A stretch of DNA of 64,000 nt from Podarcis gaigeae. Its lineage: Eukaryota. A model generated the notes under the pieces. That model had not been told where the DNA came from and did not search any database. It worked only from the letters and a program-made list of their open reading frames with translations. The stretch lies in the NCBI GenBank assembly GCA_964106915.2, contig OZ066924.1. One strand, given 5' to 3'. Each line of letters opens with the position of its first letter. Positions within the stretch are counted from its first letter, which is position 1. The translations under genes were made by a program, and so were the position numbers. Positions 1 through 64,000 of the stretch are shown in pieces.

Positions 1-1383
1 AAAGAGAGCGATAAAAGATAGGGCTAACTTTCTACAGGAGAGCTGTAGCTCAGAAAGCTACAATTCTCAGAGTTCCCTGAGAAGAGGAATCTATTGTTAA
101 ACCACTCTGAAAATTGTAGCTCTGTGGGGAGAATAGAAGTTTCCTAACTCCGCTCAGCACCCTTAACAAACTGCAGTTCCCAGAATTCTTGGGGTGTGGG
201 GAGGAGCCATGTTAATTTAAAGTGGTATGATACTGCTTTAAATGCACAGTGCAGATGGGGCTTTGGAAAGGCCTGGAAGGAAAATGGGTTTTTCTGCAAC
301 TTCTCTTAATGTCATGCATTGACACACATGGTATGTTTCCTCTGTGTTTCAGAGGCAGATTCTCTAGGGACTGATTCTATATGGTAGACTTTGCCAAGCT
401 GGTGCCCTCCAGATGTTTTGGACAACAACTCCCATCGGTCCCAGACAGTTGTTGTTCCAAACATCTGGAGGGCAGCAGTTTGCCAAGGCCCTTATATGGA
501 GACTGATTTCTTCTCGTCCATCACTGAAGATATGAAGGCCAATAGCAATTAAGAACAATCCTCCTTGCTTTGTTTTTCTTTTAAGCTGCATTTGGCTGCT
601 TCTGGTATCGTGCAATCCTAGATCCTTCTGCTGAATGAGAACACACACAGTGCCCTGTGCTGAACCCCATGTAAGCAAGTAAACAAAGCACAACACAAAG
701 TGATGCGTACGCACACTGTCTTTATTATGTGCAATCAAAAGTGCAGTGCCAGCGGCTCCAGGTTTTATGCAGCTGTTCAATGTGGTTTAGCAAGTAGCCT
801 GCAGTGTGTCAGAGGTTTAACGCAAGCAGAAAATATGCAGGGTTTCCTTGATAGCAACACAAAGAACATAATAAGAACAGGCATCTACTGGAGCTGACCG
901 ACAATCAATCTAGCCTTGTGTGGTACCTTCATGATCACCCATGTTGGCATCATTTCTGAACAAATGTTCAACAGCACAGGTGGCATTAATAAGGACACAC
1001 TTGTCCTCTCTTGATTGTTTCCAGTTTTCAACAAACTTAAGCTTTGTTAGAAACAGCATTACACTAGCCTTTGGTCACAACTCGCTGGCACCTTATGGTA
1101 GGCAGGGCTGGGCACAGTGGAGCAGAATCATGAGAGTATTCTTTTTATTCACCCCAAAATGGAAAGCTCTATTCCATCAGGCCTGGGGCAGGATTCATCT
1201 AATGAGCCCTGCCAATGGAAAGCCCTTGCAAGGACGTCCACTAGCACAATTGGTCTTTCTCCCTCCCTCCCCCCATTAGCTCTGGGAGGAAGTGTTGGTA
1301 GAATCTCAGAACAGTGCATGGTGAGGAAGAGAGAGCAGATCATTCCATCAGGCAAGCAGAAATACTTGCACTGACAGAGCAAT

Positions 1384-1457
1384 CTGCTTAGTGCTACGCT
1401 GGATTCCTTTCATGGGATTTCTGCTTAGTGCTACGCTGGATCCCTTTCATGGGATTT
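1384..1457. repeat. Tandem duplication, 2 x 37 bp
   Basis: CTGCTTAGTGCTACGCTGGAT(T/C)CCTTTCATGGGATTT occurs twice. Confidence 0.9.
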
Positions 1458-2119
1458 CAACAGGAAGTTACAAGGTAGGCTCTGATTGGAAATGGAGCTG
1501 TGACCACTCCAAAACCTTTGCAGGTGCAAATACATACCCCCCCCCCAAATCCTTCAGTTGAAATCAGGGGTATTTCTCACTCCCCACAACTGATCCTCCT
1601 TGAGCCCCTCCATTTTTTCACACACACACACACACACCGAGAGCATTTCCACCACTACACCAATGGGACACACACTCTCCACCGTCCTGAGAAAACCCCT
1701 TAACCCCAATTTTATTTTATTCTTAGGTTGATTTACAAAAAGAAAAGCACACATCATTAAATGAATTTTAGAAAGTGGGCAAGATTCGACTTGGACTCAC
1801 AAAGCATTTTTTAAAAAATGGAGACTCCTTGCATTCCGCCCCACTCCCCCTTTCTTCCCACCCAGAGTGGCCCTGCCCTCAGCTTGCACCTCAGAGCCGG
1901 CACATCACACAAGGCTGGGCTTCAGCAGCATAAGAGTCAGCCTTCCCTTCTCCTCTCCCGCTCTCCAGCAGTCGCTATGAGCTGCCCAAGGGAGGAGGCT
2001 GGCAGCGGTGGCGATGGAGTGGCAACAGGATGCTCCCTTGCCACCAACTCGGGACAAATAGCAGCTCACCCTCCTCCACAAACTTGGCGTTGGCAGTGCT
2101 TGATACGATAATCTTTCTT

Positions 2120-2445
2120 GTCATTGTCCCATACAGAACAACGAACTTGAAAAAAATCTACATCAGACATTCAGAAACCAACAAGCCTGCTATCCCAGCT
2201 ATCCCAGCCTGGTTAACCCCCTAAAAACTCTGATACCCCATTATTAAATATAATATACGCCCACAGAGACTACCTTACACTGTGTTTAAAATCAAAATCG
2301 CATTTGGATAAAAACTGTTTCTCAGGTGGCTAGTCCTAGTCTTTATAACCCTGTACCTTCTTGCAGAAGGCAGAAGCTGAAAGTGATCATTTCCGGGGTG
2401 CGTACTATCCTGCGCTATCTCTGCAGCTTTCTTATGACACCTGGA
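2120..2445 (-). mobile_element. Rex1/Babar LINE 3' fragment
   Basis: Translation HPGNDHFQLLPSARRYRVIKTRTSHLRNSFYPNAILILN is the typical Rex-Babar ORF C-terminus. Confidence 0.75.
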
Positions 2446-3300
2446 AGTATAGATTTGATTCAAAGTGGGAAGAGCACAGGGGAAATAGGGACATTTTGGG
2501 ATCAAATCAGAAGCCAGGATGGCTTTCGTAATTCCAGGACTGTCCCTGGAAAATAGGGGCACTTGGAGGGTATGCAAGTAGTGTTGAAAGTGGAATCACA
2601 TGTGATTGCCCCGATAGTATCGTGAGCAGAAATCATGCATGCACAATAAAAAAGGACACCTGCAAGAGTTCCCAAAACAGTTCCCATTCATTCCAGCGGA
2701 GCTTGTGCAGGAGAGCTCTTCCAGAGCTTGTTCCCGATGTTGGGAAAAGTAACATGGGGCAGCCTAGAGACGCTGATCACGAAGCAAAACTGATGCTGAC
2801 CTCTCAACCATATTTTTCTGCTTTAAGAGGAAAATTCACATACCATGCTTGGTGTTAAGTGATGCCACATTGAGACTGGTGGGAGAGGTGGTGACCACAT
2901 AGAGTTGCTGCCAAAGACGAGGCAGTCAGCTGTGTCTCATTTACATACATTCATTCACTCGTTCTAATATTTGCAAGTTTTAAACTGACGATGGCCCAAA
3001 TCCAGAAAAAGAAAAGAAAAGAAAAAGGGCCACTGAAATTGGGAGGATGTGAATGATTCACAACTAACTTTGTCCTATGGCTCTTAATGGGATTTAAGCA
3101 TGACTAACGTTGTGCTGGATTTGGGCCTACACTGACAGGCTCTGCTAAAATAATACCCTGAAGTCCAAGGCCTCCTTATGAACTATCCTAAAGCGGCTCA
3201 CATTACACATTTGCCTGAAACTGTCTTCTGAATACATAATGCCTATTAATTGCTTGTGCATTATAAAGCTTACAGAAAGCTGTTGGCTTTGCTTGAGCAG

Positions 3301-3543
3301 GAGAGCCAGCGTGATGTAGTGGTTAAGAGCGGTGGACTCGTAATCTGGGGAACTGGGTTCGCATCTCCGCTCCTCCACATGCAGCTGCTGGGTGACCTTG
3401 GGCTAGTCACGCTTCTCTGAAGTCTCTCAGCCTCACTCACCTCACAGAGTGTTTATTGTGGGGGAGGAAGGGAAAGGAGATTGTTAGCCACTTTGAGACT
3501 GCTTAGGGTAATGATAAGTGGGATATCAAATCCAAACTTCTTC
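3301..3543 (+). mobile_element. tRNA-derived SINE, Squam3-like
   Basis: GAGAGCCAG.GTG.TGTAGTGGTTAAGAGC head, GGGTGACCTTGGGCTAGTCAC core, (CTT)n tail; four copies in the window. Confidence 0.8.
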
Positions 3544-3977
3544 ATGATCTTCTCCAGAGGAAAAGCCAAATGCCATGATTCTAGGTCATTCAATTTCATC
3601 ACTGTGTATGGAACTAAGTCAGAGCACTGTCCCTTAACTTTCCTGGGGCCGCGGTAGCTATCAGAACTTGCTTGGGGATATAAATCAGACTTTTGCACTT
3701 ACCATATCAATTCCTAATGCACCTGAGAGCTCTGTCTGGCCCCTCTTTGCCTGATGGAGAAAGGTCATAGCTCAGTGGTAGAGTACCTGCTTTCTATGCA
3801 AAGGTCCTAGGTTCAATTATGCGACCCCAAGCCAAAAAGGTAAGTAACTATACAACCTTTAGAGGACATCTGAAGGCAGCCCTGTATAGGGAAGTGTTTT
3901 TTTAATGTTTAATGTTTTCATATATGTTGGAAACAGTCCAGAGTGGCTGGGGCAACCCAGTCAGATGGGTGGGGTAT

Positions 3978-4015
<38 letters not shown>

Positions 4016-5216
4016 CCACTGGCATGGGCCCCTCAGAAGGTTCTTCAGAAGGAACTGTGATTCTCAGGCTGAAAAAGCTTCTCCACTTGTGCACTGTACT
4101 CTCCCTGCTGTATGCTGCCTTGAGCTCCTTGAAGAAAGGGGTGGGATATAAATGTAATAGACAAGAGATTTGGGGAGGGTTTAGGAAGCATGCAGAGAGA
4201 GAAGAGAGGGGAGAAGTTCCACTGCACAAGTGGAAATCTTTGCTCAAGCAGAAGCAGTTAGTTTGATACCACCTTTATTTTTGATTATTATTTCATAATA
4301 ATGGAACTCCCAAATGCACAAGCAGTGACTGAAAATTAATGCGCTGCATTTGAAGAGTTCATTGAAGAGACTTGTGCAAAACTGCAACACAAAGGCTGTA
4401 AATATGCCTGCCTTTGATTAAAAATTAAGCTTAATCTGGTTTGTGTGTGTATATGTATATGTATGTGTATGTGTATATGTGTGTGTGTGTGTGTATTCAT
4501 TTTTACTAAGGTGCCCTGCAGCCAGAACCCACATTCACAATGGACAAACAAATCTTACCTCTCTGTATCCTGAAAAGCCAAAGAGACAAGGCACACAAAT
4601 GTTTCAGTCCCTGGGATAAAGCCTATGAATAAACTTCCTTGTTAGTCTTCAGCTTCAAATAATGCATCATGTGTTTTCTGCCTTTCCATTATTGCTGGGC
4701 CGATCTCTGTGTGCTTCCTGCAACCAGGACAAGCATAGAAAGCTGCATGTTATGGGAATGGCCCCAAACCCTTTAAAATTGATGGGAATAAGATTGCCTT
4801 TACAATAAAATGCTTCGGATGAAACTCTCCAGTGTCTCAATAGGCACACAGGGAGGAGCCCATTATGTCACTTTCTTTTGCATTCAGAATTGCATAAAAA
4901 TAAAGATATTATAGTCCAGTTGCATAAATAGTGTGTTTTCAGAACTGCATTAGCGGAAACTTTAGAGCCTCGGGAAAAGCTATAAAAAGTAAAATATGCA
5001 TTACATAATGTTTTTGAAAGAACCTGTAGAGAATTAGATGGAGTGGTAAGAACATCCAAATGCACCGTAAAAGTTTGCTAAAAGAGTCACCCAGAGCAGT
5101 TGGGGCAGTGTTATTCCAATGCATCATCTGAAACTACCATATCTCTCTATCTAAGACAGAACAGGAACTGGCATTCCATGTTTGTTTGTTTTCTTGAAGC
5201 ATATTCATTTCAGGGA

Positions 5217-6240
5217 AACAGCTCCCTGCTTAAAACGGGGGTGCGCCCTTTGCGTGGATGCGCGCAGCCCTAGATCTGGAGTGGTCCCATCAGCATAGGT
5301 TTGGCTTTGCCTTCCCTCAGGTGGGATACCTGGAGGTCTCTGCCTACCTCAGTCAGTCCAATCCCACCTGGGGGAAGCGTTGCCAAGGAGACCAGGCCAG
5401 GTAGGGGAGGGATTACCTGCCCACACAATAGAGGGAGGATCTTACCTGGGAATCCTCACTTGGCTCCAGAGCCCACACAATAGAGGGAGGATCTTACCTG
5501 GGAATCCTCACTTGGCTCCAGAGCCCACACAATAGAGGGAGGATCTTACCTGGGAATCCTCACTTGGTTCCAGAGCCCACACAATAGAGGGAGGATCTTA
5601 CCTGGGAATCCTCACTTGGCTCCAGAGCTTCTCCCACCCTACCCACCCTCAGTTAATGTCTTCTTTTGCAGGTTAACTTTTCTTCATAGGTTTTGCAGGT
5701 TAACCTATCTCCACAGGTATGTGGGCGCTGCTACGTTAAGGTTGCTGTTAAAGGGCCAGAAAGGAATTTCCCTGCATTGGCAGGTTTCGCCTTTCCCGTA
5801 GCAAAAATGTCACAACTTTGGCGGTATCAGGCCTTGGGCGGAATCCTTTAGTCCATCTTCCTCTTTGCGGCGGCGATACCAGGGTTCCCCGTTAAAGGGG
5901 TTTCTGAAGGGAGGCTTTCACCGTATGCCGAAAGGTCATCATTGCTCTCCCCTGCGGCGGCGGCGTAACGGGGCGGCTATCTTTGCTTGAACATATGTTC
6001 TCCAGAGCCGGCCCATCCCCCCCACACACACACACTTGATAACCCTGATGCTCCCTAGGTCCCCGGCTGGGGACTGGGGAGGGAGAATGCCCAATGCCTG
6101 AGCCAAGGTCTACCCACATTTGAAATTTAATAAAGTTGTGGCCAATTTAATCCCATAGCACATTGTCTTGAGTCGTTATTCCACATGACGGGGGGGACCG
6201 CTCGGGATCTGAGGACTCTGCCTGTCCACGCAAAAACATA
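5217..6240. mobile_element. GC-rich repeat remnant, possibly the terminal region of a tyrosine-recombinase (DIRS/Ngaro) retrotransposon
   Basis: Abrupt CpG-rich block; ACAGCTCCCTGC at the left and AATAAAGTTGTGGCC near the right resemble DIRS/Ngaro-type ends as I recall them. No coding remnant. Confidence 0.35.
5420..5627. repeat. Minisatellite, 4 x 52 bp
   Basis: Unit CCCACACAATAGAGGGAGGATCTTACCTGGGAATCCTCACTTGGCTCCAGAG at 5420, 5472, 5524 and 5576; one substitution. Confidence 0.95.
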
Positions 6241-6276
6241 TTTCTGGGAGATTGTGGACAGTAGTCCCCAAAACAT

Positions 6277-6308
<32 letters not shown>

Positions 6309-6396
6309 CTAAATAAAAAGAGAGGTCACATTGTGAATGTGTGTTAGTACAAAGTGTCAGATTGTTTACCATTTCCTAATCCTTGCAGGGTGGGAG

Positions 6397-6398
<2 letters not shown>

Positions 6399-6473
<75 letters not shown>
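6399..6473. repeat. Compound (GT)n(GA)n microsatellite (others: (CT)n 7639-7683, (CT)n(GT)n 39895-39966, (GA)n 44944-45001, (TA)n 55290-55331, (CA)n/(GA)n 61594-61640)
   Basis: Directly visible dinucleotide runs. Confidence 0.95.
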
Positions 6474-6475
<2 letters not shown>

Positions 6476-7636
6476 CACTCATGAGGCTAAGTAGGGTGAT
6501 CTTCTCAGGTGGCAGGATCTACAGAGGCAGCAGATCCTGATGCAGATCTCATGGGTGGGTCAGCCCTGTTAGCCAGTCATTTTAATTATTATTTTGTGTT
6601 GTTTTTATGGGAAGGGTGTCTGTGTCTGTGTGTGTCTGTGTGTTGCTGTGCGCTGCAGTGGTATACTAATATTAAATAAATGAAAACTGAGGCAGAGTGA
6701 GGGAGCTAACCTCTGGCAGCTTTTGCTGAGGAACAAGCAGTGAGGTGCTGGTGGTGGTGGTTGCTGTTGTGTGTGTGCACTGTACCTCCTGCTCTGCATT
6801 CTGTAGGGTGACCTGATGCCCTCAGGTTTGCTGTCCTGTACCCAGGGCTGAGATATGATTCAGCTGCAAGTTCAGTCAGCTTCTGAATGTAGAATGTGGC
6901 AGAGGCTATCTTGCCACTCACTTCAGGTGGCCAAATGTTCTGGGTCGGCTCTAACATTTTTGTTTGTTTAAAAGCACTTATGTACTGCTTAATATTAAAA
7001 AAAAAAATTATTCTGTTGTTGGTGTTGGTGTTAAATTTATTACCCACCTTTCACCAGTGGGAGTCAGGGTGGGTTGCAAGAATTTAAAAATCCGTATTAA
7101 TAACAGTTAAAATAGATTCACAGGAATAGGGTGAGTCCTGAAACACACACAGCTCAGGTAGCAAAGAGGTGCATCGTTAGCATTCATGAAAATGCTGCAC
7201 AGTGAAGGTGCCAGACATGCCTCTGTGGGAAGGGAATCCCACAACTTGGGGTCTGCCACAGAGAATGCCCACTTCCTTGCCATTGCTGCCGACCCACAAA
7301 CTTCTGTAGGAGGTCAATGAACCTAACATGAAGTCCCCTCTGTAAGTAGTGTACATTCCATTTACAATCAATATTTCATTAAAACATGGAAATCACCTGA
7401 ATTCTACATTGCTTGTCTATACTGTCCACCCAAAACTGTATGTAGTAAGGGACTACAGTGAGAATTAACAAGTTTTTTTGTTTTTGCTTTTTTTATGGTA
7501 GTTTATTTTTAAAGAAATATTGGCTCCACATTTCCCTTCCCATAAAGATTCTCTTTAAAAAATCATTGCTGTAAATATTTTAACTGCACGTGATTGGTGG
7601 GTTGTTTTTCTTTCATAGGATCCTATTACCAGGATC

Positions 7637-7685
<49 letters not shown>

Positions 7686-7808
7686 TGTGTCACTTGATAC
7701 CAGCAGATGCTCATTAACCCAGTAACCTTGTAGTTGTATTCTAGAGTTAACTGTAACCCATTCAGGTTTATTCATGTAATCAATCTATCTAGAGAAAACA
7801 CTAGGATG

Positions 7809-7811
<3 letters not shown>

Positions 7812-7844
<33 letters not shown>

Positions 7845-8073
7845 GGTTTTGGTGTCCTCGGGTGTCTTCCCGTGTAAAAGTTGGGGTGTCTGGTGCTTTC
7901 GGCTTCTTGTTACTGGAACTGGCTCTGTTCCAGTAACAAGAAGCCGAAAGCACCAGCCTGAAGATGACGAGTGAGACCTCGTCGAAACGTCGCCTAGACA
8001 CCCCAACTTTTACACGGGAAGACACCCGAGGACACCAAAACCTGCATTCCTGTACCCGTGAAAATCTACGAAA

Positions 8074-8110
<37 letters not shown>
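7812..8110 (+). mobile_element. Non-autonomous PLE pLTR-only insertion with an inverted partial copy, flanked by (TA)n on both sides
   Basis: 7927-8076 is identical to 36481-36630. 7841-7919 is the reverse complement of 7927-7954 joined to 7996-8046. Confidence 0.9.
7951..7998 (+). ncRNA. Second identical hammerhead ribozyme motif
   Basis: CTGAAGA 7958-64, GACGAG/CTCGTC, GAAA 7984-87, CGTC 7988-91; identical to the 36.5-kb copy. Confidence 0.7.
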
Positions 8111-8116
<6 letters not shown>

Positions 8117-8389
8117 GTCATCAGTGAGGTTTGATTGGTTAAATAACAACAAAGCTCCTCCGACGGGTCGGCATCTAAAATGGGATTTGGCTTGAAAGAG
8201 CACCTTTCATATTTAATGTAACTGCAGCAAGACAACTTTTGTCCTCTGTCAAATGGAGCAGGACAGTTCTCCCTTCTGTGAGAAAGGAAATCTGGGAGCC
8301 TTTGAATAATTTACCCTAGCAGCTCACCTCGATTTTTCACAGCACCCCTAGTTATTAGTAGTTTTAGCAGTTCACCTCTGCACATGCTT

Positions 8390-8862
8390 TGTTTGTTGTT
8401 TAGTCGTTTAGTCGTGTCCGACTCTTCATGACCCCATGGACCAGAGCACGCCAGACACTTCTTTCTTCCACTGCCTCCCGCAGTTTGGTCAAACTCATGT
8501 TAGTAGCTTCGAGAATGCTATCCAACCATCTCGTCCTCTGTCGTCCCCTTCTCCTTGTGCCATTCATCTTTCCCAACATCAGGTCTTTTCCAGGGAGTCT
8601 TCTCTTCTCATGAGGTGGCCAAAGTATTGGAGCCTCAGCTTCACGATCTGTCCTTCCAGTGAGCACTCAGGGCTGATTTCCTTCAGAATGGATAGGTTTG
8701 ATCTTCTTGCAGTCCATGGGACTCTCAAGAGTCTCCTCCAGCACCATAATTCAAAAGCATCCATTCTTCGGCGATCAGCCTTCTTTATGGTCCAGCTCTC
8801 CCTTCCATACATCACTACTGGGAAAACCATAGCTTTTACTATACGGACCTTTGTTGGCAAGG
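8390..8862 (-). mobile_element. RTE-BovB LINE 3' fragment
   Basis: KVRIVKAMVFPVVMYG.ESWTIKKADRRR.DAFELWCWRRLLRVPWTARRSN...; (CAA)-type tail; 11-bp TSD TGCACATGCTT (8379-89 / 8863-73). Confidence 0.92.
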
Positions 8863-10180
8863 TGCACATGCTTAATCCAAAGTAAATGTACATAAGATTC
8901 ACTGTTTCCACCTGCCCAGTGGAGATGTGGCTCAGCAAGTTGTGCATGACAGTTTGCAGACCACAATACATGAGAACATAGGAAACCACCTTATACCAGG
9001 TCAGACCATGGGTGAATCCAGCTCAGTATTGTCTACACTGACTGGCAGAGACACTCCAGGTTTTCAGGCAGGAGTCTCTCCCAGTCCTACCTGGAGTTGC
9101 TGGGGACTGATGATGAGACCTTGTGCATGGAAAACAGATGGTCTGTTGCTGAGCTATGGCCATTCCCAAGCACTTCCCTCTATCCTGGATCCTCATTGGG
9201 TTGATGCCAACATTGAAGCAAATGCAACTAACAGAAATATCTCAAAGACACCACGGAAGGGCTCCATCCAAAGGAAGTCACAGCTATCTGATTCCAGAAA
9301 TGAGGAGTGAGCAATAAAGCACATTCCTGTTATTATTACCCAAAGGACAGAGCTTACATCAAAATCAAGCAAAATGATGCACTTGGCTTTGGGCCTGGAA
9401 ACCAGTAATTATAACTACAGTTTTCAGATCTTTTGGTAGCTCAATGAGAAAGGCATTGGAAAGAACAAAGTTCATGCACCATATAAAATCAGCATCTGAC
9501 TGGGGTTCAAGGAACCCAACTCATCTGTCAGAAGCTGTTGTACCAAAAGCCACCCCATTCTCAGAGAAGCACTGATCCAGAAAATGAAAAAGTAATTGAT
9601 GTTGGATACTATGGGATTTGTTGGAGTACAGACTTTGGGTGGGGGAGGTGATGCTGGCAGTTGCATTTTGCAAGCAAATCAAGTACCGAAAGAATATTAT
9701 TTCTCACCAAAAAAAGATACACAGATGTATGTCAATAAATTATTTTAAATCATGTTTTCCATTCCGTGGGTTTTTACAATAAATAAATAAATAAGTAAAT
9801 TTTATTTGTATCCCGCTTTCCCCAGCCAAAGCCAGGCTCAGAGTGGCTAACATCATATAAATAAGGCAATATGCATAATACAATATACAATATGCAAATA
9901 AAATAACATTCAACATTCATTAAAACAATATAGAATAATATTAAATATCAGCATTTCAAAATTAAACAGAAATCCACTCAATAGTTACAATAAGTAATTT
10001 CTAAACTCCACTCAATAAAACAACAGCAAACCACAGTGCACAACATAATACAATACAATACAATACAAAATGAATCCCAGGGCCTGATGAAGTCTCTCCC
10101 CTCACAGTTCTTCCTCTAGGCATAGCTTCCTTTATGGTTATTGTTGATTGGTATCAAAGTGGTAGTGATTTTTTGCCTTA

Positions 10181-10474
10181 TGAAATATACTCGGAGTCGA
10201 GTGTGAATTTCATGCTTTATTCAGTTCATAGTAGCAATGAATGAAACTTCCCCCAAAACATCTGGCTATATATACATTATTTACACAATGGGCCCCTCAT
10301 GATTGGCTAATTCCGGGCTGCTCCTGTAGACCAATCAGGTTGCGGATTCACCTCCTCCAGAAGCCTGATTGCTGATTCACTTCCACCAGGAGCTGGACTG
10401 AGTGGCTCCTGCAGACCAATCAGACTGTTGCATTCTGGATCCTATTGTTCTAGGATTCAGCTCAGTACATAACA
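10181..10474 (-). mobile_element. Solo LTR (Gypsy-like)
   Basis: TG...CA termini; 5-bp TSD CCTTA (10176-80 / 10475-79); minus-strand TATA-like and AATAAA motifs. Confidence 0.8.
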
Positions 10475-13184
10475 CCTTATTTCTCAAAAAACTACAGTGT
10501 AGAAAGACACCAGGGGATTGCACTTTAGAATGAGGGGGGAAAGTAGCAGGCATCATTCGTTATTGAAGAAGCAAGAGAGGGAATGGGGCACATTGAGCTG
10601 TCTTTAGTAGATCAGATCTAGGGGGGAAAGGAACTTGGTCAGATCAGACATAGCCTCAGCAAAATAAACCTGCCAAGCCAGAGATCAAAGATAGAAAACC
10701 AGCCTTTCAGTGGTAAAGCCAAACAGGAGATCAAGAGGCAGACTGTGGTTCAAAGAGGTCTCCTCAAAGGCAGGGAAGTACAAAGGGGAGACCTGAACTT
10801 TGAATGGAGATTCTAGGCTCAAGAGGAAAACAAGCCCCACGACACATAGGAAGAGAGAAACAAGAGGGGCATGATCTAGGTCAGAAACAATAGGAAAACT
10901 TTCTTGTTGTGTGGGCACCATGTAACCAAACAGTTTGCTGTACTCAGAGTAGCCAGTCCTCCCTGGAACTGATGCAGTCCAATCGATTTGGAGAATGTTC
11001 AGATTTTAATATTATAACATTGTATATTTCCAGCTGGCTAACTGAGCCAACTGCATCATACATTTAAGACAGCAACATACCACAGTCATAACTTCCCCCA
11101 AAGAATCCTGGGAACTGTAGTTTGTTAAGGGTGCTGAGAGTTGTTAGGAGACCCCTATTCACACCCACCCACCCCCCAAGCTGCAATTCTCACAGCTGTG
11201 TAACCATCAATTCCTCTTCCCAGGGAAGAATTGTAGCTCTATGGGGGGGAATAGCAGGTTGAATTGGAAAGACAGGCTGCTTTCCTAAAGCTACAGATAC
11301 AGGTCATGCCTGGTGTAATATCCCTGGCAGCTGGAGGCTTCATTAAAAATCTCCTCTCATTAACATGATAACATGTGAAAGATGGAACTGGAAAACATTT
11401 AAATTACTTGAAATAGAGCTATTATTTTTGGTCTTTGTATATATTTGCCTGGAATTGTCCTACTGATGTATGATTCTATTATTTTTATTTTTATTATTAT
11501 GCCTTCACATAAATCTCAAAGCAATGTACAAACATATAATAATAAAGGAACTAAAAATAGGTTTAAAAACAATACAGAAAACAACTATTTGTGCTGTTTT
11601 TAAACATATCATTAAATAGCCAAGACATTTAAAAAAACTCAGAAAACAACCCGTATGCTGGAAAGCCTTATCAAAACAAAAAGTCTTCAATGTTTGCAAA
11701 AACTACAAATAGTGGGTGCCTGTCATGTATCAACAGGGATGCCAAGCCACAAACAGAGGCAAGTACACTGAAAGTGTTGCTCCAAGTTGTTCTGAAGTAG
11801 GATTCTGATATTTGGGGGGCTTTAAGGTCAATATCACCTGCATAATGCAGTGACCTAGTGGGTATATAAGGGATTAGATAGTTTCTTAAATAACTTGTTC
11901 CTGAGCTAAGCTGGCCCTTGTACTACCAGAACATAGAACTTGATCCAGAAGCCAAATGGCAATCCTTATTTACAATATTCAACCCTCTGAAAAGCAACTG
12001 ATGGAGTGCTATCTCTCAAGCAGTTAGTTATGGGAAACTTAAATCATAACCAATTCCAACAAACCCTGTGTCAAAGAACATTTTTGGAGAATTCTTCAAA
12101 AGTCAACAGTCTATTGTAGTGTCTTAATTAATTTAAGATTGTGCTTCGCTGATGTGCGGATAAGGTCTATGGCACCCAACCAATTGGTGTGATTTCTGCT
12201 GGCACTTCTTTCTTTTAATCATCATGTTTGAGTATTTTTGTTAAAGCACAACAGCAGTGACTATCCTTGTTCCATGTTTACTCCTTTTGTATACTGGGAA
12301 AATATTTGGCCCACCATAATCAACTGCCGACTCTCTGAAGATAACAGCCGATGGACTTCAAGCAATCGATCCAAGAGAGGATCAAGAGTCTATTTTCACA
12401 AACCCATTTTAGTCCCATTGGTTGCATATCATTCCCCAGACTAGTGTGAACCAATAACCTGGTCTACATGTTTTAATGGTCAGGGGCCAGTAAATGAGAG
12501 AGCCGCTTGCTCAAGAAAATGAGACGTATACAGTAAAACCTGCCATTGGCGCCAAGTCAACAAGGACAAGTCATTTTCTTATCCTTGTAGCCTAATTCTA
12601 AACATATTTGCTCAGAAGAATCCCCTGCTGAACTCAGAGGAACTTGCAGTGCAGTCCTAATCATGTTTTACCCATGTTCAAAGGGACTTCCACACTAGAG
12701 AAGGACCATACATACCACAGACGCAAAACACACACCCTGATTGCAAAAGGGCCCAGTTTAGACCCCAGAATCTCCAAGCAAGGCTGGAAAGGTCTCTTGC
12801 CTGAACCCGTGGAGAAATGCTGCCAATCAGTGAAGACCAGGCATGGGGAACCTGTGGCCTTTCAGATATTGCTGAACTACAAATCCCATCATCCCTGACT
12901 GCTGTCCATGCTGGCTGGGGTTGATAGGAGTTGGAGTCCATAAACATCAAGTGGGCCATAGGTTCCCTATCCCTAGTACTGTACTGAACTAGCTAGATGG
13001 ATTGATGGCCTGGCTCAGCTTAAAACACTTTCCTATGTTAAGTCTTCTTGGATTCCAGTCCTAAACATGTTTACTTCAAATAAATCCTACTGATCATCCA
13101 GTATTTTTGTTGTTGTTGTTAACATACTTGCTATTCAAATAGCCAAATACTTTTAAAATGCCAGCATAATTTTGGCCTCACTTA

Positions 13185-13500
13185 CAGATAAATTCAAAAG
13201 CGTCCAGAGTAGAGCAACAAAGATGGTCAGGGGTCTGAAAAATAAGTCCCATGAGGAAAGGTTGAAGAGGCCAAGTATTTTTAGCCTGGAGAAGAGAAGG
13301 CTCTGGGGAGACATGGTAGCACTGCTTAAACAAAATACCCGATTCTTTGCTGCCCTAGAGAGGACTAGATCTAATGAGCTTAATAGGGCAGATTTCAATT
13401 GAACAATGGGATAAACTTGTTGACAGTAAGGGCAGTTCAACAATGGACCCATTGCATGGGAAGGGTCTTGTTCACTGGTGGTCTTTAAGCCAAGGCCAGC
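13185..13500 (+). mobile_element. CR1 LINE 3' fragment
   Basis: [38 protein letters not shown] is the CR1 ORF2 C-terminal motif. Another CR1 scrap lies at ~23030-23165 on the minus strand. Confidence 0.85.
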
Positions 13501-15732
13501 TCAAGCACCCTCCATTTCACATGCAGTAAATGACTCAAGGGGCACTTCAACCGTACTTCTCCATTGACAATGGGGATGCATGCACCATCATACCTGTGGC
13601 CAGCAAGGTAGCCAAGAGGGCACATGGCAGACTGTACAAACCACGCTTTCCTCCAAGGCCTCACTACTGCCCCACCGCAGCTGCATCATTTTGCCGGATG
13701 GTAGGGCATTGACAGCCAGTGCCCATTGGTCAAGGTGCTTAACAAATGGTGGTGCCAGAGCCAAGGACAGGAAGAGCCAACTAATTCTAGCTTTGTCACT
13801 ATCCTCCTTCGTCAGTTCTACAAGGGCAACACTCAGACTAAGGTGAAGAAAGCCGACAGGCAGCAGCACAGCCTGCTGGACTGGTTGTACATAACAAGGC
13901 AAACAGGACGATGGATGACTGAAGGCAACTGAGATTGGTCAGTTGGTGTCCCATTCACTTTAGTGGACCAGCCTCCTCTGTGGTAGGTGAGTCCTGCCTC
14001 AAGCAGAATCTGGATAGGTCTTGTTTTGGCGAGGAGTGCTCTAGCTCTGGATTTCCTGCACTGAGCAGGTTCTTGAACTAGATGGTCTACAACATTTGAA
14101 TAAGACCATCAGTGGGTGGAATTCAATGTAGCACACAGTGGGGTCTGTATACATGGAATAAGATCTGTTCACGCAATGTGACTTTTTCAACTTCTACTTC
14201 CCCCCACATGCCCACCATGTATCCCCTAAATGTGTTCTCCCAACCCCCCAGAGCAAATTTAGGGGGCTGAAATGCTTTGAGCGACTGAACCTTATTCCAT
14301 GCACACATGAATCCCACACAATGGGTCTACTCTGACTATGAATTATTGGATCCAACCCATGGATACATTTCATCAAAGTCCCCCAAGATTCTCTTTTAGG
14401 TTCCAAGATCCCTTTCTTCTCAGCCTTTTAAGTGACCTCAGGGTGGGGCAGAGAAAAACTGAGGGTGGAGGAACCCTGGAGGCAGACAATCCCCAGGAGA
14501 AGGGAAGTCGTTTCACTTTTATTACTCACCACACTTGACTTTTGTTTTTTGTTTTTTGCAAACACATTGTAGTATATGAGTGGAGTGCCTCAACTGCTGA
14601 ACGGTGCTGGTTTTATTATATAAATATAGGGCTCTTCTTAAGAAATGGAAAGCTTAGGCAATCGCTCGCTTTCCGGTCCACACACGCTGCTGCACTCAAT
14701 GGTCCTGTTAACAGCTATATTTTTCAGTCCACCTTCCTTGATTCTGGTTAGATTCAACCTGCAAGGCACACATAGAACATGATATGTGTTGATCCCACTT
14801 TACAAGCAGTCATTTGAAGCAGCCTCAAATTTGTTAACAGTGGGACAACAGGGAAGGTATCAGGTTTGCCGTGAACTTAACTCCCTCAAAGGGAGCTCTT
14901 TTTTAAAAAAATAAATAAAATGTTTTGGTTAATGAATGTATCATAAAGAGGGAAAAGTTCAAACACTTGCTTCATGTGCGTGTTATACCCTGCAGGTATG
15001 GTATTTAACACCACTCTTAAACCATGTCTTTTGCTTTTCCACTTGAAGCATAATGAGGAAGCCAAAGCATACGGTAGGCTAAGATTTCTATGGTTCTGAT
15101 CACAGGGAAGGTTTACAAGAAGGCAGTGCAGGAATACAGCAGCGTCTCTATGCAACCCCACTGCAGGGGGCTTCATATTGTACTCCACTGAAGAGTACAT
15201 TTTAGAGTCAGGAGGAGGGACAGAGGAACACTGCCGCCCCCCTCCACATCATGATATACTTTAACAGAGGAGTCAATTTGCAGACTTCACATGGATCCAT
15301 GGGGTCATTGTCCTAACACCACCCCATTTGTTGTACTTTTATGCTCTGGAGGAAACCTCTTGAGTAACAGTGAGTTTATTTAGCTGCATAAAGTTTGGCT
15401 GGCTCCGGTTCATTCAGAGGCCTGTGTGTGGAAGGCAGGAAAATCCCAGCTTGCAGCTCCAGAGGAGTCAGTGCTCAGTGACATTAATAAGATCCAGAGC
15501 CAAGAGTTGGACAGCTGTGATCTTCTTTATCCTCTGCCCTGCAGGATGAGTGTGTTTTAAAGCTTATCATCTCCTTTACAGTATTCCTCGCCCCGTACTG
15601 CTGCAGCATGAATGGGGCTGGGAAGGCTGGAATAACAAGAGAGCTGAGAATTTCTATTCTCACGTTGCTTAGTGGGCTATGCGAGAGCAGTGGGTACAAA
15701 TGTATCTAAACAAGATTCTCTCTACACTGGTA

Positions 15733-16094
15733 AAAGGTAAAGGTACCCCTGCCCGTACGGGCCAGTCTTGACAGACTCTAGGGTTGTGCACTCATCTTAC
15801 TCTAGAGGCCGGGAGCCAGCGCTGTCCGCAGACACTTCCGGGTCACGTGGTCAGCGTGACGAAGCTGCTCCAGCGAACCGGCACCAGAGCAGGACACGGA
15901 AATGCCGTTTACCTTCCCGCTAGTAAACAGTCCCTATTTATCTACTTGCACCCGGGGGTGCTTTCGAACTGCTAGGTTGGCAGGCGCTGGGACCAAGCAA
16001 ACGGAGTGCACCCCGCCACGGGGATTCGAACCACCGACCATGTGATCGGCAAGTCCTAGGCGCTGAGGTTTTACCCACAGCACCACCCGTGTCC
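15733..16094 (-). mobile_element. Sauria SINE
   Basis: (AAAGGT)n tail at left and reverse-complement tRNA-like head at right; similar to 23812-24130. Confidence 0.85.
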
Positions 16095-16120
16095 CTACAG
16101 TGGTACCTCTACAGTCTCTA

Positions 16121-16362
16121 CAGTGGTACCTCGGGTTAAGTACTTAATTCATTCTGGAGGTCCGTACTTAACCTGAAACTGTTCTTAACCTGAAGCACCA
16201 CTTTAGCTAATGGGGCCTCCTGCTGTTGCCGTGCCGCCGGAGCCCGATTTCTGTTCTCATCCTGAAGCAAAGTTCTTAACCTGAAGCACTATTTCTGGGT
16301 TAGCAGAGTTTGTAACCTGAAGCGTATGTAACCTGAAGTGTATGTAACCCGAGGTACCACTG
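16121..16362. mobile_element. Tc1/mariner (pogo/Tigger-like) MITE, 242 bp
   Basis: TIR CAGTGGTACCTCGGGTTA; TA TSD; internal AACCTGAAG repeats. Confidence 0.88.
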
Positions 16363-17180
16363 TATTTATAGTCACCTTGATGAGAACCGCTAAAGTAGGA
16401 ACATTCTTACAAGGAATCATTGGGGGAGGGGGTAATAAACAGGCATTTGAAAGGAGTGGTGTAGTAGATTCTGTAGATAAAAGAAAATGGACTAAAGCTC
16501 TGAGGTGGTAAAATCCAGAGGCACAGCATGTTCAGTAGAAATTTTGGGAGAAATGTCTCCCTGCTCAAACGTCTGCTTACACCGGATGTGGAATGCAGCT
16601 GCACGTTTTCTAATGACCAGGATGTTAGGAAGGTTCTTTCAGTGTGTGTGAAATGAAGGCTGTTAAATGGATGCAACATGATGATTATGTAATGCTATCT
16701 CTACCCCCCCCCCACCCCAGCTCCTCTTACGAGAAAGCAATCCTGGATTTGTTCCCCCACCCCAAAAAGGTTTACTAGCAATTTAATAAAAGGGACTGTT
16801 TCACAAGTTATTTTAATTTTAAACATATGCAACTTAATGAATCACTCCACTCTTTTACATACAACGCTGAAAATAAGTTTCAGATTGTATGACTATGTGG
16901 CCAGGATCCTTTAGGGCAAAGCATGTGACGGTGAAGGGTCTGAAATCTGGTGAATGCCAGCCATCCCAAATAAATAATTGTAAATGTCTGAAATGTCAGG
17001 GACACACTGGTGCACATATCGTAGACCCTCATTTAATAGTGACCGTCTCTTTCAAATGTCCCCAAAGTGGGATAATTGGGGTCCTTCACAAAATTCCCCT
17101 GGGATTGTCAGCATGTCAACATTCACCAAATTTTGGACATCCAGTGAAATAGATAACGTATAATTGTCAGGGGTCCCTTT

Positions 17181-17597
17181 GTTATTGTTTAGTCGTTTAG
17201 TCGTGTCCGACTCTTCGTGACCCCGTGGACCAGAGCACGCCAGGCACTCCTGTCTTCCACTGCCTCCCGCAGTTTGGTCAAACACATGCTGGTAGCTTCG
17301 AGAACCATCTTGTCCTCTGTCGTCCCCTTCTTCTTGTGCCCTCCATCTTTCCCAACATCAGGGTCTTTTCCAGGGAGTCTTCACTTCTCATGAGGTGGCC
17401 AAAGTACTGGAGCCTCAGCTTCACGATCTGTCCTTCCAGTGAGCACTGAGGACTGATTTCCTGAAGAATGGATAGGTTTGATCTTCTTGCAGTCCGTGGG
17501 ACTCTCAAGAGTCTCCTCCAGCACCATAATTCAAAAGCATCAATTCTTCGGCGATCAGCCTTCTTTATGGTCCAGCTCTCACTTCCATACATCACTA
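17181..17597 (-). mobile_element. RTE-BovB LINE 3' fragment
   Basis: Same RT C-terminal peptide; 13-bp TSD CAGGGGTCCCTTT (17168-80 / 17598-610). Confidence 0.92.
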
Positions 17598-18511
17598 CAG
17601 GGGTCCCTTTACCTTTACTTAATCTGCACCAACTAGTGCCCTGTTAAGGATAAAGCAACTTAGTGATCCTATATTTTCTGCCAAGCTGAGTCAATGTCTT
17701 CAGGATTGTATCCTCCTGATGAGCATTTCCCATCAATCAAGAAGATAAAATCCTTGCAGGCAACAGATGCTGATTCTTAAACAGCTTAGATGCTCAGACC
17801 ACATCAGAAATGTCAAGAAAAGCCCTTTTGAACTTTATTTATTGTCGTCAAAACGAAATTCACCTTTCATCTCCCTTAACATCATATCCTTTTCTGTAAA
17901 TTTCTTAAACTGCTGCACCTGCTTCAGTAGGCTTTTAATTGGGATTTTTATGACTTTTATATTTGATGTCCAAATTCCACTATAACATTTAAACAGATAA
18001 ATATCACCAGACTAGATGTGCAATTAAGGTAAACAGCTGAAGGAGATTATATATTATACCAGAAAACTGTATTTTACTTATGTAAGTTTCAGATTTATTT
18101 GTTTATTGCACTTATGATCATTCAGTTTATCATTCCTAGACCAGCATCTCAATCTGAAAGTTGTAGGGTTTAGCTAGCAAAATTAGAAACAAAACCTATT
18201 TTCTAATGAGATCTATGGGATGAAAGACAGCCACACCTAACAGTCTGATCCTTAGCTTATCCTAGCATAACTTCCACTGAGTTCAGTGGGGCTGATACGC
18301 AAATGAGTATTCACAGTACTGCAAACTTAATTCCATAATTAAGGGAGTTAATAATATATAACTTTTGATGTCTCCATACATACATAGAAATTGTTTTTTG
18401 CATATATAGTAGTTAGGAATACACAAATCAGTCTATTTATGACCTGTGTCAATTTCCTAAATTCATTCTGTCACAATTTCCACATCAATTTATAGATTTT
18501 CTTTTTAAGTA

Positions 18512-18770
18512 CTGCATTTTTCGCCCTATAAGACGCACCAGACCATAAGACGCACCTAGTTTTTGGAGGAGGAAAACAAGAAAAAAAATATTCTGAATCC
18601 CAGAAGCTAGAACAGCAGGAGGGATCGCTGCGCAGCGAAAGCAGCGATCCCACTTGCTGTTCTGGCTTCTGGGATAGCTGCACAGCCTGCATTCACTCCA
18701 TAAGACGCACACACATTTCCCCTTACTTTTTAGGAGGGAAAAAGTGAGTCTTATAGAGCAAAAAATACGG
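18512..18770. mobile_element. Tc1/mariner-superfamily (Tc2/pogo-like) MITE
   Basis: TIR C(C/T)G(T/C)ATTTTT.GC.CTATAAGAC; TA TSD. Confidence 0.82.
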
Positions 18771-19988
18771 TACTTAAATAAACATTTAATTAATGTACAG
18801 ACTTCTAAATGTACACACTTCTAAATATATTTTATTTAATATACACACTTCTATGCCTTTGGGGATATACTTTGAGCTGACAACCAGAACACAAAACTCA
18901 GAGAGGGCTATTACATTCTGACTTGTACATTAGTCTGGGAGGTGAAAAACAAGTCAGTTCCCTTTCAAAATGCAATCAAAGTGAAATGTTTATTCATTCC
19001 TAAAAGTAGTTCAACTTGGGTGAGGTGCCACATGATTGAGCAGAGAACTGTTTATTAAAGATGGAGGGCACCAGGTTGGGGAAGGTTGATCTAATCCAAT
19101 GTTTGTAGAATGCTCCCCCAAGGAGGTAATCATCTGACTGTGACACTTGGCATTGGATAGTCATTTGCACCAATGAAATTACTAGCAAGGTCAACAGGTG
19201 CATGCAGTTGTGAACCCCACCTTTAAAACTGAGCAATTTCCTCATTTGCTTTATTTAATAACCCAGATTGATTGACTGCAACCTTTGCATTTTCTCCACC
19301 AATAATTATCTCCTCTTCCACAATATTCCTATCCTACAAAAAAAGGTAAACTAGCTGCAACACTGTTAACTACATTCGGGTATACGTTATAACCCTGTGA
19401 TGAAGAGTTGCAGGATTTGGACCTCTGATAAGTCTTAAAAGTCTTTTTATTCCCTGATTTAGTAAAAAAAATGATGCTGTCAAAACAAACAGCAGATTAA
19501 GCTATAAAAGTCTGGAATGCACAGTAGGCATGAGGTTTTAGGAGTTACAGATGTTGTGCATTGAACAGCTGATACATGGATGTAGCTCTATCAAAAAGTT
19601 AAATATTTACAGAATAATTTATTTGGGTATATTAAAGGCTTAATCATTTCTGGAAGGATCTTCCCAACCAAAGAAAGACGATAATGCTAGACATAGACAA
19701 TCATTGACAAAAAAATGAATTTTGTTATATAACAATTGCATCTCTGGGTAGAGCACTAGGGTCCAAGATTCATTCTGCAACAAACATACTTCAGGGAAGA
19801 GCTGTAGCTCAGTGGTAGAAAATCTGTTTTGCATGCAGAAGGTCTCAGGTACAATCCCCAACATCTCCAGGTGTAGGTCTGGGAGAGAACCCTGCCTGAA
19901 ACCTTGGAGTGCTGCTGCCAGTCAGGGTAGAACAAATTGAGCTTGGTAAGACCAGTGTTAAATAAGTTGGAGTTCTTGTTATTAAATA

Positions 19989-20651
19989 TACCAAGAAAAA
20001 AGCACACCAAGAACTCAGAAGAAGAAGAGTTTGGACTTGATATCCCACCTTTCACTCCCCTTAAGGAGTCTCAAAGTGGCTAACATTCTCCTTTCCCTTT
20101 CTCCCCCACAACAAACACTCTGTGATGTGAGTGGGGCTGAGAGACTTCAAAGAAGTGTGACTAGCCCAAGGTCACCCAGCAGCTGCATGTGGAGGAGCGG
20201 AGACGCAAACCCGGTTCACCAAATTACGAGTCCACCGCTCTTAACCACTACACCACACTGGCTCTCCACGTGTAAGCTGAAACTCAGGCCAATGTAAGTT
20301 TCAATAGACTATGGACTAACATGAACCTACTGGTTTCTGTTCCATAATTGACTTCTGACTTCTGCTCAATGATTGAAACTAAGACCTCCACGTCGAATCT
20401 GACTATGGACTAACATGAATTAATCTCTACTCATAAACTCTTATTTCTAATTCTGTAACAAATTATTGTGTTATACATATCTTTATGAGTTTGAGTTTAT
20501 AATCTCTATTTGAATTTGTAATCCTTGTCAGAATACATACTTTTGAATGGATTAGTTTTTGTTACTATTGACTAGCGATTTGCGAGTAGGGACCACTCCC
20601 ACTATTGAAACTTACATTGGCCTGAGTTCTTGGTGTGCTTTTTTCTTGGTA
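19989..20651. mobile_element. Unclassified TIR DNA element with ~50-bp TIRs and TA flanks
   Basis: TACCAAGAAAAAAGCACACCAAGAACTCAG[SINE]GCCAATGTAAGTTTCAATAG is mirrored at 20602-20651. Confidence 0.8.
20018..20266 (-). mobile_element. tRNA-derived SINE, Squam3-like
   Basis: Reverse complement of the 3301 family; inserted in a TIR element with AACTCAG duplicated (20012-18 / 20281-87). Confidence 0.8.
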
Positions 20652-21395
20652 TAGATAAAATTGTTGGCCTCACTCATTATAAGGCAGCTTCTGGTGTCCC
20701 TATGTGTTTCCCAATAGAAGGGGAGACTCTATAAAGAATGGATGGACATACTACCTACTTAACAATACTGTATTAAAATCAAAGGCACTTTCTGCTTTAT
20801 TTTGATGAGGGTGGAATATATTTCAAAATGATATATGTGTCAATGGGTCATTTAAAGAGCTAGTGCAGTGGAAGGTATGATACTTCTGATAAGGAAACTG
20901 AATACAAATCTCTGTTAGCCATGAGTGAGGCCATAGCCAAGTTTAAAACACTTATGGGCATCTGTCTGCTTTGAGAGACAGTGGAGTGCTGCTCTGGGAC
21001 TCAAGTCAAACCGGTGCATTGCCAGAATCAAAGTGACCTCCCCAGGGCGCAAGCCTGGACAGTGTGTGTGGAGGTCCTGGGCTGCCCAGATGATAAGGCC
21101 CCTCTCTCAGCCCTGCTGATGTGGTCCAAAGGAAAGCAGAGCAATACGTTTGACACCAGACTAGCTGCAAGAGTTGCCAGAAGGAGGCGTACAAGATGCC
21201 ATCCAACTGTCTTAGGAACTCACTAAGGATTTGTGTAGGGTTTGCTCCTCAACCTTTTCTTCTCCCGAAGATATTCCACAAGGCAGGTGAAGTTTAGGAC
21301 CACAGTTTTCCTTCTCCTTAGATGGGCGACCTTCCCAGGTTGACAAACCCCATTTGCTCCCATTTAAAGCACTTTGATACCACTTTAACAGTCAT

Positions 21396-21684
21396 TTGTT
21401 GTTGTTTAGTCGTTTAGTCGTGTCCGACTCTTCGTGACCCCATGGACCAGAGCACGCCAGGCACTCTCCTGTCTTCCACTGCCTCCTGCAGTTTGGTCAG
21501 ACTCATGCTGGTAGCTTCGAGAACGCTGTCCAACCATCTTGACCTCTGTCGTCCCCTTCTCCTTGTGCCCTCCATCTTTCCCAACATCAGGGTCTTTTCC
21601 AGGGAGTCTTCTCTTCTCATGAGGTGGCCAAAGGATTAGAGCCTCAGCTTCACGATCTGTCCTTCCAGTGAGCACTCAGGGCTT
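21396..21684 (-). mobile_element. RTE-BovB LINE 3' fragment
   Basis: MRREDSLEKTLMLGKMEGTRRRGRQR peptide and the same tail as the other two copies. Confidence 0.9.
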
Positions 21685-23811
21685 AATAATTATTCCCTCT
21701 TCCTAGGGAGCTCTGGGAATTGTAGCTCCTCTTCCAGATCCCGCTTGCTCATGTGCATGTGCTAAACCTTGGTTTGGCTTACTGTGACACGTGAACCAAG
21801 CCAGTATGTGCATTCCTATCATGAAAACCCATCTAACATGAAAAGTATGCATCTTTGGTCAATTGTGCCTGCTTTATACCATGCTTTATAAGAGCAAGTA
21901 GAGAAGTGCAAGGTTGTTCACTGTCAATGCATGGGATGGCTGTTTCCACTAGACCTACCTCTAAACCAACATAGCCAGTGTCCAGGTGTTATTAGACTCT
22001 AGCTCCCATCAGCTTCAGCCAGCATGGCCAATGGGCAGGGGTGAAGGGAGTTTTAGTTCAGCAGCATCTGAAGGCAACTATGTTGACTACCACTGATCTG
22101 AACAGTCTTCTCTGTTTTAGGTTGGGAAAGCTAAAGTCATTTTGTTGATGCAACTATCAGCAATAGTGTTTTATCTAATGTTCCTTTTTGTCTGGACTCA
22201 ACAGGGTAATGTGCAGTCAAATTTGCATATAGTTAAACTCCAGGCAACAGACAACAGGGCTGCAGGACACAAATGTATCTGTCAAAAGTTAATGAGCATC
22301 TGTTTACTATACTTGGGCTGCAGTGTTAAAAACACAAATTTAACTCAGCTCCCCCCCCCCCCAGTAAATATGCCTGCTTTGAACATGAAGGGGTTACCTG
22401 CAGACAAAAACAAAACACAACAAAAGACCGTAACTTGAATGTATAGAGACTAAAGCTGATCCCTGTAATTTAGCTCTTTTGTAGTACAGCAGTCTAAAGA
22501 AACAGATAGCTTAGTTGTTTCAGATGTTAGACTTCAATGAGCCAGGATGGATTTCTTTTAAGATGGCACCAATTTTTATCTAATTTATTGGCTTTGTAGT
22601 CTTTATGAGTTTGCTTTCTTAATGTCAACAATTAAAGAGGGATTCACACTCATTTAGTGGTCACCTTCTTCTTTTTGTAGTCCATATATTCTTTTATATT
22701 TAATTCCCATGTGGATTATTGGTGTGTCTTTTTAAAAAAAAAATCACCTGTCTCACATGATCAGGGCCAGCTTTCAAGATTTAGTAACCACAAGTACAAT
22801 ACCTGAATATCATCTAAAGTTGATGAATAATGACTAGCTAGCTATATGGCTGGCCATCCTGTGGCATAGGAACCACAGTAGCAACAATGAGTTATTACAG
22901 GACACGAGAACCATTGCAAGAGGGTCTATGAAGCATCAACCCTGCACTCTTCAGACAAGGGATCATTGCTCTGTAGTACAGACAGGATAGTGGGGAAATT
23001 AACTTCAGTTCACCTTTAAGGAAAAATTGACCTATTTTGCCATTTTCTTTATCTGTTTTCTCCATGCCATGCATAATTTCATAAATTTCTACCATGTCAC
23101 CTCTTATTGCCTTTTCTCTGAACTAAAAAGTTCCCATCACTGCAAACTTTCCTTGAAGAAGAGTCGTGGCAAAAGGCAGAATAAACCCTCATAACGGGGC
23201 ATCTGGGGGGCAGGATTGGGCTGCACCACCGTAAGATCCACGGGATCCTGGACAGATCCTGCTGCCCTAACATGATGGCATTGGGCTCAATTCGGACCTC
23301 TTTGCTATGCGTGCCCCTACAACTTCCAACATGGATGACACAAGTGTTAGTGCTTTGCATGCGGTGCTGGCTGTGCCACTTCATCAACTCCTGGCACAGA
23401 CAGACAGGGCTAAGGATTGCACCCTAAACCAATATGGTTCTCCTACTACCACTCTGTGTGCAGTGCTGCTCAAATGGAGGCCACATTCATGCCATACATT
23501 TAAAACACTGTGATACCAAGAGTCATGGCTTCCTCTAAAGAATTCTGGGAGTTGTTTTTTGAGGGCATTAATGGGTTACTGCCTTGATTTTGTATGTTGT
23601 GGTCTTGTTGTGAACCGTCCTGAGACCTCTGGGTATAGGGCGGTGTATAAGTTGAATAAATAAAACGGGGTGCGGAGAGTTGTTAAGGGAATCCTATTCC
23701 CTTCCCAGAGCTACAGTTCCCAGAATAGGGAACTATGGGTTCTCCTAACAACTCAGAACGCTTAACAAACCACAGCTCCCAGAATTCTTTGGTGGAAGCC
23801 ATGACTGTTTA

Positions 23812-24130
23812 TGGGACGCAGGTGCCACTGTGGGTTAAACCACAGAGCCTAGAACTTGCCGATATCTTGGCGGTTCGAATCCCTGTGACAGGGTGAGCTC
23901 CTGTTGCTTGGTCCCTGCTCCTGCCAACCTAGCAGTTCGAAAACACGTCAAAGTGCAAGTAGATAAATAGGTACCGCTCTGGCGGGAAGGTAAACGGCGT
24001 TTCCGTGTGCTGCTCTGGTTCGTCAGAAGCGGCTTAGTCATGCTGGCCACATGACCCGGAAGCTGTATGCCGGCTCCCTCGGCCAATAAAGTGAGATGAG
24101 CGCCGCAACCTCAGGGGTCCCTTTACCTTT
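23812..24130 (+). mobile_element. Sauria SINE
   Basis: tRNA-like head GGGACGCAGGTG...GGTTCGAATCC; ACCTTT-type tail; 11-bp TSD ATGACTGTTTA (23801-11 / 24131-41). Confidence 0.88.
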
Positions 24131-25401
24131 ATGACTGTTTAAAGTGCCATCGTGGTGTTTTAAACGTGTGGAGTGAATGTAGCCTGATTCACTTCATATC
24201 GTGATTTAGCATGGTAACTCAATAGGACAGAGTCTCCACCTGTTGACATGTCCTAACACCTTGCCCCTCCTTCCCTTCCCACTTCAGACAATATGGCCGA
24301 ACTCTTGGCTCATATTTTTTGGATGAAATTGTTTGAAACACTTCCATAATTAGCTAGAGCTCTGCCTTGGAGAAAGCTGAGAGGAGGAATGAGTGTGTGT
24401 GGGAGAAGGGGAGCCTGCCATGTTCAAGACTGTAAAACCTCTGCAGTTTTATAAGTAACACCAGAAAGAGCGAACTCCTGCATGCGGCCGTTCTCATGGC
24501 TTTCATTAGCGCAGGGAGTTAATCAAAAACACTTCGACCTCAGGCAAGTACCACTCTGCAACGAGAATATTAGAAGGGGTATAAAAACATCATGCTCACT
24601 CTTGCATTAATTTGCTTAGTCCTTTTAAAAATAAAAATAATGAAGGAGTTTTGCCTTTAAGAGACAGCACTGTAGGTGTCAGCTAACACCTGGCATGTCT
24701 TTGAATTTACTATGTGTGTGCAAACAAATGAAATCTGATCAGTCGCCCTTGAAGGAAGTTACAGAATATCCTCTGGATGGCTCATCCATTGGACAGAGAG
24801 ATCGGGATGGTTGAAAAATATAGTAAATGGGAGTGGTGAAATGGTGGGAGCAGAGTGCATATATTCAGGGCTATTTTTCTAGAAAAAAAGAGAAGCCGGA
24901 ACTCACCACAAACACCTCCCTTGTTCTCTTATAATGGCAATGGTGCCTACCTGAGAGGTGCCAGAACTGAGCTCCAATGTGTTGCAGCTGAAAAAAGCCC
25001 TAGCATATATTGGTGCTGAATAGAGGGGAAGGGGGTTCCAGAGGGAAAGGGAAACAAGACATGCCAATGAAAATAAATGAGAAAAGTGGGCCTTGAAAGG
25101 AACTTGAATAGGTTCTTGCAGGGTATGCATAAAGGAGCAGAACTTTAAAAATGGTCCCAGCCACTTGTAGCTTCTGGAACCTAAGTGGTGAGAAAGGGGG
25201 GCTTTTTTGAATAACCCCCATGGCATTAGTACTAGTCTGAGCATTTGAAAGACTGAAGGTCTGAGCAGAAGGGTGATAACAGAGGGGTGGAACATCATCC
25301 CTGATTTCAACTGTTTGAAAACTGCTGCTACATGCTGGGAAGATTGGCTACTAAATGCCCAAGAGTGGTGATTCACTGGTTTGGTTTGTTTGTGTGGTTT
25401 T

Positions 25402-25648
25402 TGTTAAGTTGTGGGTGAACATATCAGACGACACAGCAATTCTTCAAACAGCTCTTGTTTATTCACAGGCCAGAACTGAACTAAACTGAAGGGTTCAGTC
25501 AGCCTGCTTATATAGAGCTCCAGTACAACGTAACTGTAACAATTTTCTAAAACTATCCAATCACTGAATGTCACTTTCGATCCCTTATTTGCATAACTAT
25601 CTACAGTATCCCCCTGCTGGCCCAGGGTGAGAACTTCAGTACATAACA
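25402..25648 (-). mobile_element. Solo LTR (Gypsy-like)
   Basis: TG...CA termini; near-TSD GGTTT; minus-strand CTATATAAG and AATAAA; starts TGTTATGTACTGA like the 10.2-kb LTR. Confidence 0.72.
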
Positions 25649-27077
25649 GGTTTTTTTTTTTTTTTAAACTAAATGAAAGAACAAAAAACATTTACCTTAA
25701 AAAAAACACTTCATGTGCTGATTTCTTTAAAAGCAAAATAAATAAAAAAAACCATTCACTTCAGAAAAAGAAAAAGAAAAGTATCATGTGCTTAGTAGGT
25801 AGCCTCCCTACCACCTCACACTTAGAATAAAGCCAAGCCAAAGATATCACAAGGTTTTCAGGAAATGGGAGCTCTCAGGAAGATGGCAGAATGCAGACCA
25901 CCGAAGAGATAACTTGGAGAATGGAAGAAAGGACTCTCACAAAATCTCTCAGCCATCTCAAAAGTCGAAGTGCAAAAAAAAACCAACCCTGATACCCTAC
26001 TCAGAACTTCACCAAATTTTTCTCTCCTCACTTGATAATTTTCAGATGCAATTACTTTTCTCTTTAATTGACGGTGGGGGAAACTGTGAAAGAACTTTTC
26101 ATTACATTATTAATTGTACCTTCATAGAGGATTGTCTTCTGTTAGGGAAATGCCATTATCAACATTAGGAGAGTTTAAATATTAGATTCATTTGTCCCAG
26201 ATCTTAAACTATTGGAACTTTATGATGATGTATGTCCATTATAAGTTATTCTGTTGCACTAATTAATAATAGAGCGGATGCTTTTGAGTATTTCTGTTTA
26301 CTCAGCTTGCTCTTCTATGAAACTAATCCACACCTACATTATTTATGATTAATGAGCACCTCTCCAGTTTACAGCAAATAAATTATGCAGAATTAAAGGA
26401 CAACAGACAAATGAATTAGTGGAGTCACACCGATTCAGTCTGAGATTATTACATTTGTTTGCTCATGATTATCCACAAAATATACTGATTACAGCCAAAC
26501 TGATATAACTTCATGGATTTAAAAGAACAGACATTAGTTGAGTTAATGTCTGATGCGCATGAAAGATGTATTTGGAAGGACAGCTGAGCACATCCTTATG
26601 ATTTCAAATAATAATGATTTCCAGTAGTGAGCATGCAAATTTGCTCCCAGATTGCCTTAAATTAACTGCAAATCAGTGACAATGTTGAGTGATCATGTCC
26701 TGAAACAAAAGGCATCTATTGCGTTTAGAATAAGCCCAGGCCTTCAAAATAAACGTCCACAAAACACCAATATACAAATATAATTTCTGGAAAGCTGTGC
26801 TTATTTGTTCATTGGCTAAAGATAAATAACCTCTGAACAGGAAATCAGTATTCAGCATCAAATTCACTACAATACATCATTTATTCAACACCAGCAAAAT
26901 GACAATCACAGCTATCAAATCACAGTTCAAAGGGGCAGCGCTTGACAGTTCCCGTAGTAGTGAAGAGCATTAATTTGTGTAGAATCAAATTAAAACACAC
27001 ACGTGTGAAAAGAATGTGCTTGGCGATATTATTGTGCCAAGAGCTAATCCTCTACCCCTTACCTGTGTTGCCATGTA

Positions 27078-27449
27078 CCGCATTTTTCGCTCTATAAGAC
27101 GCACCAGACCATAAGACGCACCTAGTTTTTGGAGGAGGAAAACAAGAAAAAATAATATTCTGAATCTCAGAAGCCAGAACCTGGTGCAGAAGGAATTACC
27201 GTATTTTTCGCTCTATAAGATGCACCAGACCATACGACGCACCTAGTTTTTGGAGGAGGAAAACAAGAAAAAATAATATTCTGAATCTCAGAAGCCAGAA
27301 CAGCAAGAGGGATCACTGTGCAGTGATCCCTCTTGCTGTTCTGGCTTCTGGGATAGCTGTGCAGCCTGTATTCGCTCCATAAGACACACACACATTTCCC
27401 CTTACTTTTTGAAAGGGAAAAGGTGAGTCTTATAGAGCAAAAAATACGG
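27078..27449. mobile_element. Same MITE family: partial copy 27078-27180 followed by a full copy 27199-27449
   Basis: The 5' ~100 bp is repeated; TA flanks. Confidence 0.8.
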
Positions 27450-27597
27450 TAAGTTATCCTATTGCCTGCAACTGAAATACTTCCCACCCCCACAAAAAGA
27501 ATAGACCCCTAGTTTTGGGAACCCAATTTTGCCCCTGAACATTGTGGGAAATTATTATTTTTTCAGTTTTCAATTTTGGTTTTCAATTTAGTCATAA

Positions 27598-27719
27598 TGG
27601 GTTGTAGCCAAATAAATTCTACTCACAGTAGACCTTTTGATATTAATGAATCCAAGTTAGTCATGCCTGTTAACATAAATGGGTCTACTCTGAGTAGGAC
27701 TAGCATTGGCTGCATCCCA
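27598..27719. repeat. ~120-bp imperfect palindrome (hairpin MITE-like; similar element at 2993-3127)
   Basis: Outer arms TGGGTTGTAGCCAA / TTGGCTGCATCCCA; inner arms CTACTCACAGTAGACC / GGTCTACTCTGAGTAG. Confidence 0.7.
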
Positions 27720-28896
27720 ATATTTATAAAATACGGTAGGTATCGGAGTCACAGCCACTACAATGCTACACCAAGTGAGAGAGACCAGGACCAGGACCAG
27801 GTTATGCTGCTAAAAGGATAGAATCAATAAGGACAATTCTGCTTAGCACTGCTAAGTCCTGGATTCCAAATTTGCTATTGCCATAGCAGAAACATTTCCA
27901 CAAGTGCATTGTAGCACTAGCTGTCAGGCTGAAATAATGCCTTACATGCCCTTTTGTAGCTTGCAGAATTAGCTTTATGAAATCCAGCTGTTTCATAGAA
28001 ATCCCTGACTAGCAGTGCCATCTAGCATTTTACAAAATGCTGCAGTGTTCAGATTGGGTGGGTTAGCATTTATGAAACCGGCCATTTGGTGTAATGGATG
28101 CATTTATGGAGTTATTTGCCATCCTTGAATACATAATAGCACTTGCTTTCACAATCGGTGAATTACCCAGTGAAAAATCTGTACACACAAACCATACCGG
28201 CAATTAATGTGTCAGAAAGCTTGGAGTCTGATGTATCCTTTAAGAGAGCAGAGAAATAGGAAAGAAGAAAAGGATTGCATTCAATAGTTTCAGGTTGTAT
28301 TGCAATGTAGCAAAAATGCTGTAAAGACAGAAATAAGGGATGGCAGATGTTTAGGGTGTCCCACCCCCACCCCCACCCCTACCCCCAGCTTTGTTTTAAA
28401 GAGCCCACACCAATGTGGGCAGTACAAAAAAAGTGCAGCACAAAAAAATATGCCAATATATTAATGATCAACATCTGCCTCCCATGGCTGCGCAATTTAA
28501 CTTCTCATAATTTACTGTCATTATAAAATAAAAATGCTCTGTGTACATCTTAGGCACTTTTTAATGTGGTAGACCAGGTCCTGAACTTAGGTCCACTTTG
28601 GAGGGAAGTGACTGCAAATTGATAAGCAGTGGAGCCCAGAGTAGAATTTTACCCCTATTCCCATTGTCCCTTCATCAGCAACCAAGCAAGGTGAAGACTC
28701 TTACAAGGTGAAAACTCAAAGAGTTCCCTGTTTTCAACCTTAAGTGGCACAGCCCAACAGGTGCCTGAGTGGGCGGAGTCCATTCAGGACCTGAAAATGC
28801 TTCACTGTGAAGCTGCTACCTACAGTGGAAAGGCTCAGCAAATGAGGGAAACGACAAACAGATCTAGCTGTTCTTGACATTGAGGCAGGTCTCACA

Positions 28897-29060
28897 GGGA
28901 AGGGCCGTAGCTCAGTGTTAGAGCAGAAGGTCTCAGGTTCAACCACTAGCATCTCCTGGCAGGGTTGGGATAGACCCCTGCCTGAAGTCATGGCGAACCG
29001 CTGCCAGCCAATGCAGGCAGATGGACCTAATGGTCTGACTCAGTAGACTGCAGCTTCCTA
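28897..29060 (+). mobile_element. Older tRNA-headed SINE (other copies at ~3762-3820, ~8975-9165 on minus, ~19793-19950)
   Basis: GGGAAGGGCCGTAGCTCAGTG..AGAGC A-box head, GGTTCAA B-box, shared body CCTGCCTGAA...GCTGCCAG. Confidence 0.65.
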
Positions 29061-29071
29061 AGTCCATTTAT

Positions 29072-29368
29072 CAGGGATGTCCAACAGGTCGATCATGATC
29101 TACTGGTAGGTCCCCAGAAGGTTTTGGTAGATCGCAGTCGATCGCTGGGTCCCTTTTCTTAGCGTTGGCAAAATGGAATCCAGACCTGTTTGTTTCCCCT
29201 GTGATCTGTAGGTGAGTGGCTGTTCCCCTTTCACCCTATGAATGGCCAACAGCTTAGCCTAAAAAGCTCAACAACTTTGATCTGAACCCCCCAAAAAACA
29301 GGGGTAGATCAATGCCAGCTTTTAATTCTGTGAGTAGATCGCCGTCTCTTGGGAGTTGGCCACCCCTG
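29072..29368. mobile_element. hAT-like non-autonomous element
   Basis: Termini CAGGGATGTCCAAC / GTTGGCCACCCCTG; degenerate 8-bp flanks CCATTTAT / CCCTATAT. Confidence 0.6.
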
Positions 29369-31170
29369 CCCTATATGGCACAGGGTTAGAAGCACCAATG
29401 TTGCCCCTGCTGCCAGTCATGCCCACCACCCCACTTATCACCAGTGGTGGTTCTTTGAGCAATACTGGAGGACAACGGGCCCCTCGTTCAGAAGGATGCT
29501 TTTGCTTGGACCACAGCAGTCAGATCTGTGTTGGGAAAGCATTCAGCCAACGCCCCCATCTCTCCAAAAGAAACCCAAAGCATAGATGTCCCGAGGGAAG
29601 TTTATCAGCCTTCACCGTATCAGAGGAACAGATCAGCAAGCACACACGGTGGACACAGTGTACAGCATGATAGGAAGGTGCATTTGCCAAAAGCCATTTA
29701 ATTGTGTGTGTCTCTATGTGTTTTTATAAGCTGTGGAAAGCAAACCTTAAAAAAAAAAAATTAAAGCATACAACCCTGGAGGGAAGAGGGGCACCTCCAC
29801 GTTACAAATTCTCTCTTATGAAGCTGATTAGATGCCAGAAGCCCTGAAAACACAATTACCATGAGCAAAGCCTGAAAACTGTGGACTTCTGTGACTGTCT
29901 GGCCCGATCCAACACTTCAAAGCACTGTGCCACAGTACAAAATACATCTACAGCACAACTCACCCAAGTTCCACGATTAGAAGTCAGCTTGCCAGTTCTA
30001 AGTTTTAAAAGATACTGGACCTCTAGGTGGAGCTAGGAGGCAGAGAGAGGGGGGAACTTGGTGGATTATGGGGAAAGCATGGAAGAACATGGTAGGGCAT
30101 GGAGGAATATGGTGCCCTACAACCTGGTAAAACCTGGATTGTGTGAGTTTTCACTCCTGAATACTAGCAAACCAGCACAATGCAGGTTTACTGCTCAAAC
30201 CAGTAAAATTCCAGCTGGTTAGTGTTTCAAAGTCCTGGGCTTTTTGCACTTGGTTCTGTCTGTTTTGCCTAACAGGCCATGAGCACTTAAGACATGTTTT
30301 TGGCCTTGCTTTTTTGTGTGTTCTTTGTGGAAGAAAATTACATCTTCCAAAAGTAATATGTTATATTAAGCTTTTATGCTTTGGACTCCAAAACATACAA
30401 TGCGTTGAGGCATCTCTTCTTTCTTTTTATAATTAAAATCAACTGTCGGAAACCCAATCCCTTCAGAAAGAACGTGGCACCACAATACCGCTTTTACTCT
30501 AAAGTTTCTTATTTTTTTTCCTCCCAGTTCAAGGAAGCAAAAATATGTGCTGACTAACTGAATGCCTGTTACAGGGAAATTTCACTCTTCGTCCAGGCAA
30601 CCTCTGACATTTTTTTGCAACTCTAATAACCCAAAATGTAGTTTATGAAGCAATCAGTATTTCCACTGGAGCTGTAAAGGAAGAAGTCTTTTTCACGTGC
30701 CACAGAATAAATAAAAGGTGTTTCCTTCTTTTCTTAGCTGGAAGCTATGTTACTATAAGGCCGATGGAGCAGGAAGACTGAGCTAATAACTTTGCCATTT
30801 GTGGATGCATCAATTTGCTGTCACTGCCAGTGAAACTGATGAAAAGTGTTTTCCTATTGCAGGAAAAGTAGCAAAATTACAGAGGCTGCAATCCTACCAC
30901 CTATTACTCATAAGGAAAATACTGCTCTGCCATCTAGTCAAGAACTTTTTCCTCAATGATCAGAGTGGCCGTCCCATTAAGCAACCTGAGGCAGCCTAAG
31001 ACATTTGTCTCAGGTGGGTGGGGTGGCAGAGTGGCACCCCCATGGCCTACACCCATGGCTCATCTCCACTTCCCTGCCACCCCAATGCCTTAATTTTAGG
31101 AGGGGTGGTTTTTAGATTGAGGTATTGTGGGGCAAGATGGACCCAGGGAGCTCCCACACTGCTCACACTG

Positions 31171-31434
31171 AGAGCCAGTGTGGTGTAGGAGTTAAGAGCA
31201 GTAGACTCCTAATCTGGTGAACCGGGTTCACGTCTCCGCTCCTCCCTATGCAGCTGCTGGGTGACCTTGGGCTAGTCACACTTCTCTGAGGTCTCTCAGC
31301 CCCACTCACCTCACAGAGTGTTTGTTGTGGGGGAGGAAGGGAAAGGAGAATGTTAGCCGCTTTGAGACTCCTTCGGGTAGTGATAAAGCGGGATATCAAA
31401 TCCAAACTCCTCCTCCTCCTCTTCTTCTTCTTTT
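31171..31434 (+). mobile_element. tRNA-derived SINE, Squam3-like
   Basis: Same family; TSD TCACACTG (31163-70 / 31435-42). Confidence 0.82.
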
Positions 31435-34212
31435 TCACACTGTTACAATCTTAGCATTTGCTGTTGCAGCAATCTGACTGGTGCTGCTCTTATGGGGCTC
31501 TCTGAGGCCATTTCGCTCTGGTCACTCTAATGATTCAGTCTGAGGAAGGGCTGTCTGGACATAGGGTCCTTCCTCAGAGTGAGGCATTGTGGGGTGAGAG
31601 CCCATATTTTGCCTGTGTTGGTGCTATTGAAGCAGCAGCAAAAATATAGAGATGGTGGTGATGATGAGGCAAGGGGAGGGGGGAGGGTGTGTGTGGTGGA
31701 GACAGGCTCCCCCCAGGTGTCACCTCGGGGGGGGGGTGGCAAAATGCTGGGCGGCACTCACCGTGGGGTCTGCAGCGCGCCCAAGCCATGCATCTCTCCT
31801 GGGATAGAAGCGGTGGCTTGGGTGCCCACAGCCTCCATGTTGCCCCAAATGGTCCACCCGCCACCTCCCCCTCAGCTGTAGGGCGGCTGAGAGGGAGGAG
31901 GCAGACTGACTCCTCAGAGGCCCCGCGGAGCGTCCTGCCCCAGCTGGACCCCACCCCACGGGCGGCTGGCCCTGCCCCTGGGCACGGGCACACACGCCGC
32001 CCCAGGCACCCAATCAGCTTGCTCCACCACTGGGTGAGGCACATTGATCTGGCATTTTGCTGCCTGAGTCAGAGTATCAAACTCTCCCCACTCAAGTCAC
32101 GGTCCATAGTATCCAAGGCCGATCAAGGTTTATAAGCACCTACGGCAGAAAACCCCCAAAGCATATCTTCTCTTTCCTGGCAGTAAGAATAAAACAATAA
32201 TACATCAACAATTTGCTTCACTTTCATAACACTCAAAACCAGCTGCTTGATGTGGCTTCCTCATTCTACCCAATGATAGGGCTGGCTGATAAAGATGACA
32301 CAATATCCCTCCCTTGTTGTAGTATTCGGAAGTATGCTGCCTTAGAACACGGAGGGTTCATTTACCCATCACTGCTAATGTGCAGCCAAATCAGCCTCAA
32401 GTTTTCATATAAAGACAAATGCCTCAACCACAAAATCCCACAAATTCATATTTTTTTACTAACCTCAAATGAAAGAAGAGTTTAAGCCACTTAAAGAAGA
32501 TATGGATTTGTGGCCCAAAACTGCCTGGTTTCCTTCTCCAGCTCTAAAATTATCCCGAGCATAGCGGATGGGGTTTGGGCTGGGCTCTGGCAGTGGTGAG
32601 CCCTTTAGCCACAATGAAATGGATGGATTTCTGTGGGCTTATTGGTAGCACAAAATGTCACACATTTCCCTTTAGTCTGGCAATATGAAATGTCAAAAGA
32701 ATCAGGTTGCGTGATTGAAATGATTGTGTGGATGCACAGAAAAGCTTCGTTTATTGATCCAGATAGATCCAAAATGTTTGGAAAGTAGGATTTTGGATTC
32801 ATGAAATTAAGATTCATGAAAGTAAAATTGTGGATTCGTCCCAGTGTTGTTTGCTGCAGCCTGATGCATTTCAAGTTGGGGGGGGGCAACAGAATGTGTC
32901 CTATCTAGGATTTGGGGGGGGGGGTTGATTCCGTTTGTATTTAAAGGCAAATCTATCAAATCTGCACTTTTCAAAACAGCACGAGAACTGAAACACAGCC
33001 ATTCATTGAAATCCAAACTTACCTGAATTTTGTAATGGAGTTATCCAACCAACATTTACAAAAATGCACCTATTACTGAAAATTACATCTCAAAATGCAT
33101 TACATTGGGGGGGGGGGATACTTTCAAAAATGCATACATTCGTCAGAACTGCAAACCCAAAGGTGTTTTTTAGTAGAAATTTGCGCTAAAATGCTAAAGA
33201 ATTTTCATGAATTACAGAATTAACAAATTGCTACAGTTGTCCCATGCACACAATGATTAAGTTGGATATAATGCTATATTTCTGCAGCATAATTTTTTAA
33301 ATATTAATACATAATAGATATACACTTTGTTGTATATATATATTTGCCGTTTACATTACGAAACCTGGACTGAATATATGTGTGGCATCGCTGTAATAAA
33401 ACAGGACTGTGTACATGTCATAATTGTGAAAACTGAATTGTTCCCCTGTCCTGGCCCACCCCATGCATCTCTAGAATAACTCTGGAAAGATCCTACAGCT
33501 TTGACATGAGTGTAGACCTTTTCGGAAGTTGTGCTGACCATGCAACAGGGGCAGGCAGGCATGACTCTACTCTCCCACCAATGCCCTGTGTGCATTCGGT
33601 GCACACAGTCAAAACATGTGCACAATCTTACTGCCAGCCTTATTTCCCAGTCGTCTTTAAACAAGGCACTGAGGCCAATACCTGCCCAGTCAAAGGAAGA
33701 ACAATAAAAGGAACATAAATATAGGTGGAGAAGATTTTCATTCTGGCCAGGATATCTTGGCAGGCTAAATGTGAAGGTGTTCTGTATAACAAGCCTACAG
33801 AGGTCAGGAGGGCCCTGGTTTCCCCTGTGATCAGGAAGGCCCTGCCTCTCACAGCACAGTGCCGCCTGATGCTGGCGCAGCTCCAAAGAGCTGTCGAATT
33901 AATTCTTTGAGCCCAAGAGGTCTTGACATTTGGTGTGGCCCTTATCACAAACAATTGCCCCCGTGCCACGGAGCCAGTTGTTTTCGAAATGGAAGGGAGG
34001 TTCGACATCAGTTTGTGATAAGAAATTTGGGTCTGGGGGTGGCGCTGCCGTGCAAAGAGAAAGATTTAAAACATTATATCACCAGCTAAACATTGTGACA
34101 CACCGATATATCGTGATGTCTGAAATAAGGGTGGAACTGTGTAGAGAGGAATGGAGTAATGTCCTAGCAACGGCTACTACTTAGGGGTATAAAACCAATA
34201 CATTTTTACTTA

Positions 34213-34636
34213 CTGTATTTTTTGCTCTATAAGACACACCAGACCATAAGGCGCACCTAGTTTTTGGAGGAGGAAAACAAGAAAAAAAATATATTCTGAA
34301 TCCCAGAAGCCAGAACAGCAAGAGGAATCTGGCTTCTGGGATAGCCTCTTGCTGTTCTGGCTTCTGGGATAGCCACGCGAAGCCTCTTCAGGGCAGCAGG
34401 ATGAAGGAAGAGGCTGTGTGTTTCCCCCTGCCTGGAAGAGGCTGTGTGTGGCTAAGGCAGAAGCCAGGGCATCAAGCGGAGCTCCGTTCCTCCTCCCGCT
34501 TCGCAGGAGAGGTGCTTCGCTGAAGGGGCGCTGCACAGCTCTCCCTCTCTGCGCAGCGCCATTCACTCCATAAGACGCACTCACATTTCCCCTTATATTT
34601 TAGGAGGAAAAAAGTGCATCTTGTGGAGAAATACGG
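34213..34636. mobile_element. Same MITE family, longer variant
   Basis: TIR-like ends with TA flanks; internal CTGGCTTCTGGGATAGCC repeats. Confidence 0.8.
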
Positions 34637-34737
34637 TACCTTTAACATATTGTTACAACTGTTATTTTATAGTACAGAGGAACAGGGGCAGCAAGAATCA
34701 CGAGAAAAGTGGTGAAGAGTACCAAACTCCTTCCAGT

Positions 34738-36528
34738 TCACACGTACCAAACTCCTTCCAGTTCATAGAAACAATAAAGAAGCAAAACCTACATCCTAAT
34801 GACCTACTTGTGAGCTTCGATGTTGTATCTCTCTTCACACAAGTGCCCATTAATGAAGCCTTGACAGCTATTCAAAACAAATACAATCCCCCCGAATACA
34901 TCTTGGACCTGACCAACCACTGCCTAACCAACACGTACTTCATCCACAATGGACAAAGATACAAACAGATAGAAGGAGCACCTATGGGATCACCCCTCTC
35001 ACCGGTCATCGCAAACCTGTACATGGAACACTTTGAAACCAATGCTTTAGACAAGTCAGAACACAAACCCAAACTTTGGCTCAGATATGTTGACGACACC
35101 TTTGTAATTTGGCCACACGGGAAGGAAAAACTGGATAGCTTCCTCACACATCTCAACAACTTACACCCCAAAATACAATTCACTATGGAAATAGAAGCCA
35201 ACAACCAACTTCCCTTCCTTGACGTCCTAATCTACAAAAAACCTGATGGCTCCCTAGGACACACTATCTACCAGAAAAAAACACACACCAACCGCTACTT
35301 ACATGCACAATCACACCACCACCCTGCACAAATAAACTCCGTAGCCAAGACTCTCATCTCCAGAACCAAACGCCTGGCTGACAAAGACCACTTGACAACT
35401 GAGTTACAGAATCTCTCAAATGTGTTAATTGCCAATGGATACCAGCAAAACAGGATTACGAAGCTAATCCAAAAGGAAACACCCCCCAAAAACCAAGACA
35501 CAGAAGAAAACAATGGCATGGCCCTCCTTCCTTATATCAAGGGCACTACAGATAAAATTAGCAAAATCCTCCATAAACACAATATCAAAACAGCCTTTTG
35601 CACCAACCAAAAAATAGCCAATATCCTCAGAAACCCCAAGGATAAAATCCAGTTGGAAAACCAAGGGATCTATGAAATACCCTGCAAAGTCTGCCCAGCC
35701 ACGTACATTGGACAAACAAACAGACGAATAAATGCACGTATCGCAGAACACAAGAATGCCGTCAAAAAAGAAGAAAAAACTTCCTCTCTTTTCCAACACA
35801 TGAAAGAAACAGGACACGAAATTAATTTTGCAGATTCCAAATTGCTCTTTAACACGGAACATCACCACAAGAGAATAATCATGGAAGCCATCGAGATAGA
35901 GAAACACCCTCACAACATGAACAAGCGTGACGACACATCCCGCTTGCCAGACATCTGGAAATTAGCCCTCCCCACAAAAACTGACACCAGATCCAGAGGC
36001 ACACAGAACGCCAACACCAATCAACCACACCAGACCCAAACCCAGACCCTCTCCACAGATGAATTACTGACACCATCCAGTAGCCAATCCATGGTGGCAC
36101 CTCCGGATGCTGCACCCCCCTGCAATCCCTACACAGATCTGGCTGACACAAGCCACAAAACCACAGCTCGCCCCTATACACGAAGCCAAGCCAAAGCACA
36201 ACTAAGTGCAATACAGCCATCTTCTCAGGAAAACTCTTCACAAAGTTCAAGAGGTCAAGACACAAAGACTTTAGCAACTAATCCACACCTAATGACCCAC
36301 CTAAGTGGTACTCAGGATATCACTCAAGAAATCACTCAAGGTATCTCTCAAGTAATTAAGGAACAAAAGAAGAAAAGGCACACTAGCCTGGGAACTTCCT
36401 CTCTGCCCAGAACATTGGAGGCTAGACACCACACCCCCTCTACAGTATTTATAGGAACTCAAACATTGAGATCCCGCTCTGTTCCAGTAACAAGAAGCCG
36501 AAAGCACCAGCCTGAAGATGACGAGTGA
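34738..36528 (+). CDS. PLE polyprotein (reverse transcriptase + GIY-YIG endonuclease), N-terminally truncated
   Basis: SFDVVSLFT (34813), GAPMGSPLSP (34975), YVDD (35086-35097), LPFLDV, GIYEIPCKVC..YIGQT (35665-35718), conserved His residues. The ORF-track 'start' (TTG 34621) lies in an adjacent MITE and is not genuine. Confidence 0.9.
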   Translation, partial: SHVPNSFQFIETIKKQNLHPNDLLVSFDVVSLFTQVPINEALTAIQNKYNPPEYILDLTNHCLTNTYFIHNGQRYKQIEGAPMGSPLSPVIANLYMEHFETNALDKSEHKPKLWLRYVDDTFVIWPHGKEKLDSFLTHLNNLHPKIQFTMEIEANNQLPFLDVLIYKKPDGSLGHTIYQKKTHTNRYLHAQSHHHPAQINSVAKTLISRTKRLADKDHLTTELQNLSNVLIANGYQQNRITKLIQKETPPKNQDTEENNGMALLPYIKGTTDKISKILHKHNIKTAFCTNQKIANILRNPKDKIQLENQGIYEIPCKVCPATYIGQTNRRINARIAEHKNAVKKEEKTSSLFQHMKETGHEINFADSKLLFNTEHHHKRIIMEAIEIEKHPHNMNKRDDTSRLPDIWKLALPTKTDTRSRGTQNANTNQPHQTQTQTLSTDELLTPSSSQSMVAPPDAAPPCNPYTDLADTSHKTTARPYTRSQAKAQLSAIQPSSQENSSQSSRGQDTKTLATNPHLMTHLSGTQDITQEITQGISQVIKEQKKKRHTSLGTSSLPRTLEARHHTPSTVFIGTQTLRSRSVPVTRSRKHQPEDDE

Positions 36529-36552
36529 GACCTCGTCGAAACGTCGCCTAGA
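36505..36552 (+). ncRNA. Minimal type-I hammerhead ribozyme motif in the PLE pLTR
   Basis: CTGAAGA (36512-18), T, helix II GACGAG/CTCGTC with loop TGAGAC, GAAA (36538-41), palindromic ACGT mini-helix III, GTC cleavage triplet ending at 36545. Helix I pairing is weak. Confidence 0.7.
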
Positions 36553-39500
36553 CACCCCAACTTTTACACGGGAAGACACCCGAGGACACCAAAACCTGCA
36601 TTCCTGTACCCGTGAAAATCTACGAAAGCATATATATATATATATATATATATATGAATGCCCACTGAGAGTCTATAGAACACAAAGAATGTCCTCAGTA
36701 CTGTAGGACACATGACCACCCTATTGAAGCCCCAGGGTCTCTGAGGCAGAGAGTGGGTGAGAAGGGATGCTGGCTTCTCAGAGACATACCAGGAGCTCAG
36801 TCAAACACAGGACATTGAACTAATACATTGGGTGAATCATCTTTCATAAAAACGATCTCAATAATAGAAGGGTGGCGTGCAAATAGTAAAGAGCAGAGCA
36901 GGGAGGAGCAGTGCGTGTTCTAGCAAAGACAAGGAAACACAGATATTTCCTTTCTTTCTTTTTTCCCGGAGCCCAACCTGTTTTGGTGTAATGGGTTCGA
37001 CCCCTTTGCTTCTGGGAAATGACCAGAGTGAGACCACTTTTGTAAGAAGTGTCTCCAACGCTCACAAACATGGGAGAAACGCCTTGTCTGTTGGCAAAGT
37101 AGGTTTGCTAGGACAGTCTGTGGCTAGCTGCTCTGTGGATTCTGGAAAAGCGCCCATTGGGCTTTTCTAATATGCTGCTATTTATCAGAAGATGATGCCA
37201 TTTTTTCACATGCAAATAGAAACATAAGCGATGCAAATCCCATTGTTTGCAGTGGGATGAGGTGCACATCAAACCTAGTGGCGTGTTTAGGGGGAGCTTA
37301 GCATGAGGCTGCAGTGATTTGGATCTGTGTGGCCAATTTCTCAAAGGGTTGTAAGATAGAACGACTAAACTTCAGACAGCCTACTAAATCTAACTAACAT
37401 GCTGGATGAATTTGAAATAATGCTCGAAAGAAGATACCGTATCATTAAGCTTTTGCTCATGCACTCTGATGTTTGTGAAAGCCTAAGCAATTTGCTAATA
37501 GCTCTAAATCCTGATTCATTTCAGTATTTAGAGGTTGTGTGACATTTCCCACAATTTAATTAGATTATTCTAACCAGAGCAAACTTGTAAAAGTATGGTC
37601 CATCCCAAGCCATGTGGCCTACAGCAATGGCAGGTAATTAAGCTTCACAAAGATACAAAAAATAAAATTAAAAAATGACAATAGCAATGCTGGGAATGAG
37701 CAGTGGCCTTTATATACACCTTAGCTCTCCCCTTCAAATTGAAGCTGGCTTGGGAGTCCATAAAACAAAGACTGAACCTGACTGACCAGTTGCCCTCCAG
37801 CAGGTTTTTTTTTTTTTTTTTTTTTTAGGAAATGAGGCACCATATTTCAACATTTTTTTCTCAAACCAGCAACCAGGTACCTGTTACCAATTTCCAGAGG
37901 TCACTTGTTCAGGAGCCCTTCTTGAGAAAGCAAGATGGGTCACAATTCTGCAACAGCATGGTCTCAATACTGCTGAATGCAATTGCCGATCTACCTTGAA
38001 ATACATGTGCAGAACTGAGGAACATCAAACTGAGTGCCTTATGCACAGATACCTGTTTTTCTCTCTTTCCCTTTCCTCATTGTAGCATGGTCTAATCTTC
38101 CTCTATGAATGATATAGAACAGATACTGAAACTTACAGCCCTCCCCTCCCAAACTCCTGATCTCTCTCATCCATTGGGATAGCTCTGAGGGAATACCCCA
38201 AAATATAAAGCTGGCCTTCATAGTAAAAATGAAATTAGTTATTGTAGTTATTCAATATTAGTCCAATTTTCAACATTTGTATGTTGAAATTCTCCAGATT
38301 TTTGGCTTTTGAAGGTATCGAATATAAAATATTACCAGCTGACAGCTGTCAAATATGAAACACGACTACATGTCAACTATCCTGTCAACATCAATCTTCA
38401 AATACATTTCAAATAATGAAATCAAATGCTACTGGGTTGATTATGCACTATCATTGGGTAACAGTGATCTGGTGCACAGTCAACATGAATCGTGGGTAAG
38501 ATTTAACATTGAGATTTAAAGGTTCAAAGGAAGTTAAAATGACTCTTAACTCAGAATCTGAGATTACATTGAGAAACACTATGAAGAACAAATTAAGTTA
38601 TTAAAAACTCATAAACTTAAGTATGGCTACTGAATAACATTGTTTCCCAAAACTATGAATGGGTCTAGCATCTTTCAGTTTGTTATGTGGCTGTTCTAGA
38701 TTAGCATTTTGTTTTCTACCTTTAGTTTATTTTAATCAAATCAGAATTAGATGGCTGCCTATGGTGCCCACAGAGGTGGATTTCAGGCAGCGTGATTGGT
38801 TTCCCCGCTCTGGGCGCCAAGTTGGGGGTAGGGGCACCGTAGGCAATCACAACTATGTTGTAGTGCACATGCACATGAAGGTGAGAGGGCACCAAATTTT
38901 GGCTTCCCACAGGGCACCACTGATATTTGAAATACCCAAGCCCACCCCTGGGTGAAGACATGACTTTTTACGCAAACAATCCTGATTGTTTCCTTTTCAT
39001 AGATAACCTAGTGTTAAATGTCTGAATCAGCAAAACATATGAAGGATATACCTTGTACCTAAGGAACAAAAGCCAAATATGCTGCTGGCTAATACATCTC
39101 TAATAAAACCGGGGGGGGGGGGCAGTTAAAGAACAACCACTTGCCCTCCCTTTGTACTGCGGTTTTCTATATGCTAACTTTTCTTCCTTCCCGGTGCACC
39201 ACATTTTTTACCATGCTATGACAGCACTAAGCAGATCACTCCATCAGTGCAAGCATTTGTGCTTGCCTGATGGAACTACAGTCCCAGATTGAGCATGGTG
39301 TGGGCTGTTCTCCCGCACAGAATGCTGAGCCAAGGGGGTGCATAACACAATAGTAAAACCTATATTTATACGGGTACATACAGAGAAGATCCATAAACAA
39401 GCAACTGTACCAAAATGAATTATTGTGAAAATAATAAATATTTAGGTGGAGGGGCACCAAATTTTGTCATCGCTCAGGGCATCTTATTACGCAAGTGCAC

Positions 39501-39892
39501 CCCTAAGCAATCTGCTTTTTCAGGGGCTCTCCTGACTCCACCAAGACAATTTTGCACAGGGGGTTTTGCAGGGAGAGGAGAGGCAAGGAATGCCCCATTG
39601 CACTTTTGGAAGTCCTTGCAGGGACCTCCGCTGGCAGAATCTGGCCTGTTAGTTTTAATGGGTATGCTGTGACATAGGTGTGTGACCTTAGGGTCATATA
39701 CAACCCTTAGTCTTTAAAGGATAATCCTTATGTGTAATGGTTTCCATAAGAGAAACCACATGATCTCTCTAATGCAGGGATGGGAAACCTGTGGCCCTGC
39801 AGAAGTTGTGGGATTAAAACTCCCATAATCTCTTACCAAAGTTTTCTCATTCCTGCTGTAATGCAAAAATTGGTGCCATGACTCAGTTTATA

Positions 39893-39958
<66 letters not shown>

Positions 39959-41149
39959 TGTGTGTGTTGTATACGGCAGCTTCCTATGTCTGATAGCTAA
40001 AATAACATGGCAGGGGCTGGCTACTGCTTTGTTATAAACTTTGGGTAAAGGTAATACTTTCAAGTGAAAAACAAAGTAGACAATAGGAATACAGTTTCAT
40101 CATGTTACAAAATCATTTAAAATGGATTGAGCATATATCCTCTGCTGGGGTAGCTTATTGCTTCAATGTGAAAAGCTCAGGGTTTATTCTTTGCCCTGAA
40201 AAACAAAACAAAACACTGAGTTGATAAAGTGAAATTGTGACACCTCTTTTCTGTTTTCTGAATTGTATTATGAGCCCGTTGCAGCACGGATGTGTCAGAG
40301 TTCACAAATGTTTGTAGGACTACATCAAGATGAATAATTTGCAAATTTGCAAAGGTCTTGGAGGGGAGAGAGCGAGAGAGAATGAAACACAATTTTAGAG
40401 GTAGTAGGTACCTCTTCTAACCTAGGACCTGTACTGAAGATAGCTCCCTTTCAAACCTAGCAGGGGGAACAATTAATAAAGGAACCCATTAAGGTCTGAT
40501 TGTTGCTGCTAAAAAGGAAGGTTGAATTTCAGTCCTTTGAAGTAACTGAGAATGATTCAGGCCTCATTACAGAGATATAATCTACATTCATACATTTATG
40601 TTAGTGATTCAGATCTATTGGGACAGATTGAATTCCGTTAAATAGTGGATCTTTCCTCTGGAACTTTTCTCAGGCTTTTTCAGGCTAACCTAAGAGGGGG
40701 CCTAACAATACAAAGTAGTAGGGTACTTAGGGATTCCACTGTGCTATAAAAGAAAGGCTATACAGAAAGTAGGAAAAAAGGAGTGAGATATAATCTAAAA
40801 AGCTATGTCAGCTTTTCATTGGGCCTCTGTTTTGTAAGTGCCCATCCTGTCATCACACAGTATACAGAAAAAAGGAGCCCATGAGTGTTTCTTCACCAAA
40901 TATTGCACCTGCTGTAGCTGGATTTAATAGGATAGTTTCTAAGATTATTTTTAAATAAAACATTTTGTTCATGCAATCAAACCAAAGCTGCAAAGAGGAT
41001 CTAAGCAGAACTTTTAACAGCAGGAGCATTGTTGGGGGGGGGTGCCCCAAGGGGTTAGGGTTTCAACCCAGGTATTTTGCAAATGGTCCTGGATCTCCTA
41101 ATCTTTCCTTTGCTCTTTTTTAAACTTTATAAATTTGCCACTTTATTTA

Positions 41150-42460
41150 TTTAAAGCATTTATATACCACTTGCCCACTAGCATTTATAAGAGTTGAACC
41201 GAAAATAACCGTACAGAATAGAACAATAAGAATCATCATAAAACTGAACAGGAACCTGAACCACTGCCTGAAAATGGCTGCTGGAAGAAGAAACAATTTG
41301 TCATGCACTGGAAATTCAACATGGAGGGTGCCTGTCTAATCTTGGCTGGAAGTGGGTTCCATAGGCTTGGACCCACAACACTGAAAGCAAAGATTCTAGG
41401 AGTTATGAGCCATGCATCCAAACCAACAGAAAGCCCCCAAAGGTTCTCTGTGATCTACAAGTGATCAGGTATTCCTTATCAAATATATAGCCCACTATCC
41501 CACCCAAAAAAGCACCCCAGGGCAGGAAACATATTTGTAAAAAAAATGCAATTAAAATTAATACATATAATTGCTAAAAACATCTAAAAACAATTAAGCA
41601 GGTAACTAACCATGTGTCCGAATACTCACCCAACCAGAAATGTTTTCAACAGACATTTAGAAGAACACAAAGATGGCACCTGCCCAAACTGCAACTTCTG
41701 CTAGACTAAGGCCATGACTGCAGAATGGAAACTGCATCACACTTGTAGAAGTCAAGTTCTGTAGACTGATTGAGACAGCACATATAGGGTAAGACAATCC
41801 CTTAAGTAAACTGGTCCCAAGCCAGTCAAGGATGTATATACCAGTAGTAACACTTTTAACTCAACCTGATATTGAACTGGCAGCCAGAGTAGATGTTTGA
41901 GCACAAGTGCAACACGCTTACAAACTCTCACTCCTGTAAGCAATTATGCTGTAGAATTTTGCACTAACATCAAGCAAAAGGGAAGCCCCATGCAGAGTGC
42001 ACTGGAGTAGTCCAGTTGCGAAGTTAGCTGTTCCTAAATCACTGTGGCAAGCAGCCCTGGTCCAGGGACAGCCGCAGTTGTCTAACCAGCTGAAGCCTGG
42101 CACACACAAAATCTACTCACCCGCAGAGCCTTTATCTTGCTGGGATTCAAGCTCAGCTTATTTGCCTTCATCTAGACACCAGTCCAAGACCTGCAGGGAC
42201 TCTCCTCCTTCAGATGTCATGGAGGAAGAGACCCAAATACCCTAATGAGTACTTGAGCGTTATCCTGGGCCCAAGTTGCTAAGGGCCTTGTACATTACTA
42301 CAAGAACCTGGATAGCTAGTACAACCTTTTAAGCACTGGTGTGCTGTGCTGGTGATAGTCTGACCCCATCAATAGTCCGACCACAGCATTTTGCACCAGG
42401 TGGAGCTTCCAGACCAAGTGGAAGGGGAGACCCACATTGAGGCAACATAATAAACAAGTG
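41150..42460 (-). mobile_element. Degenerate L2 LINE fragments
   Basis: Peptides AFSVVGPSLWNPLP and LKHLLWLPVQYQVELKVLLLVYTSLTGLGPVYLRDCL; similar decayed L2 at ~11500-11960. Confidence 0.75.
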
Positions 42461-43036
42461 GGTGCATGAGTTCCCAGCCGCTGCCACCCATCTTAATTTC
42501 TCAGGGTATTAGGGTATTTATATGCAATGTAACATAACAAAACACTTGCACCATGGGCACGTGTCCCAGACCCTTAGAGTACGTAGCAATGCCCCCAACT
42601 GCTGCATATAATAAAGCCTTTATTATTTCTTTTTAAAAAAATGTAAGAACACTGTACATTTCTTTAAGATATAACTGCCCTCCTCCCTCAAAAAAACCCA
42701 CAAAACCAAAATCTGAAAGCACATTGCACATTAAGGCTGCAGTCCTATATGTGCACTTATTAGGAGTAAGCCTCACTCAATGGGGCTTCATAGTTGTTGT
42801 TTTTTTAAAAAGATAAATAGGATTTGCCTGTAAAATTACTGAAGTAATAGTTAACGAATTAGCACTACTGAAAAATGGAACACTGCTTGCAATTTTCATC
42901 ACTATTGTATCACAGATCTTGTTTAGATAAAGGCCACTGACCAGCTCTACTGATGTGCAACTAGTCACACACATCATCTCTAGTTGCCTGAATCAGGATA
43001 AACATTCAAATTTGATGGCTTTAAGAGGGATCAGAC

Positions 43037-43165
43037 CAAGCTTCCTCAACCTCGACCCTCCAGATGTTTTGAGACTACAATTCCCATCACCACTGGTCCT
43101 GCTAGCTAGGGATCATGGGAGTTGTAGGCCAAAAACATCTGGAGGGCTGAGGTTGAGGAAGCCTG
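43037..43165. mobile_element. Short hairpin hAT MITE
   Basis: Inverted arms around CCCTCCAGATGTTTT / AAAACATCTGGAGGG; 7/8 TSD GAT(C/T)AGAC. Confidence 0.8.
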
Positions 43166-43297
43166 GATTAGACAAAATCATGAGGGATGAATCTATCAGC
43201 AGCTACTTGTAAAGGGGGTCAACCTATCCATTGGGCTGAAATTTACCTCTACAAGGGCAAAATGTATCACAGGCAGGTGTATCTGGTTGGCCACTGT

Positions 43298-43992
43298 CAG
43301 GGCCGGATTTAGGTTTGATGAGGTCCTAAGCTACTAAAGGTAATGGGGCCCTTTATATGTCCAGCTGTCCTTTGTCAACAACAAATTGTTGCTGTTTCTT
43401 TGTGTTGAATACAGTGGTACCTCGGGTTAAGTACTTAATTTGTTCCGGAGGTCCGTTCTTAACCTGAAACTGTTCTTAACCTAAAGCACCACTTTAGCTA
43501 ATGGTCCCTCCTGCTGCTTCCGCGCCGCCAGAGCACGATTTCTGTTCTCATCCTGAAGCAAAATTCTTAACCTGAAGCACTATTTCTGGTTTAGCGGAGT
43601 CTGTAACCTGAAGCGTATGTAACCTGAAGCGTATGTAACCCAAGGTACCACTGTATATGCTACATGGTAATTTATGGACCTAATAGGTATCTAAAGCCAT
43701 TTGCACATGTTGCCATGTAACCAGTCCATGCAGAATGTAGGCACCATATATATAGAATCGAGCAAACCAGTGATATTTTAGGAAGCCGGCTAGCAGGCGG
43801 CGGCCATTACTTACATCATAGGAGCCTACACAATACACAACACTGTTGCTGTATGTAGGTTTTATTTGTTTTTTAACTTATATTTTGGAAATGTACATCG
43901 GGGGGTTTTTTTGCTTTGAATTTTTTGAGGGGCCCCAAGACAGTGGGGCCCTTAGCTAAAGCTTGTTTAGCTTATACGTAAATCTGGCACTG
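43298..43992. mobile_element. hAT non-autonomous element
   Basis: TIRs CAGGGCCGGATTTA / TAAATCTGGCACTG; perfect 8-bp TSD GCCACTGT (43290-97 / 43993-44000). Confidence 0.88.
43412..43653. mobile_element. Tc1/mariner MITE, 242 bp (same family)
   Basis: Same TIRs and TA TSD; nested in a hAT element. Confidence 0.88.
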
Positions 43993-44942
43993 GCCACTGT
44001 GAGAACTAGATGTGCCATTGGCCTGATCATCAGACATTTCATTCATAACCCTATTAAGCAGCTAGTTATATCACTGAGTGAGTTGGATTATAGTAGATAT
44101 CCATAATTTCTGGGGCCTCTATGTAATTCCCCAATGTACACATTCCCCCTCCTGTATTATATAAACTTGCCAATTGAGGACTATGCAACTGATGTAGTAG
44201 TCCATGAAAACTTATGCCATAATAAAATTGAAAAGGTGCCGCACAATTCTTTGTTGTTTTTACAGACAAACATGGCTATGCTTCTGTATGTTCCCAATAG
44301 CTTCCCCCCTTTTCTCTGTAAATAAAGACCTCAACCGTTCCCTAAATCAAATGCAACCCCACAACTTTCCAAAGCGTTTAGCGCGTGGATCAAACATTAA
44401 GAACAGCTATTTCAGAATGGCACAAACAACGTAATAAAACACATGAATTCCAGAACTAGACTTTTCTTTTTCTTTTTCATTTTGAAGGCTGTTTAAATGT
44501 TTCCCCCAGAATCAAAGCCCATAAATTTCAGAAATGAGTCTTTGGTAACAAAGTGCACATCATAATTAAAGAAAATAATTCCTAATTTTCTGCTGCAGCA
44601 TTCCCAATACACTCGAAAGCCCAAGCTAATGAATCAATCCAATCTGAGAACTATTTGTTCTGTACATATGTTCAGCTAGTCAAGGAAAAATTGATTCCAA
44701 ATGGATATAATATAAATGCCCTGGCTATTTTTCCATTGCGTTCCATGGATCAGCATTTTATTCAAATCATGCTTTCTTCCAAGTAATCCGTATGTTTACA
44801 TATGAGAGAATTTCCTTCTTTCTGTCTTTTAATTTGGAAGGCTAATGTTGCAATAATTACTTTATGCTGGCGTATGCCAGCACAACACTGTCATGGCATG
44901 TAACTCTCTAACAGCAGAGTAATCTCACAGGTCCTTAGGAAC

Positions 44943-45002
<60 letters not shown>

Positions 45003-47222
45003 CAGTCTCTGATTCCTTAACATCGAGGAAGGTATACAAATTTGGCACATCCCACTGGAAGCCTGTTAAGTGTTGGCAACAACAGAGTTCATCACAGGAA
45101 AAGCCTAGTATATCTGTCATGATAGCCCTTGTGGAACATGACAAATTCCCTGGGAGGGGTGGATAATAACAGCACCTTCTGTGGGAAATAAATCACTACT
45201 TGCCCTTCATAAACAATAGATGGTTACAAAAAAAAAAAAAGATTTCAAAATGGAAAATGTGCTTCTTTCTGGTAAAGGAAATTGCATTAATAATATAAAA
45301 AAAAACAGACAGATTTTATGGGCAAACCTTTGCAATGCCAATAAAAGTCCCCCCCCCCCCATTTCCCCCTCTTATTTTCTTTTGAAGTCCAAGGCGTGAT
45401 TTGGTAAGTTGAGTCATGTTAGCAATTAGAAATTGGCTCATTTAAGGGGGGCTTATTTCGCGGTGAGTTGGGGAGTGATAAATCTTGAGACGCTCAAAAG
45501 GAAGAGTAAGCTTTAAAAGTGCAGTACCCCCCCCCCTTTTTTTTTTTTTTTGGTTTCAGCAACGGAAGCCAGAAATCATTGATTCGTTAAAATAAATGGG
45601 AGAGGCAGTAAGAGAGAAAGAGAGAAAGAAAGAAAGAAAAAGAGAGAGCGAGAGCGCGCTGGAGACCTCCAAGGAAGTTAGCAGGAGGGGAAGCAAAGGG
45701 AGCTAATTATGGATATCTGTATTTCCGTCGGACCAGCTTATAAACTGCTTTCTTAGAATTTGTCTGCACTTATATCCTTTCTTCCAGATCTTACCCACAC
45801 GGCCTCCTTTCTTTATAGAAGGGGTGCTTGGGGCGGGAGGAGGGGGAGAGAGAGTCCGTCAGCAAAGCCACAAGCACCAGGTGGCTCTCAACTACACACT
45901 GCCAAAAAAATAAAATAAAAATCCTTCTCTAGAAAACAAGTTTTAAAAAGAGGGGGAGAAGGAGGAGGGCTCCCTAGAGGGGATTGGCTGAGAGGGGAAG
46001 ACAGGAAAATTAGTAAAGCATGAATCTCTCAAGCCATGCTGGTGGCCAGAAGGACTGCTTGAGGAGCAATTAGCTGAAGGCTGCTGCTTGCTGCTGCTGC
46101 TGCTATAGGAGAAGAAGCAAAAAAGAAAAAAAGAAAGGAAAAGGAAAAGGGAAAAGGGCAGATTCTGTTGGAGTCTCTCTCTCGCTCTCTCTCTCCCGCT
46201 CCCAGTAGGCGCTTGCTCATTGCAACTTGCAAAAGGGTTTCAGATGTCCCAGCACCGCTGCTTGACCCCCTGCAAATAAAACTTGACCACCAGAGGCACG
46301 TCCCACCTCTCTCCTTCCTAATCTCTAGCATTTAGGATACAGCTTCCAACCTGTTGGCAACCCTACGGAGAGAGAGGGGGAAAGGACTTGTTTTGCAATC
46401 TTTTTTTCTTTTACTTTTTTCAGGAAATATATATATATATACAGATATTTGAGATACAGATATCTATCTATTTCTGGAAGATTCAAGAGAGGGGGGTGCA
46501 AGCCCCTGTTTTCTGCTTCTGAGAAGGACTGCGTTTCTGAACTTCGGTGAGAGGAAGGTGCAGAAGTTGTTCAGGGTGGGGGGGCGCTGACCCCCCTCCC
46601 GTTTCGTTTTTGCTTTCTCCCGGATTTTTCCCCCCTTGTCCACCACCAGCTCCGCTGCAAGTGTCGTCGCTCACCCGCCTTGTCATCTCTCTCTCTCTCT
46701 CTCTTTGCAGACTTTCCCTCCTTGCCTCTGCGAGAGATGGTGCACAGGGCGAAATAGCCTCGCGCGCTCGCAGCAGCAACAGCAGCAGCAGCAGCAAAGC
46801 GGCAAACCAGCCCCCAGGAGTTTGGTGATGGGGGGTTGAAAGGCCTGGGGGAAGAGAAAGAAAGAAGGAGGGAGAAAGAAAAAGATCGCCAAGAAAATCT
46901 GCAAGCCAAACAACCGCCTGAGCTCGCCCAGAAAACTGTAAGGCAACTTTGTGGTGTGTGTGCGTGTGTGCGCTTGTGCGTTCTTGGAAAGGACTCGAAG
47001 GATTAATAAAAGGAGGGCGAAGGAAGCCGAACCAAGGAGAGCGCGTGGAAGTGGGGGAACCCAAAGTGGAGCGAAGGCACCGTTTCCTGCGGAGCGCTTG
47101 GCCCCCTGAGGCATGGAAGTCGGCGCCCTCCCTCCAGGCCAGATCAGCGCGCCGAGGTCTGTGAGCAGGAGGGCTCCCCATCAGCTGTCCCCTCGCCTCT
47201 CCCCGGGGTTCCCCCTTCCAGT

Positions 47223-47288
47223 ATGTTTCTTTTCATGAGGCATCTCCCCGCGCCCAGAGCTTCAGTACAATGTGCAAATGGAGACTGA
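47223..47288 (+). other. Out-of-frame upstream ORF (21 aa, [21 protein letters not shown]) overlapping the FGF10 ATG
   Basis: ATG 47223 (A at -3), second in-frame ATG 47235, TGA 47286-47288 lying downstream of the main ATG at 47270. Confidence 0.7.
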
Positions 47289-47666
47289 TACAGGGTGCCT
47301 CAGCCTTCGCCCACCTGCCTTCCTCCTCCTCCTCCTCTTCTTCTTCCTCCTCCTCCTCCTCCCGCCGCCGCCGCAGCTTCGTCTTCCTGCTGCTGCTCTG
47401 GATGTCGTCGTCCCTGGCTGCCCCCTGCCATGAGCACGGCCAAGACATGCTGCTCCTCAAGGCCACCAACTCTTCGTCGTCGTCGTCGCCATCCTCCTCC
47501 TCCTCTTCCTCCTCCTCGCCCGCCAGCGCGGGGAGACACGTGCGGAGCTACAACCACCTCCGAGGAGACGTGCGCTGGAGGAAGCTCTACTCTTACAACA
47601 AGTTCTTCCTCCGGATTGAGAAGAACGGCAACGTCAGCGGCACCAAGAGGGAGAACTGCCCTTATA
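47270..47666 (+). CDS. FGF10: Fibroblast growth factor 10, coding exon 1 (132 codons + 1 nt, phase-1 intron follows)
   Basis: Translation [17 protein letters not shown]...GQDML..ATNSSSS...[48 protein letters not shown] matches the FGF10 N-terminus and start of the beta-trefoil. Canonical donor A|GTAAGT at 47666/47667; ORF-track residues beyond this are intronic. Confidence 0.97.
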
Positions 47667-50600
47667 GTAAGTCTCTCTCTCTCTTTTCTTTTTTTCCTCC
47701 TCTTCGCCTTTCCCTCGAAACGCGGGGGTGGTGGGGCGGGGAGGGTGGCGTCGCGCAAGGAAGGTTGGCGCTCTGCGCGCGCTCAGAGGCGCCCTCGCCC
47801 TTCTGAGGGGTTTGGAACCGAGCGCGCGAGAGGAATTGCGGAATTGCGCCCTGGTTTTATGTGTGTGAGCGAAGTTCTCTTCACAAACCACTTCCCAGGC
47901 ATTGTTGAAATACCGTTACCGTCCTTTCCATCGCTCTCAGAGGTGGAATCACTGTGGGGAAGAGAGAGAGAAGCTTTCATCGTGAAGCTTTCTCTCCCCC
48001 CCCCCCCCCCGCCTCTCTCAGCATCCCTTCAGGTCAGCGCTGTCTCTCCCTCGTCACTGGAATAACCAGCCGGCCCTTTGCTGCGCCTCAGCCGGGGCAG
48101 GAAAGTGTCAGGTCTTCGGGAAAGGCGGCAAGAGCCAGGAAAGTTCCGAGCACAACTTAGAAAGTGTCAAAAATGAATTAATAAAACCGGTGCGCGCTAG
48201 TGTGTCTGCTCACACTCAGACTCGGCAGATCAAAAGGCTCGGCGAAGTGAAGGAAGGGGCTGGGGCGGAGGGAGCTCTGGCGGTATCCTGACACGAAGCA
48301 AATGCTCTCTTTTGACAGTGCTTTTTAAATTGAGGGGCGATCTCTTCAAAGGGAGGGGAGGGCAACTGTCAGATAAAACGAGCAAGATCTCTTTATATGG
48401 CCAGTGGGTGCTTGAGGGTTCCCCTTAACTTCTCAATTTCCCCTTAAATTTCATTAGCTGGAAAAGCTGGTACCCTATGGAGTTTATACCGTGACACTCA
48501 TGGGTTTTGTGTGTGTTTTGTGTTGTCAAATTCTATGTGTGGCTTGGTGGCGTCCTGTCAGTCCTTTCTTTCTCCCCCTCGCCCTGCTTTAAACGGTCTC
48601 AAGTTGCATCCCTGAGAGAGCCTTGTAAACATCTGGGGCTGCATCAAGTCATCCAGACCTCACACACATCTCCCTGTCATTTTTTTTTCTTTTAAAAAAA
48701 GAAGTCATTCTCACATATATATCTCTTTCCAGACTGAAGTGGATATAAGTAGTTATTTTTTTAGTTGTTTCTCACAGCCTGTTTCAGGATAGTTTTAAAC
48801 GACTCTGTCCTGGTGGGTAGATAAATAAATAACTGCCAAGACAAATGTCTCTAGATAAGCTGATTTTAAAAATAATAATTAAAAATTACCTCTTGATATT
48901 GGTTGGGAATCCAGCGAATTCATTTTATTCAATGTTTTGTTCACGCATGGCCCTTTCTCACTCACTCATCTCAGGTTTATCCTCACAACAACCTTGCAAA
49001 GTAGATTAGACCTAATGATGACATGGTGAATGTGAGCAGGTTGATCCGGTTTGTTTCAGGGAGTGTGTGAAGGTGTGAATACTGATCTTTTCTGGCCAAA
49101 TCAGTCTACCACACTAGCCTCAGGAGACAGTCAAGGGAGAAACAGGTACACTTCTTTTCTTTTTAAGTACACTGCTCTACACACACACACACAAACACGA
49201 CCTATAAATAGTGTGTGATTAACTCTGTGCCTCACAGCTATAGCTGGACAGAGCAGTGCCAATTTAATCCAAACAAGAAGCATAGCTAATGGGGGACTTC
49301 TTTAAACAAAAGGCAATGTGCAGTTTTGAGAAGTGTGGACAATGTTGCATCTTGCAGAAGATAACTACCGTATAACTCTCACTAACCCATTTATTTGTGC
49401 TTAGTTGGTTAAAGCAGCTGTGCTTTTAACAACTCATGCATTCCTCTGCTGTGGCCCCTGCTGGCTGGCTACACTTGACTTTCTGTCTGCTTTCACAGGC
49501 TTGTGTTATTTATTATCACATGCGTCAATGTGTGCAGCGGGAAATGCTTGCTCCGTTGAAGAACCACTGTATATGCCAGAGACATTGTTTAGTTCAGGCT
49601 TTGTGAAACAGTAATGCCAGAAAGCAATCATATGACACAGAGTATTCTGGGATGTCTGAGGACTGCTTCGTGAGTTCCAGGAGAAGCAGGTACATATTAA
49701 ATATTGTACAGTGCAGCATATTGTATTGGTGCAGTGAAAAACTCAGACAATGGAGACCTGGGTCCAAATGACTTCGCTCTGCTTCACCTACTTTGCAGAG
49801 CTGTTGTGACACAGAAATTGGACAACCGCCGTGAGATCCATGGAAATGATATTATTAATATTTTTTGTTTTCAAATATATAATAATAATATCCAACAGGC
49901 TCAAAGCATTGGGAGTGGTGACAGCTTAAGTGGTTATGCTTGTGACAAAGGTGCAACAAGCAAACTCAGAGTTTTCTAATACTGCCTCTGACCAGAGCTG
50001 TCCAGACAACAAACCCATTTTCATGTGTTCAGTGAATGTGCAAATGTTAGTATGGGATTGGCCAGGGTTCCTGCTCAGAGCCTTGCATTCACAGTCATGC
50101 CAAACAAACATGGACTGTCAGTAGCTGGTGGCATGAACCCCTTTCACAGATCTGTATGAACAGCCAGCCAAACCTCCTTGAGAGCTTTGTGCACAGTATG
50201 GTTGAGGCCATGAGCTTCTATTCTCTAAAGACAACCTTAGCTCTGCATATTCGTCCTGCTGTGTTCATGAAAACACATTGCAGGGCACCAGAGTTGCTCC
50301 CCAGGTGTGGGCTGAGTATGCCATTTGAGGAACTGAGCACATACAGTTGCCCCTGTTTTATGTGGTGGTAGTATTAAATTCTGCATGCTAAATATTTACT
50401 GTGTACTTGTGTCAAGCCGGCGTTGACATATGAAGCAGACCTTTGTTTTCGACTGGCTGTTATCTTTATTCATGTTGGCATCTCCTCTTACAGAGCTGGC
50501 TCATTGTGTTTACGGAGAGTGCAGTTCTTAGGGCTTGTGCTTTTCTTTTTTCTTTTTTCGCCTTTGCAGGATTTTCTCTAGGGTATATTAGTTTTATCCT

Positions 50601-51371
50601 AGAGATGTTGCCATCTGTCGTCACCTTATGTTAGAAGTAGGCTGCATGTATTCTGATCAGAAGTTCCCCTCTGCTCCTTCTCTGTCTCACAACCCTAGAA
50701 TTAAGATTTACCAAATGAAGCTGACAGGGCAGCCCTTTTCAAGGCAGGCTTCTTTGCGTAACTTGCAGAATTCAACCGCTGCAAGATATAGTGATGGCTG
50801 ACAGCTTAAACTGCTTTGAAAAGGATTATTAGACTCGTGGAGGTCTGTCAACAGCTATCAGCCATGATAGCTTAATGGAACCTCCACAAACAAGTAGAGT
50901 ATACCCCTTAGTACCAGGTGCTGGACAAACATGCTAGAGAAGGCTGTTGGTTTCATGCCCTGCCTGTTAGCTTCCCATAGCCATCTGGATAGTGTTTGGG
51001 TCAGATCCAACAGGGCAATTCTCATTCTTTCCCATTCTGAATTTGCTGCCCTCTCAGTCACAGTGCATTCTGTCTTCCTATGCATTTTGCTTTTGGAAAT
51101 AGAATTTTGTTTGGTCATAATTCTGACCCTGGAAAATAACATGGTGATATGGTTGCCACCTGGCTCTCTGCCTCTCTGCCTCTGCAGCTTTTTAACATGA
51201 TCCACAACTTGACACAGAGGTGTGTAGGGTGGTAGTACTGCCGTTGCAACCCACCTGTGGTGAAGGAGTGGGTCCCGACTCATGAGTTGATGACTAATGT
51301 GGGTGCAAATGGTTTGAGTCCACCATTAGTCTATGCTTCTCATAGGAAGATATTTGTTAGATACATCTCCC

Positions 51372-51517
51372 CAGTGGCGTAGCGTGGGGGGTGCAGGGGG
51401 GCTGGCCGCACCGGGCGCAACATCTGGGGGTTAGGGTTAGGGGGCGCAAATCCACGGGTTAGGGGGCACAAATTACTTGCCTTGCCCCGGGTGCTGACAA
51501 CCCGTGCTACGCCACTG
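51372..51517. mobile_element. hAT MITE containing TTAGGG repeats
   Basis: TIR CAGTGGCGTAGC; perfect 8-bp TSD CATCTCCC (51364-71 / 51518-25). Confidence 0.88.
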
Positions 51518-54500
51518 CATCTCCCATTAAAATTAACTTGTGACTTTATGTTAACAGGAGATGTATCTAACAGAGAACCCTGCAGGCTATTTCTCAGTGT
51601 GGCCACAGAAGAAGACCTCTGAACAGACATTCACAAAAATAAAACCCACATTTTATTTTCAGCCCTCTGGGACACATTCTCTTTTGTTTTGGGATTCATT
51701 TTGGATGCTCTTCAGGTTTTTGAGTTTTTGCATTTCTTGCAAGTAAGATTCACGTGGAACGTTTGCCACATGGGTAAGCTGGGATGCAGAGGACTTCAGG
51801 CGACAGAGAATGGCTGCACCTAATGGCAGCAAATTGTCAGTTGTCCATTTGTTTGCAATCTGAGCTTTCTACTGCAGGTGCCATTATCTTGGGCAGATGC
51901 TGGGGATGAACATAATGACAGCAGTTTAAAGATGGGTGCTTGGGAGCAAAATTCAGAGTGATACCAGGTGAACAAGGAGGACATAACTTGGAGCCTTATT
52001 TAAACTGATTTTCCTTGTCTGTGTATGCAGCACTAGCACAGCAGAGTTCAGGGCAGGCTGCTATGTCAAGGCATGGGGCATGTGCAATGCCACCTGGGCC
52101 AATTCTTCGTGCCAATTCTGGAGTCATGCATTTAAATGGGTCCTGACTTCACTGGGCCTGATTTCCTAGGTTATGCTTAGGGTTTCAGAGGGGGTGGGGT
52201 GGGGAGAATAAACAGAAAGTTGGGGAGAGTAACCAGCACCCGCTGATTAAAGTAGCTTCAACAAGATTCATTTCCATAGCAGGTTTGCTCTATAAATACT
52301 GTATATTAAGCACTAAATAAAGGTTTACTTTGGCAGATGTTTTCCAACTTGATTACACAGAGCTATTACCTCAGCCTTTTCTATACCTTTAGGATAATGG
52401 GAATTGGGGGTGAATTATGGTGGTTCTGTCAAAAGTCTGGGACAGCTTGCATAATTTAGCATTGCTGGAGTATATCTGTCACTAGATACGCGTAGGATGG
52501 CTTGGGTTTTGTTTTATTTTCTTTGCAGTTAGAGCTTTGCCCTGAAACTTGACCACTCAGCACTCCTTCTTACCTCAGTGTTGCAGCTGCAAAGCTGCTC
52601 CTGAGAAGCTGATTTCCAGGAGTGAACAAAGCAGCTGTAAGTCTCTCTCTGATGATGACGACTTATAACATGTGTGAAATAATAGTTAGGAGTAAGCACT
52701 CCAACTTCACCCCAGAGATGGCCCATGAAAAGTTTGAGGATTGGGTCTCTCTCATCTGTAGTAGATTGCAAAATAGAGGACCAAATTTTGGGATGTTTGC
52801 AATTCTGTCCTAAACACGATTACTCAGAATTAAGCCCTAACAAGTTTAATCTGCCTTACTTCCATTCTGGATAAGTTCGTATAGGATTGCAACCCCAGTA
52901 TTGGTCTAAAGATGGCAAATGTAGACCCATGTGAATTTCACAGTGATAAGCTACTGATGGGGGGGGGGGAGAGGTGCTTGTTTTTGTAGTTGCAATCTTG
53001 GGGTTGCATTAGGAATATGTTCTGCTGATCTTTCAAGCAATAGTTTTGGGGGCTTCAGGCTCTGAATAATAAAAGTTGTCAAAAGCAATTTGAAACTGGG
53101 AAGCAAAACGAGTCAATAGCCTAAGGATGCATTACATATAAACCTTGACAGCTGCTTTTTCCTAGGGAAAAGCCAATTTGGTAGGGGACAGTTTCAAGTA
53201 GAGAAGTGCAGGGGAGGGGTGCGTAAGCCATTCTCCTCCTGCCGCTCTTCTTCAGTGATTTTTCCTCTTGCCACTTTTGTACAGCAGCTATCCTTTCCCA
53301 AGCTGATACATACACCCAGCCTTGTGAGTTCCAGTTAAATGGTAACCCCTAGGAAGAAAAGCATCAAGGGGAGAGGGAGCTGCAGTGGGAGAAATGACAG
53401 CCACCTAAAAGGTTAAACACACACATGCACACATTATGGATTCACCAGTGTTAACAAGGTTCTTTGAGACCAGGATCCAAATTCTCACTCAGCCATGCAT
53501 CTCATGGGGAAATGTGGAACATAAACACAATATGAAATAATTTCACAAAAAGGAGGTTGCATATTCACAGGGGTATGGGCTATTGAACAGCATAGCTGTC
53601 AACCTTTCCAAACTTCTCCTTAAATAATCACTTTCAACTTCAGCTTGTTTACTGAAGAGACGCTTCCCGCCTGCCGTGGAAGCCCTCTGTTTACTTGCAG
53701 AGGATTCTGGGACATATTGTAGGCTAGGGCTAAGAAACCTGTGGCCCTCCAGGTGCTGCAGTACTGCACTTCCCATCATCCCTTGGCCATTGGCCATGCT
53801 GGTTGGGACTGATGGGAATTGGAAGTCCCACCTCATCTGGAGAGCCACTGCTTCCTCATCCCTGTTCTTCTGCTTTGAACAAAGTTGGCTTCTGTTGCAC
53901 CTACGCCCTAGAACATACCCATTGTCTTTCTCAGAAGTTTGTCTGCCATTGCTCTTGTCATTGACCCAAATACTTGGGGTTCCTGAAGATCCCCAGTATT
54001 TCGTTTGAAAGCTACTGCTATGCAGCATAGTTCATGTCACAGGGGGTTTCTTCCCAACATAGCCTGAGTCCAGCTCCTCAGTTTTAAAACCATCAAACAA
54101 TAGTATGGCCAGTTTGCACTTACTGAACAGGCTTTGCAGTGTCTGGTTACGTAAAAATGTTGGTTCCTCTTGAGTCTTTGCTGGCCATTATATTAACTTG
54201 AAGGACTGTTGGAAAGGTTAAATGGGAAATAAGAATGTGACGAACAACAGGTGACCATGAGAAGGAATGAATCTTTTGGATTAGGCAGAAGTTCTTAGAT
54301 GTTTTATGGGAGAAGGATAAGTGGACAGGTCAATCCACTTGCTGAAATACTGTTACGGTGCTTCCTACACCAGAGTAGCATTCTGTTCCTGGATTCGTTG
54401 TGAAGGTTATTACACACCACTGATGCATCATTTAGGGTTGACCCGAGTTAACATTCTCTAAGCAATAAATGTTAAATGTTAAATGCAGCCTGAATGCAAT

Positions 54501-54866
54501 AAATTAGGCATTTATTTGTTTTTTAATAGTATGCATGTCCAGTTCAATATCCTTCTGCCTTCCAATCCACTTTCCATTTGCGTTGCATCTTTAGATTGTA
54601 ATCCTGAGGCCAGGGACCATCTTTTCCTTTATTGGTCTTCAAGCTGCTCTGGGAGCCTTCTTCGGATGAAGAGAGGGATAAAATTATTAAATAAATAACT
54701 GTTACCCGAGTCTTCCTTCAAATTAGGACTCCTATATTATTTATAACTGGTGTTTGGATGTTCCCCTGACTACAGCATTATTAGTGATGCAGTTATATAT
54801 CTCATTCTAACCATGTCACTTAGAAATCACTGATTGCTGCAGATCGTGTCCCAGCTTGGGATAAGG

Positions 54867-54995
54867 CAGGCATAGGCAAACTTGGCCCTCCAGATGTTTT
54901 GGGACAACAACTACCATCACCCCTAGCTAACAGGACCAGTGGTCAGGTCCACTGTAGTTCCAAAACATCTGGAGGGCCGAGTTTGTCTATGCCTG
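54867..54995. mobile_element. Short hairpin hAT MITE (family also at ~385-492, 12838-12975, 21960-22095, 53724-53840, 60910-61030)
   Basis: TIR CAGGCATAG.CAAACT..GCCCTCCAGATGTTTTG; 7/8 TSD (G/T)GATAAGG. Confidence 0.8.
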
Positions 54996-55286
54996 TGATA
55001 AGGCTTCGTTGTAGTAACATGAGACTTTGAATGGAAATGCAGCAATTGGTTTTCATTGTACTAAAAGCATTTCACAAATATGCTGCTCTCTTTTTTCAAA
55101 TATGTCCTATAAAATACAAATGGGATCAATTTCTCTGCCATCAACACTGCTCGTCTTATTTTGAGATTGGATCTAATCTGTAAATTTGTCCATGTCGGCA
55201 ACCTTGAGTATCAGTTTCTATTCTTGCTCTGATTGTTTTGAAATTTAATGGGGAACTGCTTACTTTCTTTCATTTTGGAGGAGGAC

Positions 55287-55334
<48 letters not shown>

Positions 55335-56326
55335 TGATGTTTTCAAAAATGTATGTGGCAAAACTGCTATTTGGTTATTTTCTTTCAGTAGTTTCCACAT
55401 TAAGAGACAGATCTTACTTGCTGTCAAGAGTAATTAAATCATTTCAACAATTTTATAAAATAAGTGAGATAACGGCACGTTAAATTCAGAGCTAAAACCT
55501 TAAACAGAATAAAAGCAGAATTAGCAATGTGTGCTATTTTATACTGAATGAAAATGCTTCTGTAAAATCACATTTAATGTTCCTTCAAAGTCTTGTCTTT
55601 ACTTGTTAAACAAGTAAATTGGTTTTTCTTAGAAATAAGTCTTCACAATATTACTGTTTTTCACTTTCTAATAAAGGTTAGTTCATGTTGCTGATAGATA
55701 AAACAAACAAACAAACATGGCATCCAGAAAATAGAAAATTATATACGGCCTTCTAATAGATACTGCTGTTTCCTGGGTAGGGAAGTTGTTGCTTTTTATT
55801 ATACCAACTGCTTTCTCATTTAAGCCTGGACCCAGGTTACATAATTTATAACCAGTGACTTACAACTGTGGGCATTTAGGATTTATGAATGCGGAAGGGA
55901 TTGTATTCTTTAGTGTCTACATGACACTCTCCTGTTACCTTTACCACATTCCCATAGGGTAGACCCTCCACACACATCACCAAAGCTTTATCATAAATCC
56001 ATTAAAAATATACAGTTGCAAGGAGCCTTTGTCTTCATAAATCTGATTTATAGCCACCTGCTAAAGATGACTATGAAAACATTTGGTAGGAATCACCCTG
56101 ACAACCTGAGAGGAGTACAACACAAAGGCCAAAGGAGCTTGAGTGTCCCACGCTATTTCAACAGGGCTAATCTTACGGCCTTATATAAGCAAAAAACACA
56201 TGCTCTGGTGGGGATTTTGCACAGGGAGATGGAGCATCACATAGGAACATAAAGTAGGGGAAATGGGTCATGGCCCCACCAACCTCAATCTGTCCTCAGC
56301 CAGCACCAGTACCACCCCTTACCTGC

Positions 56327-56776
56327 TGTCAGAAACTGGATGGACGCAAAGGAATGCTGGAGGAACCAGCTGGGGAACCCCCAAGGGAAGCAGGCTCAGT
56401 GCCCAGGGAGAGGTGGTGGGATGATGATGATGAGTAGTCAGAGGGAGAAGACTGGGAGGAGGAGGAGGTATCAGAAGCTGAAGAGGTTACAGGGCTTAGT
56501 GAGAGGAGAAGGTAGTTTCATGCGGCCACAGTCTCAGATTGCTTTGGGAAAACCTTGGAGAGAGGGGGACTTAAGCAGCTGTGGAGAGGCAGGGACCTTC
56601 AGTCTTAGCAACTGCTTCATAGGGGAAAGACTTACCAAAGATGAGCTGCTGTGCCCATTAGGCCTGACACTCCTGTGCAGATCCTGTTTTTGCTAAGTCC
56701 ACTTGCTTGGTGTAATTTACTGCAGGTTTGCTCCTGTCACCTGCCTTCATACTTACAACCAGCTTGGTGGGTGACA
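56327..56776 (+). mobile_element. Solo LTR in FGF10 intron 1
   Basis: TGTCA...TGACA inverted termini; 4-bp TSD CTGC. Strand is tentative. Confidence 0.65.
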
Positions 56777-59700
56777 CTGCCTGTCAGCTTCCCCCTCCTT
56801 AATCTCATCGTCACCGTGTTGGAACAAGTTCTCAACCTCAAGAAAACTGATTATAAAAAGTGGAGAACTACAAACTGACAATTGCAGCTGGTCTAAGAGC
56901 TCGGGCAAAGGTTTAAAAATGGTGCCACCTGCTCAGTGATAAAGGGCCTCTCCACAGGTGATTTAGGTGGACCCTCGGTGATACTGTGATGATCAGGGAT
57001 GGTTAATACATCTTCAACATTTCGTGAAGATCTGCATATCTGAGTCATCAGATATTAAATTGCCATCAGGTAAAACTTTCATATTCAGCCACTGAACTTC
57101 AAGTCACCCATTCAGCCACTGAAGGGTTGAGAAACCAAGTGTACACGTGTCTCTCTCTTTGTGTGTATCGGTCTTACGTTGCACCTTTAGCTTAGAAATA
57201 AATATTTTTGTATGCAAAGCACTCACATCTAAAGTACTCCCGCTAGAGACTTGTTTAAGCCTCTGGGAGTTAATATGTTAGGGAATTGCCTTTTTTAAAC
57301 CTTTGAAACAACAAGTTTAACAAACTCTACAAATACTGTGTAGTTTTCCATTGGCTTCAGTGAAAAGTTTGATGGGGACCATAGTCTACCTTCACTCTTG
57401 TACTTAAGGCACAACAGTCTACAGTAGAGCTGGGTATATCATTAAAAAAAAAAAATACAGTAGAGCTGGGTGATGAGAGCTTGTACACGTACCCCACTGT
57501 AATATGAATAACATAATTATTAACCCCCCAAAATGTGTGTGGATTCACACATGTACATGAACTGGACACCCACCCACCCCTGCTTCTCAATCTATGGTGA
57601 AATGGACAGAGCAGCTTTGGATTACTTCAGTTTTGGGATCTAATTTGTTTAGGGATAACATTTACTACAAAATCTTAAAATCATAAACCTTTTTGCACTT
57701 ACTCCCCCTTTTTTTTTTACTTATCATGCTCCAATCTTCTTTGGAATAAATCAGGATACATTCTAAAGCACACACAAAAAGAAAGTACAAACCATTTCTC
57801 AGAATTCTGTATTTTCCTTCTCCAGTGGTTTGGTTATTAAAGCAAGGTTAATTATATTTGGTCCAGATTTTTATTTTTATTTTTACTCAAATGTGATCTA
57901 GGAGATATGAGGACCTTTAAAATGTGACTTGGGTCACACATTTAAATAACAGCTTTACAGGCATTCTTTGCTTTTAAATTAGGTCACTGGTGTTCTTTCT
58001 TTGAACACTCTGTTCTAATTGGAACAATAAATCATTGACGATATGCAGAATAGATTCCCTTCTAAGGTGGACAACTGGACTGTGCCTTATTACTGCTCCT
58101 AACATGTGCAGTGCATTCTGTTATTGCCTGTTAAGAGACATGGTGTCAGTATGAAAGCATTGCCTTGTTTCATTGTTCAGCTAAAGCCAATCTCCTCCTG
58201 CATTTACTTGACGTTAATTAATGAATTGAGGCATACCTTCTACATGCCTTTTGCTGGAAGAAGAGCTTAAGGTACCCTAAGATATGTTAAATCAGGGTCT
58301 TAGATGACATAAGAGATATCACACTTGCAGATAAGTATTTGTGTTCTCAAGCTTAGATATTTGCGAAAGCAAAAACAAAAAAACAGTAGCAAATAGATTT
58401 TTCCCTTACCCCTTTGCATAGGTCATGACTTACCCATCCCATACATACCTGCAAAGGATTCTCTTTATTCCACTTCCATTGATTGATCACTGTATCATTC
58501 TGGGTTTCTTGTTCAGAAAATGTATTTCCTTTTGGTATATCACAGTCCTATGCTTATTTACCTGGGAAGAATTCTCACTGAACTCAGTGGGGCTTATGAC
58601 TGAGTAGGCATGAATAGGACTAGACTGTTAAATGTAGTTTATTAATTCTATCTCAATTTTCTCCAGATTTTCAGTTCTCCCAATTCTTCACATCCTTCTG
58701 GTTATTATTCTAATATACGAACATGACATATGCAAATGGTGCAGAAGCTAGCTATATCTAACATGTCCATACCTCAGAGTTTTGCATTCAGGCCGAGGCA
58801 GAGTGCGTTCATCAACTGGGTTTGCTTTATAGGCAAATCACACTGGTGGAAAGTAATAGCCTTTGATTGTTCTTCTTCTAGCCATTTGAATCTATGACAT
58901 TCAAGTCCATTTATTTTCAGTTTGTAGTGTTGATTCCTACCCTTTTATTGCCTCAATCCATGAGATTATTCAAATCCTCTTAATCTAGTGTACATCTATT
59001 TAGGAGTAGGTTACATTGAAGTCAACGTGCATTACTTCTGACTGAATTCTGCATTGGATTTGACTGTACACATCTGGACAGAGAAATGAGTGTTTCTTCT
59101 GTCCCCCACCCCAAGTGGAAACAGCTCCAGATTGCATCTGGAAAAGCTGTGTTTTCCATAATCAGAGTTGAAAGCTTGTTAAATATGGGCAATTCTTATT
59201 GGTAGCTGCACACCCTTGTTGGACTTGATGGTTCTTCTCCCTATACAACTACTGGAGCTAGCGTACGTAGCTTGGTTAGAAAACTAGCTTTGATCAAGTA
59301 ACACAACTGCAGGAGGGGAGGGGTAAATTTACTGACTCCTGTGTGCATACACATTTAGATCAGCCTGCTCAAATGGCTTCTGAAATGCGAGCAGATTTGT
59401 CCTCACATGTCAGATGTTGTGGTGCAAGACCCAGAGGTGGACTTAGCCTATAAAAGAAAACAGGCTTTTAGTGCTGGAGGTGCAGCTCCCTAGAATTATT
59501 TACCTGACAAAATCAGGCAGGCACCTAGCATGTTGCTGTTTAGGCGCCTACTGAAGACATTTCTGCTTAGGAAGGCTTTAATGGAAGATATTAATGTCAT
59601 TAATGGAAGATAAATTTTATAGCTAGTGAGATGGTGTTGTTGCTTTTAAAGGTTGTGTGGATGGGTTTATCCTTTTTAGTGTTGGATTGATATTATTGTT

Positions 59701-61606
59701 TTTAGGGCTTGTGTTTTTTATTTTCTATACTGCCTTGATGTTTTTATGCTATGAAGCGGTTTATAAGTGTGTTTAATAGGTAATGAATAAATATTTGTCT
59801 ACCCTGGTGTAAAATCGATACATGTTTGCTGCCTTTCCAAGCCCTGTTCATGCAGCAGCAAATAGAAACGTTTTCTGTTTACCACTCCGTTGGGTGGTAA
59901 ATCAGAAACAAAAGCATGGGACAATGGATTAGGATAGGGTCACTGAGTAGTTATAGGCCAAGAAAACTACATGTTGTAGCCATGGTGTTTGTGTTAAGAA
60001 GCCTATTTTCACATCCCCGCCTCTCAGATGTTCTGATGATAAGTGTTGGCAGAACATTGTCACGGTATAAAGCTGTGAATTCCTTCGGAGTTGTTGTGGA
60101 TATTTAGTTAATCTACAGTGATTAGTATATTGGAAAGCTTCTTTTTGGACTTAATTTTTGTTATAGGAAAGAGAAGTTCTGTTCACATGCTGAGATCTTA
60201 GATGCAACAGGTTTCTGGTGGAAATATCATTGTTTCCTCTTCGCTTCACTTTCTAATCTATCTTCTCTTCTTCAGCCTATCCAGAATTCTCTTTCTGAGG
60301 TTTCCTGGCATTTACTCTTGGCTGATGATTGGCAGTCATTATTTCATCCTTTTAAGGGGACCACATAATTAGACTGTTAACAGTCACTTACTTGTCTCAA
60401 TAGAAGTTTCTGTAGGGATTGGGGAATTTTCAGCACACTCTTCACAACAATATGCAAACTTCACACTTCTCCAAATTTTGCAGTGCAGAATTTATCCAGA
60501 CAAGCAATAAGTACCGAAATGCATGTAATAGGTTAAAGTGAGCACCTAAAGGTATATATTAGTGAAACTAACATAAATGGCTTTACAAACCTATCTGTGT
60601 TAGGCAAAAATGTGTCTATAAGGAGAAACATGCAGTAAAATGCTGGTTAATTTTCATGAGGACTAAAAAAATACCACATAATTTCATTTCCCAAGGTTAG
60701 GAAAATGAAAAACTTAGAGAAATCAAAATTGTCAGATCCACCCATCCCCAGTGAAGAAGACTACAATTCATAGCCATTTTAAATGGCTGAGAAGAACCTC
60801 AGAATGTGTTGCTACTTCTGGTTAAATTGTCCAAATTGGCCTTGCAACTTGAAATATATACTTTGTGAATGTGTTAAGTTAGCTTTTAAAAAATGGTGAG
60901 ACTTTGTAACAGGGCTGGGGAACCTGTGACCCCTCTAAAGTTGCTAGACTAGGCTTTCTTCATGCTTGACAATTGACCATGCTTGTAGTTGGAGTTGAAG
61001 AACATCTGGAACTCTAAAGCTCACTACCTTTGCTTTCTAGAAACGAATTAAGTAAAGGAAACAAAAGAAATGTTATGATAATTCAGCATGTTATATGCTT
61101 CCCTGAGCTACCCTGCAATTAAACTCAGACATTTCAAATACTGAGGTGAAATATTACCTTATGCCTTTTAGTTAATATTAAGATATTATATACACTTGTT
61201 CAAAAGTAGTATCCACAACTTTTGTGTTGTGCATAGAAATTGGCAAGTTGAGAGAGAGAAACTTCAGTGTCTCCTGCCAAACACAGAAGCCTGTGAGATG
61301 CCAAAATAACAATGTTTGACATAGTCTTGTCCAGTTCTGGCACTAAGTGATGATATTTCAGCATGGTGTAGGTTGGAATTGGTCTGGAAACTGTGCTGAG
61401 GGGAAAGGCAGGCACAGTTCAGCCCCCAGCTAAATCCTTTCTTAGGCAGCATGTTAGGGGAAGTCGCACAGGCTTAAAATCTGTTGGCCTACTTATTTTA
61501 TTGGCTCTCAATACAGCTTACAAAAATTAAAGTAAAACATAAAGACACAACTGAAGATATCAGGAATGCCTTTAATTTAAGTTACAACTTTTAACACACA
61601 CACACA

Positions 61607-61643
<37 letters not shown>

Positions 61644-61757
61644 TGCTGGTGCACAAATGCATTTCTTCCTTTACTTGATTCTTCAGTACCCGATGACTCT
61701 TGGTCAATGTGTGAATTGTCTCAATTGAAAAGTTTTGTTTGAGATGAGATTCAAGTA

Positions 61758-62131
61758 CAGTGGTACCTCTGGTTACATACTTAATTCATTCCGGAGGTCC
61801 GTTCTTAACGTTCTGAAGGAGCATCTCCACCCCCATTGTTCAGCCTGAGATCCAGTGCCGAGGGCCTTCTGGCGGTTCCCTCATTGCGAGAAGTGAGGTC
61901 ACAGGGAACCAGACAGAGGGCCTTCTTGGTGGTGGCGCCTGTCCTGTGGAACGCTCTCCCTTCAGATGTGAAGGAAATAAGCAGCTATCTTCTCTTAAAA
62001 AAAAACATCTGAAGACAGCTCTGTTTAGGGAAGTTTTTAATATTTGATGCTGTATTGTTTTTAACACTTGATTGGAAGCCGCCCAGAGTAGCTGGGGAAA
62101 CTCAGCCAGATGGGCAGGGTATAAATAATAA

Positions 62132-62164
<33 letters not shown>

Positions 62165-62353
62165 CTGAAACTGTTCTTAACCTGAAGCACCACTTTAGCT
62201 AATGGGGCGTCCCGCTGCTGCTGCACCACCGCTGCACAATTTCTGTTCTTATCCTGAAGCAAAATTCTTAACCCGAGGTACTATTTCTGGGTTAGCGGAG
62301 TTGTAACCTGAAGTGTATGTAACCTGAAGCGTATGTAACCCGAGGTATCACTG
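61758..62353. mobile_element. Tc1/mariner MITE (same family) interrupted by an L2 fragment
   Basis: TIRs at 61758 and 62353 with TA flanks; the MITE sequence resumes at ~62160. Confidence 0.85.
61810..62159 (+). mobile_element. L2 LINE 3' end with (ATT)n tail
   Basis: Encodes an RAFLVVAPVLWNALP-like L2 C-terminal motif; TTAAC duplicated at the flanks. A related 3' end with a (TAG)n tail lies at ~3845-4014. Confidence 0.75.
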
Positions 62354-63154
62354 TATAGAGTTGCAAGGGACCCCAAGGGTCATCTTCTCCAATGACCAGC
62401 AATTTCTGTGTCCATTCCATGAAGAACTGTCATATAGAAATAGCCTCCACTACTGGGCTAAACAATCTGACAAATGTGCCTGAATAACTTTACAATCCCC
62501 ACTCCCACCCCCTTTTCAAATGTCCATAGAAGTGAAGTGCTGCCCTTTAAGATACCTATTTCACATGAGTTTTTGGTTCAAAAATGTGTGGTATGCAAGA
62601 AAAGGAATGAATTAATAACATCTTCCTGGTAGTTACCTTCCCTTGGGCAGCTGTTGTTTTCTCTTTATGCTTTCGAGAGAGAATATTGCAAAGTCATGTT
62701 GTGTCATCAGAAAGAAATAAAATAAAATTCAGTTCTCCCCAGTATATTTTTTGGCTGTGGCCTGGAAGCATCTTTCTAGGCACGTACGCATGCATTTAGC
62801 CAAATGTTTTTGGGGGTTTGGCAGCCACTGGCATACATGCATTCATCTGGAGAGCCAGTCATCTGTGGCCATGTCATATGGTGGACTTGATCCTATCACA
62901 ACCTTTTCTGCTCGGGTTCTGATCAGTGGTGTGTATGTGGTACGTAGAAATTGTTTTGCCATGCAGCCAGATGAAACTTATTGGACCAGGTACCAAGTAG
63001 TGTAGGCTTCCTGTTAACCACAGTTAAAAGACTGGGAGTGCACTCTAGCAGTGCACCAATCTCCAATCTGATCATGCAGTGCCTTATCTTCTTGGGAGTA
63101 ATGTGCAACCCACCTGCACACCTGTATGCCACCATCAAGGCATTGGGTACTAAG

Positions 63155-63400
63155 GAAGAAGGGGAGGAGGAGGAGTTTGGACTTGATATCCTGCCTTTCA
63201 CTCCCCTTAAGGAGTCTCAAAGCAGCTAACATTCTCCTTTCCCTTTCCACACTCTGTGAGGTGAGTGGGGCTGAGAGACTTCAGAGAAGTGTGACTAGCC
63301 CAAGGTCACCCAGCAGCTGCATGTGGAGGAATGGGGAAGCGAACCCAGTTCACCAGATTATGAATCCACCACTCTTAATCTCTGCACCACGCTGGCTCTC
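63155..63400 (-). mobile_element. tRNA-derived SINE, Squam3-like
   Basis: Reverse complement of the same family. Confidence 0.8.
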
Positions 63401-63462
63401 TTTATGTAACATTTCATTGTCAATATTAGGTAGCTCCTATGGATGGGTGGATTTGTCTCTTT

Positions 63463-63850
63463 GTAAAGGTAAAGGTAAAGGACCCCTGACTGTTAAGTCC
63501 AGTTGCAGATGACTCTGGGGTTGCAGTGCTCATCTCGCTTTACAGGCTGAGGGAGCTGGCATTTGTCCGCAGACAGTTTTTCCAGGTCATGTGGCCGGCA
63601 TGACTAAGCCACTTCTGGCACAATGGAACACCGAAACCAGAGCAGTGCACAGAAATGCCGTTTACATTCCCACCAGAGCGGTACCTATTTATCTACTTGC
63701 ACTTTTTGGCATGCTTTCGAACTGCTAGGTTGACATGATCTGGGACTGAGCAACGGGAGCTCACCCCGTTGTGGGGATTCGAACCACCGACCTTCTGATT
63801 GGCAAGCCCAAGAGGCTCAGTGGTTTAGACCACAGCGCCACCCGCGACCT
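63463..63850 (-). mobile_element. Sauria SINE
   Basis: GTAAAGGTAAAGGTAAAGGACCCC tail; GGATTCGAACC B-box on the minus strand. Confidence 0.85.
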
Positions 63851-64000
63851 TTTTGTACTCCATGTCAATTTTACCATATGTTCATTCATAAATCCATTCT
63901 GTCCCATTTCTGCATAAATCTGCATTTTTTCAAAAAACAAAACCAACCACCATGAACAGTAATATTTAGATACACACCTCAATAATGTTGAAATAAGTAT

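What the first reader, a model, noticed from the sequence alone, without database searches (positions are those of the whole stretch)
7812..8110. Palindromic mini-Penelope whose inverted arm lacks exactly the hammerhead ribozyme
Seen: the structure is (TA)n - inverted arm (7841-7919) - 7-nt spacer - forward pLTR (7927-8076) - (TA)n. The inverted arm is the reverse complement of the forward arm except for two deletions. One is the 41 nt (7955-7995) holding the whole hammerhead core, bounded by an AG microhomology. The other is the last ~30 nt, bounded by GCAT. A transcript would fold into a ~79-bp duplex with the ribozyme extruded as a single-stranded bulge, free to fold, whereas a full inverted copy would mask it. 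Established: PLEs form inverted pLTR structures, carry a short 3' tail on only one pLTR, and encode minimal hammerheads. Inference: either a one-off RT skip over the helix-II hairpin, or a retrozyme-like non-autonomous unit mobilised by the PLE at 34.7 kb.
Basis: partly seen in the sequence, partly recalled or inferred. Interest (0 to 1): 0.8.

Follow-up and report, generated by a model that had tools for sequence, protein, structure and literature searches.

The report
Truncated back-to-back Penelope insertion, one-arm deletion
This is a very recent, dead-on-arrival insertion of the last 155 bases of a common lizard Penelope-like jumping gene, pasted back-to-back with a partial mirror copy of itself; the mirror copy's missing ribozyme is most likely a one-off copying skip, not a new kind of mobile element.

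Summary
(TA)n, an inverted arm (7840-7919), a 7-nt spacer, a forward arm (7922-8076) and (TA)n are all present. The arms match perfectly except that the inverted arm lacks 41 nt (AG microhomology) holding the whole minimal hammerhead, and the last 29 nt.

The forward arm is identical to the 3' end of the 5'-truncated RT/GIY-YIG Penelope-like copy at 34.7-36.6 kb. The missing 29 nt is not a deletion. It is the known PLE "tail": many other copies also end at 8047 followed by (AT)n. This matches the two internal reverse-transcription start sites shown for the Anolis element PAc.

The layout is generic. A Podarcis muralis locus carries a 4.6-kb palindrome of the same family with a 5-nt spacer, one tail, (TA)n flanks and hammerheads in both arms. 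Earlier notes of this scan list many such palindromes in this genome.

Two other lizard samples carry the empty site, so the insertion is very young. No evidence shows the 41-nt-deleted form elsewhere, though the test was weak. The unit has one hammerhead only, and published single minimal hammerheads are inactive. It also lacks the template region PAc needs.

Best reading: a one-off polymerase skip over the hammerhead during integration. Low interest.

The parts
7812..7841 (.). Left (TA)15 tract, part of the target microsatellite
   Evidence: Empty-site contigs of X4 and X14 have only 36-38 nt between 7801 and 8122, about (TA)8-9.
7840..7919 (-). Inverted arm. It is the reverse complement of 7927-7956 plus 7996-8047. 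It is tail-less: its outer end ATGC is GCAT of 8044-8047.
   Evidence: I1, I7: 100% complementary.
7890..7891 (-). Junction of the 41-nt deletion (CT = AG microhomology)
   Evidence: Overlap of the two perfect repeat blocks.
7920..7926 (.). 7-nt spacer or loop. TG is untemplated filler. GCTCT is the last 5 nt of the forward copy.
   Evidence: parent 36476-36480 = GCTCT. Loose ends before 7922 continue into the PLE body.
7922..8076 (+). Forward arm: the last 155 nt of the PLE insertion unit, identical to 36476-36630
   Evidence: 150/150 identical.
7958..7991 (+). Minimal type-I hammerhead. It reads CUGAAGA, an extra U, helix II GACGAG/CUCGUC (6 bp, 6-nt loop), GAAA, then palindromic ACGU and C17. 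The predicted cut is after C7991.
   Evidence: The features match those listed in PMC4209133. The layout matches PAc.
7964..8076 (+). Start of the PLE ORF. The ATG lies in the hammerhead core, and 37 codons stay open to the end of the insertion.
   Evidence: Same arrangement as PAc, where the ORF begins at stem II.
8048..8076 (+). 29-nt 'tail', present on the forward arm only. It spans ORF nt +85 to +113.
   Evidence: In one search, 24, 19 and 3 contigs and 19 RNA reads end at 8047 followed by (AT)n. The PAc tail is roughly nt 85-119, between two RT start sites.
8077..8111 (.). Right (TA)n tract
34719..36630 (+). 5'-truncated PLE copy of the same family. It has a partial RT, GIY-YIG, a hammerhead at 36512-36545 and the tail, and is followed by (TA)13.
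   Evidence: RVT_1 3e-13; GIY-YIG 5e-4. It is 93% identical to a Podarcis muralis protein.

Best explanation
A single, very recent retrotransposition event of an abundant lizard (Podarcis-type) Penelope/Poseidon-like element landed in a short (TA)n microsatellite.

Proposed sequence of events:
1. First-strand cDNA started at the downstream internal RT start site (ORF nt +113, position 8076). It was abandoned after only 155 nt, at 7922.
2. Two untemplated bases were added.
3. Synthesis turned back on the nascent strand (fold-back template switch) and produced the mirror arm.
4. The mirror arm ends at the family's other regular terminus (+84, position 8047).
5. While the mirror arm was copied, the polymerase skipped 41 nt across the base of the hammerhead domain and re-paired through a 2-nt AG microhomology.

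The product is a dead-on-arrival fragment. It is not a mobile unit and not an evolved way of displaying the ribozyme.

Shown: the anatomy, the identity to the PLE end, the generic architecture, the regular 8047 terminus and the empty sites.

Inferred: fold-back rather than twin priming, and that the skip happened at integration.
For: Source of the arms:
- Identity to the 3' end of the RT/GIY-YIG copy.

The layout is generic for the family:
- P. muralis locus L001 has a 4.6-kb palindrome with a 5-nt spacer, a tail on one arm only, (TA)n on both sides and hammerheads in both arms.
- The contigs hold other head-to-head joints, including a spacer-less one at 7880->8008.

The two ends are regular termini:
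- 8047 followed by (AT)n recurs in dozens of contigs.
- 8047 and 8076 sit where PAc's two RT start sites sit.
- PAc nicks and extends both target strands and prefers AT-rich DNA (PMC11167929).

Fold-back rather than independent events:
- In both the 121-nt example and the 2.3-kb example the two arms stop within 5 nt of each other. Two independent truncations would not give this.

The insertion is very young:
- The arms show 0 differences from each other or from the parent copy.
- X4 and X14 carry the empty site; X4's flanks have 0 differences.

Geometry of the skip:
- Its boundaries sit 0-2 nt and 2-4 nt outside the 2-bp stem I (G7956-C7993, C7957-G7992).

Rarity of the junction:
- Depth in the bin over the junction is at most about 5-16 single-copy equivalents, against about 10^4 for the family. 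In X14 that depth can be accounted for by one contig, on my estimate of where it begins.
Against: - Uniqueness of the junction could not be tested properly. A contig carrying the deletion would be laid silently on the inverted arm, and contigs drop rare variants.
- The local fold of the hammerhead region is thermodynamically unremarkable: RNA z = -0.86, DNA z = -0.42. A structure-guided skip therefore needs the tertiary or protein-assisted fold.
- A random 41-nt deletion in the 121-nt arm would include the 34-nt core 10% of the time, so the coincidence is only suggestive.
- Fold-back does not by itself explain why the mirror arm stops at 8047.
- Presence of the insertion in reads of the source individual was not directly shown.
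Confidence: 0.65

Rival explanations
1. Post-integration deletion. The insertion was first a perfect palindrome with about 121-bp arms, like others in this genome. It then lost 41 bp from one arm through microhomology-mediated end joining or replication slippage, for example after hairpin or cruciform processing. That loss made the palindrome less symmetric and more stable.
For: - Perfect palindromes of this family with both hammerheads exist (L001; unchecked earlier notes).
- Long perfect palindromes are known to be unstable (general knowledge).
- A 2-nt microhomology fits end joining.
Against: - The insertion is extremely young: the arms have no substitutions and other samples carry the empty site. 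That leaves little time for a second event.
- The deletion is internal to one arm and spares the palindrome centre, which is not the usual palindrome-driven pattern (general knowledge).
- Template switching is already intrinsic to how these structures form.
Confidence: 0.2
2. Retrozyme-like non-autonomous unit. The asymmetric palindrome is a functional, transcribed mini-element. Its hairpin presents a free hammerhead, and PLE proteins mobilise it in trans.
For: - In silico the hairpin does extrude the hammerhead core with helix II formed.
- PLE-derived non-autonomous hammerhead elements (retrozymes) are known in vertebrates (bioRxiv 10.64898/2026.07.22.740005).
- Family RNA is expressed from both strands.
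Against: - There is only one hammerhead, so no unit can be excised.
- Single minimal hammerheads showed no cleavage in vitro (PMC4209133), and PAc's needs the element's protein (PMC11167929).
- The unit holds ORF nt 1-113 only, while PAc needs 1-172 as template.
- There is no second copy in the window. Organisms B and G carry the empty site.
- In X23 there are no RNA reads on the flanks or the inverted arm, and no pile-up of read ends at the predicted cut site.
- Family RNA carries ADAR-type changes, which suggests that double-stranded RNA from this family is edited in vivo.
- The nearby PLE copy is 5'-truncated.
Confidence: 0.04
3. Run-off on a self-cleaved RNA. The template had been cut by the hammerhead. 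The polymerase reached the new 5' end and jumped to the upstream fragment, losing the ribozyme.
For: - The deletion's 3' boundary (7995-7997) lies only 4-6 nt from the predicted cut (7991/7992).
- RTs are known to jump at template ends (general knowledge).
Against: - The boundaries do not coincide with the cut site.
- A jump using the available GCCT repeat (7956-59 / 7992-95) would give a 36-nt deletion, which is not what is seen.
- No RNA ends at the cut site, either here or in Anolis.
- HHR mutants do not change PAc insertion products.
Confidence: 0.05
4. Assembly artefact. The palindrome, or the 41-nt gap in one arm, is a consensus or chimeric-read error.
For: - Palindromes and (TA)n tracts are hard to assemble (Craig et al. 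2021 note this for PLEs).
- I could not see reads of the source individual across the junction.
Against: - The same architecture occurs in an independent public assembly (L001).
- In the best-holding run (X1) the flank contigs break in the TA tract, as expected if the tracts are long, whereas the contigs of X4 and X14 run straight through a short tract.
- A clean 41-nt loss at a microhomology is not a typical polishing error.
Confidence: 0.04

Closest known systems
Head-to-head (inverted, 5'-truncated) insertions of Penelope-like elements with a one-sided 30-40-bp tail (Evgen'ev & Arkhipova 2005; Arkhipova 2006; Craig et al. 2021, PMC8557442)
   Same: An inverted 5'-truncated copy abuts the direct copy. 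The tail is on one end only. The hammerhead lies in the terminal repeat. The target is a microsatellite or AT-rich site.
   Different: The size is extremely small (155 + 80 nt). The inverted copy also has an internal 41-nt deletion that removes the hammerhead.
PAc (Poseidon_Ac) of Anolis carolinensis: in vitro integration properties (Frangieh et al. 2024, PMC11167929)
   Same: The ORF's ATG lies inside the hammerhead core, with the cut about 26 nt downstream. The two termini (+84 and +113 here) correspond to PAc's two internal RT start sites that bound the tail (about nt 85-119). PAc also prefers AT-rich targets and extends both strands.
   Different: It is a different family: the nucleotide sequence of the hammerhead and ORF start differs. 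I estimate the protein at roughly 50% similar, by eye only. Nothing has been tested biochemically for the Podarcis-type element.
Minimal hammerheads of metazoan PLEs (Cervera & de la Pena 2014, PMC4209133)
   Same: [quoted passage not shown] That paper also reports pairs of motifs on opposite strands 100-700 bp apart.
   Different: Helix I is only 2 bp here, as in the D. virilis variant, against 4-5 bp in most. Here one of the two opposed motifs is deleted.
Non-LTR retrozymes of animals (Cervera & de la Pena 2020, cited from memory; Li, Clavereau & Pollet 2026 preprint)
   Same: Short, non-coding, hammerhead-bearing sequence derived from a PLE terminal region.
   Different: Retrozymes are direct tandem repeats with at least two hammerheads that excise a monomer or circular RNA. 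This unit is a palindrome with a single hammerhead and no sign of being a family.
Twin priming inversions of LINE-1 and RT template-switch deletions at structured RNA (Ostertag & Kazazian 2001; Cocquet et al. 2006; both from memory)
   Same: Inversions, truncations and microhomology-bounded internal deletions arise as by-products of target-primed reverse transcription.
   Different: L1 inversions join different parts of the RNA. Here both arms copy the same part and end within 5 nt of each other, which fits fold-back better.

Membership tests
EN+ Penelope-like element (Penelope/Poseidon type) insertion | Source family encodes an RT followed by a C-terminal GIY-YIG endonuclease | tested here: met
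   ORF 34621-36528 hits RVT_1 (3e-13) and GIY-YIG (5e-4, just under the Pfam cut-off). It is 93% identical to a P. muralis protein carrying RVT_1 plus PLE-type domains. The forward arm is identical to that copy's 3' end.
EN+ Penelope-like element (Penelope/Poseidon type) insertion | Inverted 5'-truncated partner copy, and a 30-40-bp tail on one end only | tested here: met
   the 29-nt tail is on the forward arm only. The same holds in L001. 8047 is a recurrent terminus.
EN+ Penelope-like element (Penelope/Poseidon type) insertion | AT-rich or microsatellite target | tested here: met
   (TA)n flanks this insertion, the 34.7-kb copy (3' side) and L001. The empty site is about (TA)8-9.
Minimal PLE hammerhead (min-HHR) | Conserved core boxes, an extra nt at 9/10.1, a G10.1-C11.1 pair, and palindromic 15.2-16.2 | tested here: met
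   Sequence 7958-7991. My descriptor scan hits only the two PLE sites; shuffles gave a mean of 0.005. The feature list comes from PMC4209133.
Minimal PLE hammerhead (min-HHR) | Helix I of 4-5 bp | tested here: not met
   Only C7957-G7992 and G7956-C7993 pair (one search shows a 2-bp closing stem). A 2-bp helix I is described for the D. virilis variant.
Minimal PLE hammerhead (min-HHR) | Self-cleavage at C17 | tested here: inconclusive
   Family RNA reads show no pile-up of ends at 7991/7992 (table 6), as reported for Anolis. Rfam's hammerhead models give no hit at E<=10.
Non-LTR retrozyme | Two or more hammerheads in direct (tandem) orientation delimiting an excisable monomer | tested here: not met
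   The unit has a single hammerhead. The second arm is inverted and lacks it.
Non-LTR retrozyme | Dispersed multi-copy family of the same unit | tested here: inconclusive
   There is no second copy in the window. Two other samples carry the empty site. Depth over the junction is at most about 5-16 copy equivalents, and in X14 it can be accounted for by one unrelated contig, on my estimate of where that contig begins. The full assembly could not be searched.
MITE / DNA transposon with TA target duplication | Terminal inverted repeats of a DNA transposon, symmetric ends | tested here: not met
   The arms are the 3' end of a retroelement ORF/UTR. The ends are asymmetric because only one carries the tail.

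The most novel reading that the evidence does not exclude
The 41-nt loss is a footprint of how PLEs integrate. The polymerase that makes the mirror arm cannot read through the folded, protein-held hammerhead and hops across its base.

Suppose a census showed independent deletions that precisely remove the hammerhead, recurring only on the tail-less arm. That would give in vivo evidence for two things: the order of strand synthesis (fold-back second strand), and the hammerhead being folded in the integration complex. Both are open points in PLE biology.
Probability: 0.15. Interest if true: 0.5.

Novelty: new member of a known kind. Interest (0 to 1): 0.2.

Why it matters
On its own it matters little. 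It is one more truncated insertion of an abundant, recently active lizard Penelope-like family.

Its modest value is as a data point on an unsolved mechanism. Three features constrain models of PLE integration:
- The near-equal arm ends.
- The 5-7-nt spacers.
- The rule that one arm carries the tail and the other stops at the second RT start site.

The literature still calls this integration cycle undefined (Craig et al. 2021). A deletion that neatly removes the ribozyme hints that the hammerhead domain is an obstacle to the copying polymerase.

Tried and rejected
- **Rfam.** At gathering and at E<=10 there was no hammerhead hit, only spurious miRNA and sok hits driven by the hairpin. This says nothing against a minimal hammerhead.
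- **Splicing as the cause of the 41-nt loss.** None of the three equivalent deletion frames has GT/GC...AG ends on either strand, and 41 nt is too short (from the sequence).
- **MITE reading.** Rejected, because the arms are retroelement sequence.
- **Junction search in metagenome contigs.** It gave 0 hits, and the intact hammerhead as a control also gave 0. The collection lacks this family, so the result is uninformative.
- **The search of earlier findings by sequence and by place near the locus.** Both were blank.
- **PAc supplement search for this family's strings.** No match. Reading the GenBank file showed that PAc is a different family with the same layout.
- **N-terminus check through P0001.** I tried to confirm the family's ORF N-terminus this way, but that gene model is chimeric and lacks it.
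- **Read laying for the 41-nt skip.** No such joint was listed. The test is blind, because a deleted copy fits the inverted arm perfectly.
- **PAc protein alignment.** I did not align the PAc protein to this ORF, because that would have required typing a long sequence.

Full report
**1. Observation**

The layout runs as follows:
- (TA)15 at 7812-7841.
- An inverted arm at 7840-7919.
- A 7-nt spacer, TGGCTCT, at 7920-7926.
- A forward arm reaching 8076.
- (TA)n to 8111.

Two perfect inverted-repeat blocks make up the arms: 52 nt (7840-7891 / 7996-8047) and 30 nt (7890-7919 / 7927-7956). They overlap by the dinucleotide CT, which is AG on the other strand. The inverted arm therefore lacks exactly 41 nt (7955-7995, equivalently 7957-7997). 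It also lacks the last 29 nt of the forward arm (8048-8076).

The deleted 41 nt hold the entire hammerhead core, 7958-7991. The core reads CUGAAGA, an extra U, helix II GACGAG/CUCGUC with a 6-nt loop, GAAA, then ACGU and C17. A descriptor scan of my own finds this motif only at 7958 and 36512 in the window. It finds 0.005 times per shuffled window.

As RNA, 7840-8076 folds into an 80-bp hairpin with a 39-nt bulge in which helix II forms (-171 kcal/mol, z = -20).

There are two corrections. First, GCTCT of the spacer continues the parent sequence, so the forward copy begins at 7922 and only TG is filler. Second, the "second deletion" is not a deletion (section 3).

**2. What the arms are**

The forward arm is 100% identical to 36481-36630. 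That is the 3' end of a copy whose ORF (34621-36528) carries a partial reverse transcriptase and a GIY-YIG endonuclease. That copy is also followed by (TA)n.

The ORF is 93% identical to a Podarcis muralis protein. The genome is therefore a lacertid lizard, and the element is a Penelope/Poseidon-type PLE.

The 34.7-kb copy is itself 5'-truncated. It starts within the RT, near 34719-34744, so it cannot be the mobiliser.

**3. Comparison with the published Anolis element PAc** (Frangieh et al. 2024, PMC11167929)

PAc belongs to a different sequence family but has the same layout:
- The ORF's ATG sits in the hammerhead core at the start of stem II. Here the ATG is at 7964-7966, and 37 codons stay open to 8076.
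- The cut site lies about 26 nt downstream. Here that is after C7991.
- Reverse transcription starts at two internal sites. These bound the roughly 34-nt "tail" at nt 85-119 of the ORF.

In this locus 8047 is +84 and 8076 is +113. The read data agree. In one search, 24, 19 and 3 contigs of three DNA runs and 19 RNA reads end at exactly 8047 followed by (AT)n. The inverted arm therefore simply ends at the family's tail-less terminus, as Craig et al. 2021 describe for PLEs in general.

**4. The architecture is generic**

I fetched the P. muralis locus that encodes the best protein hit (L001). It holds a 4.6-kb palindrome of the same family:
- Arms at 8422-10733 and 10739-13048.
- A 5-nt spacer, CACCA.
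- The reverse-complemented tail on the left arm only.
- A right arm ending ...CCTGCAT followed by (AT)n.
- (TA)n on both sides.
- An intact hammerhead in both arms.

The contigs laid on the window also hold other head-to-head joints. One is spacer-less, at 7880->8008. They further show 5' truncations abutting (TA)n at 7926, 7928, 7986, 7987 and 8011.

Earlier notes of this scan list many perfect palindromes of 123 bp to 2.3 kb in the same genome. I used them as leads only. Cervera & de la Pena 2014 already reported opposed minimal hammerheads 100-700 bp apart.

Only the 41-nt deletion is peculiar to this locus.

**5. Age and copy number**

Contigs of run X4 (organism B; flanks with 0 differences) and X14 (organism G) join 7801 to 8122 with only 36-38 nt between. 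That is an empty site with about (TA)8-9. In the best-holding run, X1, the flank contigs break in the TA tract.

The arms show no substitutions, so the insertion is very young.

Summed word depth over the family's 3' end is about 10^4 times the single-copy flank depth, and it falls steeply towards 7929. The tool warns that this is no copy number. I read it only as showing that tiny 5'-truncated copies are the norm.

The bin over the deletion junction (7890-7908) holds at most about 5-16 single-copy equivalents. In X14 that depth can be accounted for by one contig with an extra A after 7921, on my estimate of where that contig begins. A deleted subfamily of any size is therefore unlikely.

Strict uniqueness could not be tested. 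A contig carrying the deletion would lie on the inverted arm as a perfect match. The metagenome collection does not hold this family at all.

**6. Mechanism**

In both the 121-nt example and the 2.3-kb example the two arms stop within 5 nt of each other, around a 5-7-nt loop. Two independent target-primed events would not give this. The pattern fits one cDNA that turns back on itself (fold-back template switch). This is inference. The literature held here offers no settled model.

The skip removes the two stem-I pairs (G7956-C7993, C7957-G7992). Its boundaries lie 0-2 nt and 2-4 nt outside those pairs. That places them at the base of the three-way junction, where donor and acceptor AG are juxtaposed. 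This is the geometry expected for a polymerase hopping over a structured domain.

Several caveats apply:
- The local fold is not unusually stable: RNA z = -0.86, DNA z = -0.42.
- A random 41-nt deletion would contain the core 10% of the time.
- A later end-joining deletion cannot be excluded.
- A run-off on self-cleaved RNA does not fit, because the boundary misses the cut by 4-6 nt and the available GCCT repeat was not used.
- Splicing does not fit, because there are no splice-site dinucleotides.

**7. Function**

Nothing supports a retrozyme-like or ribozyme-display role:
- The unit has one hammerhead.
- Single minimal hammerheads gave no cleavage in vitro.
- PAc's hammerhead cuts only with the element's protein, and is dispensable for insertion in vitro.
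- PAc needs ORF nt 1-172 as template, and only 1-113 are present here.
- In run X23 no RNA reads lie on the flanks or the inverted arm, and no read ends pile up at the cut site. X14's contig shows that organism G can carry the empty site, so this says little about this locus itself.

**8. Side observation**

Family RNA in X23 comes from both strands at similar levels. It carries strand-specific changes: A>G at 19 places and T>C at 13, against 3 of other kinds. At single sites these reach up to half of the reads, while the DNA contigs of X14 lack them (0 at nearly every listed site).

This is the signature of ADAR-type hyper-editing of double-stranded RNA. It suggests that double-stranded RNA from this family is edited in vivo.

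**9. Verdict**

The kind of element is already known, and this scan has met the same kind of palindrome repeatedly in this genome. Interest is low.

Noticed in passing
window 7929-8024 (family-level, run X23): RNA reads of this PLE family come from both strands at similar depth. They carry strand-specific A>G changes (reads whose first mate is on -) and T>C changes (first mate on +): 32 places in all, reaching up to about 50% at single sites. DNA contigs of the same species label lack them (0 at nearly every listed site). This looks like ADAR-type hyper-editing of double-stranded RNA made by inverted or bidirectionally transcribed copies.
   Followed up: partly
window 7954-7957: Two groups of RNA reads (8 and 7 reads, agreement 1.0) join unrelated sequence to the element at exactly 7955 and 7957. 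That is right after CACCAG, at the 5' edge of the hammerhead. It may be a 3' splice acceptor (CAG|) used in chimeric or spliced transcripts. In D. virilis Penelope an intron ends at the 5' edge of helix I (PMC4209133). The joined sequences are not in the window.
   Followed up: partly
window 7812-7841 and 8077-8111: The filled allele has about 30 + 35 nt of TA, whereas the empty-site contigs have only about 16-18 nt. Either a longer allele was hit, or the whole tract was duplicated and extended during integration.
   Followed up: no
L001:8346-13091 (Podarcis muralis OZ076968.1): A near-perfect 4.6-kb head-to-head palindrome of the same PLE family lies in a (TA)n tract. The NCBI gene model LOC144326219 (P0001) is built over it with a foreign N-terminus, so it is probably a chimeric annotation of transposon ORFs.
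   Followed up: partly
window 34719-34765: A 22-nt sequence (GTACCAAACTCCTTCCAGTTCA) is duplicated 25 nt apart at the 5' truncation point of the 34.7-kb PLE copy, giving a messy 5' junction. This copy has no inverted partner.
   Followed up: no
window 34300-34480: Nested inverted repeats (26 nt at 100%, 57 nt at 75%) lie just upstream of the PLE copy. They look like a separate hairpin-forming repeat, possibly SINE-like.
   Followed up: no
window 19798-19869: A tRNA-like sequence sits barely above the Rfam gathering score (30.3 vs 29 bits) with several non-canonical pairs. It is probably the head of a tRNA-derived SINE or a pseudogene.
   Followed up: no
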